DNA of 23,656 bases from assembly GCA_016840425.1 (NCBI GenBank), contig JAEOSI010000007.1:1-23656 (forward strand), read 5' to 3'. This DNA is from Candidatus Wukongarchaeum yapensis. Lineage in GTDB: Archaea; Asgardarchaeota; Wukongarchaeia; Wukongarchaeales; Wukongarchaeaceae. Below the pieces are notes generated by a model. The model had not been told where the DNA came from. It saw nothing but the letters and a program-made list of their open reading frames with translations, and did not search any database. Positions within the stretch are counted from its first letter, which is position 1; every line of letters begins with the position of its first letter. Position numbers and translations under genes: made by a program. Of the stretch, positions 1 through 23,656 are shown one piece after another.

Positions 1-7
1 ATTTCTT

Positions 8-96
8 GTTTTTTTGATTTTTTTCTCGTTTTTTGCTCTTTTTTAATCTCTTTGTTTCTTTTTTTCTGCTTGGAAAACGGGTTGTTTTTAGTTTTT
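8..96 (+). repeat. T-rich dispersed repeat, copy A (homologous to 11595-11676)
   Basis: 8-25 = 11595-11612 (18/18); 28-42 = 11616-11630 (15/15); 54-96 vs 11634-11676 (40/43). Confidence 0.85.
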
Positions 97-207
97 CTTT
101 TTTTATTCGTTTGAAAGCCTATATATTCACTTTTACGCCCCTCTTCTAAAACTTATATATGGAATATATTATATGTTATATGTACTTAATATAATAAGGT
201 AAGGAGT

Positions 208-1108
208 ATGAAGATCGGTTATCAAGTGATTAGCTACAAATTCAGGCTGTATCCGACTAAAGAGCAGAAAGAAAAGTTGTTGGAAGTCCTTGGTAGGTGT
301 AGGTTTGTCTACCACCAAATGTTAGAAGGTTTGAACAAACAGGAAAAACCGAATATGTTTGAGTTACAAAACTCTATTCCAGAGTTAAAAGAAAAGCATT
401 CTGAGCTGAAAAATGTATATTCTAAAGTTCTCCAACATGAACCATACAGGCTATTTTCAAACCTTAGAAGCTTGTCAGGGCTGAAGAAGAACGGTAAAAA
501 AGTAGGGAGACTTAGGTTCAAGGGTAAAAACTGGTTCAAAACTTTTACGTATAATCAGAGCGGGTTCAAAATTATCAAAGAAAAAGAAAGGTTCTAACAA
601 CTATAATAAACAAAAAATAAAAGTTGCAAAAAGCCATGAAAGGATCAAAAACCAGAGGGATGACTTCTTACACAAACTATCAAGGTATTATATAAACAAT
701 TGTGATTTAATAGCTGTTGAAAAATTAAACGTAAAAGGTTTGATAAGGATAAGTTATAATGCTCGGTATATAATGGATTCCTCTTGGAACAGATTCGCCC
801 AATTTCTGTCTTACAAGGCTGAAAGAGCTGGCAAGACAGTTGTAGAAGTGAACCCGAGAGGAACAACACAAGAATGTTATAAATGCGGTAAAGAAGTAAA
901 GAAAAGCGTGGCTGTAAGAACTCATAAATGTCCTTACTGTGGGTTAGAAATAGGCAGAGACTACAATTCTTCGTTTGTAGTCTTGAAAAGAGGTTTAGAA
1001 GAAGTGTTAGGGCAGGGACTGTCCAAATTTATGCCTGCGGAGACAGAACCTCTACCGAGAGAAATCTCGGCAAGTTCAGTCGTTGAATCAGGAAGCTCCT
1101 TGCAATAG
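208..1108 (+). pseudogene. tnpB: TnpB (RNA-guided nuclease) with an internal deletion and frameshift near 572-579
   Basis: 208-597 encodes the N-terminal HTH/REC part (YKFRLYPTKEQ). A different frame from about 572 reads LSKKKKGSNNYNKQKIKVAK...IAVEKLNVKGL...TTQECYKCG...CPYCG...RDYNSS. The RuvC-I (GIDxG) segment is missing. Confidence 0.9.
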
Positions 1109-1123
1109 CTGGGAGTAGTTCAC
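1074..1123 (+). ncRNA. 3' core of the TnpB omega-RNA (reRNA) scaffold / element right end; putative guide from 1124
   Basis: Two hairpins (TTCAG-TCG-TTGAA; CTCCTTGC-AATA-GCTGGGAG) ending in TCAC, overlapping the tnpB 3' end; 40/50 identical to 11703-11752. The true 5' end is not determinable. Confidence 0.65.
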
Positions 1124-1683
1124 AGGGCCATCATTGGTGAGCCTTCGAACTCAACCAAGGCTATTTTTGCTTCATCAACTTCCACGCCGAAAGACTGAGT
1201 CTTTAAAGGCAATGTCTCATGAAACTCTTTATCATATTTCCAAGGTCTCCAGCTTTCCTGTATACTAGAAACGGTGGCTTTACCAAGGTCTTTTTTCAGC
1301 GTTTCAATACCTTGTAAAGTTTCTGAAAGAAGCTGGCTTATTTTTTCTTTAACAGTTTTTTCAGAAACACTTGATCCCAATGCTGTAAAAATCAACTCGC
1401 CATTCATGACGCGGAACTTACCGCTAGCACTAACTTTCGCTTCTCCACTTTTAGTCGGTACTGAGATCCAAGTCCCAACCTCCATATTTACAGGGATAGT
1501 CATAAATGTGGAAGAAAACGATTTAATCTTCATAAGAGGTCCTTCACCCCACTCTTGTAACACGCCCTCTTTATCTACAAGAAAAAACAAAACCTCCTTA
1601 GGAGCCTTAACCATCAAAAAGAAATAAATGAACACAAGAACACCTAAACCCACAATAACGGGAACAAGCAATAACCAATTCAT
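1120..1683 (-). CDS. Membrane-anchored SPFH/Band-7 (flotillin-like) domain protein, possibly C-terminally truncated
   Basis: N-terminal TM helix, then VPTKSG...GKFRV...LGKATVSSI...FGVEVDEAKIALV, resembling the SPFH pattern; the TGA stop lies in the IS right end. Confidence 0.55.
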   Translation of the reverse strand: MNWLLLVPVIVGLGVLVFIYFFLMVKAPKEVLFFLVDKEGVLQEWGEGPLMKIKSFSSTFMTIPVNMEVGTWISVPTKSGEAKVSASGKFRVMNGELIFTALGSSVSEKTVKEKISQLLSETLQGIETLKKDLGKATVSSIQESWRPWKYDKEFHETLPLKTQSFGVEVDEAKIALVEFEGSPMMAL

Positions 1684-1787
1684 AAAAAACCACTTCCAAT
1701 TATCTACCTAATACTTTTAATACAAAGAAACTACTAAAAATTTTTGCATCATCCAGACCATCCAACTCGTTTCGTTATGACGCGTAA

Positions 1788-2195
1788 TACTCCTTTGTAC
1801 TGTTTGGTTGGATAGTTATTCTAGCAGGATCATGGTTTGTCCTCACAGCCACAGCTCTTTCTTCATAAGAAACCGATATACTCTCTTTTTCAGCTGATTA
1901 TTCGGCTGAATCAGAGATCAATGATGCTGGTTGGGATTTGCCCCGAGCGCTTAGCGCAATTTTTGGCGGAGTAATGATCGGGTGGGGTATCACTATACTT
2001 TACATAGCAGATAATTACACACGCAATGCCCAACGGTATCTAACTATTGCTTTACTAGCTTGGTTCGTTACAGATAGTATCGGTTCACTAATGAACTCCT
2101 TAGAATATAACATCATTTTGAACTTAGGCTTTCTAATACCTGGATTGATAATATTATATTGGCCAAATTTGAGAGGACAACCATTAGAGGATTAA
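1788..2195 (+). pseudogene. Degraded multi-pass membrane protein; intact part 1869/1938-2195
   Basis: The same frame stays hydrophobic upstream (YSFVLFGWIVILAGSWFVLTATALSS) across an in-frame TAA at 1866-1868; another TAA at 1785-1787; no start codon upstream of the 1866 stop in this frame. Confidence 0.5.
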
Positions 2196-2213
2196 TTGGA
2201 AAATCAGGGAAGA

Positions 2214-2333
2214 TGGCGGGCCCGATGGGATTTGAACCCACGACCCTCTACTTTATCCGCTGCAAAAACCAAAAAACAGATATAATCCTATGCATAGGAG
2301 GCAGATGCTCTATCCAAACTGAGCTACGGGCCC
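2214..2333 (-). tRNA. tRNA-Arg(CCU) with a 42-nt intron at canonical 37/38 (2253-2294); CCA encoded
   Basis: Cloverleaf: GGGCCCG acceptor, GCTC/GAGC D stem, TCTGC/GTAGA anticodon stem, GTGGG-TTCAAAT-CCCAT T arm; relaxed BHB (CUCC/GGAU); 78-nt mature length. Confidence 0.9.
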
Positions 2334-2427
2334 AATCACTCTCTTAATTAATCACACAAAACTGCTTAAAAATATATACCTTTTTTTGAAAAGGTCTTAA
2401 AAGCAGAGAAAAGCAATAAATAAATAG

Positions 2428-2531
2428 TGGCGGGCCCGATGGGATTTGAACCCACGACCTCCTTAGAGTACGACCTTCAAGTCCGTATTGCTCCGAAGGC
2501 AGGCGCTCTTTCCAAACTGAGCTACGGGCCC
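2428..2531 (-). tRNA. tRNA-Arg(UCG) with a 26-nt intron at non-canonical 41/42 (2463-2488); CCA encoded
   Basis: Removing 2463-2488 restores the CCTGC/GCAGG anticodon stem with loop CT-TCG-GA; the junctions form a full hBHBh' motif; 78-nt mature length. Confidence 0.9.
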
Positions 2532-2556
2532 AAAACCATTTTTCACAAATTAAAAG

Positions 2557-2615
2557 TTTAAAGCTTTGCATAATTTTCCTCTTTACAATTTTATAAGAAT
2601 AATCTTATAAGAATA
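2557..2615. promoter_or_regulatory. Divergent promoter region between the tRNA-Arg pair and argS
   Basis: TTTAAA at 2557-2562, about 26-31 nt before tRNA-Arg(UCG); direct repeat TTATAAGAATA at 2591-2601 and 2605-2615 containing palindrome TCTTATAAGA (2603-2612). Confidence 0.5.
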
Positions 2616-2676
2616 TTCTACTGTTTTAGTATGTTCTTATGTCTAAATCAGTTGTTTTGGTTTAGGGTGTTTTGTT

Positions 2677-4722
2677 TTGTCTGGTTCGTATAAGCCTTTT
2701 AGTGATGTCAAAGAAAGAATACTTACTCGTGCTAAAGAAGCTTTTGAAGGGGAGGAGTGTACTTTAGAGGAGACTGATCCCAAGTTTGGGGATCTCAGCT
2801 TGAAGGTTTTTGAGCTTACTAAGCGTTTGGGTATGAAGCTTGAAGAAGTTGTGGGAAAAGTTGCTTCTGTTGTTTCTGCTTTGGATGAAATTGCATCTGT
2901 TGAAACTGTTGGTGGGCATGTTAATATCCGTTTAAAAAGGGATGATTATGCTTATTCTGTGTGTAGGTTTGTGCTTGAAAGGGATGATTTTGGAGTGATT
3001 GATGAGATTAGGAAGGTTTGTGAAAGGGTTGTTGTTGAGCATACGTCGGCAAACCCCAATAAGCCTATGCATATAGGTCATTTCAGAAGCGGGGTTATTG
3101 GGGATGTTTTCGCTAATCTTTTAGCCTTTTTCGGTTGCCAAGTTTCACGCAGGTATTATATCGATGATTTGGGGGTGCAAATGGCTCCTCTTGCTATAGG
3201 ATACTCCCTTCTTAAGGAGCATGGTATCTCTTTTGGTGGTGCTAAGCCTGATGTTTGGTTGGGGCAAGTTTATGCTGTAATGAACAATTTTTTAGAGATA
3301 CAGCGTTTAAAACAGGATGTTTCTGAGCTCTTAGATAGGGATGAACGGAAAAAAGTTTTGAGTGAAAGTTTTTACATTGATGAAGAGGAGTATTCTGCCA
3401 TTTTAAATGCGATTAATGAGAAGATCAGTGTTTGCGAAGAGGAAGAAGATCGTAGAGTTTTTGTTAAACTGTTAGATAATGCTAAAAAGGTTTATGAGAC
3501 GTTTAACGAGCTGAATGAACGGATGCCTGTCCTCATATTCACTCTAAGGAATCTATTGAAGGTGAGGGTGAAGGATCTTGTCTCTGAGTGTTCCTCCATG
3601 ATTTTGGCTTATGAGGAGGGAAAAGATGAAAAGGTTAAGGCGATGTTTAGGGAAGTTGCTTCTCTCTCGGTCAAAGGGCATAAAAAAACCCTATCTATGT
3701 GCGATATTGCGATGTCGGACTTTGATTGGGAAAGCGATGTAAGGTGGAGCGATGTTTTTAAAGAGGTCTTTGAAAGGTTTAAAGAAAAGGGTTTGTTGGT
3801 TGAAAAAGACGGAGCGATAGTTTTTAAAGCAGATGAATTTGGGGAAAAAACGGGAGCCAAAAAGGCTCTTGGTATTTCTGAAGAACTGGGAGATGCTGTT
3901 TTAGTTAAAAGTGATGGCACTACTTTGTACGAGACACGGGATATACCGTACAGCATAATCAAAATGCGAAAAACTAAGGCTTGCAAGGTTTTTAATGTTA
4001 TAGGAAAGGCGCAAAAGCTTCCCCAATCAAGAATAAGAATAGCATTATATGCTCTCGGGTATGAGGACGTAGCGAAAAACCAGGAACATTTAGACTTTGA
4101 GTTCGTTCATGTAAAAGGCATGAAAATGAGAGGGCGTTTAGCGAGTTATGTTACCCCTGATGAACTTTTTGACATGCTTATGAAAAACATTTTAGATAAG
4201 ATGAAAGAAAGACCGTATAGTGATGAGGAAAAACGTGAAATCGCGGAGAAAATTGCAGCAGCCTCTTTAAAATACGCTATTTTAAAGGTTTCGCCTACTA
4301 AATCTGTTATTTTTGAGCCTGAGAAAGCGATAGATATCAAAGTTAATTCCGCTCCTTTCCTGATATATGCCTTTGTCAGGTCACTTGGTATAATGCGAGT
4401 GGCTGAAGAAAAAGGTGTTATTGGTAGCGTTTCAGATATTATGGGTTACGATTTAAAGGATGAAGAATGGCAGTTAATCAAGCTTTTATCAACCTTTCCA
4501 GAAAACCTTAAAAAGGTTTATGATGAACGTAGACCCGATGTTTTATGCACTTATGCTTTTGATACTGCGACCCTTTTTAACCGCTTCTATGATACTTGCC
4601 CTGTTGTCAGTGAAACAGACCCTAAAATAAGGAGTGCACGTATGGTTCTAGTAGAAACTACCAATAAAATAATGGGAAGAATCTTATCCTTGTTAGGCAT
4701 CAAACCACCTGAAAAAATGTAA
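2677..4722 (+). CDS. argS: Arginyl-tRNA synthetase (archaeal type, long catalytic-domain insertion)
   Basis: EHTSANPNKPMHIGH (HIGH motif), KSDGTTLYETRDI, KMRGR, C-terminal DALR-type domain (FNRFYDTCPV); TTG start after AGGGTG. Confidence 0.95.
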   Translation: MSGSYKPFSDVKERILTRAKEAFEGEECTLEETDPKFGDLSLKVFELTKRLGMKLEEVVGKVASVVSALDEIASVETVGGHVNIRLKRDDYAYSVCRFVLERDDFGVIDEIRKVCERVVVEHTSANPNKPMHIGHFRSGVIGDVFANLLAFFGCQVSRRYYIDDLGVQMAPLAIGYSLLKEHGISFGGAKPDVWLGQVYAVMNNFLEIQRLKQDVSELLDRDERKKVLSESFYIDEEEYSAILNAINEKISVCEEEEDRRVFVKLLDNAKKVYETFNELNERMPVLIFTLRNLLKVRVKDLVSECSSMILAYEEGKDEKVKAMFREVASLSVKGHKKTLSMCDIAMSDFDWESDVRWSDVFKEVFERFKEKGLLVEKDGAIVFKADEFGEKTGAKKALGISEELGDAVLVKSDGTTLYETRDIPYSIIKMRKTKACKVFNVIGKAQKLPQSRIRIALYALGYEDVAKNQEHLDFEFVHVKGMKMRGRLASYVTPDELFDMLMKNILDKMKERPYSDEEKREIAEKIAAASLKYAILKVSPTKSVIFEPEKAIDIKVNSAPFLIYAFVRSLGIMRVAEEKGVIGSVSDIMGYDLKDEEWQLIKLLSTFPENLKKVYDERRPDVLCTYAFDTATLFNRFYDTCPVVSETDPKIRSARMVLVETTNKIMGRILSLLGIKPPEKM

Positions 4723-4803
4723 ACAAAAAAATTATGATGTTCTAATAATCAATTAAATTTTTAATTTTTAGTTCATATGTTTCTATTTCAAGGAGGTCAT
4801 TAC

Positions 4804-5136
4804 ATGTCGGAAAAAGAAAAAAGTTTAGCGAAAAGTACAAACCAAAAAGAAGCAGAAAACATGATCAAGGAACACGATATGGTAGTAGTTGATTTCTGGA
4901 CTGAATGGTGCCCACCTTGCAAACGAATGGAGCCAGTCTTTGAAAAGATGGCTGGGAAATATGATGGAGCTATTTTCCTAAGGGTTAATACGGATGAAAA
5001 TCCCGAGATGGCTATGAAGCTTAATATCACCGCGATTCCAACTTTTATAATATTCAAAGATGGAAAGGAATTTACACGGGTTATCGGCGCTATACCAGAC
5101 AAGTTGGAAAAAGCAATATCTCAAGCTTTAAATTAA
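4804..5136 (+). CDS. trxA: Thioredoxin
   Basis: DFWTEWCPPC active site and cis-Pro AIPTF; start placed at ATG 4804, downstream of GGAGGT. Confidence 0.93.
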   Translation: MSEKEKSLAKSTNQKEAENMIKEHDMVVVDFWTEWCPPCKRMEPVFEKMAGKYDGAIFLRVNTDENPEMAMKLNITAIPTFIIFKDGKEFTRVIGAIPDKLEKAISQALN

Positions 5137-5159
5137 TTCATTATAAGGATAGAAAAACT

Positions 5160-5933
5160 ATGCAAAACGACCACTCCAACTTAAACGAATCTCTTGAAAA
5201 AAAGCTTTATGTTGGTGGTTTTGTAGATTTTAGCACCGTCGACATCCCAGGAAAATCTTCTGCGGTAATTTTTCTCAGCGGGTGTAACTTCGACTGTCCT
5301 TTTTGTCAAAATACCAACATCCTTTCTCTTTCTTCGGGTAAATTAGTAAGCATGAAAAAAATAGCGTCAATGATTGAGAAAAACTTCCTGATTGAAGCTG
5401 TTTCAATAACTGGCGGCGAACCTTGTATACAAGAATCGATTATTGATCTTTGTCGTCTTTTAAAAAACAAGGGCTATTATGTTAACATAGACACCAATGG
5501 TAGCTTCCCTAAAATGGTAAAAAAGTTGATAGGTGTCATTGATAAGTTTTCCGTAGATATCAAAGGCCCCTTTGAGAGATATCCTGAAATTTCCCAAGCG
5601 AAAAACCCCAATGTTGCCCAATTAATAAAAAATACTTACCATATAATTAATGATAGTGAGGTAGATTTTGAGGTTCGAACCACTGTTCTTAGCCAACTTG
5701 TTTGGGAAAAAGACGTTATTAAAATATCAGAGTTTTTAAAAGCTAATGATTTTAGGGGTACTTACATCATACAACAATTTTTTAATAGTGAAAATGTGAG
5801 AGAGCCTCTAAGACGGGCAACTCCTCCTTCTGCTAAAGAAGTTTTAGAATTAGCACAGATAGCCAAAAGTAAAGGATTGAAAAAAGTGGGTATGCGGACA
5901 CGAGAGCTTGGATATCAGCTCTTAAATCCCTAG
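5160..5933 (+). CDS. nrdG: Radical SAM protein, anaerobic ribonucleotide reductase activating enzyme (NrdG-type)
   Basis: FSTVDIPGK..IFLSGCNFDCPFCQN (CxxxCxxC), TGGEP, IDTNGS, VDIKG, EVRTT; no nrdD in the window, so the substrate is unconfirmed. Confidence 0.8.
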   Translation: MQNDHSNLNESLEKKLYVGGFVDFSTVDIPGKSSAVIFLSGCNFDCPFCQNTNILSLSSGKLVSMKKIASMIEKNFLIEAVSITGGEPCIQESIIDLCRLLKNKGYYVNIDTNGSFPKMVKKLIGVIDKFSVDIKGPFERYPEISQAKNPNVAQLIKNTYHIINDSEVDFEVRTTVLSQLVWEKDVIKISEFLKANDFRGTYIIQQFFNSENVREPLRRATPPSAKEVLELAQIAKSKGLKKVGMRTRELGYQLLNP

Positions 5934-5968
5934 CTAAAAAATTATGAAAAAAAATGATGATGATTTTT

Positions 5969-6730
5969 TTAAAAGGTGGAAAAGATTATATCAAACTTTT
6001 TTGTATCAACAAAAATTTCTGCAAGGCCTGTTTTAACTAAAAAAAGGAGTAGGTGCATAAGTTTTTCAGAAGATAAATTATCGTGGTTTTTTAAGATGTT
6101 TTCAAAGCATAGACAAAAGCTATAGTCGATTGAATTATACAAATTCGTTATTACGGCTTTTTCAAGATTTTCTTTTTTAATAAAATTTTGGAAGGAAGGA
6201 GAATTCAAATATAAATCAAAAACATTACGGCCTATACTCTTAAAAAAGTATTCTGAAGGTTTGTTAATAAGTTCTTCTGGAGACGGTAGTTTTTCCGCTT
6301 TTTCAAGGAAGATATCTCCAAATAGCTCCATCACCTTGCACTTGACTTTTTCGATGTTTTTAACACAATCTATAACTGTTATAAAATCTTCTTCTAATTG
6401 TTCAATAAGGCATTTAAGCTTCTCTGTAACCAGTTTTACGTGTTTTTTAGTTTTAAACTCCATTTCTTTTAATAAAAAGGCTGTAATAATCTGTTTTCCT
6501 GCTCCCACCACAACAGACTTATCATCGGACCTAAATTCAAGCCTTCCAGAACGCAGAATAATGTGATCTGAAACTTGTTTAATAGCAAAAATTGCCGCAG
6601 AAGCTAAGTCTAAATCCACGGATAATCGTTCTGTGGACACTACTTTTAAAATGGGTATGCCTCCACGGGTAAGGAGGAGGAAAGCCACAAAACTTTTGCG
6701 AAATTCTTCATCTATTGTTTTCATTGTCAA
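5969..6730 (-). CDS. Longin-like domain protein with a possible C-terminal winged helix
   Basis: N-terminal FLLLTRGGIPI...DLASAAIFAI...LEF...VVVGAG..IITAF pattern typical of longin/roadblock-like Asgard proteins; C-terminal LMHLLLFLVKTGLAEI; start may be ATG 6724. Confidence 0.5.
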   Translation of the reverse strand: MTMKTIDEEFRKSFVAFLLLTRGGIPILKVVSTERLSVDLDLASAAIFAIKQVSDHIILRSGRLEFRSDDKSVVVGAGKQIITAFLLKEMEFKTKKHVKLVTEKLKCLIEQLEEDFITVIDCVKNIEKVKCKVMELFGDIFLEKAEKLPSPEELINKPSEYFFKSIGRNVFDLYLNSPSFQNFIKKENLEKAVITNLYNSIDYSFCLCFENILKNHDNLSSEKLMHLLLFLVKTGLAEIFVDTKKFDIIFSTF

Positions 6731-6818
6731 AAAAACAGCCTTCTAACCTATTTCCTATTCTTATTATTAAATAGACAACAATCTATTTAATGTTTAAGCC
6801 TCTTTAAAGTTATTTTTT

Positions 6819-7799
6819 TCAAATTAAATCCCAAATAGTTGGAACATCTTTTGGAGAAAAATTTTCCAATTTATGACTATCAATTATCGTACAAATTTTT
6901 CCTGTGGCTGAGTGTACTGACCCTGGAATCCTGAGAAGTCTACGTATGTCTGAAGTTACTGGCTTATCAAGGCGAGGATATCTCCCAAGAACTATCGCCA
7001 TAGAAACCCTTTTAGGATCTACATGTTCTGGAATAGTTTTGTAATAATTTTCGGGGGAAAATTTTTCCTTTGATTCTACAAATTCAATAGCCTTTTCTGC
7101 TTCTTCAGGGCGAAAACCTAAAAGGTTTAAATCTTTTTTTGAAACGTTTAAAAAGAACGATTTCGCGATCTTTTGAAAAACCCTATCCCTTAAAAGTTTA
7201 GCATACTTTGGAATTTCTTCAAGTTTTTGACTTCTTTTCTCATCGGTTATCATGGTAAGATAGCTTACAATAGCTGATCTTTGTTCGGAATCTAATTCTT
7301 TAGCTACATGATCCCTAACCCAGCAATGGATCCCCCTCCTCCCAGAAAAAACAAAAATAAGATCTTCAAATCCGAAATCTATTCTTAAAGTTTCATCCAA
7401 AAACAGTGCCGCATCCTGCGCAAGAGACCAGCAATCTTCACACACCTGTTTTGAACCTTTACAATCACAATGCCGAACCATATCATACGCATCCAAATCC
7501 ACATCAAAAATAAACTCTCTATAAGACCAGTTTAATTTTTGAATAGGGTTTGAAAACGTAGGTCCCTGATCATAAACCGCGCCCACAAATTGTTGCAAAG
7601 GCAATTTTTCTAGGATAAAATTCTTAAAATCACTTAAAGTTTTGAAACTTAAATTGCGACTAAAAACATCTTTAGATAATAAAAAACCAAACTCTCGCCT
7701 CTCAAAATCTGTAAGCCCTATAGCTTTAATCAAAGGCTTTAAATCAAAAATTGATTCATAAAACTTTCTTAAATCTTCCTTATTTACCGTTTTCTCCAC
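6819..7799 (-). CDS. priS: DNA primase small (catalytic) subunit
   Basis: RREFGF, EFIFDVDLD, VFSGRRGIHCW, RLDKPVTSDIRRLLRIPGSVH motifs of the AEP primase family. Confidence 0.96.
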   Translation of the reverse strand: MEKTVNKEDLRKFYESIFDLKPLIKAIGLTDFERREFGFLLSKDVFSRNLSFKTLSDFKNFILEKLPLQQFVGAVYDQGPTFSNPIQKLNWSYREFIFDVDLDAYDMVRHCDCKGSKQVCEDCWSLAQDAALFLDETLRIDFGFEDLIFVFSGRRGIHCWVRDHVAKELDSEQRSAIVSYLTMITDEKRSQKLEEIPKYAKLLRDRVFQKIAKSFFLNVSKKDLNLLGFRPEEAEKAIEFVESKEKFSPENYYKTIPEHVDPKRVSMAIVLGRYPRLDKPVTSDIRRLLRIPGSVHSATGKICTIIDSHKLENFSPKDVPTIWDLI

Positions 7800-7842
7800 A
7801 AAAAACCACCTACTATTAACTTAAAAAAATCAATAAAAGAGG

Positions 7843-9192
7843 TCATTTTTCTTTGTTATTTTTTTCCTCCAATAAGCCCTCTTTTTTAGCAGCTTGATAA
7901 AACCATTGTAATGGGTGAGAAAGGTGTTTAAGAGGTTTATCGAAAACAAGGTGAAAAGCGGTCTTACATGCCAGAACAGGTTTTCCCGAAACCATATCAC
8001 TCTTTATTTTAGCGATAAAATTTTCATAATTTTTCAGGGTTTTTTCTTCACCTGAGCGTAATCTAATCATGCTTAAAACCGTTTTTTCAACCTCTTCAGG
8101 ATCTTTATGGGCAAAAGTGCAAAAATAGGACTCGGCAATAGTCTTACATTTAGGAGGTGAATAATCGATCTTTGATCCCTCGAGACCATACAAATGCCTT
8201 ATAATATATTCAACTTTTCTAGTAAACTCTTCATAATTAAGACCTATATTATCAACCGCTTGATCGTACCAAAACCTGAGCTGGTCTTCTAAAGACATAC
8301 CTAAGCGTTTTAAAAACAGTCCAAGCTGAAACCTTTCACCATGCTCCAAATGCCCCTTTTTTGAAAGAATCATTATCAGTTCTTGCATACAAGGCGGCAT
8401 CAAGTCAACCCTGTTGAAAAGCGGAGTACCTGAAGGAATTTCACCAGGCTCAAATCCAAAGTCAGAACTATACTTTTTCGCGATTTTTCTCAGCTTATCA
8501 CGAATAGCTTTAAGTTTTTCCTGTAAGGCAGGCTCCCCTGCCACACGATCTTGCAACTTTTTGATCTTTTCTCGAAGCAAAGCTTCAAATTTCCTTTTAA
8601 TACTCCCAAAAAACACAAACAAAGGCGCAATAGCCCACCCCTTATACAGTAAAGCTCTTTTAGAACCTATAACATCAGGAACATCCGTAAAATATATAGC
8701 AACATAACCAGAACTCTCCTCAATCCCCGACCTAAAATGACGAACTCTGGAAGGTGTATACAACCCAAAACGCTTCAAAATATTCTCTTCCCCTAAAACT
8801 TTTTCCAAATCGTTTATAGACAACATTTTATCCTTTCCAAACAAAAACCGCATAACCTGTAACTTCTCTTTGTTAAGGGCTGCACGAAACCGATACTCAA
8901 AAAGATCTCCCTCATTTTCTACCAACCAAGATGCCAACCTCTCATCCTCAGAAACGGCTAACCTCAACAAAACATGCCCCGCAAACTCCCTCTTAACCAG
9001 AAGCAACCATTCATCCTCAAAAACAGCTGAAGATCTACGCAACAACCAACGCTCCCTCCGAGAAAACCGCTCAATCCGCTCATCCGCTAAACCCACCCAA
9101 GCCTCAGGATCAAAATCCAACCCAGAAACATGTTTCAAAAGAAACCAATCAGGCAAAATAACCCCTTCAGAAGAACCCATCTTTCCATCCAC
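7843..9192 (-). CDS. priL: DNA primase large subunit with a C-terminal Fe-S domain
   Basis: GHVLLRLA, PPCM, HLEHGERFQLGLFL, YSPPKCKTI..YFC; adjacent to priS. Confidence 0.93.
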   Translation of the reverse strand: MDGKMGSSEGVILPDWFLLKHVSGLDFDPEAWVGLADERIERFSRRERWLLRRSSAVFEDEWLLLVKREFAGHVLLRLAVSEDERLASWLVENEGDLFEYRFRAALNKEKLQVMRFLFGKDKMLSINDLEKVLGEENILKRFGLYTPSRVRHFRSGIEESSGYVAIYFTDVPDVIGSKRALLYKGWAIAPLFVFFGSIKRKFEALLREKIKKLQDRVAGEPALQEKLKAIRDKLRKIAKKYSSDFGFEPGEIPSGTPLFNRVDLMPPCMQELIMILSKKGHLEHGERFQLGLFLKRLGMSLEDQLRFWYDQAVDNIGLNYEEFTRKVEYIIRHLYGLEGSKIDYSPPKCKTIAESYFCTFAHKDPEEVEKTVLSMIRLRSGEEKTLKNYENFIAKIKSDMVSGKPVLACKTAFHLVFDKPLKHLSHPLQWFYQAAKKEGLLEEKNNKEK

Positions 9193-9305
9193 TTAAAAAC
9201 ACCTTAAAAAGCAAACCACTAAAATAACCCTTAAAAACCAACATAAAACAATCTTCCACTATAAACTTCTAACCCAACCCTTAAAAAAGAAACGAAAAAA
9301 CAAAA

Positions 9306-9656
9306 TTAAGTTAAGATTATGACAGCGAATTCTGCTAACGCTTTCGCTATCAAAACTTCTCCAACCCCCATAAATAGTCCTGTAACTAGTCTGAGTAAAT
9401 TGTTGCTTACCCTGTACTCTAATAGTTGTGTAAACCCGTCTATAACACCTGGCAACATCAAAATTATGCCGACTAAAAAGCCAAAAAAGCCAACATTTGT
9501 CCATGAAAATAGGAGATATAGCATTGCCCATAAAGCACCGATAAGAATACCTGTACACCTTGCGCATAGAGGCATGGGCCTACCTTTTATGTGAATTGTG
9601 CGTTCAGGAATCCTGTGGCAAATAGCTATTTTGATCTCACGATTCCCGATCTTCAA
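9306..9656 (-). CDS. DUF2085-type membrane protein (CH..PER / CARCTG)
   Basis: CHRIPERT...PLCARCTGI...DGFTQ...SNNLLRLVTG, with TM helices. Confidence 0.85.
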   Translation of the reverse strand: MKIGNREIKIAICHRIPERTIHIKGRPMPLCARCTGILIGALWAMLYLLFSWTNVGFFGFLVGIILMLPGVIDGFTQLLEYRVSNNLLRLVTGLFMGVGEVLIAKALAEFAVIILT

Positions 9657-9685
9657 AAAAAGTTATCCCCTACTCATTTTCACTC

Positions 9686-10495
9686 TCATAGTGCTAGGAG
9701 GACAGCAAAGCCGATCACAGGGATAAAGACGAGGGCTCCTACTTCATAATAGCTCATCCTGTGTGCTCTTGCAATGCCTATAGTCATTAGAAGGGCAGCC
9801 CAAATCCAAAACAGTAGTATAAGATAGTTAGTTGCTGTGACCACCCCTTGACCTTGCATATCTTCTATTGCGGTAACCATGTTCGGAACTATGTTGCTCA
9901 TACCTTGTCCGCTTGTAACCGTCACAGAAACATCACTAAGTCCTAAAAACAGGATTAGAATGGAAAGTATTTCACCCAACAAAACTGGTACAAGGGAATA
10001 ACCTACTACGACCCGTGTTTGAAAATAAGTTCCCTTACCTCCTAACAATTTGATTACTAGCCAAATAACAAAACTCCCTAAAAACAAAATAAACAAGGGT
10101 AATAGCAGAAAAATCATAGACCCAAGAAAAATTAACGCCAATAACGCTTTAGCCAAACTAGAATTAACGCTACTCTGTTCAGCAGTACTAAAACCAACAT
10201 AATCTATGTTTATATGGTAAGCATACACTGCAACTTTTATCATAGACAAAAAAGCATAAAACAATAAAATTAAAACTACCCCTTTCCCATCAGGATTCTC
10301 CGCAATCTCGGTCATAGTGTTAAGAGGATCCAATACAACACCCTTGGCACGACGAATCCTATCACGCATATAAACAGGAGGCCTAAACTTAACCTCAAGA
10401 AGACGGGTAAGATCATACCCGCAAAACGGACACAAAATATACGTGCTTGGCACGTTTTCGAAACATCGTGGACAATCCATCATTTCTTCACTCAA
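9686..10495 (-). CDS. Zinc-ribbon + Yip1-domain membrane protein
   Basis: CPRC...CPFC at the N-terminus; P..T..EIA, LLGGKG.YFQT..VVGYSLVP and five TM segments. Confidence 0.8.
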   Translation of the reverse strand: MSEEMMDCPRCFENVPSTYILCPFCGYDLTRLLEVKFRPPVYMRDRIRRAKGVVLDPLNTMTEIAENPDGKGVVLILLFYAFLSMIKVAVYAYHINIDYVGFSTAEQSSVNSSLAKALLALIFLGSMIFLLLPLFILFLGSFVIWLVIKLLGGKGTYFQTRVVVGYSLVPVLLGEILSILILFLGLSDVSVTVTSGQGMSNIVPNMVTAIEDMQGQGVVTATNYLILLFWIWAALLMTIGIARAHRMSYYEVGALVFIPVIGFAVLLAL

Positions 10496-10735
10496 AGTTC
10501 AAACCTCCGACCGAAATCAATATTTTATCGATACTAACCGTGAGTTTGTCAGCGGATGGAACTCCACTAAGCCGGTAACTTTCATAAAAAGGATACGTCA
10601 AGAAAAGAAAAGTATCAATATCATATAATTGAAAAGAATAACTTAAGTTTTTCTCCATTTTTTTGGTGTTTTTTTTATTCTTTCATGATGAAATGTTTGT
10701 AAAATAAGCATTTTAACCAAAAAGTAAGAATAATT

Positions 10736-11374
10736 CTATGCAGTTATAACAAATAGTCCTACTACGAAGGTTATGAAGATACTTACATATTTTGCTGTTT
10801 TTTTGCTTACGGTGTAGCCTTCTTTTATGCCCTCGTTAAGCAGGTAGCCGAAAATAATTGTAGCGATTAAACCTATACTCTTAACTAAAATTTCTATAGA
10901 TGTTGTCCATTTTACTTCGAAGATACCCATTAATATGACGTATAATAGGGCTACGTATAGCATTGGTATCATTGCATATCCTGAGATGCTTGCAGAAATA
11001 TTTATGCTTCCTGTCGATTCTCTAAATGCTTTAATAGACGTTAAAATAAGAGCTGATAAGACTATCCAAGCAATCAAAAAGAGTATCCCAAGGGAGAATG
11101 CCCATGTAAGGACTATTATCGACTGTTCTTCGCCAACTTCTTCTGATAAACCTAAAAAATCCTTTTCATAAAGCCCCCTTCCAAGACCTAAAAGTGCTCC
11201 AATTAAAAAAAAGACTATAGCACTACTTTTCGAATTTGGTAATAAAGCAGCTTCAATAACTCCTCTTCTTGGAGAGAAAAAAGAAGAAATCAGTCTTTTA
11301 ACAACCGATTTTTCCACTATATTCTGAACTTTTTTATCTGATAAAAAATACGAATCTTTCGATGAAGTTTCCAT
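10736..11374 (-). CDS. Yip1-family membrane protein
   Basis: FFSPR start of the domain, SISGYAMIP motif, about five TM segments; GAGGT RBS upstream of the ATG. Confidence 0.7.
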   Translation of the reverse strand: METSSKDSYFLSDKKVQNIVEKSVVKRLISSFFSPRRGVIEAALLPNSKSSAIVFFLIGALLGLGRGLYEKDFLGLSEEVGEEQSIIVLTWAFSLGILFLIAWIVLSALILTSIKAFRESTGSINISASISGYAMIPMLYVALLYVILMGIFEVKWTTSIEILVKSIGLIATIIFGYLLNEGIKEGYTVSKKTAKYVSIFITFVVGLFVITA

Positions 11375-11594
11375 TAAAATAACCTCAAGAGCATGTTATA
11401 GTTTTAATAGGTCGTCTGTTTTTTTGTTGTTTTTCTTCTTTTTCCGTTTTGTTTTTTCGTTTTTCTGCGTGGAAAATTGGTTTTTGTTTTTGATATCTTT
11501 CTTATAACTTGTTTATTTTTGTTTTTATTTTTTGGGCGTGTTTTCGTTTTACATGGTTTTTTGGGGGGTGAATTGTGGTTTTCTCTTATTTTGT

Positions 11595-11676
11595 GTTTTT
11601 TTGATTTTTTTCATAGTTTTTTGCTCTTTTCTGGTTTCTTTTTTTCTGGGTGGAAAACGGGTTGTTTTTCGTTTTT
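11595..11676 (+). repeat. T-rich dispersed repeat, copy B (homologous to 8-96)
   Basis: Same alignment blocks as copy A. Confidence 0.85.
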
Positions 11677-11702
11677 TTGTTCTTTTTTTCAAAGTTTTTT
11701 CT

Positions 11703-11752
11703 GTTCAGTCGCTGAAACAGGAAGCTCACCGCGACAACCGGGAGTAGCTCAC
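11703..11752 (+). ncRNA. Orphan omega-RNA-like 3' scaffold
   Basis: 80% ungapped identity to 1074-1123, with both hairpins retained; expression not shown. Confidence 0.5.
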
Positions 11753-12514
11753 TAGCTCATTTTTTAGCTCTTTGATAGCTTTTACTACTTTTGATGAAGG
11801 GGAGTAATCAAGTAGTGGGATTCCTTTACTATCTGCTTCAAAGACCAAAGGGTCGTAGTTCAAAGTTACAAGGATTGGGATTCCGATCTCTTTTTCAAAG
11901 GATTGGATCTTTTCTTTTTCCTCTCCGTCTAAAATTTTGTTCACGATTCCTGCGATTTTTTTGACTCCTAAGGGTTTTGCGAGTTCTGTAATTCGTTTTG
12001 CTGTAATGATTGATTTAACGTTCGGTTCAAGGACCACTAAAAGTATGTCAACATTTTTCACTATTCCTCTTCCGAGGTGTTCTAAGCCGGCTTCAAGATC
12101 TAAAACTACAATTTCGTCTTTTTCTAATATGAGTTTTCTCAAAAGAGCTTTAATTAGTGCTCCTGCAGGACACATACAGCCGGTACCTGCTACACGAACA
12201 GTACCTACTACTAAAAGGTTAACGTTATCTTTGGTGGAAACTCCAAATTTTGAGGCGATATCATCCGCTTTAGGGTTGAGTTTGTAAACTCCTCCTTCAC
12301 CGCCGACTCTTTCATGGATTAATTCATGATTTTCACAGATCGGGACAATATCGTTTGCTTTTTCTGGGGATAAACCTAAAGCTATTCCTAAATTCGGATT
12401 GGAATCTACATCAACCGCTAAAACTTTGAAATTATCGCGGGCAAGTAAACGGCTTAAGGTGGCTGCAACCGTTGTTTTACCTACACCACCTTTACCACTT
12501 ACAGCAATCTTCAA
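11726..12514 (-). CDS. cooC: CooC-type Ni-insertion ATPase (CO dehydrogenase maturation, MinD/ParA-like)
   Basis: SGKGGVGKTT, VDVDSNPNL, GCMCP, DLEAGLEHLGRG; the last 8 codons and the stop come from the mini-element. Confidence 0.9.
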   Translation of the reverse strand: MKIAVSGKGGVGKTTVAATLSRLLARDNFKVLAVDVDSNPNLGIALGLSPEKANDIVPICENHELIHERVGGEGGVYKLNPKADDIASKFGVSTKDNVNLLVVGTVRVAGTGCMCPAGALIKALLRKLILEKDEIVVLDLEAGLEHLGRGIVKNVDILLVVLEPNVKSIITAKRITELAKPLGVKKIAGIVNKILDGEEKEKIQSFEKEIGIPILVTLNYDPLVFEADSKGIPLLDYSPSSKVVKAIKELKNELVSYSRLSR

Positions 12515-12693
12515 AACATTTCACCGTTAAAATAAGGGACTTTAACTCAATTTAAACGTAACTTTTCCGTCAAAAACTCGAATTAAAAATGAGAAAGGGT
12601 GTTATATAGATGTTAAAAAAGTGTTACGAAATTTATTATTGTTATCTTCTTTTTAAGAAACCTATAACCTAATACGAGATTATTTTTTTCAGG

Positions 12694-13446
12694 GTGAATA
12701 TGGTGGAGACCCACTCAAAACCTAGAATAGCAGGTACCATCTTTCTAAACGGTAAAGTTTTTCGGGCAGAAGATTTCTTCAAAGCCCTAGAAAAGGGAGG
12801 CGTAAGGATCACCTTAGATAAAGACTACTGTTCTATCGGATTTGAGAAGATATACCCGACTTATAAATCCAGACAAGAGATGGCGATGTCATTAACATGC
12901 CATGGAAGTCTTGCTCACTGTTGTCCCGTTGAAAAAGAATGTACTGAACGTGATAAGGCTTTGGAGTTACTCAACATATCTAAAGAAGATTATAAGCGTT
13001 TGAAAGAATATTTTCATTTAAAACTTATTGAGTTTATTAAAGGGTTATGGAGGCCCAACAATAATGGACGGGTTCAAGGGAAAAATTTTGAGGAAGAGGA
13101 AAAAATAGCTTTTAAGAATGATAATAGGGAGAATGAGTTTTTTAAAGAGGTTAGAAATCCTCACGAGTATGAGAGAGATTATAAAGGTGATCAAGTCTAT
13201 GGGTTAGGATCTTCTTCTCATAATGTTGTTCGTTCACTTTCTTCTTCAAAAAATAGGGTTGAACCTGAACCTGGGTTAGAGGACCTATTCGGAGATCCTA
13301 AAAGCCGAAGAAAAATGAAAAACGAACCCGCTACGCATGTACAGGGATATACACAGGAAATGTTCACAGAAACACGATGTCCAAGATGTAATACTAAATT
13401 ACCTCCCCGGGCCGTTTTTTGCTCTGGCTGTGGAATAAAGTTATAA
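12694..13446 (+). CDS. Hypothetical metal-binding protein: methanogenesis-marker-9-like Cys motif plus C-terminal zinc ribbon
   Basis: TCHGSLAHCCPVEKECTERDKAL...NISKEDYKRLK; C-terminal CPRC...CSGC. Confidence 0.6.
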   Translation: MNMVETHSKPRIAGTIFLNGKVFRAEDFFKALEKGGVRITLDKDYCSIGFEKIYPTYKSRQEMAMSLTCHGSLAHCCPVEKECTERDKALELLNISKEDYKRLKEYFHLKLIEFIKGLWRPNNNGRVQGKNFEEEEKIAFKNDNRENEFFKEVRNPHEYERDYKGDQVYGLGSSSHNVVRSLSSSKNRVEPEPGLEDLFGDPKSRRKMKNEPATHVQGYTQEMFTETRCPRCNTKLPPRAVFCSGCGIKL

Positions 13447-13522
13447 AAACTAAACTACAATAATTTTAAAAACTTAAATCTTCTAAGCCGTCTCCCTTAA
13501 TCTTCGAAAAAGGAGAATTTTT

Positions 13523-14500
13523 TCACTTCAAAACACTGTCTATTATGGTTTGAAGTCTTTTTAGCTCCCTTTCAATAAGATCTAAATCTTTTTGAAGAAC
13601 GGAGGCTTTATTTTCAAAATCTTCCACGGTGATTTTTTGATTTTTAAGAGAAACTTTTAATTCTTCCAACTCTTTTTTAGTGCTGTACCTCGAAGCTTCT
13701 AACTGTAAAATTTTCGAATATAGTTGATCTTCGCTGAGAGGGACTATGAACTCAATATCTTCCTCTAATTCTGCTTCAGGGGCCTTTAGTTCTGCTTCTT
13801 TTTCAATCTTTTCCTCGTAGCCTATTTTTTCGATTTTTTCGACTGCTTGAGCGGTTTTTACTTCTAATATTTCACCTTTTTCATGATCCTGTGTGACCAT
13901 TTCCTGTGTGACCATTAAAGGTTTGTGGAGGATAAATCTTTGGGATAAATTTAAAAGATTCTCGTCCGCTTTTTCGAACAATTTCAAAAAATAAGATTCT
14001 AAGTCTAACCTAGGCTCTATAGATTCTTCAATCTCTACTTCTTTCTCTTCTACGGATTCTATTGGCTTTGTTTCTATACCATAATTATATCGCGCTTTAT
14101 CTTCTCTTATTTCTGAGATTTTTTCCTCTTTTGCTTCTTCGACGTAGCTTATTGTTTTTTCAGAGGGTAAAGTAACTGTTTTTTGTTGTTTTAACATCAC
14201 GCTTTTTCCTTGAACAACTAGTTCAAACAGAGAATCAATCAGTTCTCTTTCATCCCTAAACCATTCAACTACAGGGTTCCATTTTAATAGTGCATCTTTT
14301 GCTACGGATAACTTTTCTAAAAACTCTTTTGTTTCCTCCTCCCCAAAAACTAAAGCTTCTGCTTTTAAAGTAGCAATAAGGTTCAATAGCTTGATACGAT
14401 TTTGCTCCTCTTCCTCATCACTAAATTCTCCTTTAACCAACTTCTCATAAATGTCTTCTAAACACGTTAAATTTTTAGAAAAGGAAGGATGCTCCTTCAC
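13523..14500 (-). CDS. Acidic helical protein with a C-terminal steadiness-box-like hairpin
   Basis: 325-aa ORF with a GAAGGGG RBS before GTG; its C-terminal 51 aa align without gaps to the Vps23 C-terminus encoded in this window. Confidence 0.7.
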   Translation of the reverse strand: MKEHPSFSKNLTCLEDIYEKLVKGEFSDEEEEQNRIKLLNLIATLKAEALVFGEEETKEFLEKLSVAKDALLKWNPVVEWFRDERELIDSLFELVVQGKSVMLKQQKTVTLPSEKTISYVEEAKEEKISEIREDKARYNYGIETKPIESVEEKEVEIEESIEPRLDLESYFLKLFEKADENLLNLSQRFILHKPLMVTQEMVTQDHEKGEILEVKTAQAVEKIEKIGYEEKIEKEAELKAPEAELEEDIEFIVPLSEDQLYSKILQLEASRYSTKKELEELKVSLKNQKITVEDFENKASVLQKDLDLIERELKRLQTIIDSVLK

Positions 14501-14909
14501 TGAAAATTCCCCTTCAAAAGCCTATCACGCCATCCTAGTAATCAATTAAAAATTTTTATTCCCCTACATTATTTATTTCGCGTCCTTACCAGAAACTAAT
14601 AATGTAAATTTAATAATTAATTTTTACTGTTAGTTTTTTAAAATAACTCCCATTTTATATTATTATGTATTATCCTGCTTATAACTATTATATCTCACTT
14701 ATTAAATAGCCGCATTTTTTTAAAAAAGTCCATCAAAAAACAACAGATTTAGGTAGGGGCAAATAAAAAATATAAAATGATTTTAGAAAGTAATACTATT
14801 TCTTAATTTATTTTCTTTCTTTTTGCTTTTTATTATTCCATTTTAAGCTGTTTTTCATGGTTTATGGATCGTTGTCGATTTTTTATTGTGTCGTTGGTTA
14901 TAAAAGTGT

Positions 14910-15944
14910 TTATGAGAGCCCTAGGCGGGTTTCCCGCATTTCCTGATACCCTTCTGGATAATCTGTGCGAACAAAGATTTTTTCTGCGTTAGTTTCTTTT
15001 TTCAAACTGGAAACCATACTCCAGTCAGAATCTTCGCTTAGACCCCATACAAATAAACTGTGTTTTTTATCCGCTTTATTAAGATTCCTCGTGAACAACA
15101 TTTTCTGTACAAGATTACTGTAATCGTTTGTGCCTACGTCAGGTAACATAGGGCTCCAAGGCATCACGTGGATTAAAATGTGGCTGGTGATATCTGCCAA
15201 CTTTGAAACATCCTGGCCAAAATGTTCTCTTGCTCCCTCAATAAAGTTGGTCTCTGGATCAAAATAAGCACCCACTAATACTTCCAAATCCGGCTTAACA
15301 CTTCTAACCATGGAAACTACTGTTTCAACGGCTTTATTTACGTTCTCAACACGCCATTCAACCCATTTATCAAAAAGTTCTTTATCTCTCAAAATAAATT
15401 CAAAAGAAAAATCTCTCTCTATTTCTGTCATTTCGCTAAATTCTCTTCTACACTGGTCACAGAAACAGAAATCCTTGCTTGGATAACCTATCCCCCTTAG
15501 CACAATACCATAAGTTGGAAAGTTAACTATTTCTTTAGCTATAGAGCCAAGATACCTCCAATAACTTTCCTTAAAGGGACACACATAATCCGAAATCCTA
15601 AATCCTCCACTCTTTTCTACAGAATATTTTGGATCCATCCCAAAGTATTTATCAAGCATGCCATGAATAACGCCATAAACCTTAATACCGATATCGTCAG
15701 CTATTCGCGAGAAAGTGCTGTAAAAATCTTGTTGTTTAGCATCTGTAGGCGCTGAGCTTGATTTATACAATGCGTAACCGCTTTCGTGTTTAGCTACAAG
15801 CGCTACTTCATTAATATAACCGCCATATTTTGCCAGGAATTCATTGGGCGTTTCTGTACTCGAATAGGGGTCGATTACTAGGACGCCTCCACGTAATAAT
15901 AATTCCCTGATCTCCAATATTATCACCACCAAAAATGAAACCAA
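14910..15944 (-). CDS. Glycoside-hydrolase-like TIM-barrel protein (DUF187/GHL-like) with a CxCxxC site
   Basis: VCP...Y..Y....KEIV...YGIVL...YP..FCFCDQCRREF...W..WR pattern; start codon uncertain. Confidence 0.6.
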   Translation of the reverse strand: MVSFLVVIILEIRELLLRGGVLVIDPYSSTETPNEFLAKYGGYINEVALVAKHESGYALYKSSSAPTDAKQQDFYSTFSRIADDIGIKVYGVIHGMLDKYFGMDPKYSVEKSGGFRISDYVCPFKESYWRYLGSIAKEIVNFPTYGIVLRGIGYPSKDFCFCDQCRREFSEMTEIERDFSFEFILRDKELFDKWVEWRVENVNKAVETVVSMVRSVKPDLEVLVGAYFDPETNFIEGAREHFGQDVSKLADITSHILIHVMPWSPMLPDVGTNDYSNLVQKMLFTRNLNKADKKHSLFVWGLSEDSDWSMVSSLKKETNAEKIFVRTDYPEGYQEMRETRLGLS

Positions 15945-16044
15945 ACAAAAACTCTTTATTAATAGAATAATAACCCATCACGAGACTTAAAACTTTCGTG
16001 CTTTAAAGCTTTCAGAAAAAATATAGAGTGATTTTATGAAATAA

Positions 16045-16278
16045 TTATCCGCCTAGTGTTCGCGTTACTGCGAAAAGCTTATCGCCATCACTTATGCCTG
16101 CTTCTTTTAAAGTGGTATTATCTGGTTGTTCCCTTGTATGAAATGTTACAACTATGGTGCTCGGTGGTATTTTCTTCTTTTCGGCAACCATCTTCTTGAC
16201 GTCCCCTATAGTCATTAAAGGGTCTACTTTCAAGTCCAACGTGTCTCCACCAATAGCACTTACGATTTTAATCTTCAA
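16045..16278 (-). CDS. Eukaryote-type ubiquitin-like modifier ending in a free di-glycine
   Basis: 77-aa beta-grasp pattern (TIGDVKKMVAEKKKIPP...DNTTLKEAGISDGDKL) with C-terminal TLGG; GAGAGGAG RBS. Confidence 0.92.
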   Translation of the reverse strand: MKIKIVSAIGGDTLDLKVDPLMTIGDVKKMVAEKKKIPPSTIVVTFHTREQPDNTTLKEAGISDGDKLFAVTRTLGG

Positions 16279-16386
16279 AAAAATCTCCTCTCAAAGTCCC
16301 ATAAAAGGCTCTTAATTTAATATCACCACTAAAAGGTATTAAACATTTCTTATTTTTTAAAAAACTGCTAATTTTAAAAACACGTT

Positions 16387-16737
16387 CTAGGGCGGAATCC
16401 AAGGCTCAAGATCCTCGGGTCTAAGCCTCTTAGAACACAATGGACAAACCTCTTTATCCCTAAGCCACGTCATTATATGATCTTCATGAAAAACATTTTT
16501 GCATTGGGGGCAAACAACATTCCTTCTCTCCTCCCCTTCTTCTTTGACTATGGGGAGCCAACATATGGGGCATTTTGGAAGATCCTCCCACTTCCATTCT
16601 CCAATCGTTTTTATTTTGAAAACTACTTCTTCACCGCTTAAGATTTCTTGTTCTTCACCTTTACTTGTTTCTTTTATTTCAAAGACTACGAGTTCTCCAT
16701 CAATTAAATCGTTACTCATGATCTCTTCTAGCCCCAT
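16387..16737 (-). CDS. Small RING-finger E3 ubiquitin ligase
   Basis: CPIC...CPQC..VFHEDH..TWL....CPLC; immediately upstream of and co-oriented with the ubiquitin gene. Confidence 0.88.
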   Translation of the reverse strand: MGLEEIMSNDLIDGELVVFEIKETSKGEEQEILSGEEVVFKIKTIGEWKWEDLPKCPICWLPIVKEEGEERRNVVCPQCKNVFHEDHIMTWLRDKEVCPLCSKRLRPEDLEPWIPP

Positions 16738-16833
16738 TTATCCTTGTTTTTAGGAAATTATTTGCTAAGAATAAGATCAATCAATATTTTAATAAACTCT
16801 TTTGTTATATCTTTTCTTATATTTTTTTGAGGG

Positions 16834-17307
16834 ATGGCTATCTTGAGCGAATCTGAAAACGATCAAAAGATTAAAATTGGGGTTCAGGCTGTTAAAACTC
16901 CTAAGGGTACTGTGCCAACTGTTAAAGGGTTGCATAACGTAGTTGGTGCTATTTTGGCTAAACATAAAACTGATTTTGAGGGAGCTAAAACCGAGATGTC
17001 GACCATAATGGAGGATTTGTTTAAAAGGCAGGGTCTTCAAGAGCGATTGAATCGTTTAGAGGCTGAAATAGGCAGTATACGAAAACTTATAGCAGAACAG
17101 CTTATATCTCTACAAATAATGCGTGAAGATCTGAATGAGCTTGTTAAAAAGGTTGATAGTTTAGGAGGGCGTGAAGCAATTGATGAGGAAGATATAAAAA
17201 ATTTAGTCTCTCAAGCAATAAAAAAGATTGAAGAAAAAGCGGGAGAAAACACGCGAAAATTAGAGCTAAAAATTTTAGAATTAATAGAAAAAGTAAAATC
17301 TAAATAA
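16834..17307 (+). CDS. Uncharacterised coiled-coil protein heading the ESCRT gene run
   Basis: 157-aa ORF with heptad-rich helices; no family recognised. Confidence 0.75.
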   Translation: MAILSESENDQKIKIGVQAVKTPKGTVPTVKGLHNVVGAILAKHKTDFEGAKTEMSTIMEDLFKRQGLQERLNRLEAEIGSIRKLIAEQLISLQIMREDLNELVKKVDSLGGREAIDEEDIKNLVSQAIKKIEEKAGENTRKLELKILELIEKVKSK

Positions 17308-17421
17308 CCTATCTGTAGCTTTTTGGGGGATTTGGGGGTTTTTCTATAATGAAAGGCTTTTTTAATACGTGAAACGTATTAAATACAAGAGAATAGAGAT
17401 CTTGAGGAGACCTGAAAAACT

Positions 17422-18237
17422 ATGGGGAAAAATTCTTGGCAGAAATCCCTGGATTATATTTTGGCGAGGGAAGCTCAATTAATGTATCAAAGGGCACCAG
17501 GTTTTCACCCTGAAAAAGGTGATTTGAAAAAATGGGTTGGAGAGCTTCCTGGAAGAGATCAGTATTTTCATATAAAATTTAAAATAGAACTAATAGTCCC
17601 TGATAACTATCCTAATGAACCTCCAGTTTTAAGGGTTGTTACTCCATGTAAGCATCCCAATGTTATGGATGATGGATCAGTTAGCTTACGGATATTAGAC
17701 CAGTGGAAGGGGAATTATCATCTTTATCAGGTTATCAACGGTATTAAAGGCTTGTTTGCAAGGGCACCTCCAATGCCTGCGGCTACAATAACTCCTTCTA
17801 CAAAACCAGCTGCATCTGTTGTAGTGGAACCCGAAACTGTGATCGAAGAAGTTTCTATTGAGGAGGAGTCTGAAGCTCTGAAACAAAGAGTAGGTTTGAT
17901 GGAGCAAGAGCTGGAAAGAATGCAGAAGAGTTTGGCGAAGCGGGATGAAGACCTTGCAATGGCTCGAGCAAAGATGTTTGTTCATAATATCCCTGAGAAA
18001 GGGGAAATAAGCGAAAAAAGCCTATTTATGCCTGATTCTAAGCCGGAAAAGGACTTGCTTGAATTAGAAAGTGAAAAAATAGCGATTGAGGATCTTCTTG
18101 CTTCCCTTGAAGAAAAGTTTGCAGACGGTGAACTCAGCGCTACAGACTACACAAAACTCTATCGACAGTATAAAAAACAGCTGTACCTTGTCAATAAAGC
18201 TTTTGATGAAAAGCAGTCAGAGCGAGGAGCCAGTTAG
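17422..18237 (+). CDS. vps23: ESCRT-I Vps23/TSG101 homologue (UEV - Pro-rich linker - coiled coil - steadiness box)
   Basis: UBC fold (YPNEPP, HPNV..GSVSL.IL..W) lacking the catalytic Cys; Pro-rich linker; C-terminal LEEKFADGELSATDY hairpin. Confidence 0.9.
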   Translation: MGKNSWQKSLDYILAREAQLMYQRAPGFHPEKGDLKKWVGELPGRDQYFHIKFKIELIVPDNYPNEPPVLRVVTPCKHPNVMDDGSVSLRILDQWKGNYHLYQVINGIKGLFARAPPMPAATITPSTKPAASVVVEPETVIEEVSIEEESEALKQRVGLMEQELERMQKSLAKRDEDLAMARAKMFVHNIPEKGEISEKSLFMPDSKPEKDLLELESEKIAIEDLLASLEEKFADGELSATDYTKLYRQYKKQLYLVNKAFDEKQSERGAS

Positions 18238-18267
18238 AGAAAGAAAAGGAAAGTGGGGTAGTTTTTT

Positions 18268-18939
18268 GTGAAGGCTTTACGAGATAATCCGATGAAAGAT
18301 GTGTGGTTGAAGGAAAGTGATCTTTACGCATGTATTGCGACAATCGATTCTATATCTAGAAGTTTTGAGCGGGGAGAAATAGATCCAGTAATGTATAAAA
18401 AACAGCTTAGGGCTTTGATTAAATCTATCTTCAAGTCAAGAATAAAGCTTGAACAATTAGGTGATTGGTCCTTAGAAGAGTTTATTAAACGGGAAAAATT
18501 GGGGGAAAAATATCCCTTAGGTGTGGTACGTTTAGGTTTTATGGAAGGCATAGATTTCGCTACCACCGAAGAGTTTGCTCCTTCTCTGCCCGAAGAAGAA
18601 CGTAGGAAGTTCTCTTATAAAGATCTTAGTAAAAAACTTGCACTAACCGCAGACCTAGTAGCTAGCATGATTGAACTTATAGACATTTTAAGGCTAAAAA
18701 CTGTGGCAAGAATAGACATGATCGTACCTTTAATGGAGGAAACGGCTCTTATCTTAGACGGGTTTTCTGGTGTATTCGGAGAAGATTATTGGATTAAAAA
18801 AGAGATGAATGATTGGAAGAAAAAAATGGAAAAAGAAAAGCCCGATAAACTACTAAGCGACGACGACATAAAACGATTAGAGTTTGCAGCAGTGAGATGG
18901 CTTAACGATTTCCGCCAGCGGTTAAGAACACTTGGTTAA
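18268..18939 (+). CDS. vps28: ESCRT-I Vps28 homologue
   Basis: SDLYACIATIDSISRSFERGEI..YKKQL N-terminal hairpin and a C-terminal four-helix bundle (IELIDILRL...W...LSDDDIKRLEF); directly after vps23. Confidence 0.88.
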   Translation: MKALRDNPMKDVWLKESDLYACIATIDSISRSFERGEIDPVMYKKQLRALIKSIFKSRIKLEQLGDWSLEEFIKREKLGEKYPLGVVRLGFMEGIDFATTEEFAPSLPEEERRKFSYKDLSKKLALTADLVASMIELIDILRLKTVARIDMIVPLMEETALILDGFSGVFGEDYWIKKEMNDWKKKMEKEKPDKLLSDDDIKRLEFAAVRWLNDFRQRLRTLG

Positions 18940-19255
18940 ACGGGGGAATCTTATCTTGCAAACCCCCAATCTTGGAGCTCTCATGGAACTTCAAAAAATA
19001 CTTATCAAACTCATAGATGAAGGAGAATTGGCTTTGCATGCTGAGTATATCCTTGAAGATCTAGACCAAATAATATTTCTTTCAAACAATATTTTCGGTC
19101 CTCAAAACAAAATTGCCTTAGAAGCGGAACAACTTTACAAGAAGCTGTACAAGAAGTACCGGAAAAAATTTGATAAAAAAGTGAAAGCTTCAGAAGGAGC
19201 TGAAATTAGCTTAAGAGGAAAAAGTTGGCTTAATATTTTAAAACATACTTTGTGA
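18932..19255 (+). CDS. Uncharacterised all-alpha protein between vps28 and vps22
   Basis: Overlaps the vps28 stop by 8 nt and ends 10 nt before vps22; alternative start ATG 18983 after GGAG. Confidence 0.7.
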   Translation: MVKRGNLILQTPNLGALMELQKILIKLIDEGELALHAEYILEDLDQIIFLSNNIFGPQNKIALEAEQLYKKLYKKYRKKFDKKVKASEGAEISLRGKSWLNILKHTL

Positions 19256-19265
19256 AGAGGAGATA

Positions 19266-19997
19266 GTGTTGGGGTTACGGGAAATAGAAGAAAAAATTCG
19301 CGTAAAGGCCGCGTATAAAAAGAAAAGTGTAGAAATTATGCTTGAAGAGCTAGGAACCCTTCTTGAGAGCATGAAAGAACTCAAAAAACGTGTTAAAGTC
19401 TTTGAAGATAAGTGGGGTAAAGATATCAAAGAAAATAAAGAGTTTTACGAAAAAATGTCCAATATCAGGGAAGAGCTAGGACTACCAGAAGAGGTTGGCG
19501 TTTTTAAGTGGAAAGAAAAACCTAGTGCTTTAGAAAAACTCACGGGAAAAGGTAGCTTCTATGACCAACTCGGAATAGAAATCCTAGAAATGACCAAGGA
19601 ACTAAAAGAAGAAAATGGAGGTCTTATGGCCCTTAGCGAGGTTGTTCTTGAAACCAATAAAAGAAGGCCAGGAATGGTTATAGCTCCGGGCTATATAGTG
19701 AAAGCTGTCGAAAAGTTAGCAGATGAAAAACTTATACCTGGGATAAAGAAGTTAAAATCTGGCGCGGAAATCGTTGAGTTTTTCCCCGTGAGTATGACAA
19801 CAGATGGAATGGAGATCTTAAGTATTGCTGCAAAAACAGGATGGACTACCTTAGAACAAGTAATTATAAAAACGGAATGGAATAGAGAAAGAGCAAAAAG
19901 GGCATTAGAAGCCTTAAAAGATGCGGGAATTGCAAGGGTGGATAAAAGCTATTCTGAAGGAGAAAAATACTACTTCCCTGGATTAGGAGGCCACTAG
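19266..19997 (+). CDS. vps22: ESCRT-II Vps22/Vps36-like (EAP30-domain) protein
   Basis: GSFYDQLGIEILE...NGGLMALSE, tandem winged helices, WNRERAKRAL..L...G..RVD...KYYFPGL. Confidence 0.9.
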   Translation: MLGLREIEEKIRVKAAYKKKSVEIMLEELGTLLESMKELKKRVKVFEDKWGKDIKENKEFYEKMSNIREELGLPEEVGVFKWKEKPSALEKLTGKGSFYDQLGIEILEMTKELKEENGGLMALSEVVLETNKRRPGMVIAPGYIVKAVEKLADEKLIPGIKKLKSGAEIVEFFPVSMTTDGMEILSIAAKTGWTTLEQVIIKTEWNRERAKRALEALKDAGIARVDKSYSEGEKYYFPGLGGH

Positions 19998-20316
19998 CAA
20001 AAGATTCAATGACTTTTAACGATAACAATAAAGGATAACTATTCTTCCCTCCCATCTTCTTTCATTTTTTCCTCCTTATTGTCATAATCATAAACTTTAT
20101 AACGATTTTTTAACAATTTTTAAAAATATAGGATGTTTTTAATCGGTGGAAGAATGGTGATGCCCTACCAATTTTAATTCTTGTAAAGCAATATTTTGAT
20201 TTTAAAAAGAGTGTTTTTTCTCTCGATTTTTCACAACAAACATTACCTTTTTTGGTCGTTTTTTGTTTTTTGGCTTTTTTAAATTTTTAAAATAATTAAA
20301 CTAGGGGTATTTTTGT

Positions 20317-21849
20317 ATGTCTTCGATGGATGTAAAAACGGTCGAAGTTTCTGTGAAAGGAAAAAAAATCATGGATTTCCTCCTTAAAGAAGGGAAAAGT
20401 GCTCAAAAGTATGTTGTGGGAGAAGTTGCAAAAGGATTAGGGGAAGACCTTGAAAAGTTGATTCCGATACTTTCCGACCTTTCTGACAAGGGGTTGTTAA
20501 AACTTTTTTCTGAAGAGACTGAACGAGTTGAATTAACTTCTGAAGGTCTCCTTTATGCTAAAGATGGTTTACCTGAGTGGAATCTTTTAAAAATTTTGAG
20601 GGATAGAAAGAAAAGAATTGAGGAAATAAGAGAAACTTTAGGGAAAAATGGTGCTAAAATAGGGTTAACATGGTGTATGCGTAATAAATGGGTTAAGAGC
20701 GAAAAAACGGATAAAGGCGCCCTTTTCTCCATAACTGCGGAAGGGTTGGAAGTTTTAGATAAAGGATTACTTGAACAAAAGCTTTTAGAAAAAATTGCCC
20801 AAAACCTTGTTTATTTATCCGATTTAAACCCTGAAGAAATAGGAGTGATAGGGAAACTTTTGGACAGAAATTTGCTTAAAAAGAAGATTGAAAGGAAATA
20901 TTCACTTTCCTTGTCTAAAGCTTTGTTAGAAGGAAAAATAGAGCCTATTCTCGTAGTAACGGCTCTAAATCGGGATTTAATTCTTTCAGGAGCATGGAAA
21001 AAAGCACGGTTAAAAAGATATAACTTGTCCGCTAGGCCGCCTACAACCTATATTGCAAGAAAACAGCCATATTTAGCTTTTCTAGACGAGTTAAAGGTTA
21101 AACTGGTATCCTTAGGATTCCAAGAGATGATCGGCCCCCTAGTAGAGCCTGAATTTTGGAACTTTGACGCCTTATATCAGCCTCAAGATCATCCTGCGAG
21201 AACTTGGAGTGCCACATACTCTATAAAAAAACCAGCGAAAGGCAAACTACCCCCAGGTGGAGTAGTGGAACGGGTTAAATCTGCCCATGAAGATGGTTGT
21301 GGAACGGGTTCTATAGGGTGGCGCTATAAATGGAGTCCTGAAGTAGCTGCTAAGCTCATGTTAAGAGCGCAAGGCACCAGTCTCTCGGCAAGAACGCTAC
21401 TCAAAGCAAAACCTCCCTCAAAATATTTCGCCATAGCAAGATGTTACAGACCGGATGTTGTTGATGCGACTCATCTTTCAGAATTCAATCAAGTAGAAGG
21501 AATAGTAGTGGATGAAGACTTAACTTTTCGGGATCTTTTAGGCATACTTAAAATGTTTGCCGTAGAGATTGCGAAAGCAGAAGACGTAAAATTTATCCCT
21601 GATTACTATCCCTTCACCGAACCTTCTGTACAGCTCAGCGCTAAACATCCCGAAATGGGATGGGTAGAGTTTGGAGGTGCAGGAATTTTCAGGCCAGAAG
21701 TGACTGCACCACCAAAAGTGGAAGTGCCTGTCCTTGCTTGGGGCCTTGGCGTGGACAGATTATACATGGTTAAAGCGGGAATACACGATATTAGGAATTT
21801 GTTCAACGAGGATCTAGGCTGGATGAGACGCTCAAAAGTCTTAATTTAA
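20317..21849 (+). CDS. pheS: Phenylalanyl-tRNA synthetase alpha subunit (archaeal/eukaryal long form)
   Basis: FWNFDALYQPQDHPAR, CYRPDVVDATHLSEFNQVEG, FPFTEPS-like YYPFTEPS, GAGIFRPEV, AWGLGVDRL. Confidence 0.97.
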   Translation: MSSMDVKTVEVSVKGKKIMDFLLKEGKSAQKYVVGEVAKGLGEDLEKLIPILSDLSDKGLLKLFSEETERVELTSEGLLYAKDGLPEWNLLKILRDRKKRIEEIRETLGKNGAKIGLTWCMRNKWVKSEKTDKGALFSITAEGLEVLDKGLLEQKLLEKIAQNLVYLSDLNPEEIGVIGKLLDRNLLKKKIERKYSLSLSKALLEGKIEPILVVTALNRDLILSGAWKKARLKRYNLSARPPTTYIARKQPYLAFLDELKVKLVSLGFQEMIGPLVEPEFWNFDALYQPQDHPARTWSATYSIKKPAKGKLPPGGVVERVKSAHEDGCGTGSIGWRYKWSPEVAAKLMLRAQGTSLSARTLLKAKPPSKYFAIARCYRPDVVDATHLSEFNQVEGIVVDEDLTFRDLLGILKMFAVEIAKAEDVKFIPDYYPFTEPSVQLSAKHPEMGWVEFGGAGIFRPEVTAPPKVEVPVLAWGLGVDRLYMVKAGIHDIRNLFNEDLGWMRRSKVLI

Positions 21850-21892
21850 GTTTAAGAAAAAAAAATGCAAAACAAAAGGAATGTTCTTAAAA

Positions 21893-23590
21893 ATGGTCAC
21901 TATTTCCGTGTCTTATGAGGACTTATGCAACCTTCTTGACGGAAAAACTTGGGAAATAGAAGAACTTGACTCCCTCTTACATTACGCTAAAACAGAGATA
22001 GATACCATTATAGATGACGAGTTAAAACTAGACATAAAAGACTCTAATAGGCCTGATTTATGGTGTGTTGAAGGATTAGCAAGAGAGTGTAGAGGTGTCC
22101 TTGGAGAAAAAGGGTTACCACAATATAAAGTGAACCCTTCGATAGCTGAAGTGATAGTGGATTCACGTTTAAAAAATATAAGACCTTTTATTGGTTGTGC
22201 GCTTGTAAAGAACATCTCATTTGACGATTACTTGATAAAACAGTTTATACAGTATAGTGAAAAGAAGGACAATTCCTACGGCAGAAGGAGAGAAAAGACA
22301 AGCATCGGTTTATATAACTGGACTAGAGAAGGGGAAAACATCCTAATTCCCCCAATATACTATAAAGTGGCAGACCCCGATGAAGTTAAATTCATTCCTT
22401 TAGGTTTCACTAAACCTATGACACTTCGCAAAATATTAGAAGTTCACCCAAAAGGCAGGGATTTTGGCCACATAATAGCCGATAACCCCTACTACCCCCT
22501 TCTAATAGACTCCCAAGGAAATATTTTAAGTATGCCCCCTATAATAAACTCAGAAGGAACAGGAAAAGTGGACGAATACACAGAAGAAGTTTTAGTAGAA
22601 GTAACAGGAACAGACTGGAACGCGGTAAACTGCGTTTTAGACGGCATAGTCACCGCCCTAGCTGAAAGGGGAGGCGAAATCTACGCGTTAACCCTCAATT
22701 TTCCATACGAGATAAACGGTGAAAAAACCTTCATAACCCCCAACCTAAACCCCCTTGAATGGGAGATCGACGTAAACTATGCCTCAAAAATTATCGGTAT
22801 CAAATTAACCCCAGAAGAAGTGGTGGAATACCTTAAAATAAAACGCTATGATGCTACACATCTTGAAGGTGAAAAAATTAAAGTTTTAGCTCCCGCTTAC
22901 AGGGCAGACATCATGCACCCCATTGATATAGTCGAAGACATAACTATAGCCATAGGATACGATAAAATAGAGCCAAGATGGAATCCAAAAATGACCCTAG
23001 GCGAGCTATCCTTTCCTACAAAATACGTTTACAAAATACGCGATTTGACCATAGGTTTAGGCTATCAAGAAGTATTAACTTTTAGCCTTACTAATCCCGA
23101 ATATTTAACCACAAAAATGCTAAAAGAAAACAGGGAACAACTTATTGAAGTAGCAAACCCCATATCCATAAACTACTCCGTTACTCGGAACTCCTTACTT
23201 CCAGGTCTCCTTAACTTCCTTTCAAAAAATACCCACGAAGAATACCCCCAAAGAATTTTCGAAGCAGGAGAGATAGTTCAGGTGGTCAATGAGGAGATAA
23301 AAATAAAGAAAAACCTAGCCTGTATAACAATCCATGCCAACGCAAGTTTTGCAGAAATCCATGGAGCCCTAGACACCCTTTTACAACTCCTAGGCACCGA
23401 ATATAGTTTAGAAGAAACTTCCCACCCCTCCTTTATTGAAGGAAGAACAGGTAAAATCAAGGCAGACAACACTGAATTAGGAATAATCGGGGAAATCCAC
23501 CCCCAAGTAGTAACCAATTGGGGACTCGAACTCCCCGCAGCAGCCTTCGAAATAAACTTAGGCCCATTAATTGAACAAGCTGAAAAATAA
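21893..23590 (+). CDS. pheT: Phenylalanyl-tRNA synthetase beta subunit
   Basis: NRPDLWCVEGLAR, LSMPPIINS, PAYRADIMHPIDIVEDI, NPISINYSVTRNSLLPGLL; start ATG 21893 (or 21881). Confidence 0.96.
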   Translation: MVTISVSYEDLCNLLDGKTWEIEELDSLLHYAKTEIDTIIDDELKLDIKDSNRPDLWCVEGLARECRGVLGEKGLPQYKVNPSIAEVIVDSRLKNIRPFIGCALVKNISFDDYLIKQFIQYSEKKDNSYGRRREKTSIGLYNWTREGENILIPPIYYKVADPDEVKFIPLGFTKPMTLRKILEVHPKGRDFGHIIADNPYYPLLIDSQGNILSMPPIINSEGTGKVDEYTEEVLVEVTGTDWNAVNCVLDGIVTALAERGGEIYALTLNFPYEINGEKTFITPNLNPLEWEIDVNYASKIIGIKLTPEEVVEYLKIKRYDATHLEGEKIKVLAPAYRADIMHPIDIVEDITIAIGYDKIEPRWNPKMTLGELSFPTKYVYKIRDLTIGLGYQEVLTFSLTNPEYLTTKMLKENREQLIEVANPISINYSVTRNSLLPGLLNFLSKNTHEEYPQRIFEAGEIVQVVNEEIKIKKNLACITIHANASFAEIHGALDTLLQLLGTEYSLEETSHPSFIEGRTGKIKADNTELGIIGEIHPQVVTNWGLELPAAAFEINLGPLIEQAEK

Positions 23591-23656
23591 TCAAAAAGCT
23601 TTAAAACCCCCTAAAACTAGTATTTAATTGCTCTATTTTTTCTTTTTGTTCAAGGA

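Follow-up and report, generated by a model that had tools for sequence, protein, structure and literature searches.

A 345-bp insert between the cooC-like and Yip1-domain genes of an Asgard-type archaeal genome is a probable terminal-only remnant of a tnpB-only IS200/IS605-type element

Our analysis of a 23,656-nucleotide stretch of archaeal DNA (hereafter, the window) indicates that a 345-bp insert at positions 11408-11752, located between a TTTAA motif and the right flank TAGCTCAT, probably represents a single insertion of a tnpB-only IS200/IS605-type (IS1341 type) element with a T-rich left end (LE), now reduced to an immobile, terminal-only remnant. The window corresponds to contig C109 of an archaeal MAG (G000; 2.16 Mb, 277 contigs, 38% GC), the closest homologues of its CooC-like protein are found in Promethearchaeia and other Asgard MAGs, and its DNA recurs in metagenomes from marine sediment, seawater, marsh, and mangrove. 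We compared this genome with a sister genome of the same genus (G001; 87% complete) over 1.79 Mb (110 of 140 contigs, covering all but approximately 0.1 Mb of the sister genome), at a median identity of 88% in the aligned DNA. The genome alignment provided approximately 25 insertions bearing a right end (RE) and having exact empty sites, and 54 REs were collected from the two genomes.

Re-reading of the sequence reproduced exactly the extent of the insert, the TTTAA and the TAG repeat given by the original prediction. The TTTAA insertion motif (TAM/target; 11403-11407, plus strand) lies directly 5' of the insert. The TAG at 11408-11410 recurs at 11753-11755, where the right flank begins, and the first 9 nt past the motif (TAGGTCGTC; 11408-11416, plus strand), possibly a degenerate target duplication, are identical to TAGCTCATT (11753-11761) at 6 of 9 positions. 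These are followed by a T-rich left module (11417-11702, plus strand) with two diverged units (11417-11523 and 11594-11705, 70% alike), and by an RE that corresponds to the terminal 50 nt of the tnpB element type (11703-11752, plus strand), including a hairpin (CTCACCG..CGGGAG; 11725-11744, plus strand) and a terminal TAGCTCAC (11745-11752). The right flank TAGCTCATTTTTTAGC (11753-11768, plus strand) also contains the final codons that are native to the cooC-like gene.

A full-type element located at the start of the window (1-1123, plus strand), its 5' part cut by the contig start, served as reference. This element comprises a T-rich module (1-113), a promoter cassette (114 to approximately 205), a tnpB pseudogene (208-597 plus 740-1108) that has lost approximately 320 nt internally, and an RE (1074-1123). 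The proposed composition of the insert, namely the T-rich left module of this element plus its 50-nt RE, was confirmed by both homologies: window positions 11584-11687 match positions 4-107 (71% ungapped, 81% gapped), and the RE of the insert is 80% identical to that at 1074-1123 and also matches approximately 25 other REs. The loss of promoter and tnpB was likewise correctly proposed, as the cassette found downstream of the T-rich module in full copies (AAGCCTAATATATTCAC...AAGTTTATATA) is absent from the insert, and no tnpB-like frame lies within it. An ORF of 92 aa (11477-11755, plus strand) falls in low-complexity T-rich DNA. Rfam searches of the whole window (gathering threshold) and of positions 11300-11850 (E<=1) detected two tRNAs only, with no match in the insert.

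The insertion is directly visible in the comparison with the sister genome, which joins both flanks on contig C13 (position ~23433) as ...GTCATAGTTTTAT followed immediately by TAGCTCATTTTTTAGC. The empty site reconstructed beforehand (AGTTTTAT joined to TAGCTCAT) is hence present in a congener, with two substitutions relative to the predicted joint, of which one makes the motif TTTAT instead of TTTAA. The filled site reads TTTAA, element, TAGCTC and the sister site TTTAT, TAGCTC, and the exact repeat is confined to TAG (3 nt). This agrees with the predicted insertion 3' of a specific motif, with a seamless empty site and without target-site duplication, as in the IS200/IS605 family.

The site lies between a CooC/MinD-type P-loop ATPase gene (11726-12514, minus strand; PF01656 CbiA, E 7e-20) and a Yip1-domain gene (10736-11374, minus strand; PF04893). 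In the sister genome, yip1 lies downstream of the cooC-like gene after a gap of only ~20 nt, whereas in the window the 345-bp insert intervenes. The last 8 codons and the stop of the cooC-like gene (11726-11752) are read from the RE of the insert, so that the protein ends in ..ELVSYSRLSR. Since the sister protein ends in ELIKL and more distant Asgard orthologues end in ELFDL, the VSYSRLSR tail is element-derived; these endings contradict the possibility that it is native to the family.

The same filled site is present in contigs from four independent studies, and none of their contigs contains either the empty-site joint or a full-length precursor at this site; as contigs drop rare variants, a rare empty allele could exist. 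A mangrove-metagenome contig with the same insertion carries a 76-bp deletion within the insert (11595-11670; joint 11594>11671), bounded by 11 nt of microhomology. In-situ decay is therefore documented at this site, and also at the locus of the window-start element, where the orthologous locus in the sister genome holds a remnant of approximately 40 nt ending in ..TTCAC.

The RE places the insert in a large family. G000 contains 31 matches to the TnpB zinc-ribbon domain and approximately 40 REs. The REs all stop at ..GTTCAC (..GGGAGTAGTTCAC) after a hairpin, the stems of which covary (CTCCCTGC/GCTGGGAG, CCCCGTCC/GGGCGGGG, and CTCCCCCC/GGGAGGAG). The RE of the insert (GGAAG-CTCACCGCGACAACCGGGAG-TAGCTCAC) aligns in register with 49 other REs and has the subterminal hairpin and conserved terminal oligonucleotide that characterize IS200/IS605 right ends; in folding stability, its hairpin is 27th of 50 REs. 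At least 15 other insertions with the same RE type are placed cleanly 3' of TTTAA or TTTAT in the two genomes. Canonical LEs in these genomes have a TCCCCTTGCGAAAGCTGGGGGA-type hairpin within ~20 nt of the motif: copies in which the LE begins with CTTCTTCGGCGAGAAG-TCCCCTTGCGAAAGCTGGGGGA sit after TTTAA, copies beginning with ..CCGCAAGAAGACC..GGGAGGGGATGAAT sit after TTTAT, and in both classes the insert start and the right flank share 3 nt or less. As TTTAA and TTTAT have been reported as TAMs of Sulfolobus islandicus TnpB elements (PMC10640517), the junction sequences provide good support for an IS200/IS605-type insertion 3' of these motifs in G000, and the recurrence of both motifs with this RE family in both genomes bears out the proposed role of TTTAA as the target motif. 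The search for a tnpA, also suggested in the original prediction, located one intact Y1 tnpA in G000 (C70:7637-7990; 137-aa ORF, PF01797, 139 bits), followed by a tnpB, plus one fragment, and its product is a candidate cognate transposase available in the genome. The sister genome (87% complete) gave no tnpA match.

The left part of the insert is of a different nature. T accounts for 62% and C for 9% of the first 295 bp of the insert, and the plus strand of the T-rich module has 19 runs of five or more T in 295 nt (genome mean, 1.8) and no runs of five A. The module matches G000 C189:10905-11180 (83%, E 2e-80), and further matches were found at C208:16-283 (one of two on this contig), C89:2143-2379, and C54:11420-11611; these span ~190-280 nt at 81-84%, and the modules concerned head tnpB-type genes. 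Similarity of this extent far exceeds low-complexity chance. In addition, the T-rich module and the same promoter cassette stand before three different TnpB-type genes. No LE hairpin was detected in 11408-11702, where the DNA fold is no better than that of shuffled controls (z -0.97), and the insert accordingly does not have the LE counterpart of the RE hairpin that forms a TnpA site in IS200/IS605 elements.

Oligo-T tracts are termination sites of archaeal RNA polymerase. Given this property and the asymmetry of the T runs (19 vs 0), the T-rich module of intact copies may be an array of terminators that works in one direction and keeps read-in transcription away from the tnpB promoter, with the LE terminator hairpin of IS200 as an analogue. 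At the cooC-yip1 locus, it is the A-rich strand that faces the transcript; this would meet no T run, and read-through to yip1 is plausible. Two other origins of the module were considered and rejected. Parts of it resemble a C-to-T-deaminated canonical LE (GGGGGGTGAATTGTGG vs GGGGATGAATCGTGG), an idea dropped as a general explanation because 295 nt with 71% pyrimidine cannot stem from an LE of ~60 nt. An A-rich tail on the other strand, together with the variable duplications, would suit a retroelement-like origin, which is opposed by the module being a conserved complex sequence and by derivatives that have internal deletions rather than 5' truncations.

The original prediction went on to place the insert in a non-autonomous family that is mobilised in trans, and this is not supported by our results. 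Among the 54 REs of both genomes, the insert is the only T-rich module that abuts an RE. No further locus with its own RE variant turned up in metagenome contigs, where an exact 20-mer of its RE hairpin had two matches in the JGI set, both in unrelated GC-rich coding DNA. The suggested search for copies did find other tnpB-type relatives with TTTAA flanks, but no other copies of the same T-rich/RE fusion. Amplified minis do exist in G000, with at least 9 copies of ~200 bp that have a hairpin at both ends and an AT-rich spacer; their tnpB-3'/guide-RNA scaffold is retained over at least 110 nt, and three of them have empty sites in the sister genome. The scaffold of the insert is limited to the last 50 nt, under half of that length. 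The insert does not show the multi-copy short architecture at unrelated loci expected of PATEs and MITEs, it has a palindrome at the RE only and not the near-terminal palindromes at both ends by which PATEs are defined (PMC3119063), and it has neither the complete scaffold nor the promoter of a stand-alone omegaRNA locus. Following the described paradigm (PMC8612924), the guide carried by an omegaRNA from this RE would be the right flank at 11753-11768.

Given these features, an active non-autonomous mini-transposon (MITE/PATE) that is served by TnpA in trans and was inserted in its present short form is an unlikely explanation. It would account for the presence of both termini in some form, the clean empty site 3' of TTTAA, and the lack of any full-length precursor at the site, and it can draw on an intact Y1 tnpA, an intact RE hairpin, and the existence of trans-mobilised minis in the same genome. 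However, the insert is single-copy, has no LE hairpin, and is fixed in four studies, and the T-rich LEs vary and each has its own local target duplicate, which points to a junction made in situ and unmoved since.

This last argument comes from the left junctions of the T-rich-LE subfamily. All seven T-rich-LE tnpB-type copies measured, including the insert, carry a 3-11-nt copy of the right flank just past the motif, resulting in the order motif, copy of the first n target bases, T-rich DNA, RE, and target. Both junctions were read in the filled genome for six of the copies, the RE of the seventh (C19) being off the contig. In the sister genome, the duplicate is 10 nt in C15 (TTTAT followed by TTAGATTTTA, and ..CAC followed by TTAGATTTTA at the right junction, with a single copy in the empty site) and 11 nt in C17 (TTTAA followed by GTGGTTTTGTT). 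In G000, it is 8 nt in C125 (TTTAA, TTATTGTG), 7 nt in the element split between C208 and C180, the flanks of which adjoin in the sister contig C43 (TTTAA, CAAGGTT), 5 nt in C54 (TTTAC, TGTAG), 8 nt with 7/8 matching in C19 (TTTAA, TATTTCTG, vs the sister target TATTCCTG), and, in the insert, the exact 3 nt (TTTAA, TAG) or the 6/9 match described above. Furthermore, the duplicate of C87 is imperfect and spans 10-11 nt, and a T-rich-LE element with a 615-aa TnpB-related gene has one of 14 nt. Hairpin-bearing copies have 0-3 nt at the motif-proximal position, with the exception of C232, in which the LE is shortened by ~7 nt and the duplicate is 7-8 nt. The difference in duplicate length between T-rich-LE and hairpin copies is significant (Mann-Whitney p = 9e-5, 7 vs 15 loci), in a small set of loci that are related to one another. 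In all the T-rich-LE copies measured, the RE is joined exactly at motif+1. The base at which the T-rich DNA starts varies between copies. Every duplicate corresponds to the flank at its own locus, so the left junctions were each formed where the copies now lie.

This pattern is not expected from canonical peel-and-paste transposition. It is conceivable, and we propose it only tentatively, that the T-rich-LE subfamily, including the insert, arises otherwise than by two-ended peel-and-paste, either through one-ended TnpA transfer or through imprecise repair of TnpB cuts. In the former model, the RE would be joined at motif+1, and the free motif end would be extended on the sister duplex, the left side being sealed by host repair. 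In the latter, the vacant site would be cut by TnpB, and imprecise repair would leave a copy of the target at the left junction. TnpB is known to cut 15-21 bp from the TAM (PMC8612924), which under the TnpB model would explain why no duplicate exceeds 11 nt among the tnpB-type copies, or 14 nt for the copy with the 615-aa gene. The junctions are compatible with both models, and both would imply dead-end products, which agrees with the reading of the insert as a relic. Spread of LE-less copies by TnpB cutting of ectopic guide-matching sites was also considered and was rejected, as the right flanks of the copies are mutually unrelated. The junction anomaly of the T-rich-LE subfamily is the new part of our results, the insert itself, as a PATE-like relic, being of a known kind.

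Taking these data together, we favor the following sequence of events for the insert. The element would have landed directly 3' of TTTAA/TTTAT, three codons ahead of the stop of the cooC-like gene, most likely in the lineage of this species after the split from the sister species, a polarity that rests on one sister genome and no outgroup. The RE would have been joined exactly at motif+1, as in TnpA peel-and-paste, and the left junction would be non-canonical, without a subterminal hairpin and with a short copy of the target past the motif. A core deletion would then have taken tnpB together with its promoter and the larger part of the guide-RNA scaffold, more probably in place, possibly before insertion. 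With no left hairpin, excision of such a remnant by TnpA would be impossible, and with no promoter and only 50 nt of scaffold, it would make no working guide RNA. What persists would be a fixed spacer between cooC and yip1, to which CooC owes a foreign tail of 8 residues.

The remnant interpretation is supported by a graded series of unique internal deletions among sibling elements, each derivative having its own deletion endpoints. In C54, the T-rich module is fused to the C-terminal half of tnpB, and C143 is another internal-deletion derivative similar to the window-start copy (~320 nt of tnpB lost). Two observations count against it: the RE hairpin of the insert is of ordinary stability with no visible structural decay, and the lack of a full-length precursor at the site makes insertion in a shortened form possible.

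The polarity of the event also bears on a further explanation, in which the insert is ancestral to both species and precise excision by TnpA in the sister lineage restored the junction of motif and flank. IS200/IS605 excision is seamless (PMC10055086), the window-start element predates the species split, and there is no outgroup with DNA-level synteny, all of which would be compatible with this scenario. Nevertheless, excision requires the LE hairpin, which the insert does not have; moreover, if the 9 nt past the motif are a target duplicate, excision would leave them behind, while the sister site has none, and the sister genome (87% complete) yielded no tnpA. We therefore regard an ancestral insert as improbable. 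Least probable, and indeed very doubtful, is a takeover by the host, in which the insert would act as a spacer or insulator that alters the joint expression of cooC and yip1, or would yield an antisense or orphan guide-like RNA from its RE: the fixation in all four sampled populations, the kept RE hairpin, the orientation that puts no T run on the coding strand of the operon, the changed CooC tail, and the uncoupling of cooC and yip1 would suit it, but the element's own strand has no promoter, Rfam searches and structure analysis gave no signal, the insert tolerates an internal loss of 76 bp, the operon is intact in the sister species that does not have the insert, and a neutral immobile insert is equally expected to be fixed.

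As a remnant, the insert has its closest parallel in the terminal-only PATEs of Haloquadratum walsbyi, which derive from IS605-type and IS1341-type elements and are likewise archaeal and protein-less with fused ends (Dyall-Smith et al., 2011; PMC3119063). There, core deletions turn 1.5-kb elements into short remnants, and, as with our insert, the insertions are strain- or species-specific with a contiguous empty site (PMC3119063). PATEs have near-terminal palindromes at both ends and no target duplication, whereas the insert has a palindrome at the RE only and possibly a short duplicate; it further differs in its 295-nt T-rich left part and in being a single copy rather than a family. In its workings the insert resembles a terminal-only PATE, and its origin is probably similar as well. 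The PATE-like omegaRNA elements of the ISGst families in Geobacillus stearothermophilus (Meers et al.; PMC10055086) are also tnpB-less, have the end sequence and insertion motif in common with tnpB elements of their genome, and have a single tnpA available in trans. However, they have both ends and a complete guide-RNA scaffold, as do the ~200-bp minis of G000, as opposed to the last 50 nt and the missing promoter of the insert.

With respect to the motifs, the SisTnpB1 system of Sulfolobus islandicus has TTTAA before tnpA+tnpB elements and TTTAT before solo tnpB (Xu et al., 2023; PMC10640517). Both motifs are shared with the two genomes studied here, TAM function having been established biochemically in S. 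islandicus and being deduced from junctions in our case; that species belongs to a different phylum, and a T-rich left module is not described there (PMC10640517). Finally, in the peel-and-paste transposition with TnpB homing of IS608/ISDra2 (PMC8612924; PMC10055086), the RE has a hairpin and then a short terminal oligonucleotide, as in the insert, and in both cases the RE is joined at motif+1 with no canonical fixed-length target duplication. Nonetheless, IS608/ISDra2 need an LE hairpin and make no duplication, in contrast to the T-rich subfamily, which has no hairpin and no fixed left terminus and repeats 3-11 nt of the target (14 nt in the copy with the 615-aa gene).

Taken alone, the insert matters little: it adds one to the known gene-less relics of TnpB transposons and illustrates that such an insertion can rewrite a C-terminus and split an operon without being purged. 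Of wider use are the approximately 25 insertions with empty sites in two congeneric Asgard-type genomes, which fix the TTTAA/TTTAT motifs without experiment. The T-rich subfamily breaks the rule of its family, having no left hairpin, variable LEs, and short motif-proximal duplications. If the TnpB-repair route is true, the junctions of this subfamily would record RNA-guided homing in Asgard-type archaea as natural footprints, and if the one-ended route is true, they would record one-ended transposition in the same organisms; either would explain the permanent fixation of T-rich-LE copies. In the eukaryotic lineage, Fanzor arose from TnpB relatives (PMC3627910). In archaea near that lineage, either route, if true, would offer a genomic read-out of the interplay between an RNA-guided nuclease and an HUH transposase.

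The genome of Candidatus Wukongarchaeum yapensis carries, outside the window, a truly amplified family of mini-elements of ~200 bp each that lack tnpB, with at least nine copies (C77:2985-3186, C77 ~5990-6190, C253:9828-10300 and C177:4055-4256, and further loci on contigs C168, C147, C88, C160 and C201). Their layout comprises the TTTAA insertion motif, left hairpins, an AT-rich spacer, a tnpB-3'/guide-RNA scaffold of ~110 nt, and the right end of a tnpB-type element, which terminates in GTAGTTCAC. For three of these copies, the sister genome of the same genus (G001) has exact empty sites. Micro-elements of ~45 nt were also observed at two loci of the same genome, C160:798-847 and C104:5105-5154. 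Placed directly after TTTAA, they read CTTATTCGGCGATAAG-TTCCCTTGCGAAAGCTGGGAGTAGTTCAC and form a single hairpin that is a fusion of the left-end and right-end hairpins. In this they resemble the terminal-only PATE, 52 bp long, found in Haloquadratum.

The window opens with a tnpB pseudogene element (1-1123) that is older than the species split. Its left flank lies on contig C208 (~14527), where the T-rich module, the left part heading tnpB-type copies, is present as one unit only. At the orthologous locus of G001 (C13:11172-11215), just a ~40-nt remnant of the element is found, ending in TTCAC, and this remnant shows stepwise deletion of the element in situ.

The sister genome also carries a 1,958-bp insertion (C13:19383-21340) for which window ~9301-9310 is the empty site; it terminates in GGGGTAGTTCAC, and its target looks like ATTAA followed, across the insertion point, by GTTAAGATTATGAC. 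Two tRNA genes were identified by Rfam on the minus strand of the window, at 2217-2333 (117 nt) and 2431-2531 (101 nt), neither of which was found by ARAGORN. The 5' and 3' exon ends are identical between the two genes, which probably contain introns.

RuvC-like motifs, together with weak matches to both TIGR01765 and guided_TnpB and no zinc-ribbon match, characterise a TnpB-related gene of 615 aa found elsewhere in the genome. Elements carrying this gene were located at C189:10883-13116 and C110:11712-13550, and on C3, C89, C123 and C268. At six loci their right ends adjoin base 1 of tRNA genes, and on C189 and C3 the 5' end of the tRNA recurs over 10-14 nt at the left junction. Upstream of the gene lie the same T-rich module and promoter as in tnpB-type elements.

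Taking T-rich tracts as stretches no shorter than 150 nt in which T makes up 58% or more of one strand, we counted 97 across the 2.16 Mb of the genome, only some of which are accounted for by the tnpB-associated module family. In another genome of the phylum, locus L031 (G007 C4:1-1833) contains a ~400-nt GT-rich stretch with strong strand skew and a weak match to the T-rich module, followed downstream by a TATA-like box and an ORF with a Cas1-resembling end.

A single promoter cassette, AAGCCTAATATATTCACTTTTACCCCCCTCTCCATAAAGTTTATATA, precedes three distinct TnpB-type genes at 11 loci of the two Wukongarchaeum genomes, namely those beginning MKIGYQVISYKF and MRRTVTE and a third type on G001 C15. 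Because one cassette heads three such genes, our analysis suggests that the T-rich module and promoter have been exchanged as modules among element types.
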